Positions 1 to 64,000 of a stretch of 64,000 nucleotides of DNA are shown here, piece by piece. The position numbers and the translations under genes were made by a program. The notes below the pieces were generated by a model. It had not been told where the DNA came from, did not search any database, and was given only the letters and a program-made list of their open reading frames with translations. Source of the DNA: a virus (Duplodnaviria; Caudoviricetes); IMG/VR virus record IMGVR_UViG_3300031813_000004, positions 1-64,000 of that record; one strand, given 5' to 3'. Within the stretch, counting starts at the first letter, position 1. Every line of letters starts with the position of its first letter.

Positions 1-158
1 TACATGATGATAAATTAAGATTTAAAGATTTTTGGTGTTCATATGATCATTCAATGATTATATATGATGAAATAGAAAATGAAATTAAAAAAATATCACC
101 AAGAGAATTAATTGAGAATCCGCAAGGTAAATATTTAATTAAAAGAAAAGGAATATAA
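1..158 (+). CDS. 3' end of an upstream gene ending in an N-terminal split-intein half (IntN), presumably RNAP beta' N-terminal part; partial
   Basis: Frame 3 reads HDDKLRFKDFWCSYDHSMIIYDEIENEIKKISPRELIENPQGKYLIKRKGI*. SYDH resembles intein block B (TxxH) followed by a typical IntN tail. Not in the ORF track. Confidence 0.7.
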   Translation, partial: HDDKLRFKDFWCSYDHSMIIYDEIENEIKKISPRELIENPQGKYLIKRKGI

Positions 159-159
159 A

Positions 160-324
160 ATGATTGATATAGAACTTACAAAGAGAATTGAAGAGAATTT
201 GTTAAAAGGAAAAAGTATAGGAAAAATTTCATTATCATTAAAAGAAATTGAAAATAAAGATATAATTCCTAAAATTAATAAGATCGAAGAAGATATTAGG
301 AGATTAATAGAAAATGATAAATAA
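160..324 (+). CDS. 54-aa hypothetical protein between the split-intein halves
   Basis: ATG at 160 after AAGGAA; MIDIELTKRIEENLLKGKSIGKISLSL...; stop overlaps the next start. Confidence 0.55.
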   Translation: MIDIELTKRIEENLLKGKSIGKISLSLKEIENKDIIPKINKIEEDIRRLIENDK

Positions 325-1690
325 AGAAACTTTATTACAATCAGTAGATTTAATTCCTATATCTGAAATTGATATAACTTTTGACCCAAGTGAAACTATC
401 GGATATGATTTAACAGTTGAAGATTTTTTTACATTTGAAACTCATGATGGTATCTTTGTACAAGATACTATGGCTGTTTACCTCCCAATGTCTGACGAAG
501 CAAATGAAGAATGTAAATTAAAAATGATGGGAGCTGTAACTGGTGATTCATCTTATGGAATTTGTTTTGAAATATCTAAAGAGATGTGTGCTGGTTTATA
601 TGTTTTAACTAAACCGGTTAAATTAAATAAACAACCAGTGCATGTAGATGAAAAATTTTTAGAAGAAACTAGACCTAATATATATGATCCAGTTGTATAT
701 AAGAATATTCATACTACAATGGGTAAAGCTATTTTTAATAATTGTTTACCACATGACCATATTTTTATTGATGTTTTAGTTACTAAAAAAATAGTAAATA
801 ATTTAATATCAGAAATAGTTAGAAAATATGGAGAAGTTATAGCTAAAGATGTAGCTTTTAAATTAGAGAAAATTGGATTTAAATATGCAACAATTGTTTC
901 CCCAACATTTGATATAGATCAATTAGAAATACCTAAAGAGATATATGAATTAAAGAAAAAAATGGTTGGCGCAAGTATGGAACAATCTGACATATTGTTA
1001 AAAGAAATGGAAAGAATTTTAGCAATATATTTAAAGAGTAAAGATTGTGGATTATGGGATTTAGTAGATGCTGGTGCAACTAAAGGACTTATACAACCAT
1101 TTACTATATTAGTAGCAAAAGGAATAGTTGCAGATGCACAAGGGAAACTTCAAAAACCTATAATAGGTTCTTTAGCTGATGGATTAACAGCTTCTGAATT
1201 TTTTACTGCTTCATCTGGCTCACGAAAAGGGATTATGGACAGAGTCTTATCTACAGCAACAACTGGTTATTTAAGCCGTAAATTAGCTTATCTTTTAAAT
1301 TCAGTTGAGGTAGATCCATATTTACAGGATTGCAAAACTACTAGAACTTTAGATATTAAATTAGATAGTGATTTAATGAAAAGAATGACTGGTAGATATG
1401 TTTTGGTTGGAAATAAAGTTGAAGAGTTCGATCCTAAAAAATTTAAATCAGGGCAATTAGTATATTTAAGATCTCCTATTTATTGTCAATCTCCTAAAAT
1501 ATGTCACATATGTTATGGTAAATTAATAATGAGACATAAAACTCCATATGTAGGAGTTATTGCAAGTCAGTGTTTAGGTGAGAGGGCGACTCAATTGGTG
1601 ATGAGAAGTTTTCATTCAAGTGCTGTTAAGATGGTTGAGAGACATATATTAAAAGATATTGTAGATAATGATCCACTAATTGAAGAGTGA
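314..1690 (+). CDS. rpoC: C-terminal split-intein half (aa 1-51) fused to RNA polymerase beta' middle fragment (RNAP set 1)
   Basis: YDLTVEDFFTFETHDGIFVQD|TMAVYLP (intein blocks F/G then post-NADFDGD sequence); bridge helix GSRKGIMD..TATTGYLSRKL; RSPIYC..ICHICYG; trigger loop SQCLGERATQLVMRSFH. Confidence 0.9.
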   Translation: MINKETLLQSVDLIPISEIDITFDPSETIGYDLTVEDFFTFETHDGIFVQDTMAVYLPMSDEANEECKLKMMGAVTGDSSYGICFEISKEMCAGLYVLTKPVKLNKQPVHVDEKFLEETRPNIYDPVVYKNIHTTMGKAIFNNCLPHDHIFIDVLVTKKIVNNLISEIVRKYGEVIAKDVAFKLEKIGFKYATIVSPTFDIDQLEIPKEIYELKKKMVGASMEQSDILLKEMERILAIYLKSKDCGLWDLVDAGATKGLIQPFTILVAKGIVADAQGKLQKPIIGSLADGLTASEFFTASSGSRKGIMDRVLSTATTGYLSRKLAYLLNSVEVDPYLQDCKTTRTLDIKLDSDLMKRMTGRYVLVGNKVEEFDPKKFKSGQLVYLRSPIYCQSPKICHICYGKLIMRHKTPYVGVIASQCLGERATQLVMRSFHSSAVKMVERHILKDIVDNDPLIEE

Positions 1691-1708
1691 AATTAAAAGG
1701 AGAAACAA

Positions 1709-2590
1709 ATGAAATTAAAAGAATTATTAGAAAAAAATTTAGTATCTAAAACTTTAAATGGTAAATATTATAAATGTAATACTTGTAATGATATTGTTCA
1801 TTATGCTGGAATAGTATCTCATTATGTTTTTAGACATGATAAAGAAAGTGAAGAATATAAAATTAAATATAATACTCTTTCAGAAAGAAGTAAAAAAAAT
1901 TGGAAAGATTTAGAATATAGAGAAAAAACATCTAAAAGTATTAAAGATAGTAGAACAGAAGAATATTGTCAAAAAATGTCTGAAAATATAAAAGAAGTTC
2001 ATTCAAGACCAGAGTCAAAAACTAAATCAAAAGAATTTAGTGAAAAGTCTTCCAAAAATGTAACACAGTGTTGGAAGGATGAAGATTTTATAAAAGTTCA
2101 ACATGAATCAAGACTTAAATCGTGGGAAAATAATAATGAACGAAGAGAAGAACAATCTGAAAGATCTACAAAAAATTGGGAGAGTCAAGAACATATAGAT
2201 AAAGTAATTGAAGGAAAAATCAAGAATCTTGAAAAAAATCCAGATGGTTATAGAAGATTAGGTAAAGTTAGTTTAACAAAAAAAGGTACATATTGTGAAT
2301 CTAATTTTGAAAAAGAAGTTTTTGAATATTTAGAAGATAATAATATTTTATTTGAAGATCATAGATCTATTCCTGATAGTTCCAAAACTTGTGATTTAGT
2401 TATAAATGATATATGGATTGAATTAGATGGTTTAGGTAGTGCAAGAAAAGATTTTGATAAAACTACAAATTTTGAAGATAAAATTATTCATTTACAACAT
2501 TTAAAAGAACAAGAAATTATTTCTGATTATAAGATAATAACTTCTATTAAAGAATTTAAAAATTGGTTGGAGGTTTTTATCAATGTCTAA
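1709..2590 (+). CDS. free-standing homing-endonuclease-like protein (Zn finger, helical repeats, PD-(D/E)XK/Vsr-like nuclease)
   Basis: CxxC..H..H N-terminus, repeated W-x-x-x-E-Y helical units, C-terminal SNFEKEVFEYL..CDLVINDIWIELDG. Confidence 0.7.
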   Translation: MKLKELLEKNLVSKTLNGKYYKCNTCNDIVHYAGIVSHYVFRHDKESEEYKIKYNTLSERSKKNWKDLEYREKTSKSIKDSRTEEYCQKMSENIKEVHSRPESKTKSKEFSEKSSKNVTQCWKDEDFIKVQHESRLKSWENNNERREEQSERSTKNWESQEHIDKVIEGKIKNLEKNPDGYRRLGKVSLTKKGTYCESNFEKEVFEYLEDNNILFEDHRSIPDSSKTCDLVINDIWIELDGLGSARKDFDKTTNFEDKIIHLQHLKEQEIISDYKIITSIKEFKNWLEVFINV

Positions 2591-3272
2591 TAAAATATCA
2601 AACTATTTTAAACAAGATGGTACTAATTTATTTTGTATACAGTCATGTAAAATAATTATAGATATGTCTTATTATGATATTGGAGATTCAATATTAATAA
2701 ATGAAGATTCAATTTGGTGCAAAAGTCTAGTATCACAAGTAGAATTTGAAGATCTAATATTTAATCTAATTCTGGATTATTCCGTTAATCTTAAAATAGA
2801 ACATATTATTAAACATGGTAAAGAGTCAATTGAATTAATATATAATAAAGGTAATTTAGTTTTAGAAGTTCCAAGTGAAGTTGTTGATATAAAACAACAA
2901 GTTTCATATGTGGAGAGATTAATAGGCGGGAAAGAGATAACTAAAGACGCACCACATCTATTTAAAAAATTATATGCAGTATATGGTCCTATTTCAGATA
3001 TGGATATAGTTCATATGGAGACATTGTTGAGTCAATGTTTACGTGATAGAAGCAACCCATCTATACCCGCCAGATTAGGACGTCGTTGGGATCCAATTTT
3101 AGTTAACATTAAAAAGAATATTTTTTCATCTGGATTTTTACAAGGTTTAGGATTTGAAAATATTAATCAGGTTATCAAAAGTGGTTTAATAAATGATGTA
3201 GATCTTGAACCTTCAATTATAGAGAAATTAATGACAGGAACTTTAGTTGAAAAGAAAACAGAGGAATACTAA
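2583..3272 (+). CDS. rpoC: RNA polymerase beta' C-terminal fragment (RNAP set 1)
   Basis: DIVHMETLLSQCLR and SGFLQGLGFEN match the beta' C-terminal motifs (kHiEvivrQM, sfls.asFe); homologous to HVHFECIVSQLM..SFLVGMAFSN at the end of the 49267 ORF. Confidence 0.8.
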   Translation: MSNKISNYFKQDGTNLFCIQSCKIIIDMSYYDIGDSILINEDSIWCKSLVSQVEFEDLIFNLILDYSVNLKIEHIIKHGKESIELIYNKGNLVLEVPSEVVDIKQQVSYVERLIGGKEITKDAPHLFKKLYAVYGPISDMDIVHMETLLSQCLRDRSNPSIPARLGRRWDPILVNIKKNIFSSGFLQGLGFENINQVIKSGLINDVDLEPSIIEKLMTGTLVEKKTEEY

Positions 3273-3275
3273 CCA

Positions 3276-6200
3276 ATGATAAAATTTGACCAATTCAAAT
3301 TATATACACAACAGGTTGATGGTGTAAGATATTTACTTGACCCAGATGCGCCATTTGTAATTTTTTATTTTAGTGAGAATTCATCACTCCTTGAAGATTA
3401 TCATAAACTAAATATAAGATCCGTTGACGTTAGGTATGTTGTAGTTCCGGTTACAAAGGTACCTAGAACTTTCTTTAAACCAGAAGATAAGAAGAAATAT
3501 AGACAATTTAAATTAACTGCATATTCTACACAACAAAAAATACCATCACATACTAATGTTATAGTTGATATATCTAATTATATTGAAGCAGTTGAACATA
3601 GATTTAAACCTTTAAATTGGCGAACAAGATATGGTAATTATTTAACTGATTTAGTTGACCATATATTTTCTCAGTTTCCTTCTAATTATAAAAAGGTTTT
3701 TATTTATTCTGTAAATTCAACTAAATCCCTTCCTGTGTTTGCTAATAGAAAAATATTTCAAACTATTCAACAATTAAAAAGTGGTGATAATTTATTATTT
3801 GATTATATGATGTTAGCTACAGTTAATAGTTCATCGACTAGATACAGATTATTAATGAAAAATAAAGATTATAAATTTAATCTTGTATATAACTGGGTTA
3901 AAAATATTAGAATTGGTAGTCATGAACCAGTTGAAAATGATAATGAATTACCGAATGAACATTCAGAAATAGTACAAAATGCATCTAAAGATGTAATGGA
4001 TAATATAGATAAGACACAACCAGAAATGCAAATTGTTGATAAACCTAAAGTTCATGCAGCAATTTCTTCATTTTTATCAAAAGATAGAAATACTTTAAAT
4101 AAAGTTAATGATAAAGAAAATAATGACGAAGATAATAAAAAGATAGCTATAGCTTCTATTCTATATAAAGTTAATGGTGATTTAGAAAAGTCTAAAAAAA
4201 TATCAAATAAAATTCCTCCATTAAGATTAAGCCAAACATTAGTACATATAGAGAAAAAATATAAAGATGAATTAATGACACCACAACCAATAAATAGTAC
4301 ATCTGAAGAAGATATTATAAAAAGTTCTGATGTTAAAGATATAGTTAATAATAAAGTTCCTAGTCATTTATTTAAGAAAAGACAGATTGACTTTGCTGTT
4401 AATTTAAAGAAAGATTCTGAAAATTCATTCAATGTTTTGAATAAAACTGACTTACCATTAAAAGTTGAAAAAATTGAATTAATTGATAAACCAACAAAAA
4501 ATACAGAATTAAATAAAACTGATATGGTTGTATTGAAAACAACTTTAATAGATTCATTTGGTAACTCACATCAAATTAATATTGACTTACCAAGAATTGA
4601 TGAATATGGTACGTTTAGAGTTAATGGAAAAAGAAAATGTTTGATTAATCAAATTGTTTTAAATCCAATAACATTTCCAGAAGAATTTGACTCAAGATTT
4701 ACAAGTTCATATTCCAGTTTTCATATATGGAGTAAGAGATCTAGAAAGTTAAGATACCTTGAAATTTATATGGCTAACTATACATTACCATATTCAATAT
4801 GTACTTTTTTCTTGTTTGGATTTGAAAAAACATTGAAAGATTATGATATACATTATGAAATAGTGGACTCTACCCCCACAAAATTACCATATACATGTCT
4901 TATATCACCTAACCGATACATAGTATTCAGTAATGTAAACACCCCTCTTAAAGAGGAATTTTGCGAGTCATTTACACATGCAAAAATTATAGATTACAAA
5001 GTATTAAAACAATTTGGAACTAAAGAATATTTTAATGATTTAATTATTAAGATGACAGGAAGAACTAATGCAACATATGCATTATCAAATAATAAAGAAA
5101 ATTTAATAGATCCAGTTGTCGAACAAGTTTTAGCAAATAAACAAATGCCAATTAAATTAGACGAAATAATGAAATTTATGGCAATTAAAGTTATTGAAGG
5201 ATATACAACTGATAGAAATAGTTTAGATCATCAAAGAATTAGAAACTCAGAGGTTTTAATTCACTTAATACAAAAACAAGTACATGCTGCTTATACAGTT
5301 TATAAAGAACAAGTTTTAGCTGGAAATAAAAATGCTAAATTTACAATTCCTCAAGCTAAAATATTAAGTGATTTTATTAACTCTGAAATTGTTACAGATA
5401 TTGAATTTGCAAATCCAATTGAAGAAATGTCTACAATGACAAGAATGTCTCCAGTTGGCAAAGCAGTTGGTGGTATACCAAGTAAAGAAGCGATCCAAGT
5501 TGAAGCTAGAAATGTTCATGATTCTTATTTTGGAAATATAGATCCGTTAGATACACCAGAAGGTGCAAATATTGGTATTGTTCAACATTTAACTGTTAAT
5601 GCAGCTTTAACATCATCAAGAGGTTTAATACATACTAAACCAATAAATGACAATGAAAAAGCAGGTATATTATCTACATCATCTTGTCTAATTCCATTCA
5701 TTGAAAATAATGATGGTGCACGTGTTATGATGGCAGTTAACCAAGCGAGACAAGCATTACCATTAAAAAATCCAGAGCCACCTGTTGTTCAATCTGGTTA
5801 TGAATCTTTATTAACAAATGTATTATCTGATAATTATATTAAAAGATCACCCATTGATGGAGTTATTGATCATGTTTCTAATGACTTAATTGTTGTTAAA
5901 GATAAAGCTGGTAGACAATCTAGAATAGGTTTGGAACCTGTTTATTTAAAATCAGGTAGTGGTAAAGATACATTGAGTATTTTTGTACCTAAAGTTAAAA
6001 TTAATCAACATGTTAAAATAGGAACAGTGATTGCAGAAGGTAGTTCTATAGCACAAGGAACTATTGCAATGGGTAGAACTTTATGTGTTGCAGTAATGCC
6101 ATATAAAGGATATAACTTTGAAGATGGTGTTGTTATAAATGAAAGATTAATAAAAGAAGACAAATTAACATCAGTTCATGGAATTGAAGAAGAAGTTTTA

Positions 6201-7409
6201 ATTTCAGATAAAGATAGACTTTTATTTATATCAAAAATTGGTGATATGACATATAAAGGAGAACCTTTATTAAGAAAAACAATAGGAGAATTAGAACAAT
6301 TTTTAGGTTATTCAGAGGAAGAAGATAATGAAGATATTGAAATGCATGGTGGGCAATTTATTAAGAAAAGTCCTGGTGGAATGATAGTTGATATAGATGT
6401 TTTTAGTAATGTACCATTAAATAAATTTCCATTATTAAAAGGATTAGAAGAAAGAACTAATAAAAGACATTTAAGAGTTGGGCAAGAAAAATTTACAGTT
6501 TCTGGAAGATCTATTGAAGGAGTTCTTGTTAAGTTTAAAGTTCAACAAGAATTAAAAATTGGTCTTGGAGATAAATTAGCAAATCGACATGGTAATAAAG
6601 GTATTATTTCATTAATTGAAAAAGATGAAGATATGCCTAAAACTCCTTGGGGTGAATCCATTGATATGATTATAAATCCTGTAGGTATTCTAGGTAGAAT
6701 GAATATGGGGCAATTATATGAAATTTATATTGGATTAATTGCTAGAAGTTTAGCAACTAAAATGGTGCAAACAAATGATCAGAAAAAATCTGTAGAAGGA
6801 TTAAGAAAAGTATTACCATTATTAGATAATACTAAAAATAAAATGTATAGTACTAAATTAATAGCAGCTATTGAAAATATGAGTGATGTTCATTATAAAG
6901 AAATGATAAATCAAATTAAGAAAACTGGATTTGTTCCAATTGTAATTCCACCATTTCAAGCTCCAACAAATATTCAGATTAAACAAGCTATGAATGTATT
7001 AGGTTTAAAAGCTGGATATAAAATAAGAATACCAGAATATAATACAAGCACAATGAACGAAGTTCCAATTGGATACATGTATATTCAAAAACTTGAGCAG
7101 ATTGGCGAAATGAAAATTTATTCAAGATCTACTGGTCCTGTTACAGGAAAAACATTACAACCTACATCTGGTAAGAAAAGAGAAGGTGGGCAAAAATTAG
7201 GAGAAATGGACACATACTCTTTAATTTCGTATAACTGTCCAATTTTATTATCTGAGATGTTGGGGCCTTTAAGTGATGATGCTATAACTAAAAATGAAAT
7301 AATCTCAGATATTATTCATAACGGATCTGCTAAATATAGAGACGCAAAAATTGCACCAATTCAAGATTTAGTCAAGAGCTATTTTACTGCATTAATGTTA
7401 ACACAATAA
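3276..7409 (+). CDS. rpoB: RNA polymerase beta subunit (RNAP set 1) with long N-terminal extension
   Basis: DTPEGANIG, RVMMAVNQARQA, GYNFEDG, GDKLANRHGNKG, RMNMGQ, GGQKLGEMD. Confidence 0.95.
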   Translation: MIKFDQFKLYTQQVDGVRYLLDPDAPFVIFYFSENSSLLEDYHKLNIRSVDVRYVVVPVTKVPRTFFKPEDKKKYRQFKLTAYSTQQKIPSHTNVIVDISNYIEAVEHRFKPLNWRTRYGNYLTDLVDHIFSQFPSNYKKVFIYSVNSTKSLPVFANRKIFQTIQQLKSGDNLLFDYMMLATVNSSSTRYRLLMKNKDYKFNLVYNWVKNIRIGSHEPVENDNELPNEHSEIVQNASKDVMDNIDKTQPEMQIVDKPKVHAAISSFLSKDRNTLNKVNDKENNDEDNKKIAIASILYKVNGDLEKSKKISNKIPPLRLSQTLVHIEKKYKDELMTPQPINSTSEEDIIKSSDVKDIVNNKVPSHLFKKRQIDFAVNLKKDSENSFNVLNKTDLPLKVEKIELIDKPTKNTELNKTDMVVLKTTLIDSFGNSHQINIDLPRIDEYGTFRVNGKRKCLINQIVLNPITFPEEFDSRFTSSYSSFHIWSKRSRKLRYLEIYMANYTLPYSICTFFLFGFEKTLKDYDIHYEIVDSTPTKLPYTCLISPNRYIVFSNVNTPLKEEFCESFTHAKIIDYKVLKQFGTKEYFNDLIIKMTGRTNATYALSNNKENLIDPVVEQVLANKQMPIKLDEIMKFMAIKVIEGYTTDRNSLDHQRIRNSEVLIHLIQKQVHAAYTVYKEQVLAGNKNAKFTIPQAKILSDFINSEIVTDIEFANPIEEMSTMTRMSPVGKAVGGIPSKEAIQVEARNVHDSYFGNIDPLDTPEGANIGIVQHLTVNAALTSSRGLIHTKPINDNEKAGILSTSSCLIPFIENNDGARVMMAVNQARQALPLKNPEPPVVQSGYESLLTNVLSDNYIKRSPIDGVIDHVSNDLIVVKDKAGRQSRIGLEPVYLKSGSGKDTLSIFVPKVKINQHVKIGTVIAEGSSIAQGTIAMGRTLCVAVMPYKGYNFEDGVVINERLIKEDKLTSVHGIEEEVLISDKDRLLFISKIGDMTYKGEPLLRKTIGELEQFLGYSEEEDNEDIEMHGGQFIKKSPGGMIVDIDVFSNVPLNKFPLLKGLEERTNKRHLRVGQEKFTVSGRSIEGVLVKFKVQQELKIGLGDKLANRHGNKGIISLIEKDEDMPKTPWGESIDMIINPVGILGRMNMGQLYEIYIGLIARSLATKMVQTNDQKKSVEGLRKVLPLLDNTKNKMYSTKLIAAIENMSDVHYKEMINQIKKTGFVPIVIPPFQAPTNIQIKQAMNVLGLKAGYKIRIPEYNTSTMNEVPIGYMYIQKLEQIGEMKIYSRSTGPVTGKTLQPTSGKKREGGQKLGEMDTYSLISYNCPILLSEMLGPLSDDAITKNEIISDIIHNGSAKYRDAKIAPIQDLVKSYFTALMLTQ

Positions 7410-7428
7410 TTAAGAATTCTCATTTATA

Positions 7429-7446
7429 CTATATATATTAATTATT
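7429..7446 (+). promoter_or_regulatory. repeated intergenic motif CTATATATATTAATTATT (candidate phage promoter)
   Basis: Identical 18-mer at 9763-9780 and a 16/18 copy at 10011-10028, all intergenic. Confidence 0.5.
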
Positions 7447-7484
7447 AGATAAGAATTTTATAAACTAGTTAAAGGAGAATTATC

Positions 7485-7631
7485 ATGGAATTAACTGAAG
7501 AAGAATTAGATACTATAAGAATGGCTTTGTCTATATCATCACCAATAATTACAAATCCAGAACAACTTAAAAATGTAATAGATTTAAGAAAAAAGATTGA
7601 AGGAGAATTATTAGTATTAAGAATGAAATAA
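7485..7631 (+). CDS. 48-aa hypothetical protein
   Basis: Strong RBS AAAGGAG; MELTEEELDTIRMALSISSP... Confidence 0.6.
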   Translation: MELTEEELDTIRMALSISSPIITNPEQLKNVIDLRKKIEGELLVLRMK

Positions 7632-7715
7632 AATTAAATAAAATTAAATCTAATAATATTGATTTAATTTTTTATTATAATAACTGTGAATTAATATCTA
7701 AAAGGAGAATTTAAA

Positions 7716-8891
7716 ATGTCTATTATAACTCATCTCACTGATACCGACCTTTACGAATTTACAATGCAACAAACCATTTTACATCACTTTCCTGAAGCCA
7801 CTGCAGAATATACATTTAAATGTAGAACCAAAGGAAGAAACTTAGCTCAATATAAAGATCAGATTGAAAAAGAGATAGATCATCTTTGTACTCTTAAATT
7901 TACAGATTATGAATTACAGTGTTTATCTAATCTTGATTATATGAAAAAAGATTATATTCAATTTCTTAAACTCTTTCAGTTAAATAGAGATTATATTAAA
8001 TTTGATACAAATGGAGATGAATTAATTTGTAGAATTTCAGGACCAATGCTTCACGCTACCACATTTGAAGTTTATACTCTTGCAATTATAAATGAGGTAT
8101 ATTTTAGAAACGAAATAGCAGTTGCAAATGGTTCAGAAGGTAATCGTAGATTACATGAAAAAATCTATCAAATTTTAGAACATCCAAATTCATCAGGTTT
8201 TCGTCTTGCTGAATTTGGAACAAGAAGGCGTTTTTCTAAGGAGAATCAATTACGAGTAGTATCAACACTTCAAAAAGAATTACCACATAATTTAATAGGA
8301 ACTAGTAATGTATATCTAGCTTTTTTATTAGGTTTAACTCCTATTGGAACTATGGCTCATAAATATTTACAAGCATGCCAACAGATGGGGGTTAGACTAG
8401 ATCAAAGTCAAAAATTTGCATTTGAGACATGGGTTAAAGAATATCGAGGAAGATTAGGAATTGCTTTAACTGATGTTGTAGGTATGGATGCATTCCTAAA
8501 AGATTTTGATTTGTATTTTGCAAAACTTTTTGATGGTGTTAGACATGACTCTGGTGATCCTTTTATATGGGCAGAAAAAGCCATTAATCATTATCGTAAT
8601 ATGAGAATAGATCCAAGAACTAAAAGTTTAGTTTTTAGTGATGGATTAGATGTACCAAGAGCATTAGCTTTATACGATAGATTTAAAAATGATGCGATTA
8701 CCACTTTTTGTATTGGAACAAATTTGAGTAATGATTTAGGGTATACCCCTCTTAACATTGTAATTAAAATGGTTAGTTGTAATGGGCAACCAACTGCTAA
8801 AATTTCTGATAGCCCAGGAAAGGGTATGTGTGAAGACCAAAATTATCTTAAATATTTAGGAAGTGTTTTTGGGATCAAGGAGATTTTATGA
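7716..8891 (+). CDS. pncB: nicotinate phosphoribosyltransferase
   Basis: TDLYEFTM, EFGTRRRFS, GTSNV, GTMAH, RHDSGDP, FSDGLD, KISDSPGK. Confidence 0.93.
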   Translation: MSIITHLTDTDLYEFTMQQTILHHFPEATAEYTFKCRTKGRNLAQYKDQIEKEIDHLCTLKFTDYELQCLSNLDYMKKDYIQFLKLFQLNRDYIKFDTNGDELICRISGPMLHATTFEVYTLAIINEVYFRNEIAVANGSEGNRRLHEKIYQILEHPNSSGFRLAEFGTRRRFSKENQLRVVSTLQKELPHNLIGTSNVYLAFLLGLTPIGTMAHKYLQACQQMGVRLDQSQKFAFETWVKEYRGRLGIALTDVVGMDAFLKDFDLYFAKLFDGVRHDSGDPFIWAEKAINHYRNMRIDPRTKSLVFSDGLDVPRALALYDRFKNDAITTFCIGTNLSNDLGYTPLNIVIKMVSCNGQPTAKISDSPGKGMCEDQNYLKYLGSVFGIKEIL

Positions 8892-9481
8892 CAGATAATG
8901 AAAAGATTTTATGTGGGAATTCTCTACCATTGCCAGAGTTAGAAGAAGATGATGATCGAGATGTTGAAAAAGATGCATCTGATGAATATGACATGTTGAA
9001 TATAATTGATAATATTGGTACTGATGAATTTAAAGAAAATTATTTAATTTCAATTGATGAAATAAGAAAACAATCTATTGAAAATCAAAGAATTTTTTGC
9101 ACTAAGATATTAGATAAAATAAAAGATATTTATGATTTTATTCCTTTAGAGAAATATTCATTGAATGAACAACCTCAATGTGACGGAATATATAAATTTA
9201 TTGAATTCTTAGAATTTAACAATTTGATTTTTTTATCTAATCTTTGGCATGACTTTAAAATTGATTTAAGAAAATTAGATATTAAAGACTTTTGTAATGA
9301 AAATTCAGATAGGTTTATGACATTAATTGATAATCAAGTTAAACTAAATAATTATCCTCAGCTGGTTAAGGAGTTCTTGAGAACAAATATAAAAGAAAAG
9401 ATGATTAACTTCATCATCTCGAAAACAGAGAAGGAAAGAATGTTAATACAATTAGAAATTACATTAAAAGGAGAAGAGTAA
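8888..9481 (+). CDS. hypothetical protein
   Basis: ORF with RBS, overlapping the pncB stop. Confidence 0.7.
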   Translation: MTDNEKILCGNSLPLPELEEDDDRDVEKDASDEYDMLNIIDNIGTDEFKENYLISIDEIRKQSIENQRIFCTKILDKIKDIYDFIPLEKYSLNEQPQCDGIYKFIEFLEFNNLIFLSNLWHDFKIDLRKLDIKDFCNENSDRFMTLIDNQVKLNNYPQLVKEFLRTNIKEKMINFIISKTEKERMLIQLEITLKGEE

Positions 9482-9483
9482 AC

Positions 9484-9747
9484 ATGGACGTGAATCAGTA
9501 TACGGTTACGATTAAGAAAGGGAGTTTGGTATTCAAAGTTGATAGAACGGATTTAGTGAATATTGAACATACGTCAGATGGTCTGGTATTTAATCTCAAA
9601 CATCAAACATATATTAATATTACAGATCAATATATGCCATTAGATGTTAAACAGAAAGTGAAGAGTGCAGATGCAATTCCAAATGGTAATGTAACTTTTG
9701 ATTTAAATAATTATAGAAATCCAGTTTCAGTTCAGATCAAAAATTAA
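9484..9747 (+). CDS. hypothetical protein
   Basis: ORF with RBS. Confidence 0.7.
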   Translation: MDVNQYTVTIKKGSLVFKVDRTDLVNIEHTSDGLVFNLKHQTYINITDQYMPLDVKQKVKSADAIPNGNVTFDLNNYRNPVSVQIKN

Positions 9748-9762
9748 GGATTCTAAGAAGTG

Positions 9763-9780
9763 CTATATATATTAATTATT
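9763..9780 (+). promoter_or_regulatory. copy of CTATATATATTAATTATT motif
   Basis: Exact match to 7429-7446. Confidence 0.5.
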
Positions 9781-9922
9781 GAATAGAAAATATTTTGGTT
9801 TATGTTTCCCGAGGACATGAATCGAAAAAAAATTTGGAGGTGAATTATGCATTGGTAATTAATATTATTTAGGAATGAGATTAAACTTCAGAGATTTTTG
9901 AAAAGAGCATGTAGTAAAAATG

Positions 9923-9960
9923 ATGGAGTGGACATAGAATAGCGGCTATGTCCACTCCAT
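9923..9960 (+). terminator. strong GC-rich hairpin
   Basis: ATGGAGTGGACATAG...CTATGTCCACTCCAT inverted repeat. Confidence 0.55.
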
Positions 9961-10010
9961 ACATTCGTTAAAAATTTAAAGAATATATTTTTTAAGTATT
10001 CTTAAATTAG

Positions 10011-10028
10011 TTATATATATAAATTATT
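10011..10028 (+). promoter_or_regulatory. near-copy of the motif (TTATATATATAAATTATT) upstream of the candidate ncRNA and tRNA cluster
   Basis: 16/18 identity to the other two copies. Confidence 0.45.
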
Positions 10029-10150
10029 GAGATAAAGGAATTTGGCTTTGTCTTAAATGTAGTAGAAGTAAAAGTAGTAACCTTTCTTCCTATGGAACCT
10101 AAGGGTAGTGATGACCAAATGTTCACTATCCTTAGGAACTCCATAGAAGT

Positions 10151-10509
10151 AGATTTGTTATTAGTAGTGTTATTCCAAGTTGTTTAAAATAAAGGATCGT
10201 ACAAAAGATATCCGAGCCGGTCTACTCTGATATTAGAAATGGATCTACCGATAATGAGTTGGTCTTCCGTAAAATTCCCGGATGATTGAAATATATCATT
10301 CGGCAAAATTTCGGAAGACTTTAGGCCCCTCCAAGTGTGGAGTGCTGCCTCCTTCGACATCCCGGATCTGGAATATATGTCCCGGCGCATTAAACTCATT
10401 TGATTCACTCTTATAAAAACGATCGCCTTAACGGAGGAAACCGGTAATTAATGTAACCTAGGGACGGTTGGTTATCGGGACTTGGAATAACACTAGTAAT
10501 AATAAATCT
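10151..10509 (+). ncRNA. candidate large structured ncRNA (~360 nt)
   Basis: GC-elevated, no credible ORF; 30-bp terminal inverted repeat 10151-10180/10480-10509 and multiple internal helices. Strand is assumed from context. Confidence 0.6.
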
Positions 10510-10526
10510 TAGAAAGGAATAACATT

Positions 10527-10784
10527 ATGAAATTAATGTGTTGTACTAAATGTGGAGATGTTGTAAGTTTAAGAAGTGATGAAAGAAGTTGTTTTTGTGG
10601 AGAAAGTAAAGGGAAATATAAAGAAGATGGTTTAAATGCAATAATATCAGGGCCATGTATTCCTTTAGGGTTTGCTAATAGTTCTTTCATCAATGCTTTA
10701 AAAAATCAACCTGAAAGGGGAATGGGCAAAGAGTTTACTGCATTTGTAATACAAAAACAATGCAATACAATTGAAATTGTTTAG
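10527..10784 (+). CDS. small Cys-rich (Zn-ribbon) hypothetical protein
   Basis: CxxCGD..CxCG motifs; RBS AAGGA. Confidence 0.7.
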   Translation: MKLMCCTKCGDVVSLRSDERSCFCGESKGKYKEDGLNAIISGPCIPLGFANSSFINALKNQPERGMGKEFTAFVIQKQCNTIEIV

Positions 10785-10833
10785 CCATTTTTAAATGTAA
10801 AGAGAACATATTATACATCTTAAAAAATAGCAA

Positions 10834-10921
10834 GGAGAATTGACCGAGTCAGGTTTATGGTGCCAGTCTTGAAAACTGGAGGACGAAAGTTCCGTGGGTT
10901 CAAATCCTACATTCTCCGCCA
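10834..10921 (+). tRNA. tRNA-Ser(TGA)
   Basis: Cloverleaf with long variable arm, anticodon loop CT-TGA-AA, GGTTCAAATCC, CCA end. Confidence 0.93.
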
Positions 10922-10933
10922 AATTGTTTAAAA

Positions 10934-11019
10934 GGAGATGTGTCCGAGTGGTTGAAGGAGAGGGACTGTAAATCCCTTCTGTAAAAAGCGCTATGGTTCA
11001 AATCCATACATCTCCACCA
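10934..11019 (+). tRNA. tRNA-Tyr(GTA)
   Basis: GGAGATG/CATCTCC acceptor, loop CT-GTA-AA, CCA end. Confidence 0.93.
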
Positions 11020-11061
11020 AAATAATTTTTGTAGTAAAATCAAAAATGAAAGGAGCTAATT

Positions 11062-11217
11062 ATGTTTGTATGTGAATCCTGTAAAGAGCAGCAAGGACCT
11101 GGAGTTCCCTCCCACAAGAAGGTTGTAGAAACTCGCCCTGCATTTTATCCCAATAACAAGACTGGTACTGAAATCGTCAAAGAAATCACCGTCTGCGACA
11201 AGTGCTTGACAGTTTAA
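11062..11217 (+). CDS. 51-aa Zn-ribbon protein
   Basis: RBS AAAGGAG; MFVCESC...GTEIVKEITVCDKC; not in the ORF track. Confidence 0.7.
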   Translation: MFVCESCKEQQGPGVPSHKKVVETRPAFYPNNKTGTEIVKEITVCDKCLTV

Positions 11218-11337
11218 AAGTTTAAGAAGCTGCTGGATACTAATCATATTATTTAGTGAAGCCTTAAATAATTCTAGTTAATTGTCCAAAGAGCTGAAGA
11301 TATACTAGATAAGTCTTTAGTTCACAACCAAATGTAA

Positions 11338-11423
11338 GGGCGGGTATCCGAATGGCACAGGAATCAGACTTAAAATCTGCCGGAGAAGCAATTCTCTTGG
11401 GGGTTCGAATCCCCCTCCGCCTA
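11338..11423 (+). tRNA. tRNA-Leu(TAA)
   Basis: Loop CT-TAA-AA, long variable arm, GGGGGTTCGAATCCCCC; no encoded CCA. Confidence 0.88.
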
Positions 11424-11459
11424 CATTTGAACTTTCTAATTAAAAAAGGATTTTAAAAT

Positions 11460-12269
11460 ATGGATATTGTTGAAGAAATTTTTGATTTGTATGTAAATCA
11501 ATTAATTCCTATCGACAGTATCCATCTAAAATTAAGACCAAGAATAACTATTAGAGAAGTTTATAATATTTGTAATAACTTCAAAGAACAACGTAAAAAA
11601 TTTAGAAAAGAAAACCCGAGAAATAAAAGAGTTTTGCCACATGTTAATTTTTGTTGTATTTATTGTCATAAAGAAATGAATATAAATCCAGACCAAGGAT
11701 TATTAGCACATTTAGGTCATTGTAAAGTTTACAGAGAATTAAACAATAGAGGAATAAGACCAGATGATTTTGGTGATAATAGAGCTTGGAATAGAGGATT
11801 AAAAATTGGAGATAATGAATCTTTAGATAAATTTTATTATTCTGGAAGAAAATCTTTAATTAATAAATATGGAACTGTAGCTGGTCCATTAATAGAATGG
11901 AATAAAACCAAAAATGATTTTAAACATATAAAATATGATGGTAAAGAAATAAGTTTTAGATCTGGTTGGGAATTACAATTAGCAAAAATTTTAGAAAGTG
12001 AAAAAATAAATTATAAATATGAAGAATTAAGATTTGAGTATTTTCATACAGATCAAAATAAGTTAAGAAAATATATACCTGATTTTTATTTACAAGATTA
12101 TAATCTAATTATCGAATTTAAATTAAAACAAAATCTTAATAATTGGACAAATGAAAAGCGAGATTCTGTTAAAAATTCTGGTTATAATTTTACATATGTG
12201 ACAGAAAAAGAATGTAATAAAGATAGTCTTTTAGATATTATTTATAACAAGAATTATAAAGATAGTTAA
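11460..12269 (+). CDS. free-standing PD-(D/E)XK homing-endonuclease-like protein within the tRNA cluster
   Basis: CxxC..H..HC, AWNRGL, FRSGWE..YE..YIPDFYL..IIEFK. Confidence 0.75.
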   Translation: MDIVEEIFDLYVNQLIPIDSIHLKLRPRITIREVYNICNNFKEQRKKFRKENPRNKRVLPHVNFCCIYCHKEMNINPDQGLLAHLGHCKVYRELNNRGIRPDDFGDNRAWNRGLKIGDNESLDKFYYSGRKSLINKYGTVAGPLIEWNKTKNDFKHIKYDGKEISFRSGWELQLAKILESEKINYKYEELRFEYFHTDQNKLRKYIPDFYLQDYNLIIEFKLKQNLNNWTNEKRDSVKNSGYNFTYVTEKECNKDSLLDIIYNKNYKDS

Positions 12270-12277
12270 TTTCACCT

Positions 12278-12358
12278 TATCGTGTAGCTCAGATACTTAG
12301 AGCGCCCTCACCATAAATGACAAGAGGGAGGTCGGATCCTTGTAGAATCCCACGATAA
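12278..12358 (+). ncRNA. aberrant tRNA-like RNA or tRNA pseudogene
   Basis: Acceptor TATCGTG/CACGATA, D arm TAGCTCAG..AGAGC, stem CCCTC/GAGGG with a 14-nt loop, non-canonical T loop. Confidence 0.55.
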
Positions 12359-12368
12359 TCAAATTTAT

Positions 12369-12445
12369 TCCCATTTAACTCAGTTGGGTAGAGTGTCTGA
12401 CTGTTAATCAGAATGTCCGTGGTTCGAGCCCACGAATGGGAGCCA
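12369..12445 (+). tRNA. tRNA-Asn(GTT)
   Basis: Loop CT-GTT-AA, GGTTCGAGCCC, CCA end. Confidence 0.93.
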
Positions 12446-12493
12446 ATTAAAAATTTTTAATCACAACTAAATAACTCTAAAAAAGGAATAAAA

Positions 12494-12751
12494 ATGAAAA
12501 AATTATTTTTGACTTTATTAATGGGACTTATTTTTTCAATTAACTCATTTGCAGTAGATGCAGTTGATATTAATACTGCAACTGAAGCACAACTCCGTGT
12601 TGTTCCAGGGATTGGTCAGGTATATGCAGCAAAGATTATTGCAAATAGACCATATGGTGGAAAAGATGAATTAGTTACAAAAAATATTATACCTAAAGCA
12701 CTTTACCCAAAAGTTAAAGATAAGTTAATTGCTAAACAGATTAAGAAATAG
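12494..12751 (+). CDS. ComEA-like helix-hairpin-helix DNA-binding protein with signal peptide
   Basis: N-terminal signal peptide; VDINTAT..L..VPGIG..A.KIIANRPY. Confidence 0.85.
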   Translation: MKKLFLTLLMGLIFSINSFAVDAVDINTATEAQLRVVPGIGQVYAAKIIANRPYGGKDELVTKNIIPKALYPKVKDKLIAKQIKK

Positions 12752-12757
12752 TTTTAA

Positions 12758-12835
12758 GTGCCCTTAGCTCAGCCAGGAAAGAGCAGAAGCCTTCTAAGCT
12801 TAAGGTCACAGGTTCAAATCCTGTAGGGCATACCA
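12758..12835 (+). tRNA. tRNA-Arg(TCT)
   Basis: Loop CT-TCT-AA, GGTTCAAATCC, CCA end. Confidence 0.92.
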
Positions 12836-12860
12836 TTTTTGAACTCACCATAAAAGGTGA

Positions 12861-12897
12861 TAATGATAGTATGGGTTCGATCCCCATTCATTAACCA
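12861..12897 (+). ncRNA. tRNA minihelix-like element (acceptor stem + T arm + ACCA)
   Basis: TAATGA-tagt-ATGGG-TTCGATC-CCCAT-TCATTA-ACCA. Confidence 0.45.
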
Positions 12898-13061
12898 AGG
12901 ACTGGTGTGAAGGGAGCTAGGTTCAATTCCTAGTGATATGTTCTTTAGTCAATAAACTAAAGATAACTCAGGTGAGACAAATGGTTAGGCCGGCACGACC
13001 TTTAAAGTATTGACGGAATTCAATACAGGTGTGTAGTTATAATTTTTTAAAAGGAAAATCT

Positions 13062-13346
13062 ATGAAAATAATTGAAATTGAAGGTCATAAAATTGGAATA
13101 TTGAATCAACAAGAATATCAAGAAAGAACTATAAATATAGCTAAAGGAATAGAAGTTGAAAATCCTGAATTAAAATTATTTGCATCAGACGAAGAAGGTG
13201 CAAAAAGATGTGTTAAATTAAAAGGAATAGAAAAAGTATTTATTTGTAAAAAAGAAGATTGTAAATATTGTAATATAAATACATTAGATGATACTTGTGA
13301 TGCATTATTAGAAGTACGATTAAAATGTCCAGAATATAATAAATAA
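13062..13346 (+). CDS. hypothetical protein
   Basis: Start moved to the ATG after AAAGGAAAA; Cys-rich C-terminus. Confidence 0.65.
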   Translation: MKIIEIEGHKIGILNQQEYQERTINIAKGIEVENPELKLFASDEEGAKRCVKLKGIEKVFICKKEDCKYCNINTLDDTCDALLEVRLKCPEYNK

Positions 13347-13354
13347 ATTTATCT

Positions 13355-13431
13355 CGGTGTGTAGCGCAGTCTGGCAGCGCACTTGCCTTGGGAGCAAGGG
13401 GCCGGAGGTTCGAATCCTCTCACACCGACCA
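13355..13431 (+). tRNA. tRNA-Pro(TGG)
   Basis: CGGTGTG acceptor, loop CT-TGG-GA, CCA end. Confidence 0.95.
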
Positions 13432-13442
13432 ATTTTTAATAA

Positions 13443-13518
13443 GCCGGATTAGCTCAGTTGGTAGAGCAGCTGACCTGTAATCAGCTGGTCGCAGGTTCGA
13501 CCCCTGTATCCGGCTCCA
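13443..13518 (+). tRNA. tRNA-Thr(TGT)
   Basis: GCCGGAT acceptor, loop CC-TGT-AA (C33), CCA end. Confidence 0.9.
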
Positions 13519-13526
13519 ATTTTTAA

Positions 13527-13601
13527 AGGGGTGTCGCCAAGTGGTAAGGCATCAGATTTTGATTCTGACATTCAGAGGTTCGACCCCTCTCACCCCTGCC
13601 A
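13527..13601 (+). tRNA. tRNA-Gln(TTG)
   Basis: Loop TT-TTG-AT, CCA end. Confidence 0.93.
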
Positions 13602-13615
13602 TTTAGGAGTTAAAT

Positions 13616-13759
13616 ATGAGAGTTGAATTTGTAGCAAAACGAAAAAATATGTTATACCAAAGAATATTTATATCATCTAGAACACCTATTGGAATAGTAT
13701 TTGATATGATCGATAAATATGAAAAATTAGGTTATATAACTAAATTTAAAGATAATTAA
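13616..13759 (+). CDS. 47-aa hypothetical protein
   Basis: RBS AGGAG; MRVEFVAKRKN... Confidence 0.55.
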   Translation: MRVEFVAKRKNMLYQRIFISSRTPIGIVFDMIDKYEKLGYITKFKDN

Positions 13760-13769
13760 TAAATTTAAT

Positions 13770-13846
13770 GGGTCTTTAGCTCATCTGGTTAGAGCAGCAG
13801 ACTCATAATCTGCAGGTGCTCGGTTCGACTCCGAGAGGACCCACCA
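13770..13846 (+). tRNA. tRNA with CAT anticodon (likely Ile2; elongator Met possible)
   Basis: Loop CT-CAT-AA; body resembles bacterial tRNA-Ile2; CCA end. Confidence 0.9.
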
Positions 13847-13853
13847 TTTAATT

Positions 13854-13884
13854 AACCTCCAACATACTCAATGTGTTGGAGGTT
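13854..13884 (+). terminator. hairpin after the tRNA cluster
   Basis: AACCTCCAACAT...GTGTTGGAGGTT. Confidence 0.5.
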
Positions 13885-13915
13885 ACAATCCACTAGAAAT
13901 TTAAAAAGGAGAATT

Positions 13916-14173
13916 ATGGCAGAGTATTATGAAAGGAAAATTAAGGATGATGAATTGAGTAATGCTCTAACTTTAATTCCAAATTTTTTGGCTACAATTA
14001 AATTAGAAAAAGGAAATCCAGAAATAGTTTTAGATATAGTAAATGAAGATAAATTATGTGAATCTTTAAATGAAATGTTTAAATGTTTAAATTTAAAAGA
14101 AAAAGAAAATACAGTTGTAGATGTAAAAATTTCAAAAAACAATAAAATTATTGCAATATTAGTAAAACCATAA
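13916..14173 (+). CDS. hypothetical protein
   Basis: Start moved to the ATG after AGGAGA. Confidence 0.65.
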   Translation: MAEYYERKIKDDELSNALTLIPNFLATIKLEKGNPEIVLDIVNEDKLCESLNEMFKCLNLKEKENTVVDVKISKNNKIIAILVKP

Positions 14174-14183
14174 AGGAGGTTTT

Positions 14184-14339
14184 ATGCAAGATAAATTCAA
14201 AGAATATTGGGAAACTAATAAAGAAAAATTATCTCAATGTACACCTGAAACAATTGCAAAAAATGCTTTTTTTACAGCACTTGAATTAAGTATTGATACA
14301 CAACTGAATTTTATGCAACATCCTATAGGTCATGACTAA
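14184..14339 (+). CDS. 51-aa hypothetical protein
   Basis: RBS AAGGAGG; MQDKFKEYWE... Confidence 0.6.
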   Translation: MQDKFKEYWETNKEKLSQCTPETIAKNAFFTALELSIDTQLNFMQHPIGHD

Positions 14340-14363
14340 TTACAATTAAAAAGGAGATTTATC

Positions 14364-16439
14364 ATGGAATTTATCGTATTTAAGAGAGCAATTCAAACCC
14401 AATTTAAAAAAATGAAAAAACATGAATTATTTAGGGTAACGGTTGATAAAGATCTCCTTTGGAATACATATCTTGATAGTTTTCCTGAAGGAACAAATCC
14501 AATTTTCAAAGAAAGAAGAAAATATGATTGTAATTGTTGCAAAAGTTTTATTAGTTCTGCAGGAAATATGGTAGCAATAATTAATGGAAAAATTGAAAGT
14601 ATTTGGGATGTTCAAGTTGGTGGACATTATCAAGTAGTAGCAGATGCTCTTTCAGCAATGATTAAATTGTGTCCAATAGAAAATGTTTTTTATCATACTG
14701 AAAGAGTTGCTGGAACAGATAAAAACTTTCAGGATTTAATGGATGGAAAAATTGCAACATGGAATCATTTTTTCATTAATATTCCTGATAATTTTGTATT
14801 AAAAGGTGAAGAATTAGGACCTAGATTATCTGACACAAGATCATTAAAAGAAGTATTGTTTAGAAGTTTAAAAGAAATAACAATTGATTCCATTCAAACA
14901 GTTTTAGAATTAATAGACCAAAATTCAATATATCGTGGAAAAGATCATGAATTTGCTGTAAATGCATTTTTAGAATTAAAGAAAGAATTTGATAAGATAC
15001 CAAATGAATTAGATAAAGAATTATTTTGTTGGGTTAAATTTAATACAGTCCCTGGTTCTGTTTCTAAAATAAGAAATACTTCAATAGGTACATTATTAAC
15101 AGATTTATCAGGAAATGTAGAATTAGAAAAAGCAGTTAAAACATTTGAAAAAATGGTAGCTCCTGAGAATTATAAAAGGTCAACAGCATTAGCTTCAAAA
15201 TCAATGATTGAATCAGCTCAGAAAAAAATTGAAGAATTAGGTCTTTTATCTGCTCTTGAGCGTAGACCTGCAACAATTGATGATATTACAATTAATAATG
15301 TTATGTGGGCTAATCGTGAATCAAAAAAGTCCATGAATGAAAATATCTTTGATAAATTAGCAAAAGAAACTCCAGAAAAAGTAAAAAATTATGACAAAGT
15401 AGAAGAAATGACAATAGAACAGTTTATTACAAATATTTTACCAAAAGCAAATTCTTTGGAAATAATGTTTGAAAATAGTCATATTAATAATTTGGTTAGT
15501 TTAATTGCTCCATTAGATCCAACATCAGGGAATATGTTTAAATGGGATAATAAATTCTGTTGGGATTATAATGGTTGTGTTGCTGATAGTATGAGACAAA
15601 GAGTTAGTGAACTTGGAGGCAGAGTTGATGGAGCTTTAAGGTTCACTCATTCATGGAATCATCCTGATGTTGGACGTAATGCAAGTTTAATGGATTTACA
15701 TGTATTCATGCCTGGTTCATCTAAACATGAAGGAGATGTAAATTATGAATACCCTACTGGAAGAAGAGTTGGTTGGAATTTAAGAAAAGACTTTCATTCT
15801 CGTGCATCACAAGATGTAGATTATGTTAATGCAGCACCAGATGGTTATATTCCAATTGAGAATATATCATTCCCAGATATTAAACTTATGCCTGAAGGAA
15901 AATATACCTTCAAAATTCATAACTGGAAGTTTAGAGCTCCCACAACTTCTGGATTTAAAGCTGAGATTGAATTTGCAGGCCAGATATTTAGTTATGATCA
16001 TCCTGCTCCATTGAAAAATAAAGAATGGGTAACATTGGCAGAAGTGACATTGAAAAATGGAGTATTTACAATTGAGCATAAACTTACATCAAAACAGTCT
16101 TCTGTTATTAAATGGAATATTGCAACTCAGGTATTTCATAATATAAATGTTATGATGTTATCTCCTAATTTCTGGGATGGACAAGGTGTAGGTAATAAGC
16201 ATTATTTCTTCATGTTGAATAATTGTTTTAATGATGGAAAAGTAAGGGGTTTTTATAATGAATTTTTAAAGGAGGAATTAAACGTCCACAGAAAAGTATT
16301 TGAAATGGTTGGATCTAAAATGAGTACAGTAGGAACAGAAAGGCAATTAAGTGGTTTAGGTTTTTCAGTAACACAACGAAACAGTGTATTATGTAGGGTC
16401 AAAGGAAGCTTCAGCCGAGTAGTTAAAATAAATTTTTAA
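14364..16439 (+). CDS. large conserved phage hypothetical protein (CxCC motif; YfaP/DUF2135-like DLHV region)
   Basis: DCNCCKSFI, MDLHV..DVD..ENI segment. Confidence 0.75.
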   Translation: MEFIVFKRAIQTQFKKMKKHELFRVTVDKDLLWNTYLDSFPEGTNPIFKERRKYDCNCCKSFISSAGNMVAIINGKIESIWDVQVGGHYQVVADALSAMIKLCPIENVFYHTERVAGTDKNFQDLMDGKIATWNHFFINIPDNFVLKGEELGPRLSDTRSLKEVLFRSLKEITIDSIQTVLELIDQNSIYRGKDHEFAVNAFLELKKEFDKIPNELDKELFCWVKFNTVPGSVSKIRNTSIGTLLTDLSGNVELEKAVKTFEKMVAPENYKRSTALASKSMIESAQKKIEELGLLSALERRPATIDDITINNVMWANRESKKSMNENIFDKLAKETPEKVKNYDKVEEMTIEQFITNILPKANSLEIMFENSHINNLVSLIAPLDPTSGNMFKWDNKFCWDYNGCVADSMRQRVSELGGRVDGALRFTHSWNHPDVGRNASLMDLHVFMPGSSKHEGDVNYEYPTGRRVGWNLRKDFHSRASQDVDYVNAAPDGYIPIENISFPDIKLMPEGKYTFKIHNWKFRAPTTSGFKAEIEFAGQIFSYDHPAPLKNKEWVTLAEVTLKNGVFTIEHKLTSKQSSVIKWNIATQVFHNINVMMLSPNFWDGQGVGNKHYFFMLNNCFNDGKVRGFYNEFLKEELNVHRKVFEMVGSKMSTVGTERQLSGLGFSVTQRNSVLCRVKGSFSRVVKINF

Positions 16440-16458
16440 CACAAAAAAGGAGAAAAAA

Positions 16459-16851
16459 ATGGGAATCTTTCAGAAAGCCAGTCGTCTTAAATTGAAAATT
16501 GAAACTACTAGAGGTCCTTTAAATGTGGAAGATCTTTGGGATCTGCCTTTAACTACCACAAAACCCGGTCCTTGCTTGGATGAACTTTACAAAACATTTA
16601 ACCGTCAGTTGAAGGAAACTGAAACTGAAAGTTTGGTAGTTTCATCTAACAAGGTAAATGAACTCCTTCAATTGAAGTTTGATATTGTAAAGGAAATCAT
16701 TGTTACCAAACTTGAAGAAAATAAGGCTGCTTCTGAGATGAAAGCTAATAAAGAAAATACTCAGAAAATTCTCGGAATCATCTCAGAAAAAGAAGACGAA
16801 AAACTTAAGAACCTTTCAGTTGAGGAACTTAAAGCTCTTCTCCCCAAGTAA
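16459..16851 (+). CDS. hypothetical protein (partner of the upstream gene)
   Basis: RBS; LNVEDLWDLPL motif; coiled-coil C-terminus. Confidence 0.75.
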   Translation: MGIFQKASRLKLKIETTRGPLNVEDLWDLPLTTTKPGPCLDELYKTFNRQLKETETESLVVSSNKVNELLQLKFDIVKEIIVTKLEENKAASEMKANKENTQKILGIISEKEDEKLKNLSVEELKALLPK

Positions 16852-17430
16852 GTGATCTTTATAAATAAATAGAACAAAAAAATATGGAGATGATTTGTGG
16901 GGTACTTGGTCATCTCTATATTCTTAAAATCAAGGACCCCATAAATTATTATCTCAATATTTTAAATGAGTGAGGTGATTACCAAAGAAATCATACAAAT
17001 GATTAACCCATTTTACTAGCGAATAAAACAAACAAGGAAAAACAAATTAAACAAAATGAAAAGTTCATGTAGAAAACAATTTTACAAAAACGATTATATT
17101 CCTACAATCCGCTGTTAAATTTTTTGGAAATTGAAATGGCTGATATTGGTTGGAAAACTAAATTACGGAGAAGAATTGAAGACCATCTCCGTAAAAATGA
17201 AGATCCAAAATTACTAATAACAATTGCTAAAATTGCAAAAATAAATATTGAAGATTTGAATGTACCAAAGAAAGAGTAAATTTTGGCATCGCTTGGTGAA
17301 AACTCACTAGCACCGCTAAAATAGGATTATATTTACTTTTAATTAAGTGAATATTTTTCTATTTTATTGGTGCTAGTGACTATGATTTGTTACCGGTTTT
17401 TTCTTCAAATTTCTTATCCTGGGGGAATAA

Positions 17431-18033
17431 ATGAAAGTAATTGCAACTGAAAAATATATTGAGAAATTAGGAGCTGATGTATATCCCATTACTATTGTAA
17501 AGTTTTTATTAAATAAAAAAAGGATTCTATCTTATTTTAAACGAGTAATTGAAAATAAACAAATTGAAGAGGAAGCCCTTAATTTAGACACTGTGAATTG
17601 TAATGATTGTTTAAAAAATAGAGAACAGAATATTTTATGCAGACCACATACATCAATACATAGAGTTTTAGATTCTGAAAATGTTGCAATTGATTTAGAT
17701 ACAAATACCTATTTTTATAAAAATGAAATATTCAAAATGATTGGTAATAAATTAGCAATAGTTTATTGTCCTCATACTAAATTGATTACAAATTCAATAA
17801 CTGACTCAAAAATTAGAAAGGTCAATACGAGTCTATTTATTGATGAAAAAATACAATTGCCAGTATTTAAAACAGTCAATGAGTTTCTATCTACAACCCT
17901 GTTGGAACAACACATGAAGTGTTGGTTTAACGATGACTTTTCTATTATTACTATACCTAATGATAGGAATTATTCAAATTACTGCTTAGTACCAAACAAG
18001 AAGGAAAATCAGACAAAAGGGGGATTCAACTAA
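17431..18033 (+). CDS. hypothetical protein
   Basis: ORF with CxxC..C.H motif. Confidence 0.7.
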   Translation: MKVIATEKYIEKLGADVYPITIVKFLLNKKRILSYFKRVIENKQIEEEALNLDTVNCNDCLKNREQNILCRPHTSIHRVLDSENVAIDLDTNTYFYKNEIFKMIGNKLAIVYCPHTKLITNSITDSKIRKVNTSLFIDEKIQLPVFKTVNEFLSTTLLEQHMKCWFNDDFSIITIPNDRNYSNYCLVPNKKENQTKGGFN

Positions 18034-18035
18034 AA

Positions 18036-18968
18036 ATGATTGAAGAATATGCTGAACTAATGGGAACAGGTCACGAATCAAAAGAAATTGTAAAACCAGA
18101 GGATGAGTTTTTTCATTCAGTTTATATCGCTGGAACTAGTAGAAAAAATCATATTGATATTGTTGAAAGTGCAGGAAAACTTCAAGTTAGAGGTGTTGAA
18201 TATAATAAAGATAAAGTTCATATGATTGTAACTCATGTGAAAAGAGTTTTAGTTAAAATTAAAACAGATGAAAAAACTAAAAAAGATAAGACTGAATGTT
18301 TTTCATTTCAACAAGGAACTCCTCCGTGGCATGGTTTTAATAATAGAGTATGCGGACAAAATGCAACAGAAAGAGCATCTAATGACTTTTGTAAAGATTG
18401 TAAGGGCCAGATTATTTTGGCAGGTATTTATACAGATGAGCATGGTAATCCAATTTTAAGCGAAGAAAAGAAACCCACCTTTGTATTTATTAGAGGTAAA
18501 GGAATGAAATATTCTGGTGTTTCTACATATCTTGATGAATTATCAAAAATGGAATTAGATCCAATTTTTACACCAGTAACAGAAGAAACTAAAAGATTTG
18601 AAAAGAATGTTGTTAATAATAAAAGATTCGTAACTGGAATTTCAATCGGAACACAAGATTCCAAATATGGAATTAAACAAGTTTTTAAATTAGAAACAGG
18701 AGTTAAACTTCCAACTGAAAAAGTTCATTCAATTCTTAAATTAGCAAAGAAAACAATTGAAAAATTCAATGAAAAATTTGACGAAAGTAGTAGAGGAAAT
18801 AATAATGCAGCATCAAGTTATATTGAAGAGACACATCATGTAGATAACTCTAATAAATTTAATGATACATCTAATCATGAAGCTCCTATTACAAATTCAC
18901 AAGCAACAACACAGTCTAAAGTCGAAGAACCAAGTGTTTCATTTAATTTTGAGGATGTAGAATTTTAA
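18036..18968 (+). CDS. putative ssDNA-binding or recombination protein
   Basis: Cys cluster, low-complexity linker and acidic-aromatic tail FNFEDVEF as in phage SSBs. Confidence 0.45.
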   Translation: MIEEYAELMGTGHESKEIVKPEDEFFHSVYIAGTSRKNHIDIVESAGKLQVRGVEYNKDKVHMIVTHVKRVLVKIKTDEKTKKDKTECFSFQQGTPPWHGFNNRVCGQNATERASNDFCKDCKGQIILAGIYTDEHGNPILSEEKKPTFVFIRGKGMKYSGVSTYLDELSKMELDPIFTPVTEETKRFEKNVVNNKRFVTGISIGTQDSKYGIKQVFKLETGVKLPTEKVHSILKLAKKTIEKFNEKFDESSRGNNNAASSYIEETHHVDNSNKFNDTSNHEAPITNSQATTQSKVEEPSVSFNFEDVEF

Positions 18969-18987
18969 ACTAAATCATACAACCAAT

Positions 18988-19016
18988 AATGGGATAGACT
19001 AAAAATCTATCCCATT
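18988..19016 (+). terminator. hairpin terminator
   Basis: AATGGGATAGA...TCTATCCCATT. Confidence 0.55.
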
Positions 19017-19026
19017 CTGTACAAAA

Positions 19027-19320
19027 TAATACTTTGAAAGATCTGATATTCATCTATAATTATTTTTAGATGTACCTAACATATCCAAAAGATATGTATG
19101 GATTCACTTTTTAAAAGTGAAGTATTAAGACTAGGGTCATTAAAGTCTCATTGACTTTAAAGTCCAGTAATAGAGGTACGATTAATGACGTTAGAATGCA
19201 CATGCTCAGTTCTAACTAAGAAGATTTAATAACCCATTAAGATGTTAAGAAAATTAAATCAACTCTATTGCTAATCCCGAGAGCAAGATTAGATTTTTAC
19301 TCATCTTTTCTAAATGAAAT
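19027..19320 (+). ncRNA. omegaRNA scaffold upstream of isrB
   Basis: TAATACTT/AAGTATTA stem closed just before GACTAG; GTCATTAA/TTAATGAC; AGTAATAGAG/CTCTATTGCT; TTAGAA..TTCTAA hairpin whose loop TGCTC can pair with GAGCA. 3' boundary approximate. Confidence 0.7.
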
Positions 19321-19362
19321 AAATCAACAAACAAACCTGTATAAGGGAGATTTAAAAAAGAG

Positions 19363-20511
19363 ATGAAAGATGTAATAATTAGAATTCCAGCAGTTTATAA
19401 AAATATTCCTTTAATGCCAATGAAATTGAAGAAATGTTTAAAATTTGAAAAATTAGGAAAAGGAAAATTTAGATTTAATAATAAATTAAAAATAAGATAT
19501 TTTGAATTATTATTTGAACCATCTGGATATGATTTACAACCATTAAATCTTGGTATTGATCCAGGTAGTCATTTCGATGGTTTTAGTATTACAAGTAAAT
19601 ATTGTCATCATCATAATTTTCAATTAAACCATAATAAAGAAATTAAAGATTTAATGGATCGTAGAAGAATGTATAGAAAATTAAGAAGATCTAGATTAAG
19701 ACATCGTAAAATAAGATTTAGTTATAGGACTTCTAAAAAATTAGTACCAACTATTAATTCTATGGTTGAATTTAGAAAATGGATGATTAAAAAGATTCTA
19801 GAGATTTATCCAATTAAACGAATTGTTATAGAAGATGTTAAATATAATCATTTTAAAGATAATAAAGGATCTAGTTTTAGTCAGGTTGAAATTGGTAAAA
19901 CAAAATTATATGAATGGATTAGAAGTAAAAATTTAATTATTCATAAAGTTAAAGGATTTATTACAAAGGCTTTAAGAATTAAAATTTTTGGATTTGATCC
20001 TAAATTAAAAGATAAATCAATTAAAGATTTTAATAGTCATTCTATAGATAGTTTTGTTATTTCAACTTTATTATTAAAAAATATTCCAAAAGCACACAAA
20101 AAACTCATTGATATTACAAAAGTATTTTATATTAGAAGATATCTATATCAATTTAGATGTTTAAAAAAAGATAAAAAATATTATTTTAGATATATTAAAG
20201 GGGGAATTAAAAAAATATTTATTAAAATGAGTAAATTTTCTATTTGTAGAATTAAATTAGAAGGAGATCATTCTAATCATCCTAAAAAATGGAATTATAT
20301 TAATAATGGAAAAGTGGAATGTTTTAAAAAATATAAAAATTTATACGGAGGAACTAGTAGATTTGGTATTTCTAAATATATGATGTTTAAAGATTTATTA
20401 AAAAATGAAATTTATAAAATAACAAATACAAAATCGTATAAATTTTTATATGAAAATTCGAATAGATTTAAACTTATTGGGTATAATAATCAAAATATTA
20501 TTATATTTTAA
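19363..20511 (+). CDS. isrB: IsrB (IS200/IS605 OMEGA RuvC nickase, no HNH)
   Basis: PLMP motif, RuvC-I LGIDPG, Arg-rich bridge helix, RuvC-II IEDV, RuvC-III SHSID; no HNH insert. Confidence 0.88.
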   Translation: MKDVIIRIPAVYKNIPLMPMKLKKCLKFEKLGKGKFRFNNKLKIRYFELLFEPSGYDLQPLNLGIDPGSHFDGFSITSKYCHHHNFQLNHNKEIKDLMDRRRMYRKLRRSRLRHRKIRFSYRTSKKLVPTINSMVEFRKWMIKKILEIYPIKRIVIEDVKYNHFKDNKGSSFSQVEIGKTKLYEWIRSKNLIIHKVKGFITKALRIKIFGFDPKLKDKSIKDFNSHSIDSFVISTLLLKNIPKAHKKLIDITKVFYIRRYLYQFRCLKKDKKYYFRYIKGGIKKIFIKMSKFSICRIKLEGDHSNHPKKWNYINNGKVECFKKYKNLYGGTSRFGISKYMMFKDLLKNEIYKITNTKSYKFLYENSNRFKLIGYNNQNIIIF

Positions 20512-20571
20512 CTAAACTAATAATACAAACCATAATTTAACTTTTTAAATTATGATACAAAGGAGATAATA

Positions 20572-21801
20572 ATGGCTAAGGCGGAAGAACAGAAGTATTT
20601 CGAAAGACTAAATATCAATGTTTCTAATATCTCTAAAATTAAACAACTAATTAAAACAACTATCCTTCATACTATTAGATCTTGGGAAAAAGGTCGAGAT
20701 ATTGAAAAACAGACTTTCCATATTATTGGTCCTGCTGGCGTAGGTAAAACACAAATATGTGGTCAGATATCAAAAGAATTAAGTGAAGAATTAAAAATTA
20801 ATTTTGAAAATAAGATTATTAAAGCTCCTGTTCTTTCCAGAGACGATTTTATTATTCCCTTCCCAATAATTGATAAAGAAGGTTCTACATCATTCAAAAT
20901 GTTATATTCAGATTTTATGCCAAAAAATAAAGATAGTTTTGGTCTATTTGTAATAGATGAATGTAGTAGAGGGGATCATAACCTTCAACAATTATTGTGG
21001 CAGGTTCAAAATGAAAATAAAATACATCTAGAGGAAATGCCTAAAGGTTGGTTTGTTATAGCAATTGATAATCCTGATGATCAAGAATATAGTATGGATA
21101 CAATGGAAGATGCAGCAGGTTTGAGAAGAATGCTACATATCTATACAGAAGTTTCAGTAAATGATTTTCTAACTCATGCAATTCAAGAAAAATTCCACCC
21201 TTTAGTAATAGAGTTCATTCAAACAAATCCCAATTATATTTATGATTATGATGCCCAGAAAATGGGTTCTGTTTATGCTAATCCTGCATCATATGAAAGA
21301 GTTTCAAACTTACTATGGATGTATGAATTGAATAATGGAATTAGAGAAAATTTAAATGATTTAGAAATCCTTTTTGCTGGTCTTTTAAATGTTCATAAAA
21401 CAAGATTATTTATTGATTTTATCAGAGATAAAAAAGGTGTTAATCCAAAAGATATATTCTTTGAATATGAAGAAAAGAAAGTTAGGGCTGTAATTTTAGA
21501 ATTTGTTAGAAAGAATGATAATGCAAGTTTAGGTGAAGTAATGGTTGCGTTTACAACATATTTAATTTCAAGTAAACCAGATTTTACAGATAAAGAAATT
21601 ACAAATGTTATTAAGTTTTTAACAGATATACCTGTAGATACAGCAGCAATATTTGTATTGTATATTGATAAACTTGAAAGAACATCTCAAGAATTTAGAT
21701 ATTATACAAAGTTTCAGATGGAACTTATGAAAAATACTTATTATAAAAAAGAATTTTATGAGGTCCTCCTGGAAACTAGAAAGAGAGAAGAAAAGAAATG
21801 A
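20572..21801 (+). CDS. MoxR-like AAA+ ATPase
   Basis: Walker A GPAGVGKT, Walker B FVIDE, sensor N and DAAGLRR. Confidence 0.85.
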   Translation: MAKAEEQKYFERLNINVSNISKIKQLIKTTILHTIRSWEKGRDIEKQTFHIIGPAGVGKTQICGQISKELSEELKINFENKIIKAPVLSRDDFIIPFPIIDKEGSTSFKMLYSDFMPKNKDSFGLFVIDECSRGDHNLQQLLWQVQNENKIHLEEMPKGWFVIAIDNPDDQEYSMDTMEDAAGLRRMLHIYTEVSVNDFLTHAIQEKFHPLVIEFIQTNPNYIYDYDAQKMGSVYANPASYERVSNLLWMYELNNGIRENLNDLEILFAGLLNVHKTRLFIDFIRDKKGVNPKDIFFEYEEKKVRAVILEFVRKNDNASLGEVMVAFTTYLISSKPDFTDKEITNVIKFLTDIPVDTAAIFVLYIDKLERTSQEFRYYTKFQMELMKNTYYKKEFYEVLLETRKREEKK

Positions 21802-23114
21802 ATGAAATAGACAACTCCAAAGAGAGAATTAAAGAACTAATCGCCAAGATGATTCTCAATAGTAGTTATTGGGGTTATCTATTTTCAAGAGTCAGGAGAA
21901 TTGAAGATTATAAGCTACCCTCAATTATGGGGGTAGCACCTGAATCTGATGGAACATTATCTTTAAGATATAACCCAATGTTTTTTAAAGGAACACCAGA
22001 TAAATCAATTGAAGTTGTTTTGGAACATGAAGGAATGCATTTACTTAATACTCATATTCCAAGATTATTAAGATTAATGTCATTTACAATGGATGAAAAA
22101 CATAAACAACAAATTTGTAAAGTTTTTAATATTGCAGCAGATTGTGCAGCTAATGAACAAATGAAAGCTCCAGATAGTATTAGTATGATGGGTTCATCAT
22201 TTAATTTATGTCATCCAAAATTATATAAGTTGCCTATTACCAAATCAACAGAATATTATTTTGAAGAATTAATGAAAAAGAGTCAAAAAGAAGGTGGAGG
22301 TGGAGGCGGAGATGGAGATAGTGAAAGTCAAGGTGAGGGACAAGATAGTAATTCTAAAGGAAACGGTGAAGGCCCTATTGATGATCATTCTTCATGGCAA
22401 GAAATGAAAGATTGTGATGTAACCACTTTAGCTAGAAAAATTGAAAATTTTACAAGTGAATTAGTAAAAGAGTCAGTTAAAAGCTTTAGAGGAAAATTAC
22501 CAGGAAATATTCAAGAATTAATTAATCAACTATTACAACCACCACAACTTCCATATTATCAAATTATTAGTAAACTTGTAAAAGGTTGTAGAGTAAGTAA
22601 ATGGAGAAGGTCATGTACAAGGATTAATAGAAAGAGAACATATACTTTTGCAGTTAATGAATTGAATATACCTTCTATTTCACCTTTCCCAGGAAAGACT
22701 AGGGACTTTACTTTTAGTTTGTGTGTATTAATAGATACATCAGGAAGTGTATCCACATCTGAGATATGTGAAGCGTTATCTGGAATAAAACAGATCATAG
22801 AAAATGATAAATATGTTGTAACTCATGTATTAGAAGTTGATACCCAAATTCAAAAAGAATATAAAGTTAAAAGAGTTAGAGACATACAACCAGATGTTAA
22901 AGGTAGAGGTGGAACAACATTATTTGATGGATTTAAAAGAGCAAAAGAGTTAGCTGTAGATATGGTATTATGTTTTACTGATGGATATTGTGAAGATTTA
23001 AATTCAATGACTAGAAGTACATTACCAAATAAAATGTTATTCATAATCAGTAAAGGTGGTTCGTCTGATAGATTGAATAAAGTTGGATGGGTTATTCATC
23101 TGGAGAAAGATTAA
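21798..23114 (+). CDS. HExxH metallopeptidase-like + VWA domain protein (DUF2201-like)
   Basis: HEGMH, NIAAD, Gly-rich linker, MIDAS DTSGS, GRGGT, FTDG. Confidence 0.85.
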   Translation: MNEIDNSKERIKELIAKMILNSSYWGYLFSRVRRIEDYKLPSIMGVAPESDGTLSLRYNPMFFKGTPDKSIEVVLEHEGMHLLNTHIPRLLRLMSFTMDEKHKQQICKVFNIAADCAANEQMKAPDSISMMGSSFNLCHPKLYKLPITKSTEYYFEELMKKSQKEGGGGGGDGDSESQGEGQDSNSKGNGEGPIDDHSSWQEMKDCDVTTLARKIENFTSELVKESVKSFRGKLPGNIQELINQLLQPPQLPYYQIISKLVKGCRVSKWRRSCTRINRKRTYTFAVNELNIPSISPFPGKTRDFTFSLCVLIDTSGSVSTSEICEALSGIKQIIENDKYVVTHVLEVDTQIQKEYKVKRVRDIQPDVKGRGGTTLFDGFKRAKELAVDMVLCFTDGYCEDLNSMTRSTLPNKMLFIISKGGSSDRLNKVGWVIHLEKD

Positions 23115-23115
23115 T

Positions 23116-23292
23116 ATGAAGTTTATTAGTGAGATATCAAAGTCCAGGCAGATGTTTTGCCTGGACTGTATTTATTCTTTTGATGATTTACTATTGGAAT
23201 ATGTTTCTTGTTCTATAAATCATTCACCAGAGTCTTTTTGTAAATGTAAAAAATATAAAAAGAGAAATAAAATATTGGAGAATAAATTATGA
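23116..23292 (+). CDS. small Cys-rich paralog (family A)
   Basis: CLDCIYSFDDLL..C..C. Confidence 0.6.
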   Translation: MKFISEISKSRQMFCLDCIYSFDDLLLEYVSCSINHSPESFCKCKKYKKRNKILENKL

Positions 23293-23612
23293 AATATCAT
23301 ATTTCAAAAATTAAAATTTTATATAATCATAAAATACAGAATATTGAATACCCAGTAGTATTTCTTTGTGATTGCCATGGAATTGCATTATCTAAGAGAG
23401 GAATAAATGATAATCATATATTATTAAATAATTTAACTGAAGATGATGAAAATTGGTTTCATAGTGATTCATCATTAGGGAGTTCTACTTGGATTAGTGA
23501 GTATATTAAATTATTTAAAAGAGTTGAAAAATATATGAAAGATAATTGTACCCCTGATATGGGAATTTATGATAAAGATGTTCAATATGGATATAAATTT
23601 AAAGAGAAATAA
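23289..23612 (+). CDS. hypothetical protein
   Basis: ORF with RBS and ATGA overlap. Confidence 0.65.
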   Translation: MKYHISKIKILYNHKIQNIEYPVVFLCDCHGIALSKRGINDNHILLNNLTEDDENWFHSDSSLGSSTWISEYIKLFKRVEKYMKDNCTPDMGIYDKDVQYGYKFKEK

Positions 23613-23614
23613 AA

Positions 23615-23788
23615 ATGGATCCTTCTGATAGTTATAAATTAATGAGAATCTGGAGATGTAAACATTGTACTAATTCATTTTATGATGAATTAATGATACA
23701 TCTTACTTGTTTTAAAAATCTTAAACAAAATTATAGTAGTAAAAATGGGTTTACTTGTAAAGAATTTAATAAAAGAGAAAAATTATGA
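23615..23788 (+). CDS. small Cys-rich paralog (family A), 57 aa
   Basis: CKHCTNSFYDELMIHLTCFKNL..C; ATGA overlap with the next gene; not in the ORF track. Confidence 0.7.
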   Translation: MDPSDSYKLMRIWRCKHCTNSFYDELMIHLTCFKNLKQNYSSKNGFTCKEFNKREKL

Positions 23789-24045
23789 TACCAGATGTGA
23801 AGGTAAAAGAAACAGACGTTAGTATATTTATTCCATTACCTAGTGGTAAATTTAATTTTAACGAATGGTGGTTTTCATATTTTAGATATGAAAGAAAAAT
23901 GTGTAAAAATTGCAAAAATTACTTTAGGGATGAACTTATGAATTATAATTCATGTTCTAAAAATTTAATACCAAGAAAAAGATTACATAAAAAATATAAA
24001 CAATATTATGATATATGTTTAGAATATATGGATGAAAAATTATGA
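23785..24045 (+). CDS. small Cys-rich paralog (family A)
   Basis: CKNCKNYFRDELMNYNSCSKNLIP..C. Confidence 0.7.
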   Translation: MIPDVKVKETDVSIFIPLPSGKFNFNEWWFSYFRYERKMCKNCKNYFRDELMNYNSCSKNLIPRKRLHKKYKQYYDICLEYMDEKL

Positions 24046-24287
24046 TAACTTCAAATTTTGATTTTAGTTCATTATACCCAGGTATTTATACACCTTCTTT
24101 TAAAAAATTCTATCCATTATCAACTCATAAATCTAATATGTGTAAAAATTGTAAAAATTGTTTTATTGATGAATTAATGGAACATAATACATGTACTAAA
24201 AATTTGTTTCCTTGTCATAGATATCATAAAAAATATAGAAGAAATTATTTAAGCTGTTTAGGATATGGTATAAGAAATGAAAAATGA
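24042..24287 (+). CDS. small Cys-rich paralog (family A)
   Basis: CKNCKNCFIDELMEHNTCTKNLFP..C. Confidence 0.7.
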   Translation: MITSNFDFSSLYPGIYTPSFKKFYPLSTHKSNMCKNCKNCFIDELMEHNTCTKNLFPCHRYHKKYRRNYLSCLGYGIRNEK

Positions 24288-24471
24288 ATTTGGATTAACA
24301 TTACCAGCATATTGTTTGGGTTGCAAAAATTCATTTGATGATAGATTAATTAAACATATATCATGTAGTTTAGATTTATTCCCTGATGTGATAAATTCTT
24401 TTATACCTACAACTGTTTTTAGATGTATAAATTTTGTTATAAAAGAGAAACAAAATGAATATAAAAATTGA
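24277..24471 (+). CDS. small Cys-rich paralog (family A)
   Basis: CLGCKNSFDDRLIKHISCSLDLFP..C. Confidence 0.7.
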   Translation: MKNEFGLTLPAYCLGCKNSFDDRLIKHISCSLDLFPDVINSFIPTTVFRCINFVIKEKQNEYKN

Positions 24472-24649
24472 GAAAATTAGAATTAGATATACTAGACCAA
24501 AACTTTGTTTAGATTGTAAAAATGCATTTGATGATGAATTGATAAATTGGTTGACTTGTTTTAAAAATTTAACACCAACTTTACAACTCTATAAAGATAC
24601 TTTTAATTTTGAAAGTGTATGCCCAGAATATGTCAAAGAACCGGAGTAA
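24455..24649 (+). CDS. small Cys-rich paralog (family A)
   Basis: CLDCKNAFDDELINWLTCFKNLTP..C. Confidence 0.7.
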   Translation: MNIKIEKIRIRYTRPKLCLDCKNAFDDELINWLTCFKNLTPTLQLYKDTFNFESVCPEYVKEPE

Positions 24650-24651
24650 AT

Positions 24652-26448
24652 ATGACTGATAATTATACTAGTAAAGATATTACAGTAATGGAAGAAATTG
24701 AGCATATAAGAACTAACGCCGGTATGTATATAGGGATGACTGATACTCCAACTCATCTAATTGAAGAGACTTTAGATAATGCATTAGATGAATGTTTAGC
24801 TGGGTATGCAAGTATTGCTGCTATTTTAATTGATACTGATAAAAATATATTCTCTGTAATAGATAACGGAAGAGGAATACCCATAGATGGAGATGTTCCA
24901 TTTGTTATATCTACGAAACTATTTAGTGGTGGTAAATTTAAGGATACCAAGTCAGCATATAAAATAGTTGCAGGGCAGCATGGTGTAGGATTAGTTGCTG
25001 TTAATGCATTAAGTGATTTTTATATTGTTGAAGTTTATAGAGACTCAAAACATGTTAAATATACATTTGAAAATGCAAAATTAAAAGATAAGTTAATAGA
25101 AGATTTTAGAGGTGATAAGCCTTTCTCAACAAAGATATCTTTTAAACCTTCAAAGAAAATATTTGAATCATTAAAACCAAATATTGATAGATTAAGAAAA
25201 AGATTATTAAATGCATCAACTGAATTGGGTAATGTTACATTTGTTTTAAATATTGATAATACTAAAGAAGTTATTAAAGTTACAAAAGATGATTTCTTTA
25301 AAAAACAATGTTTAACAGAAAATGATGAAGAAATATCAAAAATATTTATATTAAATTCAAAAGATAAAGATGAAAAATTTAATGTAATGTTTAGTTATGC
25401 ATTTACAGGACCGATAACTCCAAAATTTGTTTCATCTGTAAATCTTTTACCTGTTGATGGTGGTGGTAGTCATGTAAATATTTTTTCTGAAATTTTAAAA
25501 GATTTCTTTATTAGTAAAGCTAAAAAGTTTGATAAGAAATTTCAACCTGGAGATTCACTATGTGGGTTAAGATGTTATTGTAGTTTGGAATTAATTAAAC
25601 CAGAATATTCAGGACAATCAAAAGATAAATTAATAAATAGAAAAGAAAGTTTAGAAAAATTAGCTGCAAAATTAAAAATTGAATTAGAATTAATATTTAA
25701 AGATGACCAAGAATGGTTAATGAATTTATTGAATTTCTTTGATGATTATAGAAAAAGATTAAATCATAAGAAAACCGATAATGCAAATGGAAAAAGAGGA
25801 TCTTGTAAATTTACAAAGTTAGCAGATTGTACTTCTTCTAATGGTGAATTATTTGTTGTGGAAGGAGATTCAGCAGGAGGTTCATTTAAACAATGTAGAG
25901 ATCCACATATGCACGCTATACTTCCTTTAAAAGGAAAAATACCTAGTATAATAACAAAGAAAGAAATATTAAAGCATAAAGAAGTTCATGAATTTATAGA
26001 GGCATTGGGAACTGGTACTGGTCACTATTTCGATATAACTAAATTGAAATATGATAAAATTATATCAGCCCCTGATGCAGATGAAGATGGAGGACATATT
26101 TTCTGTCTTTTAACAATAATAGTAGCAGTTCTAGTTCCTGAAATAATTAAATCTGGTAAATTTTATTTAGCTAAGACTCCATTATATGCAATAACAGATA
26201 ATAAAAAAGTTTTTATTCCAATATGGGAAACATCAGAACTACAAAAAGCAAGAGATGAAAATAAGAATCTTACTAGAATAAAAGGTTTAGGCCAAATGGA
26301 TCCTTGGATGCTAAAAATATGTGCATTAGATATTCCAACTAGAAAATTAGTTCAAGTTCAATGGACTAAAAATTTAGAACATATCTTAGAACTATTTTAT
26401 GATAAAGATGCAAAAAGAGCTTTATTATGTGGGGAATGGAAATTATGA
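24652..26448 (+). CDS. gyrB: type IIA topoisomerase ATPase/TOPRIM subunit (GyrB/ParE-like)
   Basis: ETLDNALDE, DNGRGIP, GQHGVG, VEGDSA, PLKGK, DADEDG, RIKGLG; start moved to the ATG at 24652. Confidence 0.92.
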   Translation: MTDNYTSKDITVMEEIEHIRTNAGMYIGMTDTPTHLIEETLDNALDECLAGYASIAAILIDTDKNIFSVIDNGRGIPIDGDVPFVISTKLFSGGKFKDTKSAYKIVAGQHGVGLVAVNALSDFYIVEVYRDSKHVKYTFENAKLKDKLIEDFRGDKPFSTKISFKPSKKIFESLKPNIDRLRKRLLNASTELGNVTFVLNIDNTKEVIKVTKDDFFKKQCLTENDEEISKIFILNSKDKDEKFNVMFSYAFTGPITPKFVSSVNLLPVDGGGSHVNIFSEILKDFFISKAKKFDKKFQPGDSLCGLRCYCSLELIKPEYSGQSKDKLINRKESLEKLAAKLKIELELIFKDDQEWLMNLLNFFDDYRKRLNHKKTDNANGKRGSCKFTKLADCTSSNGELFVVEGDSAGGSFKQCRDPHMHAILPLKGKIPSIITKKEILKHKEVHEFIEALGTGTGHYFDITKLKYDKIISAPDADEDGGHIFCLLTIIVAVLVPEIIKSGKFYLAKTPLYAITDNKKVFIPIWETSELQKARDENKNLTRIKGLGQMDPWMLKICALDIPTRKLVQVQWTKNLEHILELFYDKDAKRALLCGEWKL

Positions 26449-27245
26449 CTAGATGGGGTTCTACATATGAAGTTATAAAAATAGATAATAAAGATAAAAT
26501 ATTATGTGATTATAATTGTGGGAATTTAGCTAATTATTTATTAAAATTTAAAAATATTAGTAAATATTGTTGTAAAGAATATTTTATTCAATGTAATTCA
26601 ATTACATCAAAAAATTTACCAAAACAACATGGTCATTATACATTATATAAAAAAATAGACACAGATAAAATCTGTTCATTTGGATGTAATAAGAAAGCTA
26701 ATTTTAAATTAAAAAATGGAAGATATTGTTGTTCTGATCATTTTTCAAAATGTGAAGGATATGAAAATCCAAATCAATATATACCACACAATAATGTTTC
26801 ACTAGAAGATTGTTTTATTAATAAAACAGGTTATATAATAATTAAACCAAAAAATTTTGAGTCATTAGAAAGAAGTGAAAAATTATATAATATTAAACTT
26901 GAAAGAGAATGTTGGGAGTGGATTAGATATAAAGATAGGGATGGATATGGTGCTCATAAATTAAGTTATAAATTATTTAAAGGTGAAATTGAAAAGGGAA
27001 AGTGTGTTTGTCATCATTGTGATGACCCATCATGTGTAAACCCAAATCATTTATATTTAGCAACTATAGGCCAAAATAACACTGACAGAAGATTAAAAGG
27101 TAGAAAATCTAAAGGTAAAATGAAATGGATTTGGATTAATGATGATGGCACTGAAATAAAAATTGAAAATTTAGATGGTCATTGTAGAGAACTTGGGATT
27201 AATCCAGATTTAAATAGTACTAAAAAAAGATATAGGAGAATATAA
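26427..27245 (+). CDS. HNH homing endonuclease between topoisomerase subunits
   Basis: Two C..gC..A...CC repeats; CWEW..GYG..HKLSY..CHHCDDPSCVNPNHL. Confidence 0.85.
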   Translation: MWGMEIMTRWGSTYEVIKIDNKDKILCDYNCGNLANYLLKFKNISKYCCKEYFIQCNSITSKNLPKQHGHYTLYKKIDTDKICSFGCNKKANFKLKNGRYCCSDHFSKCEGYENPNQYIPHNNVSLEDCFINKTGYIIIKPKNFESLERSEKLYNIKLERECWEWIRYKDRDGYGAHKLSYKLFKGEIEKGKCVCHHCDDPSCVNPNHLYLATIGQNNTDRRLKGRKSKGKMKWIWINDDGTEIKIENLDGHCRELGINPDLNSTKKRYRRI

Positions 27246-27503
27246 ATGCCATATATTAAGATAACTGATAGAGAAAAATTTGAAGATTCAATTAATAAAA
27301 TAGTTGAATGTATAACGAATCCTGGAGATCTTAATTATATTATCTATACTATTTTAGTTAGAACTGTTAAGAAAATTGGTTTATCTTATAGACTAGGTTC
27401 AGCTTTAATAGCAGAATTAGAATGTTGTAAAATGGAATTTTATATGAAAATTTTAACTCCGTATGAAAATCGAAAATGTAAGGATAATGGTGATGTTAAA
27501 TAG
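27246..27503 (+). CDS. hypothetical phage protein
   Basis: MPYIK..GDLNY..LEC.K.EFY..PYE..K..NGDV conserved-looking small protein. Confidence 0.7.
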   Translation: MPYIKITDREKFEDSINKIVECITNPGDLNYIIYTILVRTVKKIGLSYRLGSALIAELECCKMEFYMKILTPYENRKCKDNGDVK

Positions 27504-27515
27504 GAGATATAATTA

Positions 27516-28832
27516 GTGGATAATTTAATTCCAAATTTTTATAGATCATATGGAATATATGTTAATCATTCAAGAATGCTTCCTCTTGATATTGATGGTC
27601 TTAGACCAGTTGAACGCCGTGTATTATTATCATGTTATGAAATAGCTAAAGATAAAATGGTAAAATGCGCAAAAATTGACGGGCATACTGTATCAAGATG
27701 GCACCCGCATGGAAGCTGTTATTCTACAATAGTACAATTATACCATCAATTTTTGGTCGAAGGACAGGGAAATTTTGGCACGTACGTAGGTGCTGAAAAT
27801 GATCAACCAGCAGCTATGAGATATACAGAATGTAAATTATCAAAACATACATATGATATGATGTTTAAATTTATAGATTATGTTCCTTGGGAAGAGTCAG
27901 AACTTGATGTTGAACCAGTATATCTACCTACAATGTTACCTATTTGTTTAGTTGGTCAAAGGTATACAACTGGGATCGCGTTCGGTTATAAAACGTACAT
28001 ACCTTGTTATAAGATAGATGATTTGAAGCTAAGGTTGATGCATTTATTAGGTATTGTAAAAGAAAAACCTACAATTAAACCAATTTCAGATTGCCAAATT
28101 TTAGCTACAAACGAAGAATTAGAAAGTTTATTAACAACTGGAAAAGGTTCTATTAAATTACAAGGATCTATGCATGTAGATAAAATACATTGTAAGGTAA
28201 TTATAAAATCATGGCCCCCCGGTAAAAAATTTGAATCTATGTTATCTAAATTTGATGAAGAATTAAATAATCAAGATATAAGATGGATTGACCTATCTAC
28301 AACAGAAACTAAAATTATGTTAGAAGTTGTAAAATTAAGAAATAGAGATTTAATATTTAAAAAATTAGTAGAAAAATTACAAGATGTATTATCAGGCTCA
28401 GTTCCATTTGAAATGATTGTTGTAGATAAAGCTAAAAATGTTAAATTGATGTCAGTTGACCAAATGTTATTAAATACTTATCAAATGTATAAGAATACAA
28501 ATATTGTAATGTTAAATTCAGAAATAGAAAGATATAATAAAAATATTTCAGAGAATATCTTATTAACTAGAGTAAAACCATTATTATCAGTTTATCTAAA
28601 AGAACTTAAAAAAGATGAAAAAGAAATTCCAGTTAATGAAATTATCTGTAAAATTAGTTTAGATCTTAAAGTTGAAGTTGATCTAATTAAAGAATTATTT
28701 CAAAAATATAATATACGAAAATTACTCACTGTTAAAGATGATGTGACTGAGTTGAATAATAAGTTAAATCAAGTTAAAGAGAATTTAAAAAATATTGATT
28801 CATTTGTATTAGAACAATATCGAAATATTTAG
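27516..28832 (+). CDS. gyrA: type IIA topoisomerase breakage-reunion subunit (GyrA/ParC-like, lacking the CTD pinwheel)
   Basis: DGLRPVERR, HPHG, GQGNFG, AAMRYTE catalytic Tyr; only 438 aa. Confidence 0.92.
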   Translation: MDNLIPNFYRSYGIYVNHSRMLPLDIDGLRPVERRVLLSCYEIAKDKMVKCAKIDGHTVSRWHPHGSCYSTIVQLYHQFLVEGQGNFGTYVGAENDQPAAMRYTECKLSKHTYDMMFKFIDYVPWEESELDVEPVYLPTMLPICLVGQRYTTGIAFGYKTYIPCYKIDDLKLRLMHLLGIVKEKPTIKPISDCQILATNEELESLLTTGKGSIKLQGSMHVDKIHCKVIIKSWPPGKKFESMLSKFDEELNNQDIRWIDLSTTETKIMLEVVKLRNRDLIFKKLVEKLQDVLSGSVPFEMIVVDKAKNVKLMSVDQMLLNTYQMYKNTNIVMLNSEIERYNKNISENILLTRVKPLLSVYLKELKKDEKEIPVNEIICKISLDLKVEVDLIKELFQKYNIRKLLTVKDDVTELNNKLNQVKENLKNIDSFVLEQYRNI

Positions 28833-28841
28833 AGGTGGATT

Positions 28842-29057
28842 ATGAGAAGAGCATCTATAGTTGTTGATTTAAAAACCTGTAACAAAAAATGTTTATTCTT
28901 TTATCAAGGTGAAGGAAATGGACATTGTGAAGATTGGTGTGATTGTAAAAAATATGGAAAAAGATTACATGAATATAATAATGATATTAGAATACCTTTT
29001 CCAGATTTTTGTAAATTACCTGAAATTAGTATAGAAAATGAAGGAAGTGAAATATGA
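28842..29057 (+). CDS. small Cys-rich paralog (family B)
   Basis: DLKTC..C.F..C.KY..FPDFCKL. Confidence 0.7.
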   Translation: MRRASIVVDLKTCNKKCLFFYQGEGNGHCEDWCDCKKYGKRLHEYNNDIRIPFPDFCKLPEISIENEGSEI

Positions 29058-29266
29058 AAGATAAAATTGGTGGAGATATTATAAGAAGAGTTGAAATTGA
29101 TTTAAAGTCATGTGGTAATGAATGCCCATATTATAGAGATGATAAAGATGGATGGCTTAAATGTGATAAATATGATGAATTAATTGAAGATATACCTAGT
29201 TTTGGAGAATTCCCAAAATTTTGTAAATTACAAATAATACATTTGATTGATGAACCAAAATTATGA
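29054..29266 (+). CDS. small Cys-rich paralog (family B)
   Basis: DLKSC..CPYY..CDKY..FPKFCKL. Confidence 0.7.
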   Translation: MKDKIGGDIIRRVEIDLKSCGNECPYYRDDKDGWLKCDKYDELIEDIPSFGEFPKFCKLQIIHLIDEPKL

Positions 29267-29274
29267 GGTGAATT

Positions 29275-29442
29275 ATGTTTAAAGAATATATTTTATTTAT
29301 ATTCGGTATGATATTATTAGGAATTGCAGCTTCATTATCTAATAATAATATTTATTATGCACCATTGTTCGGTTTTACTGGAGCTGCTTTATTAATAATA
29401 TCAGTGACAAAATTTATAAGAAAATGTAATAAATTGGAGTGA
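29275..29442 (+). CDS. small two-TM membrane protein
   Basis: RBS GAGGTG; two hydrophobic stretches; not in the ORF track. Confidence 0.6.
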   Translation: MFKEYILFIFGMILLGIAASLSNNNIYYAPLFGFTGAALLIISVTKFIRKCNKLE

Positions 29443-29445
29443 ATT

Positions 29446-29640
29446 ATGAGAAAAGTTGAAAGTATTATTTATTTAAAGAATTGTAATAATAATTGTCCAT
29501 ATTATGAAGATTTTAAAGATAGTTATGGATGTAGATGTAAAAAATATAATTGTATTATACATAGTTATTGTAAATATAATGGAGATTTTCCAGATTTTTG
29601 TAAATTACAATATGTGGAGGATTTTGATGTCCGAGACTGA
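29446..29640 (+). CDS. small Cys-rich paralog (family B)
   Basis: LKNC..CPYY..CKKY..FPDFCKL. Confidence 0.7.
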   Translation: MRKVESIIYLKNCNNNCPYYEDFKDSYGCRCKKYNCIIHSYCKYNGDFPDFCKLQYVEDFDVRD

Positions 29641-30097
29641 AAATATTAATAGTGATACTGGAGAAGTAATATGTGATAAATGTAATGGGAAAGGATTTGA
29701 GACATTATATACATTTAATAGAACTTGTCAAAGTTGTTTTGGAATAAAGAAATATTGGATAGATAATTTAACAGTTCCATTTGCTAGAACTTTTGGTTAT
29801 ATTAGAAGTTTAGGTGTAGTTCAAAGAAGTATACAAAAATTTACAATTGCCTCATATCATAATAGTAATCCAAATATTCCAAATATATTTATAAATAATA
29901 AAAATCAATTTTTAGAATTATTAGAAAGAATATTTAATTATCAACCAAGTCATAACCAAGAATTTATTTTCTACAACCCTGATATAAATACCACAGATAC
30001 AATTACTATTTATGGTGGAGATCATAAATATATTATACAAGAAGTTAAATTAACAGATGAAGAAAAACAAATAAGATATATGAATGGAGTTAATTAA
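29627..30097 (+). CDS. hypothetical protein with DnaJ-type CxxCxGxG zinc finger
   Basis: CDKCNGKG..CQSCFG; start moved to MSETE after GGAGGA. Confidence 0.65.
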   Translation: MSETENINSDTGEVICDKCNGKGFETLYTFNRTCQSCFGIKKYWIDNLTVPFARTFGYIRSLGVVQRSIQKFTIASYHNSNPNIPNIFINNKNQFLELLERIFNYQPSHNQEFIFYNPDINTTDTITIYGGDHKYIIQEVKLTDEEKQIRYMNGVN

Positions 30098-30660
30098 TGG
30101 ATAAAAAATTGATTGGAAAGAATGGAATTAAATATGGTAATTTTCCAGCAGTTATATTGAATAATCCTAAATATGAAAGGAATGTTGGAGCTGTATTGAG
30201 AGCATGTAGTTGTTTTGGAATACAACAGCTCTGGTATACCGGAAATAGGATTAGATTAGAAGATGGAAAAAGGTTACCAAGGGAAGAAAGAATGAGAGGT
30301 TATCAAGAAGTTGATTTAGTTCAATTTGATTATCCTTTCCAGCAATTTGAAAATGTAACTCCAGTAGCTGTTGAATTAGTTCCTAGTTCAGAAGTATTAA
30401 CAACTTTTAGTCATCCAGAAAATGCTGTATATTTATTCGGGCCAGAAGATGGTCAAATTCAAAGTTCTTATTTAAGACATTGTCATAGATTTGTTTCTAT
30501 TCCTACATATCATTGTACTAATTTAGCTGCTGCAGTTTATATCGTATTATATGATAGATTAATGAAAAGGCAATTAAATGGAATAGAAGAAATTAAATCA
30601 CCAGAAATGATGTTAAAAGAAAATCGAAAATGGACATTATCAGATGATGAATTAGGATAA
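30097..30660 (+). CDS. SpoU/TrmH-family (SPOUT) RNA methyltransferase
   Basis: NPKYERNVGAVLR, FGPEDG, IP...NLAAA..IVLYD. Confidence 0.88.
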   Translation: MDKKLIGKNGIKYGNFPAVILNNPKYERNVGAVLRACSCFGIQQLWYTGNRIRLEDGKRLPREERMRGYQEVDLVQFDYPFQQFENVTPVAVELVPSSEVLTTFSHPENAVYLFGPEDGQIQSSYLRHCHRFVSIPTYHCTNLAAAVYIVLYDRLMKRQLNGIEEIKSPEMMLKENRKWTLSDDELG

Positions 30661-30746
30661 AAATATGATTGAAGGAATGATAATAATTTTAGTTTTTATT
30701 ATGCTTTTTCTATTTCTTATATTAATTAATTTATAGGAGTTTAATT

Positions 30747-31247
30747 ATGGATATTATAAATATTTTAAAATTAATTGTACTTATTTGTGGTGGTATAATA
30801 TCTGGAGCATTCTTTTATGTAGGAATTAGTTTATTAAAGAAAGAAAAGAAAACTAAAAAAGAAGATTTATTTAAACCTAATCCAATTGATGTTAAAAATT
30901 TAAAAAAGATATTAAATATTGAAAATGGAATGGAAGAATGTAAATTATGTAATGGTGGAATTATAATAGAAAATTTTCCTTTATATCATATTTGTGATGA
31001 GTGTCATGGGGCTGGAGCATTATACTGGGTAGAAAAATTAACTGGAAATTGTTATAATGGATTTGATGATCAAGTTTTGAATGAAGTTGAAGAACACAAT
31101 TCAGAATCATTAGGAAAAATATTAAATTCAGTATTTGAATCAGGAAATATAATTAGTATATCTCATCATAAAAATGGAGAAGAATTAGAAACAATGAAGT
31201 TTATTACTATAGATTATTGTTACATAATTCAAAGAGAACCTCATTAA
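30747..31247 (+). CDS. membrane-anchored protein with DnaJ-type zinc finger
   Basis: N-terminal TM; CKLCNG..CDECHGAG..W. Confidence 0.65.
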   Translation: MDIINILKLIVLICGGIISGAFFYVGISLLKKEKKTKKEDLFKPNPIDVKNLKKILNIENGMEECKLCNGGIIIENFPLYHICDECHGAGALYWVEKLTGNCYNGFDDQVLNEVEEHNSESLGKILNSVFESGNIISISHHKNGEELETMKFITIDYCYIIQREPH

Positions 31248-31302
31248 TTAAAGAATAATTTTAAAGATAATATCTACGGAATGCAAATAAAGGAGATATA
31301 AA

Positions 31303-31728
31303 ATGCATTACATTGAAAAAACATTTAGAGTTCCATGTGGTCATCGTCTTAGTAAGCATAAAGGACTTTGCAAAAATCCTCATGGTCACGGGTTTACATG
31401 TATCATTACATTGAAAGCTGAAAAATTAAATGAAAATGATATGATTATTGATTTTACAACTTTAAAATCAATAGTTAATAATTTAATTATTATTCCAATG
31501 GATCATGCTTTAATTTTAAATGAAGATGATAAACATCTTATTAAATTTGAGGAAGCTCATGATTTTAAACATGTTAAAATTATTGGAGATCCAACTGCTG
31601 AAAATTTATCAAAAATATTATTTGATACAATAGACGATCATATTGAAAAAGAAAAATATGAATTTAAAATTCATTCTGTTAAAGTTTGGGAGAATGAAGA
31701 CTCTGCTGCTATATATATGAAGGAGTAA
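31303..31728 (+). CDS. queD: 6-carboxytetrahydropterin synthase
   Basis: HRL..C.NPHGH, IDF, DH, PTAENL, VWE. Confidence 0.92.
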   Translation: MHYIEKTFRVPCGHRLSKHKGLCKNPHGHGFTCIITLKAEKLNENDMIIDFTTLKSIVNNLIIIPMDHALILNEDDKHLIKFEEAHDFKHVKIIGDPTAENLSKILFDTIDDHIEKEKYEFKIHSVKVWENEDSAAIYMKE

Positions 31729-31737
31729 TAAAATGTT

Positions 31738-33171
31738 ATGTCAATTGTATTTAAAAGGACATCTGGTATATTAATTCCCACTGAATATAAAAATGAAAAG
31801 TTTTATGAATTTATAAAATCTAAATTAACAAGAAGAGTTAAGAATTTTAATGACCCAACATATACTGTAAATAAATATTATATTGAAGGAGAAAAGTTTT
31901 TAAAAATACCTCGTTATTTTCCAATCTGGGAATATGTTGATTGTAGAATTGAAGATAAATTACCAGAAGGTGAAGATATTGAAATAGAATCTAAAATAAC
32001 ACTTAGAGATGAATTACAAAGAAATACTGTTGAATATATGTTAACTCATGATAATGGAATACTTAAATGTTCACCTGGTAGTGGAAAAACAGTAATTTCA
32101 ATACATGTTGTATGCCAATTAAAGAAGAAAACATTTATACTTTGCCATAGAACTGAACTTGTAAACCAATGGACAGGATTTGAATGTGGAGAAAAACCTC
32201 ATGGATTCTTGACTTATACAAATATTAAAGAAGATGAAATTGGAATTTTAAGTTCTAAAAATTATAAAGAAGTTTTAAAGAAAAAAATTATAGTTTGTAC
32301 AGACCAAACATTTACATCTCTTCTGAGAAGAAATAGGCAAGAGTTTTTAATTGAGTTAAATAAAAGTAATATTAGTGTAATGATTGCAGATGAAATACAC
32401 ACATCTATAGGTGCACCAACATTTTCTGAATGCAGTTTGCATATGCCAGTTAAGAAAATATTTGGTTTATCTGCTACACCAAATAGAACTGATGGAACTG
32501 ATAATATTATTCAATATCATCTAGGACCGATATATGTTCCAGAAGGAACATCTTCTACAATGAATACAAGAGTTACAGTTTTGTTTTTTGATTTTGAAAT
32601 TATTAAAGGTAGAGAAAAATATATGTACTGGGAGGGAAAATTTCAAAGATCGAGATATTTAAATTTAATTAAAAATTCAAAACCTTTTATGGGAATAATT
32701 ATTGGATTATTAAATAAATTTGTAGATGACCAAAGGAATATAATTTGTGTGGCTGAAAGAATTAAATTAATAGATAAATTATTTGATGAAATAAAAACAG
32801 ATAATAAAGCAAAATTTATATCTGGGTCTAGTTCTGAAAATTTAAATAAACAAGTTGTATTATTAACACCAGGCCGCGGAAGGGATGGTTTGGACATACC
32901 TAAAAAAGATTGTCTATTAATGACTTCTCCAATTTCTAATATTACACAAATGATTGGACGTGTAATTAGACAATCAAAAAATAAAAAAGAACCAATTACA
33001 GTCGATCTTGTTGATATTGGTTGTAAGGAAATTTCTAAAACTTTATTTGATAGGATTGAATTTTATAATGAAAAAAAATGGTCAATTAAATTTATTTATA
33101 TAAATGATAAAGGTGAAAAGACAGAATTAGATCAAATACAAGTTTTAAAATTATTACAGGAGAATCAATAA
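31738..33171 (+). CDS. superfamily 2 helicase (UvsW/XPB-like)
   Basis: PGSGKT, DEIH, SATP.R.DG, GLDIP, QMIGRVIR. Confidence 0.9.
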   Translation: MSIVFKRTSGILIPTEYKNEKFYEFIKSKLTRRVKNFNDPTYTVNKYYIEGEKFLKIPRYFPIWEYVDCRIEDKLPEGEDIEIESKITLRDELQRNTVEYMLTHDNGILKCSPGSGKTVISIHVVCQLKKKTFILCHRTELVNQWTGFECGEKPHGFLTYTNIKEDEIGILSSKNYKEVLKKKIIVCTDQTFTSLLRRNRQEFLIELNKSNISVMIADEIHTSIGAPTFSECSLHMPVKKIFGLSATPNRTDGTDNIIQYHLGPIYVPEGTSSTMNTRVTVLFFDFEIIKGREKYMYWEGKFQRSRYLNLIKNSKPFMGIIIGLLNKFVDDQRNIICVAERIKLIDKLFDEIKTDNKAKFISGSSSENLNKQVVLLTPGRGRDGLDIPKKDCLLMTSPISNITQMIGRVIRQSKNKKEPITVDLVDIGCKEISKTLFDRIEFYNEKKWSIKFIYINDKGEKTELDQIQVLKLLQENQ

Positions 33172-33560
33172 TGAATTTAGTTGAAATAAGAGAAAAAGTT
33201 ATTAAAGAGAATAATAGTAATCTTAAAAGAATAAGCGATTCTATTTCAATTATGACAAAATATGATTTTAAAGATGTTTGTGAATGTATTAAACATCTAG
33301 TTAAACAAAGTAATGATCATGATTATGTATATAGATCAATAAATAATAATATTAAAACATATGAATATTTAATTACATCAATTTCTAGATTTGCTTTTAA
33401 GGATGAAATTAAAAAATTGAATATAATTAAAGAAATGGTTGAAGAAATTGATAAAAAAAATAATATTAAATGGAAAATTATAAATAATGATTTAGATATT
33501 TTGAAAGAAATATGTATAAATAATTGTATAGATAAATGTGAATTTAGTAAAAATTTTTAA
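33171..33560 (+). CDS. hypothetical protein
   Basis: ORF with RBS. Confidence 0.6.
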   Translation: MNLVEIREKVIKENNSNLKRISDSISIMTKYDFKDVCECIKHLVKQSNDHDYVYRSINNNIKTYEYLITSISRFAFKDEIKKLNIIKEMVEEIDKKNNIKWKIINNDLDILKEICINNCIDKCEFSKNF

Positions 33561-33573
33561 AGGAGAATCAATA

Positions 33574-33942
33574 ATGACACTTGGAGATATATTAAAAGAA
33601 AGAAAAAGAAATTCTGAATTAGCAGAAGAAAAAAGAAATAAAGAAATTGAATTAAAACAACTAGAAACAAATAAACTTCAACATAAAATTGTTGTTAAAT
33701 ATTTTGAGGACTTAAAAGTTAAAATTACAAAAGATATTAAAGAAAATTATAATAGAGATTTAACATACCATGACATAAAAAAATCATTAACTTTTATACC
33801 ATTTCCTTTTTATGAAGAACCTGTGTGGGGAGAATATAAATATGCATGGGATAGATTTGTATCTTGGGCACTAAGTGAAGGATTACTAGCAAGTCTTGAA
33901 AATTATGAATGGACTATCAAGGGAAGCAGGACCTGGAGTTAG
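33574..33942 (+). CDS. hypothetical protein
   Basis: Start moved to MTLG after AAGGAG. Confidence 0.6.
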   Translation: MTLGDILKERKRNSELAEEKRNKEIELKQLETNKLQHKIVVKYFEDLKVKITKDIKENYNRDLTYHDIKKSLTFIPFPFYEEPVWGEYKYAWDRFVSWALSEGLLASLENYEWTIKGSRTWS

Positions 33943-33979
33943 TTATAAAATTATTAAATTATATATAAAGGATTAATCA

Positions 33980-34363
33980 ATGACTAATGAAGATGCAGGT
34001 TTACAATCAATTGTATTTATTCCTCTCGATACAGATATAACTAAAAAAGTAGATGAAAATTGGGAAAAGATTCATAATTATTTAGGCAATATTTATGATA
34101 GTGAAGAATTAATAAATTCAGCTAAATCTTATATTTCATCTGATTTAATTGATATTAGAGAAAATAATAATTTTGAATATTATGACGCAGAAGATTTAGT
34201 TGAAATTTGTAAAATCCTTGGATATTATTTAATTGATATTTCTGATGAAGTTTTTATAACTAATATTGCATATGGACCTTGCTTGGAGAATTTGAAGAGA
34301 TTAATAGGAGACCAAATTAGAAAAGAAGAACGAGAAAGAGCTTGTAAAATTATAGAATTATAG
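33980..34363 (+). CDS. hypothetical protein
   Basis: ORF with RBS. Confidence 0.6.
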   Translation: MTNEDAGLQSIVFIPLDTDITKKVDENWEKIHNYLGNIYDSEELINSAKSYISSDLIDIRENNNFEYYDAEDLVEICKILGYYLIDISDEVFITNIAYGPCLENLKRLIGDQIRKEERERACKIIEL

Positions 34364-34449
34364 ATGATTATTGGTGTTGTTCTAAAGATCTTAAATCAAT
34401 TATTATAAATAATGAACCAATATGTACAAGACAATTTAGGAGTTATAAT

Positions 34450-34683
34450 ATGAATATTGAAATTTTTAAAGAAACATATCATCTATTGTATATTGAGTTA
34501 TTTAAAGGATTAGAAGAAGAATATTTTAATAAAAGTGAGATTGAAGAAATGTTATTAACTGCAAATTATACCATATCTGAAGATAAATTAGAAGTTGAAT
34601 ATAGTGAGGGATCAAAAGATTTTTATCTTATTGAGTCAAAACCAATTCTAAAATTAATTGATAAAATTTGGGGGGATAAATAG
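34450..34683 (+). CDS. hypothetical protein
   Basis: ORF with RBS. Confidence 0.6.
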   Translation: MNIEIFKETYHLLYIELFKGLEEEYFNKSEIEEMLLTANYTISEDKLEVEYSEGSKDFYLIESKPILKLIDKIWGDK

Positions 34684-34698
34684 GAGATTTAAAATAAT

Positions 34699-35034
34699 AT
34701 GGAATTTGATTTATATGCATTAAAAGTTTTAATAGCATGTATTACATCCCATTATATTGCAGATTTTACTTTAAATAATGATTTTATTGATAGTAATAAA
34801 GGAAAAAATGATTATATCTTATTTGCACATTGTTTTATATGGGCAGGATTAATTTGTTATATTTTAGATTTATATGGTGTTTTTCATTATTGGAAATTTC
34901 CATTCTTACTGATAGGGCATTTCTTTATTGATAGATATAAAGCAAGAAAACAAGATAAAACAAATTCAATGACTAAAGATTTATGGATAGATCAATTCAT
35001 GCATTTTATACAAATCCTAATAGTATTATTTTAA
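34699..35034 (+). CDS. DUF3307-like membrane protein
   Basis: HYIADF, H..I, HFFID, DQFMH pattern in TM helices. Confidence 0.75.
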   Translation: MEFDLYALKVLIACITSHYIADFTLNNDFIDSNKGKNDYILFAHCFIWAGLICYILDLYGVFHYWKFPFLLIGHFFIDRYKARKQDKTNSMTKDLWIDQFMHFIQILIVLF

Positions 35035-35049
35035 AAAGGAGAAGAATAA

Positions 35050-35256
35050 ATGATTAAAATTGACGTTTCACAACTTCCATGTTATATTAAGGATTGTATC
35101 GTAGAAAACCCAAATGAAGCTAAATTTGTAATTGATAGTTTGGGAAATGTACATTATATTGAGGAAGTATTTGAAAGTCATATTACGACAAAAGAAGGAA
35201 TTGAATTAAGATATGATAATGGAGTTAGAGGAAAGTTAACTTTTGTTAGTAGATAA
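35050..35256 (+). CDS. hypothetical protein
   Basis: ORF with RBS. Confidence 0.55.
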   Translation: MIKIDVSQLPCYIKDCIVENPNEAKFVIDSLGNVHYIEEVFESHITTKEGIELRYDNGVRGKLTFVSR

Positions 35257-35266
35257 AGGAGAATCT

Positions 35267-36271
35267 ATGTTAGCAGCATATACAGCCGATTGGCATTTAA
35301 GCGGCTTTGGACAGGATAAGATTATAGAAAATTTACCGTTAAGATTATATGAGAAACAAAAAGCATTATATCATATGGCCGATTATTGTACTTCAAATAA
35401 TATTAAAAATATGATTATAGCAGGTGATTTACTCCACAACAAATCTATTATATATAATACAGCAATCAATATTTTACTAGAATTTTTCAGAAAGTATAAT
35501 AATTTGCATTTCTACTCTATAGATGGAAATCATGATTTATCAGGACGTGGTGATGTTGTTGTATCAGCTTTATCATGTTTAAAAAATGAATCTAATGTTA
35601 CATGGATTCCATTTGATTCACAATTACAAGTTGAAAATATATTTATGGTTCCTTATTCAAGTGATATTGTAAGTAAAATTAAAAATGGAAGATCAGACTA
35701 TTTATGCAGTCACCTCGGATTGGATGAAGGGATTTTAGCTAGCGGGCTAAGTTTAAAATCGGATATCAGTTTAAAGGATCTTATAGGAAGATATAAGAAG
35801 GTTATTCTTGGGCATTATCACACAGTCCAGCAGATAGTCCGAGATGATATTGAAGTCTGGTACACCGGAAGTTTAACTCAAGATACTTGGAACGATCGAG
35901 ATGAGAAGAGATTTTTGATTATTGATTCTGAGAAACATACAATTCAATCAATACCAACTGAAGGGTATACAAAACATTATCAATTTAATATTACAAATGA
36001 AAATAAAACTGAAATATTCAATGAAGCAACAAAATTAAAGGCAGAAGGTCATAATGTTAAAATTGTAAAAAATGGAATTATTGATACCACGAACTTTTCA
36101 GATGAATTTATTATTGTTGACAAAACTGAAATTGATATAACAAATCGTGGAATAAACTCTAGTATGTCTGCATCTGAAAAATTAGAAAAATTTATGAATA
36201 TTAAAAAAATACCTGAAAATGAATTAGAAGAATATAAGAAAATGGCTCTTGAAATAATTTCATCTTGTTAA
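35267..36271 (+). CDS. sbcD: SbcD/Mre11-like metallophosphoesterase nuclease
   Basis: ADWH, AGDLLH, GNHD, GHYH, YTGS; start moved to the ATG after AAGGAG. Confidence 0.9.
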   Translation: MLAAYTADWHLSGFGQDKIIENLPLRLYEKQKALYHMADYCTSNNIKNMIIAGDLLHNKSIIYNTAINILLEFFRKYNNLHFYSIDGNHDLSGRGDVVVSALSCLKNESNVTWIPFDSQLQVENIFMVPYSSDIVSKIKNGRSDYLCSHLGLDEGILASGLSLKSDISLKDLIGRYKKVILGHYHTVQQIVRDDIEVWYTGSLTQDTWNDRDEKRFLIIDSEKHTIQSIPTEGYTKHYQFNITNENKTEIFNEATKLKAEGHNVKIVKNGIIDTTNFSDEFIIVDKTEIDITNRGINSSMSASEKLEKFMNIKKIPENELEEYKKMALEIISSC

Positions 36272-36391
36272 TATGTGTAATCATAAAATAATAAAAATAT
36301 ATTTTAATAGTAAAATGATAATATGTTTAAAATGTGAAAAAAGATTATATACATTTGAATACCTTGAAACTAAAAGGAGATTTAAATTAAA

Positions 36392-37313
36392 ATGAAGTTG
36401 TGTGAATGTGGTTGTGGAATAGAAGTTGCTAATAATAAAAATAAATTTATAACTGGTCATAATATGTATTTAAGACCTATAAAAGAAAAAATTAAACCAA
36501 CAAAATTATGTGAGTGTGGGTGTAAAGAAATTGTAAGTAATGACAAAAATAGATTTATAAGAGGTCATAGATTTAGAATAAAAGCTAGTAAAGAAATTTT
36601 AGAGAAAAGAGAAGAAACTAGATCTAAAAATAAAGGAAAAATTAAAGAAATTAAATTATGTAAATGTGGTTGTGGTGAATATACTAAGCCGGGGAATAAT
36701 TATATATTTGGACATTCAAGAAGAAAAAATAAAACAATACAATTATGTAATTGTGGTTGTGGAGAGTATACAAAGCCGGGAAATATATTTATAACTGGGC
36801 ATAATGGAGTAGGGACATTTAGAACAGATGAGACAAAGAAAAAGATGGGAGATTGGCAAAAAAGAGAAAATAATCCGAATTGGAAAAGGAGGAATGACAA
36901 AAGATAGTAATGGATATATTTATTTACATAAACCTGATTATCCAGGTAGTGACAAAACTGGGTATATTTTTGAACATAGATATGTAATGGAACAACATAT
37001 AGGAAGACTATTAACTAATAAAGAAATAGTACATCATAAAAATGAAATTGTTGATGATAATAGAATTGAGAATTTACAATTAATGACATATACTGAACAC
37101 TGTTTATTACATAAAATGTGGTTAAAAAGTACTAAATTTGGTCCAGAAAATAAGAATTATGGATCTATTGTAATACATAATAATTTAAATAAAATTAAAA
37201 TGATAAAACCAGAATTATTAGGAAAATATATTTTAGAAGGATGGATTAAAGGTGGTGTTAAAAGGAAGAATAATTTATCAGAAGATCAATTATTTAAGGA
37301 GAACCATGAGTGA
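36392..37313 (+). pseudogene. frameshifted HNH homing endonuclease (CxCGC repeats + NUMOD3 + HNH)
   Basis: Removing one A from AAAA at 36884-36887 fuses the two ORFs into NPNWKGGMTKDSNGYI; HNH motif VHHKNEIVDDNRIENL. Confidence 0.8.
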
Positions 37314-47477: not shown

Positions 47478-48359
47478 ATGTATAATAAAGTTGTAATTGC
47501 AGGTGTTGGATCTCTAGGTAGTTTCTTCTCTTATCATTTAGCAAAAAGTGGTTGTATTAAAGAAATGTTATTATATGATTCAGATATAGTAGATGAAAAG
47601 AATCTAAAAAATTCTATATTTACTAAAGAAGATATTGGAAAACCAAAAGTATATTCAATAAGAAATAGAATAATTAGAGATTGTAATAATATTAAAGTTG
47701 ATCTTTTTGCAAGAAAATATATAGAAGGTGAAACTAAATTACCTAATGATGTAGATTTAGTAATTGATTGTAGTGATAATTTTCAAGAAAGAAAAGGTAT
47801 AACAGATGTTAAAATGTATTTTCAACACTCAGATTTTTTAATTATTGATTGTAGAAAAAATACATCATATAAACCATTAAAAGAAAATTCAAGTTATTCT
47901 ATAGAATTAATTAAATCAAAAATTGAATTGGCAACTATGATAGCAAGTCAATATTTTTATACCGGTATTATAAAAGAATTAATTATATCAAATAAACTAC
48001 ACTCAATTGATTTAGATTTTCCAACTACTGACTTTTATAAAAATAAAAATAGTGTTGATCATGTTAATGTATTATATGATGCAAATGATAAAGATGATAT
48101 TTTAGAAGATTTTGATTTACATGTTTGTGAAATATTGGATAAAAATAAAGAATATCCTGTAGTTTTGCAATTAAAAAATAATGATAAACAAATTAAATAC
48201 AAAGAATTAAAAGTTTCAGAATTTAAAGATATTGATCATGTTAGAAATCAAATATTATCTTTAATAGATAATGAGAATAGTTATTATAGAATTAATGTTC
48301 CTCTTGCTAGAAAAGGAAAATTTTTAGTTAAAATTATTCCACAAACAATTTCAGCTTAG
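47478..48359 (+). CDS. second ThiF/E1-like protein
   Basis: GVGSLGS, YDSDIVDEKNL, DIGKPKV, IDCSD. Confidence 0.85.
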   Translation: MYNKVVIAGVGSLGSFFSYHLAKSGCIKEMLLYDSDIVDEKNLKNSIFTKEDIGKPKVYSIRNRIIRDCNNIKVDLFARKYIEGETKLPNDVDLVIDCSDNFQERKGITDVKMYFQHSDFLIIDCRKNTSYKPLKENSSYSIELIKSKIELATMIASQYFYTGIIKELIISNKLHSIDLDFPTTDFYKNKNSVDHVNVLYDANDKDDILEDFDLHVCEILDKNKEYPVVLQLKNNDKQIKYKELKVSEFKDIDHVRNQILSLIDNENSYYRINVPLARKGKFLVKIIPQTISA

Positions 48360-48376
48360 GAGGATACATACAATAT

Positions 48377-48841
48377 ATGAAAAAAATTGAAGATATTAAA
48401 ATATTATCAGAAGAAAATAACATAACCACAAAACTAAATATAAATTGTAGGATTAAACCTACAATACTTATACAGAATAATAAAAGATATGAAATAATTA
48501 ATTTAAAAGAAGAATTTATAATTAAAAATTATTCAATAATATTAAAAAATGGATTTTTAAACACTGTCTATTTTGATAGTCCTCATCCAAATAAGAATCC
48601 AGATAATAACGAGTATTGTTTAGGAAATTATTTTAAAATTGAAAGATTTGAATGGGATTCAGATTTAGATATTTTAGAACATCAAATATTAATTCATAAT
48701 TATGATAATTGCTATCAAAAGTATTGGGGAACTTTTTCTTATGTTTCTACAGATTTAAAACAGTTAAGTTTTAAAATAAATAAAGAAAAACAAATTATAA
48801 ATAAAGGATTTAATTTTTCAAATTCACTCATTATGAATTAA
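48377..48841 (+). CDS. putative E2/UBC-like protein
   Basis: PHPN-KNPDNNEY-CLG resembles the E2 HPN-x(7-8)-C active site; immediately downstream of an E1-like gene. Confidence 0.55.
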   Translation: MKKIEDIKILSEENNITTKLNINCRIKPTILIQNNKRYEIINLKEEFIIKNYSIILKNGFLNTVYFDSPHPNKNPDNNEYCLGNYFKIERFEWDSDLDILEHQILIHNYDNCYQKYWGTFSYVSTDLKQLSFKINKEKQIINKGFNFSNSLIMN

Positions 48842-48850
48842 GGAGAATAT

Positions 48851-49042
48851 ATGGAAGACAAAGATTCAAAAGAAAAAATTAAAAATGTTGGAACTGAAGC
48901 AGTTGATGAATTATTTGGAGTGATTAAGAAATTTGTAGGTGGTGCTACTAATGTTATGTTTGATATTCTAAATAAAAAATCAAAAGAAGTCATACAAAAA
49001 GGAGATAAAAATGTCAACAAAGAAACAGAAGATAAAAAGTAA
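48851..49042 (+). CDS. hypothetical protein
   Basis: ORF with RBS. Confidence 0.55.
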   Translation: MEDKDSKEKIKNVGTEAVDELFGVIKKFVGGATNVMFDILNKKSKEVIQKGDKNVNKETEDKK

Positions 49043-49235
49043 TTTAGGAGACGTATTTGAAAAAGAGATTGAAATAATAGTTGATAGAGTTTTAGAAGAA
49101 AGAAAAGATAATTTTACTAGGGAAGAAGTAAAAAGTATAGTTCAAGAAATATTACCTGAATTACATACGTTGACCAGCTCAATAGTAAAACAACATATAA
49201 GAGAAATTGGAAAATTTATGGCAGAAAATTTCTAA
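49011..49235 (+). CDS. hypothetical protein
   Basis: ORF with RBS. Confidence 0.6.
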   Translation: MSTKKQKIKSNLGDVFEKEIEIIVDRVLEERKDNFTREEVKSIVQEILPELHTLTSSIVKQHIREIGKFMAENF

Positions 49236-49266
49236 TAAAATCTAATAATACAGCAAGGAGCATTCA

Positions 49267-51957
49267 ATGCCAAAGTTTCTAGATATTAATGGATTCTGTG
49301 AAGAATTAAAAGAAGTTACATCTATAAAGATTATTGATAAGAAAAATTTTCATAAGGATGGTTTATTTTCTGAGCAGATATTTGGGCCTATAAAAAATTA
49401 TACATGTCAATGTGGAACTTATTATGGTGTATCTAGATCTGGAGGAACATGTAGTATTTGTGGTGTTGATGTTATAAATTCTTATGAAAGACGAAAAAGA
49501 TTTGCAAAGATAGTTATTCCAATAAAAGTTGTAAATCCAATATTTTATCATTTCTTATCATATCTTTGTGGTTCATCACTAATGTCGTCTATAGATGTTT
49601 TACTTAAAGATGAAAAAAGTGTTATGTTTAAAGAAGGTGATGAATATATAGTTAAATCTTCAGATTTAGTTCCAGATAATATCAATACTTGGGAAAGAAC
49701 AGAAGCAATTTATGAAATGGTTTTAGAAATTTCAAGAAAATTTGCAAAACAAGATTCATTATGGAATTTAGTTTATACAAATATAGATAAATTATTAATG
49801 AAAAATATTATAGTTTTACCCCCAGATATGAGGCCAGCAGCAAAAGGAGTTGAAAGAAATAATCAAGTTGTAGATGAAATTAATAAGTATTATATGCAAA
49901 TATTAACTAAACGTGAAATAATGTTGAGCACTATTGTAGATATAGAAAATAGTAAACAAATGTATTATCAATATTTTAGACAATTACAAAAAGATGTATT
50001 TGAATTATATGATCATATTATTACTAAATTATCTAAAAAAGAAGGTTTAATTAGAGGAAATATTTTAGGCAAAAGAATTGATTTTAGTGGAAGAGCAGTT
50101 ATTATTCCAGATCCTAAATTAAATTTAGATGAATGTACATTACCATATGTTATGGTATTAGAATTATATAAATTACCAATAGCCAAAAGATTAATTGAAC
50201 GAAGTAAATTTAGACTTTTAAATGATGCTATTGATTTTATAGATAAATGTATTGAGTATAAGAAACCTGATTTATTAGAAGATGTAAAAGAAGTTGTTAA
50301 AGATGAAGTTTGCCTTTTAAATAGACAACCTTCGTTACATAGATTAAGTCTTGTAGGATTCAAATTTAATGTATCTTTAGATAATGTAATTAAAATACAT
50401 CCTTTAGTGTGTTCTGGTTATAATGCAGATTTTGATGGTGACCAGATGGCTTGTTATATTCCAATAAGTGATAAAACAAGAAATGAGGTTTTAGATAAAT
50501 TAATTGTAACTAAAAATTTAACAAGCCCATCAAATGAAAGTTTAGCTACAGTACCATCACAAGATATTATTTTAGGAATATTTCTATTAACATCTGACAA
50601 ATTTACAAATCTTAAAAATAAAGTTCAATATAAAAATTTAGAAATACCTGATCATATGAAAATATTTAACGAATGTCTTCCTGAAAAATATCCAGTTGTT
50701 AATGAAGTTGTATCAAAAAAGAACTTAACTAGAATATTAAATGATGTTAAAAATAATTATCCAAGTGATATTGTAGTTACATTAGATAAAATTAAAGCGA
50801 CAGGATTTAAATATGCAACATTATTTGGTCCTACTATTTCATTAAACCATTGTGAAATTGATAATGTTGAAGAATTAAAAGCTTCTATTTATGAAACAGA
50901 TGATATTATGAAACATTTAAATAAAATATCTGGTAAAGAAATTGAAGATATTTTAAAAGAAAAATTTGATTATGCATTCCTAGTAGATTCTGGATCCCGA
51001 GGGAGCTGGGCCCAAATGCGCCAGCTTATTTTGACCAGAGGATACGTTTCTAATTTTGATGGTGTAATATGTCCAACTGCAATAAAAAGTAATCTTTTAG
51101 ACGGGTTAGATGAAACTGAATTCTTTAATTCATGTTATGGTAGTAGAAAAGGTCTATTGGATGTTGCACTGACCACAGGAACATCTGGGTATCTTTCAAG
51201 AAAATTAATTTTCACTGGAGTTAATTTACAATTAAGCGCAACTCTTGATGATTGTGGAACAAAAGATTTATTAGAAGTAAATGTAGTTAACCATAAAAAA
51301 GCAAAATTAATGGTAAATAAATATTATTTAAATAATGATAAATTAGAATTAATTACTATAAATAATTATTCTTCATTAATAGGAAAAATTATTAAAGTTA
51401 GGAGTCCAATTTATTGTAAAAGTCCAGAAATATGTCATAAATGTTATGGAGATACATATAAAGCAGTAGATAGTAGATTTATAGGTATTCTTGCAGCACA
51501 ATCACTTGGTGAAGCTGCCACTCAATTAACATTAAGAACTTTTCATCTTAGTGGTGTAGCAAGTGTAAAAGAAGGTGCAACAGATGCATCACAATCTGAT
51601 ATAGTAAGTGACTTAAAAATTGTTTCAGATTTATTGCATAAGTTTAAGAAAGGACAAACCCCAGAAGATTTAGTTCATAATTTATCAGATGTATATAACA
51701 ATACAAAAGAAATTCTTCATGTTCATTTTGAATGTATAGTCTCTCAATTAATGTGGGTCGATGATTTTAAATGGAGATTAATAAAAAATAGAGAAAAAAT
51801 AGTTCCAAAATATGTATCTATACAAAGTGCGCCTTCATTAGAAAGCTTTCTTGTAGGAATGGCATTTTCCAATCCTAGGACCCATATTTTGAAAGGTTTG
51901 ATTCATGGAGGAAACTACACAGGAATATTTGATAAAATTTTATTAGGAGAATTCTAA
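49267..51957 (+). CDS. rpoC: RNA polymerase beta' subunit, intact (RNAP set 2)
   Basis: GLFSEQIFGP, Zn finger, GKRIDFSGRAVI, NRQPSLH, YNADFDGDQM, TSGYLSRKL, TQLTLRTFH. Confidence 0.97.
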   Translation: MPKFLDINGFCEELKEVTSIKIIDKKNFHKDGLFSEQIFGPIKNYTCQCGTYYGVSRSGGTCSICGVDVINSYERRKRFAKIVIPIKVVNPIFYHFLSYLCGSSLMSSIDVLLKDEKSVMFKEGDEYIVKSSDLVPDNINTWERTEAIYEMVLEISRKFAKQDSLWNLVYTNIDKLLMKNIIVLPPDMRPAAKGVERNNQVVDEINKYYMQILTKREIMLSTIVDIENSKQMYYQYFRQLQKDVFELYDHIITKLSKKEGLIRGNILGKRIDFSGRAVIIPDPKLNLDECTLPYVMVLELYKLPIAKRLIERSKFRLLNDAIDFIDKCIEYKKPDLLEDVKEVVKDEVCLLNRQPSLHRLSLVGFKFNVSLDNVIKIHPLVCSGYNADFDGDQMACYIPISDKTRNEVLDKLIVTKNLTSPSNESLATVPSQDIILGIFLLTSDKFTNLKNKVQYKNLEIPDHMKIFNECLPEKYPVVNEVVSKKNLTRILNDVKNNYPSDIVVTLDKIKATGFKYATLFGPTISLNHCEIDNVEELKASIYETDDIMKHLNKISGKEIEDILKEKFDYAFLVDSGSRGSWAQMRQLILTRGYVSNFDGVICPTAIKSNLLDGLDETEFFNSCYGSRKGLLDVALTTGTSGYLSRKLIFTGVNLQLSATLDDCGTKDLLEVNVVNHKKAKLMVNKYYLNNDKLELITINNYSSLIGKIIKVRSPIYCKSPEICHKCYGDTYKAVDSRFIGILAAQSLGEAATQLTLRTFHLSGVASVKEGATDASQSDIVSDLKIVSDLLHKFKKGQTPEDLVHNLSDVYNNTKEILHVHFECIVSQLMWVDDFKWRLIKNREKIVPKYVSIQSAPSLESFLVGMAFSNPRTHILKGLIHGGNYTGIFDKILLGEF

Positions 51958-51963
51958 AATTTA

Positions 51964-51989
51964 AAGGGAGACTTTAATTAGTCTCCCTA
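51964..51989 (+). terminator. hairpin after beta'
   Basis: AGGGAGACT...AGTCTCCCT. Confidence 0.5.
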
Positions 51990-52007
51990 AAATAAAAGGA
52001 GTTAATA

Positions 52008-52271
52008 ATGGCAATAACAAAGGATAATGATAAAATATTTTTACATGATAATAGAAAAGAAAACTCAGGTTTACATATGTTATATGTTAAATGGGCATGT
52101 AAACATTTAACAGCAATAGATAGAACTATTAAAAAATTTGATGATTTTTCAAATATTAATATGATTCCTATTATTGAGGCTTTAGTTATAGAAAGAGAAA
52201 AATTATGTAATGAATATGCATCTTATCATGATGCTAATGAAATTTTAGAAGAAATTGAATCTGAAAAATAA
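52008..52271 (+). CDS. hypothetical protein
   Basis: ORF with RBS. Confidence 0.6.
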   Translation: MAITKDNDKIFLHDNRKENSGLHMLYVKWACKHLTAIDRTIKKFDDFSNINMIPIIEALVIEREKLCNEYASYHDANEILEEIESEK

Positions 52272-52284
52272 ATAAGGACTAAAT

Positions 52285-53112
52285 ATGATAAATTGTATCT
52301 TAAATAATAATAATATTTTCTATTTCGATTCATATAATAAAAATTTAATTGCTGGTAAATTTGAATTGAATAATTTTAATAATAAATACGAATATTTAGA
52401 ATTTATGTATAATCCTTTAACTAAAAAAGTAAAATTATTAGAAAGTAAAAAATTTAATATAATTAAATTAGAAGAACAATTATTAAAATTAGACTTTTCT
52501 AATATAATTCCTAATTTAATAATAAAACCAATTGAAAATCCATTTATTAAATTTAAGGAACCACAAATAGTTACTAAAGATGTTATTGAATTATTAAAAG
52601 AATTGAACTCGATAAGGGACTCGATAAGGAACTCGATAGGGGACTCGATAAGGAACTCGATATGGGACTCGATAGGGAACTCGATATGGGTCTCGATAGG
52701 GAACTCGATAGGGGACTCGATAAGGAACTCGATATGGGTCTCGATAAGGAACTCGATAGGGGACTCGATAGGGGACTCGATAGGGGACTCGATAAGGAAC
52801 TCGATAGGGGACTCGATAGGGAACTCGATAGGGGACTCGATAGGGGACTCGATAGGGAACTCGATAGGGGACTCGATAAGGAACTCGATAGAGAACTCGA
52901 TATGGGTCTCGATAGGGAACTCGTTATATTGTTATTTTGCATCATTTGTTTATATTAAATCTTGGAAAGGATTAGAACATCTAGGTGAAAATCCTTGGTT
53001 GCCAAACCAGAAACTATGGAATTTAGGATTTATTCCAAGTTTTGATGATAAAACTTGGAAATTACATTCTGGAAATAAAGCAACTATTGTTTATGAAATG
53101 AATAAAATTTAA
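52285..53112 (+). CDS. hypothetical protein with tetrapeptide repeats (N/D-S-I-G/R/W)
   Basis: + frame with RBS; unique N- and C-termini flank the repeat. Confidence 0.75.
   Translation: MINCILNNNNIFYFDSYNKNLIAGKFELNNFNNKYEYLEFMYNPLTKKVKLLESKKFNIIKLEEQLLKLDFSNIIPNLIIKPIENPFIKFKEPQIVTKDVIELLKELNSIRDSIRNSIGDSIRNSIWDSIGNSIWVSIGNSIGDSIRNSIWVSIRNSIGDSIGDSIGDSIRNSIGDSIGNSIGDSIGDSIGNSIGDSIRNSIENSIWVSIGNSLYCYFASFVYIKSWKGLEHLGENPWLPNQKLWNLGFIPSFDDKTWKLHSGNKATIVYEMNKI
52606..52923 (+). repeat. ~26 x 12-bp coding tandem repeat (RAC-TCG-ATA-DGG)
   Basis: Invariant TCGATA core every 12 nt. Confidence 0.95.
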
Positions 53113-53146
53113 AAATAAGACAATCAAAAACTATACAGGAGAGTAT

Positions 53147-56100
53147 ATGGAACTCACAAATCCAGTTTATAAAATTCAAAATCCAGTGAATAATATATTT
53201 ACTATAAGAGAAAAAGAATATTCAGAATTAGAAATTTTGATTAGAGAAGTATTGAAACCTGCTGAAGAGTTGGGATTTGAACTAATGGAATTTGGGATAA
53301 AGGATTCCAGATTTTCTAATGAAGGAGAATTAGATAAAACATTAAAAAAGACTGTTGTTATTAAATTTAAAAAATTAGAAGATGAAATTAATTTATCAAT
53401 GGCTATACCAAAATTAGTAGGTGGAAATTATTTTTATATTAATGGAAAAAAGAAAATTCCATTATATCAATTATTTGATATTCCAGTTGTAACTAGAGGA
53501 AAAACTATTAAAATAAGAACTAATGTTGCAACTTTAACAGTTATATTATCAAAAGAAGAACCATCAGTTCAAGTTAATTTTATAGGAAAGACTATACCAT
53601 TGTCTTTATTATTATTTTCTTATTATGGCCCAGAAGAAGTAGAAAATAAATTTAAATTAAAAGAATTAGATTATAGTATATTAAAGAAAGATACAGTATA
53701 TGAAAAATTAATACATGATTTAAAAATGTATTCAGATGCATCACCTAATTATGAACAAGATGATTTTATTAAAGAATTAGGTAGATTTAGTTCTAAATAT
53801 GACCCGACTCAAAAGGGCCAAGATATGGTATATGCTTTGAGTATTATGTTGAAGTGTGATATCATGTCTGCTAGATTCTTTAAAAATAATTGTGTAATAG
53901 AAGAATTATTAGAAGTTTTACAAAATCCAAATGTTGATGATACTGAATATTCAAATAAAAGAATTAGATGTTTTGAATATATAGTATTAGGTAAAATATC
54001 AAAAACAATTTTCGATTTTTGTGTATCAAATAGAAATGCAAAAAAACCTAAATATAATGTAAATTCAACATTAATATTATCTGAATGTAATGTTTCAGAT
54101 ATAGTTCAATTTGATTTTTCTATTAATCCTATTGAGGAATTAACAAAATTATCAAGAACTAGTTTAGTTGGTCCTGGTGGGTTTGATAAAGAAAATGTAC
54201 CAAAGCATTTAAGAGATATAACTCCATCAATGTTTGGGAGAGTATGCCCAGTTGATACTCCTGATAGGGAGAATTGTGGAGTATTACAAAATTTAATATC
54301 AAATACAATTTTAGATGAAAATTTAAGATTCTCAGAAAATTACTTAGTTAATCAACCAATATCAATTCCTGTAAGTTTAGTTCCATTTTTAGAACATGAT
54401 GATCAAACAAGATTACAAATGGCATCTTCACAAATGAGACAAGCAATTTGTTTAACAGATTTTGATGTACCTATGATACAAAGTGGTTGCGAAGGATTAT
54501 ATACAGATTATACACAATTTGTAAGAAGAGCTAAAAAAGATGGTGAAGTTATATTTTTAGATAGTAATTGTATGGTTGTAGTTTATGAAGATAAAACTAT
54601 TGATATATTTGATACCTTTTATAGAAAAGTTTACGTTGAAAATTTAGATTTAATAGATTCAATATATTTCAAAACAGGAGATAAATTTAAAACAGGAGAT
54701 ATTTTATTAGAAAGTAGTTTTTGTAAAAATGGTAAAATAAATATTGGTAAAAATTTATTAACTGCAGTAACATCATATGATGGATATAATTATGAAGATG
54801 GTATTTTAATTTCTGATAGATTATTAAATGGTAAAAATGTTTTTACATCTATTCATTTTATAGATTTATCTTTTAATTTACCAATACATAAGGTACTATT
54901 AAATCTTCCATATAGAACTAAAGATGAAATTGAAGAAGAAAAAAGATTGAAAAGAAGGATATATAAACCTTTACCTAATCCAAAAACAACAAATGGAAAA
55001 TCATCTACTAATTTTGAAGTCCTTAAAAAAGAAATGCCTTATGCTATAATGAAAGATATACCATGTGGTCAAATGGATTTTTCATCAATATTCAGAGAAG
55101 CAACTCAATTAAATATAAAGAAAAATTTAGTTGGTATTAATGAAGTAAATATTTATGCAAATGAATGGAACAAAGAAATACCAGAATTCAATGAATGGGT
55201 TGAAAATAAAATACAAAGTCAAATAGATTATGAAAAAGAAATTCAGAAACCTATTTATGATGCATTACCAAAAGATGAAGCTTTACAATTTATTAGAGAT
55301 AACAATTTAGATAAGTTTAGTCATGTTGGAAAATATAAAAATAAAAATGAACCGATTAATGGAATGAATGTTGAAATCTATGGAATATATACAAGACAAA
55401 TAGCAGTAGGTGATAAAATAGGAAATAGACACGGAAATAAAGGTGTTATTTCAAGAATAGTACCTCATGAAAAAATGCCAAAATTAGCAGATGGTAGAAA
55501 TGTTGATATTTGTATAAATGCTTTAGGTGTTCCAAGTAGAATGAATATTGGGCAAATATTTGAATTACATATGGGATTTGCTTTAGAAAATTTAAAGAAA
55601 CAATTGAATAAGATGATAGATGATAATGAACACCAAGATGAAATTAAAAAGCATATAGTTACATTTATTACAATTATTGATAATACCAAAACTAAATGGT
55701 ATACTACCCAATTTATTGAGCAATTACCTTTAATTATTACCAAAGAATTTATAGATGAGTTTACGATAATAGCTCCTCCGTTTGAATCATCTACAAAAGA
55801 AATGGTAAAAGCTGCAATGGAATTTACTGGGAGCGAGTATGATCAAAAAGTATTTCTTCCAGAATTTGGTTGTTGGACCGAAAATAAGGTGGCATGTGGC
55901 TCAATGTATTTCTTTCGCATGACCCACATTGCAGAATCTAAATTATCTGCTAGAGGGATTGGTAGATATAGCAAGAAAACCGCTCAACCTGTTAGTGGAA
56001 AGAAATTTAAAGGTGGCCAAAGAATTGGCGAAATGGAGAGCGCGTGTTTAATTGCTCAAGATGCGATAGAAAATCTTAAAGAATGTCTAACAACTAAATC

Positions 56101-56245
56101 TGATTGTGTAGATTTAAAGAATCAATATATAAAAGATATGATTGATTCAACACAAAAAGATCCAAATCAAGTCATTGATTCAGTCCCAGAGTCAGTAAAA
56201 ATGCTTAATAGCTATTTAGTTGTGCTCGGACTCGATAAAGATTAA
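53147..56245 (+). CDS. rpoB: RNA polymerase beta subunit (RNAP set 2)
   Basis: GPGG, CPVDTPDRENCG, MASSQMRQA, GYNYEDG, GDKIGNRHGNKG, SRMNIGQ, GGQRIGEME. Confidence 0.96.
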   Translation: MELTNPVYKIQNPVNNIFTIREKEYSELEILIREVLKPAEELGFELMEFGIKDSRFSNEGELDKTLKKTVVIKFKKLEDEINLSMAIPKLVGGNYFYINGKKKIPLYQLFDIPVVTRGKTIKIRTNVATLTVILSKEEPSVQVNFIGKTIPLSLLLFSYYGPEEVENKFKLKELDYSILKKDTVYEKLIHDLKMYSDASPNYEQDDFIKELGRFSSKYDPTQKGQDMVYALSIMLKCDIMSARFFKNNCVIEELLEVLQNPNVDDTEYSNKRIRCFEYIVLGKISKTIFDFCVSNRNAKKPKYNVNSTLILSECNVSDIVQFDFSINPIEELTKLSRTSLVGPGGFDKENVPKHLRDITPSMFGRVCPVDTPDRENCGVLQNLISNTILDENLRFSENYLVNQPISIPVSLVPFLEHDDQTRLQMASSQMRQAICLTDFDVPMIQSGCEGLYTDYTQFVRRAKKDGEVIFLDSNCMVVVYEDKTIDIFDTFYRKVYVENLDLIDSIYFKTGDKFKTGDILLESSFCKNGKINIGKNLLTAVTSYDGYNYEDGILISDRLLNGKNVFTSIHFIDLSFNLPIHKVLLNLPYRTKDEIEEEKRLKRRIYKPLPNPKTTNGKSSTNFEVLKKEMPYAIMKDIPCGQMDFSSIFREATQLNIKKNLVGINEVNIYANEWNKEIPEFNEWVENKIQSQIDYEKEIQKPIYDALPKDEALQFIRDNNLDKFSHVGKYKNKNEPINGMNVEIYGIYTRQIAVGDKIGNRHGNKGVISRIVPHEKMPKLADGRNVDICINALGVPSRMNIGQIFELHMGFALENLKKQLNKMIDDNEHQDEIKKHIVTFITIIDNTKTKWYTTQFIEQLPLIITKEFIDEFTIIAPPFESSTKEMVKAAMEFTGSEYDQKVFLPEFGCWTENKVACGSMYFFRMTHIAESKLSARGIGRYSKKTAQPVSGKKFKGGQRIGEMESACLIAQDAIENLKECLTTKSDCVDLKNQYIKDMIDSTQKDPNQVIDSVPESVKMLNSYLVVLGLDKD

Positions 56246-56259
56246 AAAGGATAAACTAT

Positions 56260-56460
56260 ATGAAAGGTAAAATAAAACTTATATGTAATAACACTAAATG
56301 TAAAAAAGAATTTGAGGCAACACAAACTGAAGTGGATAGAGGGAGAAAATTCTGTTCACTTCAGTGTAGTGTTATTACAAAAAGAGCTGAAAGAAAAAGT
56401 CAAAAAATGAATAAAGAATATGATAGTAAAGGAGAGAAAAATGAAGCTTATACATATTAA
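56260..56460 (+). CDS. small zinc-finger protein
   Basis: C....CKKEF..RKFCSLQC. Confidence 0.6.
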   Translation: MKGKIKLICNNTKCKKEFEATQTEVDRGRKFCSLQCSVITKRAERKSQKMNKEYDSKGEKNEAYTY

Positions 56461-56713
56461 GACATTAAAAGAATTAAAAATTGGTGACCCAGTAACTACA
56501 TTTAAAAATGAAATTGGAATACTTGAATTTTTTAAAGAGCCTTATAAAATATCATCTACTGGTAAAGTATATATTAAATTTCTTAATTCAACACAAGAAT
56601 TATTTCCAAGAGTTATAGGAGCTAAATTTGTAGATGAAAATATTAAAGTTGAGCAATCTTTAAAAGAGAAATTATTATTAGATTATGGAGCTGAGATAAT
56701 TAAGTTTAACTGA
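56441..56713 (+). CDS. hypothetical protein
   Basis: Start moved to the ATG after AGGAGAG. Confidence 0.55.
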   Translation: MKLIHIKTLKELKIGDPVTTFKNEIGILEFFKEPYKISSTGKVYIKFLNSTQELFPRVIGAKFVDENIKVEQSLKEKLLLDYGAEIIKFN

Positions 56714-56884
56714 TGCAAAAAGTAATGGTGTTGAATATGTAAGTTTTGATACATTACCAGAAAGTAAAAGTAGAGGAAGAATTTTAATACCAATTGACGA
56801 AGCCATCACTTATTGGGAGTGTGGTCATAAAGCATTACAACATGGAGCTAACCCTGAGAATTACAATTACTAAAGGAGAATTAC

Positions 56885-57850
56885 ATGAAAAAGTTTAGTA
56901 TCTTCTTATTTACGTTGTTAACTCTTATCCCTTCTATATCGTTCTCTAAAGGTTCATCTTCATTCTCTAGTGGAGGTGGTGGAAGTCGTTCGAGTTATTC
57001 TGGTGGGTCATCTTATTCAAATTCATCTAAATCTTCTGGTTCTTCTTATTCTAATAGTTATAGTAAACCCTCTACCCCTTCAACTCCATCAAGTTACTCT
57101 AATAGCTATTCTAAACCAGCACCTTCAAGTAGTTATAGCAATAGCGCTGGAACTACTTATAATAAACCAGTACAAACGGTTCAACCAAAATCACAATTTC
57201 AACAGAGAGCTAATGCTGGAATAACTAAACAAAATTCAACAAAAGCTTTAAGTGATTATAAAGCTCAACAATCCAAATTTAGACAAGCTCCTTCAAGTTA
57301 TACAAAAGTATCACCAAGATCTTATACAACTGTAAATCATTATAATGTTTCATCTGGAGATTATTATATTCATAGAAGTTCTTTTTATGGGCGTTATAAC
57401 TACCACCCAGCTTATATGTATAATAGTTATCCTTATTTTGGAATGTGGGACGGTATGGCATTATGGTTCATGTTAGACCATATCAATGACCGCCAATATG
57501 CAATGATGTATTACAATCAGCAAAATAATCCAGATATGATTCAATGGAGACAAGAAGCAAATCGTTTAGCTCAGGATAACGCAGATCTTAGAAATAAATT
57601 AAACCAAATGGATAATCAAACAAGAAATCTGAATGGACAACCTGTTGATCCTAGTTATATACCTGAGCAAATGAGAGATGTAGCATTCTCAGCTAATGCT
57701 ATAGAACAAGCAAATCAACAAGCTCAAGTACAACCTCAACAACAAATGAATTATCAACCACCTCAGCCAGTTAAAAAAGAAACACATTATATTGCATATA
57801 CTATAGCTGGAATTATAGTAATTTGTGGAGTTGTATGGTGGTTACTATAA
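56885..57850 (+). CDS. secreted or membrane-anchored Ser/Gly-rich protein
   Basis: Signal peptide, SSYSNS repeats, WDGMALWFMLD, C-terminal TM. Confidence 0.75.
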   Translation: MKKFSIFLFTLLTLIPSISFSKGSSSFSSGGGGSRSSYSGGSSYSNSSKSSGSSYSNSYSKPSTPSTPSSYSNSYSKPAPSSSYSNSAGTTYNKPVQTVQPKSQFQQRANAGITKQNSTKALSDYKAQQSKFRQAPSSYTKVSPRSYTTVNHYNVSSGDYYIHRSSFYGRYNYHPAYMYNSYPYFGMWDGMALWFMLDHINDRQYAMMYYNQQNNPDMIQWRQEANRLAQDNADLRNKLNQMDNQTRNLNGQPVDPSYIPEQMRDVAFSANAIEQANQQAQVQPQQQMNYQPPQPVKKETHYIAYTIAGIIVICGVVWWLL

Positions 57851-57863
57851 AAGGAGAAATTAA

Positions 57864-58859
57864 ATGGCTGAAGATGATCTTACAGAATTTTTGGAACAAG
57901 TTGGAAAGAATGTAAATAATAAAGGATCAATATCTAAATTAAAAGAAAGTCAATCATGCGGAGAAGATCAAGAAGAACCAGCATTAAGAATTAAAACTGG
58001 TAAAAATAAAAGAAAAATTGGTGATATTTGCCAATGGGCTGAATTAGGTAATAATTCTTTTGCATCTGTAAATAGTACTGTAGATGAATTACCACCTGGT
58101 ATTTATAGAGCATCATGGAGTAACCAACAAGTTATAATAACTCAATTAAATATTGTTTCTGATGAATTATTAAAATTACCTGATTCTACTAATTCAAAAA
58201 TTATTAATTCAATTACTACATTCTGGAATGCTAAATCTAAATTTGTTAAAAGAAATCAATTATTTAAAAGAGGAATGCTTTTATGGGGTCCGCCTGGAAG
58301 TGGAAAAACTGTGACAGTTATGCTTTTAACAAAAGAATTAGTTGAGAATGGAGGAATAGTTTTAAATTGTAATGATCCTCACCCAACATTAAAAGCATTA
58401 GAAGAAATAAGAAAAATAGAACCAGATAGACCCATTATATGTATTCTTGAAGATATTGATGAAATAATTAATCAATGTGGAGAGTCTACTATTCTATCAT
58501 TATTAGATGGAGAAAGTCAAATAAATAATGTTGTGTACTTAGCTACAACAAATTATCCTGATAGATTAGATCAAAGAATAATAAATAGACCCTCAAGATT
58601 TGATGAGGTGATCAAGATAGGAATGCCTCCTAGACACGTTAGATCATTTTATTTAAGATCTAGAATTACTAAAGAAGAATTAAATGATGAAGATTTAGAA
58701 AGATGGTTAGACGATACTAATGATTTAAGTATAGCACATTTAAAAGAATTAGTTATTGCAATATTCTGTTTAGGAAGAACATATGAAGAAACAATTGAAA
58801 GATTAAAGAAAATGAAAACTGTTTCAAATTTTAATGAATCTAAACTTGGTTTTGTTTAA
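57864..58859 (+). CDS. AAA+ ATPase
   Basis: GPPGSGKT, ILEDID, ATTNYPDRLD..NRPSRFD. Confidence 0.9.
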   Translation: MAEDDLTEFLEQVGKNVNNKGSISKLKESQSCGEDQEEPALRIKTGKNKRKIGDICQWAELGNNSFASVNSTVDELPPGIYRASWSNQQVIITQLNIVSDELLKLPDSTNSKIINSITTFWNAKSKFVKRNQLFKRGMLLWGPPGSGKTVTVMLLTKELVENGGIVLNCNDPHPTLKALEEIRKIEPDRPIICILEDIDEIINQCGESTILSLLDGESQINNVVYLATTNYPDRLDQRIINRPSRFDEVIKIGMPPRHVRSFYLRSRITKEELNDEDLERWLDDTNDLSIAHLKELVIAIFCLGRTYEETIERLKKMKTVSNFNESKLGFV

Positions 58860-58871
58860 AAGGAGATTAAT

Positions 58872-59582
58872 ATGATTTTAGAAATGTTGAAAGAAGCTAA
58901 TGAAAGAAAGATGAATAGACTTAAAAGTATGTTTACACCTAAACCCATTAGGTTTGATCTAAACCTCCCTTATGATATACAATTAGAAAGTAAAATTCAA
59001 ATTGGAGGAGATAAACCTAGTTTTGATTTAACTGTTAATAAAGCTAAACCTTTATGTTCTGGTAAAGTTGTATCTATTGGCCAGATTAATTTTCAATTAG
59101 GTGGTAATTTTAAAATTTATCGTTTCTATATTCAAGATTCTGAAAATAAAGAATTTATTTTACAAGTAGTTAAAGATTTGGATACCAATGAAAATATTGA
59201 AACTTTGTTATTTAATGTTGTTAATGAAGTATTTCCAGTTAGTGTTCCTGATTGGGAATTATGGTTAAATAGAGATGGAGGGTTATTAGGTTTTAAAGAT
59301 TTTACATTACCAACTGGAGAAATGTTTGTAAGAAGTATTCCTGGTGGAGATGATGATAAAGTTGCACCAATTGAAGTTAATGAACAAATAGGAATTGATC
59401 CATTTGTTCATGATGAATATTCAGTAGACCATGATATGGTATTTTATTCAAGAGCAATTGATGAAGAGAATTCTGAATATTGTATTATTAGTAAAGAGAC
59501 CGAAAAAGGTAATGATTTTATTAGAATTCTTAAAGGTGTTGAATTTGATACTGATAAAATCTTTGTATTTAACCTTAATTAA
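58872..59582 (+). CDS. DUF2491-like protein
   Basis: G.I.F..YRFY..LQV..P.S..DW..WL..LLG..F.R pattern recalled from that family. Confidence 0.45.
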   Translation: MILEMLKEANERKMNRLKSMFTPKPIRFDLNLPYDIQLESKIQIGGDKPSFDLTVNKAKPLCSGKVVSIGQINFQLGGNFKIYRFYIQDSENKEFILQVVKDLDTNENIETLLFNVVNEVFPVSVPDWELWLNRDGGLLGFKDFTLPTGEMFVRSIPGGDDDKVAPIEVNEQIGIDPFVHDEYSVDHDMVFYSRAIDEENSEYCIISKETEKGNDFIRILKGVEFDTDKIFVFNLN

Positions 59583-59594
59583 AAGGAGAATTAA

Positions 59595-60158
59595 ATGAAA
59601 GAATTACCAATAATTATTAAACCATCTGAATTAACTTTTTCAATATTTAGTAAAACAAAATCATTGATAGCTAGACCTCTTGGGACCCTTTTAATTGATA
59701 GTTCTATTTTAACTAAATTTCTGTTATCAACATTAGAAGGAGACCAAGGTTTAGGAAAAGAAGACACAATTGTTTGTGTTGGCCAATCTGATGATGTATG
59801 GCAACAACCTAAAAATAAATTTTTACAAAAATATGATGTAACTGATTTTACAACAGATGGATGGATGGTAGCAACACCAAAGCCAGAAAATAAAGTTAAT
59901 TCAGTTGAAGTTACTGAAGATATGACTCAAAATGGAGAATTTGCAATTATTGGGCAATGGGGGCAAAAAGGATATAAAGAAGGACCAATTCAATTTGGAA
60001 ATACTGGAGACTTTATTTGTCAAAATCAAACTGACTTAACAGATGTTTGGATTGTTAAACGTGGATTATTTAATTCATCTTATGAAGAAGTTAAATTATC
60101 TGTTGAATCTTCAAATATTGTAAATAATGTAATTCCACTTTTTAAGAAAGTAGTTTAG
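59595..60158 (+). CDS. hypothetical protein
   Basis: TLEG..DVW..F..KY and GDFI..DVWIV..F..SY internal duplication. Confidence 0.7.
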   Translation: MKELPIIIKPSELTFSIFSKTKSLIARPLGTLLIDSSILTKFLLSTLEGDQGLGKEDTIVCVGQSDDVWQQPKNKFLQKYDVTDFTTDGWMVATPKPENKVNSVEVTEDMTQNGEFAIIGQWGQKGYKEGPIQFGNTGDFICQNQTDLTDVWIVKRGLFNSSYEEVKLSVESSNIVNNVIPLFKKVV

Positions 60159-60176
60159 TTAAAAAGGATAATAAAT

Positions 60177-60464
60177 ATGTGGAAAAAAATTTATAGTGGT
60201 TTTGAAGATGTATTTGACCTACAAAGAGATGTTATTGAAGCTCTAGAATATGGAGGTGTTATCCCAAAAGGAATTGGTGGAGAATCCCAAGGAGAAGTAG
60301 TTGTAACTATAGAATACATTCCAAGTGAAGAAGAAAAAAGTAAATTAGGTATTTATAGTGAATGCCCTGAATGCAAAAAGAAAACATTAAGAGCTAAAGA
60401 ATTACATGAAGGTGGTGGAGTTATTTGTGTGGATAAAGAATGTGGGTATTGGTTTTGTTACTAA
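60177..60464 (+). CDS. Zn-ribbon hypothetical protein
   Basis: CPEC..C...C. Confidence 0.65.
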   Translation: MWKKIYSGFEDVFDLQRDVIEALEYGGVIPKGIGGESQGEVVVTIEYIPSEEEKSKLGIYSECPECKKKTLRAKELHEGGGVICVDKECGYWFCY

Positions 60465-60664
60465 AAAGGAGACTTAAAAATGGAAGAACCTAAAAGTTTA
60501 AAAATAATTGTTGATGAAGGTGATGACCAAGAGTTAGTTTTTAAAAATGTTTTAGAAACCGAATTAACTGAATATGAAGAAACAACCAAGTGGAGTGGAT
60601 TTTTCTGGGATAAGGTTTATACTAAAATTTAACAAAATCACACAAACCCTAAAAGGAGATTAAA

Positions 60665-62464
60665 ATGACCAAAGCGAAAGTCGTAGCTAAAACTCTTACA
60701 TCAGTTCTTGAAAATCCTACAATGATTAGTATCATGGATAGATCTAAAGATATTAATCCAATTATAGAAGAAGTAAATTCATGGCACGGTATGAACTTAT
60801 ATACACGAAAACCTGGAAAAGGCTATACAGACGATGAAGGTAATTATATTTCACATGATTTAGATCTTTCAGTTTTTCTATATGAATTAGCTGAAAGAAA
60901 TGCTATCATAAATATACCAGATTACAGTTCAATTCGCGCTACTAAATTAAAGGATGGGCAATCAATAACATCAAAAGAGAATCGCCATGGTCAGCTTTTG
61001 AATCTTATAGCAAATAAAGAAGTTTTTTCATTTAGTATTAGACTCAAAGATATGAATGTTGTAACTGAAAATTCAATTGGAGATTTTAGGAATTTTTCTA
61101 TTACATCACTTGATGGTGATTTTAGACCAGAATGGAATAATCTTCAATTCATGCCCAATGCAAAAGAGAATGAATTTCTAAATGAGTTTAAATTATTGGA
61201 TGAAAATGCTATTAAGTTTACAGAATTTATTCATAAAAATAGATGGCGATCATTATTTTCTCAATACTATTTTATGACTAAAGCTGCTATTGAAAGGATT
61301 ACAGAAGAGTCTAGTTATTACAATAATGAAATTAAAGCAATGTTAGCCGAAGGAATAAAATATCCAGGAGGTGGAGAAGCATTACAAGAATGGCCAGATA
61401 CAAGAAAAATACCAGGTGAAAAAATTAAAGTAAAAAGTTTTGAGGTAGAGATCGACATACCAGAAAGTACTTCAGTTTACCCAAAATATGAACATAATCA
61501 AGGAACACTTGTTGAATTAACAAATAAAAGAAAATGGTTGGTATATACTATTAAACCAAAGTTTACATATGCTACAAGAATCATCGAATTTGCATATTAT
61601 AAATTTGGAAATAATGGTGTAGCTCATTGGCTTAAGAATACTGATTGGCAAAATGATTACGTACAACCTGGAAAGAAAAAGAAGTGGAATCGTCTTATTC
61701 TTTTTCAACCATCACCGTTTCAACAAGGTGTTTCAATCAGGACTAGAATCTATGAATCTACACAAGAAGTTTCAGAAACTTATGCAGAAGCTCGTAAACA
61801 AGCTAATGCTGGTAAAGTTAAAAATGAAATTGCAATAATTCTTGATGAATCTTCTTCAATGAATATTATTAAGAATCCTATTATTGATTTGTTTAATTCA
61901 CAAGTTGATGTAGTTAAACAGAATTCAGAAGATACTGAAACATCTGTAAGTTTGGTAACATTTGCATCTAATGTAAAAAATCCTGTTCTTTGGAGACAAC
62001 CAGATTTTAAATTAAATAAAATAGGTCATGAATCTTATAGACCAAATGGTATGACTGCATTACATGATGCAATTGGTTTAACAGTTGAAAGATTTGAAAA
62101 AGAAAAATTAGATGAAAATACTAATTATTTATTTATAATTTTAACTGATGGTGATGAAAATTATTCTGAAAAATACAATCCTGATCGTGGTGGCTTGAAA
62201 ATTGGAGATTTGATTGAAAAATATGAATCTACTGGTAAGTGGACATTCACTTATATTGGGCCTGAAGGTCAGAACCAAAGTGTGATCCAAAATGTATTAA
62301 GAGTTAAAAAAGGCAATATGTCATCATTTGATGCAACAACTTCTAAAGGTGTTGGAGCTGCATCATTTAGTGTATCTAGAGGTTTAGATAGCTATATGAA
62401 GTCCTCAAAAGCTGGTAATACTCAAGTGAGTAACTTTTATGACGACTCAAAAGATAAGAAGTAA
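60665..62464 (+). CDS. protein with C-terminal VWA domain
   Basis: ILDESSSM, GMTALHDAIG, ILTDGDENYS. Confidence 0.85.
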   Translation: MTKAKVVAKTLTSVLENPTMISIMDRSKDINPIIEEVNSWHGMNLYTRKPGKGYTDDEGNYISHDLDLSVFLYELAERNAIINIPDYSSIRATKLKDGQSITSKENRHGQLLNLIANKEVFSFSIRLKDMNVVTENSIGDFRNFSITSLDGDFRPEWNNLQFMPNAKENEFLNEFKLLDENAIKFTEFIHKNRWRSLFSQYYFMTKAAIERITEESSYYNNEIKAMLAEGIKYPGGGEALQEWPDTRKIPGEKIKVKSFEVEIDIPESTSVYPKYEHNQGTLVELTNKRKWLVYTIKPKFTYATRIIEFAYYKFGNNGVAHWLKNTDWQNDYVQPGKKKKWNRLILFQPSPFQQGVSIRTRIYESTQEVSETYAEARKQANAGKVKNEIAIILDESSSMNIIKNPIIDLFNSQVDVVKQNSEDTETSVSLVTFASNVKNPVLWRQPDFKLNKIGHESYRPNGMTALHDAIGLTVERFEKEKLDENTNYLFIILTDGDENYSEKYNPDRGGLKIGDLIEKYESTGKWTFTYIGPEGQNQSVIQNVLRVKKGNMSSFDATTSKGVGAASFSVSRGLDSYMKSSKAGNTQVSNFYDDSKDKK

Positions 62465-62513
62465 TAAGGATATTCATTAATTATTAAGTACTCTTAAAAC
62501 GTCTTATTCTAAC

Positions 62514-62550
62514 CCTAGCTATAATATTAGAAATGGTATTATAGCTAGGT
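62514..62550 (+). terminator. hairpin terminator
   Basis: CCTAGCTATAATA...TATTATAGCTAGG followed by TTCTTT. Confidence 0.55.
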
Positions 62551-62573
62551 TCTTTCAAGGAGATTAATATTTA

Positions 62574-63779
62574 ATGAAATATGAATTAAAACAAAAATTA
62601 ATAGATGATTTTGGAGATATGTTTAATAACACTAAATTTGATAATGATTTAGGTGATGGGTGGTTTGAATTAATTTATAAATTAAGTATTGAAATTTCAG
62701 AATTACAACAAGTTATAAATAAACCCATATGTGTAATAGATATAAAAGACCAACATGGATATTTAGCATATTATACTTTTCCATATTCAGAAGAAGTTCA
62801 AAAAGTTATTAATAAAATATGTTCAAAATCATTATCAACATGTTCTATTTGTGGAAGTGAAGAAAATATTATTAGATTTAAAGGTAATGTTATTAAAACA
62901 ATTTGTGAAAAGTGTTCTTTAGGTTTTAGAGAAGATCATTTACCAGATATTCAATGTGAAGAACCTCCAGTTAAAATTCCAATTAAACAAGTTGGGGTTC
63001 AAAATGTTAGAGTGCCAATTAAAATAGATTCAAGAGATACAACTAGTCATGATGCAATTGCAAAAGTTTCAATTAGTACTAATTTAAATGAAAATACAAA
63101 AGGAATTTCTATGAGTAGATTGCATAGAAATTTAGTTCCACATTTAGAAACTCCATTAAAACATCAATCTTTAAAAATTATCTTAGAAGATATTAGAGAA
63201 AAAATGGATTGTGGATCTACTAATAGTTTTATTAAATTTGAATTTGAAATACAAAAAGATAAGAAATCTCCAGTTACAAATAATGTTGGACCTCAGTTTT
63301 ATAAATGTTCTTTTGAAGGTAGACTAATAGATAATACATTTAGATTCTTTGAAAAAGTTATAGTGCAATATGCATCATATTGCCCTTGTTCAGCATCTCT
63401 ATCTGAAAATTTAACATATTATGGGATGACTGGATTCCCCCATGCACAGAGATGTTTTGCTGAATTATTAGTAGAAGTTGATTTGAATAAGATAGTCTGG
63501 TTAGAAGACTTGATAGAATTAATTGAAACGTCTGTAAAGACGATACCATATCCTATATTAAAGAGAATAGACGAACAAGAAGTGGCAAAGATTGCGGCTA
63601 GAAATCCAATGTTTGTTGAGGATAGTATTAGAAATATTTGTAATTCAATAAATTCAAAAGATGGAATTATTGATTGGATTATTAAGTGTACACATGAAGA
63701 ATCTATTCATCCATCTGATGCAATCTCAATAAATTGGAAGGGAATAGAAGGAGGGTTAAATGGTCTAATTTATTTGTAG
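62574..63779 (+). CDS. folE2: GTP cyclohydrolase IB (FolE2) with fused N-terminal Zn-ribbon domain
   Basis: LPDIQ..QVGV, KGISMSR, YCPCS, HAQR, KRIDE, NPMFVED, EESIH. Confidence 0.92.
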   Translation: MKYELKQKLIDDFGDMFNNTKFDNDLGDGWFELIYKLSIEISELQQVINKPICVIDIKDQHGYLAYYTFPYSEEVQKVINKICSKSLSTCSICGSEENIIRFKGNVIKTICEKCSLGFREDHLPDIQCEEPPVKIPIKQVGVQNVRVPIKIDSRDTTSHDAIAKVSISTNLNENTKGISMSRLHRNLVPHLETPLKHQSLKIILEDIREKMDCGSTNSFIKFEFEIQKDKKSPVTNNVGPQFYKCSFEGRLIDNTFRFFEKVIVQYASYCPCSASLSENLTYYGMTGFPHAQRCFAELLVEVDLNKIVWLEDLIELIETSVKTIPYPILKRIDEQEVAKIAARNPMFVEDSIRNICNSINSKDGIIDWIIKCTHEESIHPSDAISINWKGIEGGLNGLIYL

Positions 63780-63787
63780 GAGTAAAT

Positions 63788-64000
63788 ATGATTGTACATG
63801 ATCCAGAACAATTTACAGGACATAAAAAACCAGAAAATTTTTCATTAAGTAGAGAATCAATATACATGTCTGATTATTCTATTAAAATTAGATTTGATTA
63901 TAATAACAATAAAAAATTATTAACATTAGTTGAAAAATCAAGAGGACATTGTAATGAAGATAAAGCATTTGAAATAATTAAAGATATTATTGATATCATA
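63788..64000 (+). CDS. hypothetical protein, truncated by the window end
   Basis: RBS AGGAG, ATG at 63788, open to the end. Confidence 0.5.
   Translation, partial: MIVHDPEQFTGHKKPENFSLSRESIYMSDYSIKIRFDYNNNKKLLTLVEKSRGHCNEDKAFEIIKDIIDII

Follow-up and report, generated by a model that had tools for sequence, protein, structure and literature searches.

The RNAs called RNAC and RNAD of bacteriophage T4 are about 120-140 nt long. These species 1 and 2 RNAs are stable non-tRNA RNAs made from the tRNA region of the phage, and their roles are unknown (PMC3014915). GOLLD (RF02032) and ROOL are large structured RNAs of bacteria and phages that often lie near tRNAs, occur in prophages and are perhaps co-transcribed (PMC5737381). 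RNAs of this kind, stable or ornate and so far unexplained, are already known to accompany phage tRNA genes.

Here we examine an element at positions 10151-10509 of the window, by which we mean the first 64 kb of a 150-kb IMG/VR virus record (G000) with a completeness of ~48% and a G+C content of 27.6%. The phage is large and uncultured, and none of 50,697 deposited phage genomes is closely related to it. An initial annotation had taken the element for a candidate structured, uncatalogued non-coding RNA (ncRNA) heading a tRNA cluster, and as a candidate it has held up: the element has no Rfam match and no conserved ORF, and probable relatives of it occupy the same slot in two other phages. We think it somewhat likely that the + strand of 10151-10509 carries a structured ncRNA of ~360 nt, which would be the first RNA gene of the tRNA-cluster transcript and would probably be cut out by RNase III at the stem that closes it. 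Below we call this candidate the window RNA.

A stem-closed element ahead of nine tRNA genes

All genes around the element lie on the + strand. A gene whose sequence reads as nicotinate/nicotinamide phosphoribosyltransferase-like (NAPRT-like) is followed by genes for proteins of 197 aa (8888-9481, +) and 87 aa (9484-9747, +). Then comes a stretch of 779 nt without an ORF (9748-10526), which ends at an 85-aa Cys-rich ORF (10527-10784, +). The stretch contains two promoter-like motifs, both on the + strand. The first (CTATATATATTAATTATTGA, 9763-9782) lies directly 3' of the 87-aa gene and recurs after the homologous gene pair at most related loci; the second (TTATATATATAAATTATTGA, 10011-10030) is the likely start of the transcript carrying the window RNA. 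Between the two is a hairpin of 15-18 bp (9923-9960, +; fold z = -6.9). A further long hairpin, also noticed in the initial annotation, adjoins the element (10086-10149, +). It is real: a helix of 14 pairs stacks on one of 6, a further 3-4 pairs lie outside them, and the hairpin folds at -32.5 kcal/mol (z = -5.8 against shuffles); its sole Rfam matches are meaningless microRNA-precursor models. On the 3' side, the 85-aa ORF lies outside the window RNA, its ribosome site AAAGGAA starting 4 nt past the stem, and nine tRNA genes (Ser, Tyr, Leu, Asn, Arg, Pro, Thr, Gln and Met; 10834-13846) follow on the same strand as the element. No terminator was found after the element, from which we infer that it is co-transcribed with the tRNAs.

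The element is bounded by an inverted repeat. An inverted-repeat scan found its 30-nt arms (P1; 10151-10180 and 10480-10509, + strand) to be 93% complementary and 299 nt apart, with one mismatch and one G-U, a standard pair on the + strand only, just as first described. A strict scan of the 9 kb around the element returned as other long-range stems only three shorter (19-21 bp) A+T-rich pairs. The accompanying rise in G+C content is equally real, reaching 0.44-0.46 at 10200-10499 against about 0.28 (0.2-0.33 in the flanks). This level equals that of the tRNA genes; comparable islands genome-wide comprise tRNAs, the element itself and some coding stretches (a small number of highly expressed genes). 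The 150-kb record contains just one copy of the element.

When the whole element was folded, the + strand reached -119.4 kcal/mol (z = -7.4) and the minus strand -110.2 kcal/mol (z = -5.6). The z value of the whole fold is owed almost entirely to the closing stem; the 299-nt interior alone gave z = -1.6, no better than shuffles. Because three real tRNAs of the window score -1.7, we regard the interior value as uninformative rather than negative. The + strand is favoured both by the G-U pair of P1 and by the better fold energy (-119 versus -110 kcal/mol).

The three nested helices that had been recognized inside the stem are all found at the coordinates first given for them and are present in the minimum-energy (MFE) fold of the + strand. 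The 5' strand of P2, GAUCGU (10195-10200), pairs with 10419-10424 and is followed by an A and then CAAAA (10201-10206). Directly after CAAAA the MFE fold places the hairpin P3 (10207-10234), which has a counterpart in the same place in two related RNAs, L014 and G001, introduced below. The 5' side of P4 (10240-10260) comprises UGGAUC (10240-10245), paired with 10402-10407, and the extension AAUGAGUU (10253-10260), paired with 10393-10400. This 5' side is followed by an extra two-tier hairpin arm (10261-10320; -25.5 kcal/mol, z = -5.6) that is absent in L014 and G001. Taken singly, the arm and the upstream hairpin at 10086-10149 both fold significantly. MAFFT and local alignment to the invariant GAGUGCGCACUC of L014 and G001 mark a P5-like hairpin, GGAGUGCUGCCUCC (10339-10352), in place of which the MFE fold uses an alternative hairpin at 10329-10342. 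A small P6/P7-like hairpin, GACAU...AUGUC (10356-10381), may tentatively be read from the sequence, because L014 and G001 have one in this place after P5. At 10393-10424 lie the 3' partners of P4's extension, of P4 itself and of P2, together with the junction CUCUUAUAAAA, and ~20 of 25 positions match L014 here; the match reads UUGAU..ACU.UA.A.AAA.CGA.C. The 3' domain (10425-10479; z = -1.9) consists in the MFE fold of a GCC..GGAGGAAA linker and a 12-bp hairpin, P8 (10441-10478). In L014 and G001 a linker of the form GYC..AGRRAAA and a hairpin of 5 bp occupy the corresponding position.

The element has no plausible reading frame for a protein. On its + strand the longest ORF is at most 44 aa. 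On the minus strand a frame of 74 codons is open from a GTG start (10184-10408), so that a real gene could be supposed here, and a conserved and translated frame was among the findings that the initial annotation had named as telling against an RNA. Such conservation was not found. The ORF matches no Pfam or PHROG entry, and HMMER, run in full against 1.84 billion representatives, yielded two matches only, both to repetitive tail-fibre-like proteins; we take them as spurious because their E-values sum four to six weak repeat matches with 29% identity. The ORF runs opposite to every neighbouring gene, and gene callers skip it on three Logan contigs that also contain the sequence. It is hardly credible as a gene. 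The same three contigs, all from one study, hold the window RNA sequence with zero differences, and because they are identical they give no direct covariation support for the structure of the window RNA itself.

Catalogue searches gave a uniform picture. With Rfam 15 at gathering scores, tRNAs alone passed in the whole window and none of them lay in the element; at E <= 10 with permissive filters, the region 9900-10800 returned only microRNA-precursor models on the plain hairpin. GOLLD, ROOL, HEARO, OLE and raiA had no covariance-model match in the window, and ARAGORN reported no tRNA cloverleaf or tmRNA between 10151 and 10509. The covariance-model check that had been proposed for the element thus finds that it matches no catalogued family, and ordinary RNase P, GOLLD, ROOL, HEARO, tmRNA, introns and small ribozymes are excluded as far as the Rfam models reach.

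Searches by sequence were similar in outcome. A blastn search with 10000-10560 against the 50,697 phage records gave zero matches. IMG/VR was scanned for motifs derived from the RNA, both as exact words and as degenerate patterns, and yielded either nothing or the record of G001 alone; the module-B pattern picked up G001 together with two chance matches inside a methyltransferase gene. A 16-mer scan of genome contigs produced more than 120 chance matches, with the rest of the RNA present in 0 of the 80 loci retrieved. We also asked whether the element is linked to the window's IsrB locus (as an omega-RNA or a PATE-like element) and rejected this, there being no sequence likeness and no HEARO match there.

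Relatives of the locus and of the RNA

Related loci came to light through the 197-aa protein. This protein has four relatives among 5.8 billion proteins, with 41-60% identity, and an alignment of them led to 18 more loci in JGI metagenomes and IMG/VR. Related-locus searches from the 85-aa ORF and from the NAPRT-like gene produced no relatives; the 85-aa ORF has 25 homologs, in unrelated contexts and with no RNA adjoining. In nearly all of the loci found with the 197-aa alignment, the motif CTATATATATTA(A/C)TA..TGA comes next after the gene pair. The motif occurs in eight copies in G000, three of them in the window against 0.51 expected, and we infer that it is a phage promoter.

The gene pair and the motif precede RNA modules in L013, L014, L017, L029, L035 and G001, and the content of this slot differs from phage to phage. 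L017, L029 and L035 contain tRNAs as well as tRNA-like modules, and a conserved leader, GACTTTATGTGATTTCAGA, goes with each; its distal part pairs with the trailer. L013 and L014 contain G+C-enriched modules with near-perfect closing stems of 30-36 bp, and such long near-perfect stems were found in the closest relatives. Even the approach to the slot is alike: L013 has two promoter-like motifs ahead of its RNA modules with a hairpin between them, and a hairpin equivalent to that at 9923-9960 sits in the same relative place in both L013 and L014. In L014 the same arm sequence encloses two different interiors, which indicates that arms and contents are exchangeable. Since the slots of its relatives hold such modules, the window RNA is one member of a recurrent arrangement, an RNA island of modules bracketed by long stems. 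In L029, L035 and L017 the RNA island is succeeded by a 508-aa gene, which was tried as a link to Y RNA and Ro; it was discarded, since Pfam, PHROG and PDB gave no match for it and G000 encodes no homolog.

Two of the modules are clearly related to each other. The L014 RNA (jgi 3300050132 Ga0500022_009555, 4917-5205) is a module of 289 nt with a 33-bp stem, and the G001 RNA (IMGVR_UViG_3300040758_000214, a 143-kb record, about 130833-131067 on the minus strand, the same as L050:1379-1612) is a module of 234 nt with a 31-bp stem. They are homologous by BLAST (E = 4e-10 and 3e-8) and have the invariant blocks GGGUCGACAAAAUCUAU, AUCAAGAAGAGUGCGCACUCAUGUCAA and UAGACAAAUCGACCGUC in common. Between them, pairs have changed on both sides in P1 (four pairs), in P3 (two, G-C to A-U) and in P4 (C-G/C-G to G-C/U-A), and the U-G pairs of P1 can form on the + strand only. 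A tRNA-Tyr(GUA) lies downstream of both modules, as a tRNA-Tyr does downstream of the window RNA. Neither module has an Rfam match, and a covariance model built from the two (R1) found nothing in three further related phage records.

The window RNA probably belongs to the same family. All three RNAs share the slot, the strand and a closing stem of 30-33 bp around a G+C-enriched core, and their outer stem sequences look alike (AUUU.UUAUUA.., UAUUC.AAG). Their MFE folds, computed separately, have in common P1, a 6-bp P2 and then CAAAA, the hairpin P3, and a P4 that encloses hairpins; after the 3' strand of P2 all three continue with a linker and then the hairpin P8. P2 is GAUCGU/ACGAUC in the window RNA and GGUCGA/UCGACC in L014 and G001, so that four pairs are identical and two are changed on both sides (G-C to A-U and A-U to U-A), and the unpaired letters that flank P2 in the pair (CAAAA; AAA..G.C) are kept in the window RNA. 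The two outer pairs of P4 read C-G/C-G in L014, G-C/U-A in G001 and G-C/G-U in the window RNA. MAFFT, unaided, aligned the 3' junction stretch, and it also aligned the P5-like hairpin to its counterpart in the family. Pair counts over the three RNAs were made by hand because the MAFFT/RNAalifold alignments misplace the 5' half.

In local alignments of the interiors, the window RNA against L014 reached z = 4.3 (0 of 1000 shuffles), against G001 a non-significant z = 1.5 (80 of 1000 shuffles), and control alignments with seven other modules, tRNA regions and reverse complements did not exceed z = 1.7. We also wrote a descriptor of features invariant in L014 and G001, namely a 6-bp helix strand then CAAAA, and AAA, the complementary strand and GYC; it was composed after all three sequences were known. 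On both strands of the 150-kb G000 record its sole match was 10195-10200/10419-10424, with ~0.2 expected per genome, and in 1.1 Mb of other loci it matched the L014 and G001 copies only.

Two other methods did not register the window RNA. With all filters off, nhmmer and a two-sequence profile of L014 and G001 left it undetected. R1, which scores G001 at 1e-41, missed the window locus both with filters and, at a limit of E = 10, without them; being built from only two sequences, it has no way to accommodate the extra arm of the window RNA. That RNA is 70-125 nt longer than the other two and carries a 60-nt extra arm and a longer P8, and its likeness to them in sequence is weak. The search for homologs and covariation that had been suggested for the element was fruitful in part: L014 and G001 are probable relatives with compensatory changes, but the profile and the covariance model both miss the window RNA. 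The core resembles those of a small uncatalogued RNA family from two other uncultured A+T-rich phages, of which the window RNA would be a divergent member, and together the three RNAs would form a new family of this kind.

These relatives also bear on whether the element is mobile DNA. A MITE-like element or cassette, inserted between the upstream hairpin and the ribosome site and with the arms of P1 as its terminal inverted repeats, would account for 30-bp terminal repeats that bound an interior of differing G+C content, for the TAGAA near both ends of the element, for the ATAT that abuts both ends in L014, and for the identical L014 arms around two different interiors. However, the flanking repeats are inconsistent, being offset by 2 nt in the window and absent in G001; there is a single copy in 150 kb and none in the 50,697 phage records or in the exact-word scans of IMG/VR; and no transposase is linked. 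Moreover, the relatives sit in the same slot in diverged form; compensatory changes maintain their stems, as do G-U pairs that can form on one strand only, and this manner of conservation indicates selection on the RNA. We consider a mobile element quite unlikely.

Crossing pairings and the likeness to RNase P

The element had further been called pseudoknotted on account of three crossing pairings of 5, 5 and 7 bp. The pairings exist as letters, but such words are no more frequent than chance would have it: the interior contains 51 complementary 5-mers (54 +/- 8 in shuffles) and 5 complementary 7-mers (3.7 +/- 2.4 in shuffles). For two of the three, CCUCC/GGAGG and CCGAUAA/UUAUCGG, neither L014 nor G001 has an equivalent, and we no longer describe the RNA as pseudoknotted. 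The third, CCGGU/ACCGG, links the loop of P3 to the start of P8. Because the P3 loops of L014 and G001 (..GCCU.., ..UUGCC..) are, as read from the sequence, complementary to AGGC/GGCAA in the linker after P2, a loop-to-linker contact of 3-5 bp is possible.

That interior helices and complementary words stand at chance level, and that profile and covariance-model searches detect no homolog, is also what one would see if a long inverted repeat, arisen by chance or by recombination, merely enclosed ordinary spacer DNA with no function. Yet a 30-bp, 93% complementary repeat is far beyond chance, the G+C island resembles RNA genes and a few highly expressed genes only, the two-tier arm scores z = -5.6, and the locus has a syntenic likeness to L014 and G001. 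We consider an inert repeat very unlikely.

In the RNase P consensus the conserved P4 includes AAAGUCC, with a bulged U, which pairs to ACAGAA..CCGGCUUA. Two short motifs of the element, GGAGGAAACCGG and ACAAAA..GCCGGUCUA, loosely recall CR-I and CR-V/P4, and the place beside tRNAs would suit an RNase P RNA, minimal or circularly permuted, that serves the tRNA genes next to it. In spite of this, no RNase P family of Rfam 15 (bacterial A or B, archaeal, nuclear or minimal) matches at E <= 10, although a truly permuted RNA might go unrecognized by such models. GGAGGAAACCGG lacks the GU that is universally conserved in AAAGUCC, and is itself not conserved, G001 reading AAGAGAAAUCCG and lacking the CCGG partner there; the 5-bp pairing that would stand for P4 is at chance level. 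The likeness to a permuted RNase P does not survive these comparisons; the identification is close to refuted, and we rate it as extremely improbable.

Proposed processing and comparison with known RNAs

The arrangement suggests how the window RNA might be made. Transcription would run from the promoter-like motif at 10011-10030 through the RNA, the small ORF and the nine tRNAs. The 30-bp P1 would serve as a stem for both processing and stability; it is long enough for RNase III, which requires near-perfect double-stranded RNA of at least two helical turns. In bacterial rRNA precursors the flanks of 16S and 23S RNA pair into stems of ~30 bp that are cut by RNase III, and the polycistronic precursor also carries tRNAs. 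By analogy, RNase III may excise the window RNA from its precursor at P1. We assign this enzyme to the host because no RNase III gene was found in the 48%-complete phage record. This would leave a stable product of ~300-340 nt that ends in a helix and has as its core a multi-helix junction of the form P2-CAAAA-P3-P4(P5,P6/P7)-P2'-linker-P8. Once released, it would presumably act in trans; a protein-binding scaffold or decoy tied to tRNA, translation or RNA repair is our guess.

A stem of this kind could instead act only in cis. RNase III sites in the leaders of phages lambda and T7 tune or uncouple downstream expression, and the element might likewise be a 5' UTR that governs processing or stability for the 85-aa ORF and the tRNAs and yields no trans-acting product. 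It does sit between a promoter-like motif and a ribosome site 4 nt past the stem, transcription meets no terminator after it, and the long stem is its only statistically outstanding feature. On the other hand, the L014 and G001 relatives lack that ORF and are followed by other RNA modules and tRNA-Tyr, the homologs of the ORF elsewhere lack the RNA, and a cleavage site needs less than a 300-nt G+C-enriched core with conserved junction motifs. We consider a purely cis-acting leader unlikely.

One conserved slot in a clade of uncultured A+T-rich phages holds differing RNA modules closed by stems, and the long stems that bracket exchangeable modules in tRNA islands are the general point most worth attention. 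As a tentative and rather improbable extension, the long inverted repeats may bound exchangeable cassettes of RNA genes, the stems both directing excision by RNase III and offering DNA homology for swaps, with the RNAs of the window, L014 and G001 as a new trans-acting class, either ribozymes or RNP scaffolds, that would be tied to the supply or repair of tRNAs. If the stems are signals for excision or exchange, they would provide a simple mark for orphan phage RNA genes and a handle for expressing them.

The flanks of rRNA offer the model that we have adopted for P1: here too the flanking sequences pair into a helix of ~30 bp beside tRNAs. The enclosed RNA, in contrast, is not rRNA, cleavage of the stem is putative, and the stem may stay in the mature RNA. 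Bacterial RNase P RNA is of similar size (~350-400 nt) and has the two loosely similar short motifs, but its defining conserved regions and fold were not found here. Y RNA loci are linked to RtcB. In bacterial Y RNAs (YrlA, bound by Rsr/Ro60), as in the window RNA, the paired ends form a long stem that closes a structured domain, and G000 encodes RtcB, though far off at 129222-130409. Unlike them, the window RNA has no Rfam match to Y RNA or YrlA and no tRNA-like domain, and no TROVE/Ro gene was found in the G000 record.

The initial comparison with GOLLD and ROOL does not carry far, as the window RNA is much smaller and matches neither model: the RNAs of the window, L014 and G001 measure 230-360 nt, whereas GOLLD and ROOL measure ~580-800 nt. 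Nor, with three members, does the group show any sign of the many multistem junctions or pseudoknots of those RNAs. T4 RNAC and RNAD resemble the window RNA in being stable non-tRNA RNAs from a phage tRNA gene region; they differ in being much smaller and in having no 30-bp closing stem, and no sequence or Rfam link joins them to it.

In conclusion, the 30-bp closing helix is an unusually clear candidate processing signal for an apparently new family of 230-360-nt RNAs. T4 RNAC and RNAD, GOLLD and ROOL are structured RNAs that lie beside phage tRNAs and have no known role in infection, and the locus described here adds a candidate to them.

RNA modules at the slot in related phages

In the locus of a related phage, L014 (jgi 3300050132 Ga0500022_009555), the position that follows the pair of genes for 197 and 87 amino acids and a promoter-like motif, referred to here as the slot, carries one arm sequence of about 31 nt (..UCAUUUUUAAGGAUGUCUUAAA..) that closes each of two differing RNA-like interiors, 108 and 125 nt long (L014:5202-5590). 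Where the two modules adjoin, the 3' arm of the first makes up an 87-nt palindrome with the 5' arm of the second. A resembling arm (AAGGAUACCUUAAAC) encloses yet another, different interior in the related locus L013.

In more distant relatives the slot is occupied by tRNAs and tRNA-like modules (L017:2220-2700, L029:1080-1620, and L035:6000-6660). A conserved leader, GACTTTATGTGATTTCAGA, stands ahead of each of them, and the distal portion of this leader base-pairs with the trailer. Only one among these modules was called as a tRNA by ARAGORN. Downstream of them, L029 encodes a 508-aa protein of no known family and a protein with an ARPP-1 domain.

Open reading frames around the RNA element

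Upstream of the candidate structured RNA at 10151-10509, a strong Shine-Dalgarno sequence (GGAGGUGA) leads into a three-codon mini-ORF, AUG CAU UGG UAA (9838-9859), located after the first promoter-like motif and before the hairpin at 9923-9960. A similar stretch, GAGGTGAATTATG, is also present at 29252-29299.

Beyond the closing stem lies an 85-aa Cys-rich ORF with a CxxC..CxC pattern (10527-10784). Its 25 homologs (50-69% identity) are dispersed over unrelated phage and bacterial contexts, beside resolvases or dCMP deaminase or on a contig with a TonB receptor, a distribution like that of a mobile small gene. Within the tRNA cluster, a 269-aa ORF (11460-12269) matches PHROGs of phage endonuclease I or Holliday-junction-resolvase-like proteins (E = 1e-17 to 1e-8) and, situated between tRNA-Leu and tRNA-Asn, probably represents a free-standing homing-type endonuclease. 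Another 85-aa ORF between tRNA genes (12494-12751) has a signal-peptide-like N-terminus and a helix-hairpin-helix domain (HHH_3, ComEA-like).

Other regions of the phage genome

At the putative IsrB/omega-RNA locus (18800-20700), a search of Rfam with the threshold relaxed to E <= 1 returned neither HEARO nor any other family; the sequence upstream of it is A+T-rich and dissimilar to the RNA element at 10151-10509. A tandem array with a 12-nt period, spanning about 450 nt (52535-52986) with G+C up to 0.53, probably belongs to a coding sequence of repetitive character. A full-length RNA ligase, RtcB, is encoded beyond the window (129222-130409 of the record; E = 2e-50), consistent with tRNA repair during infection.
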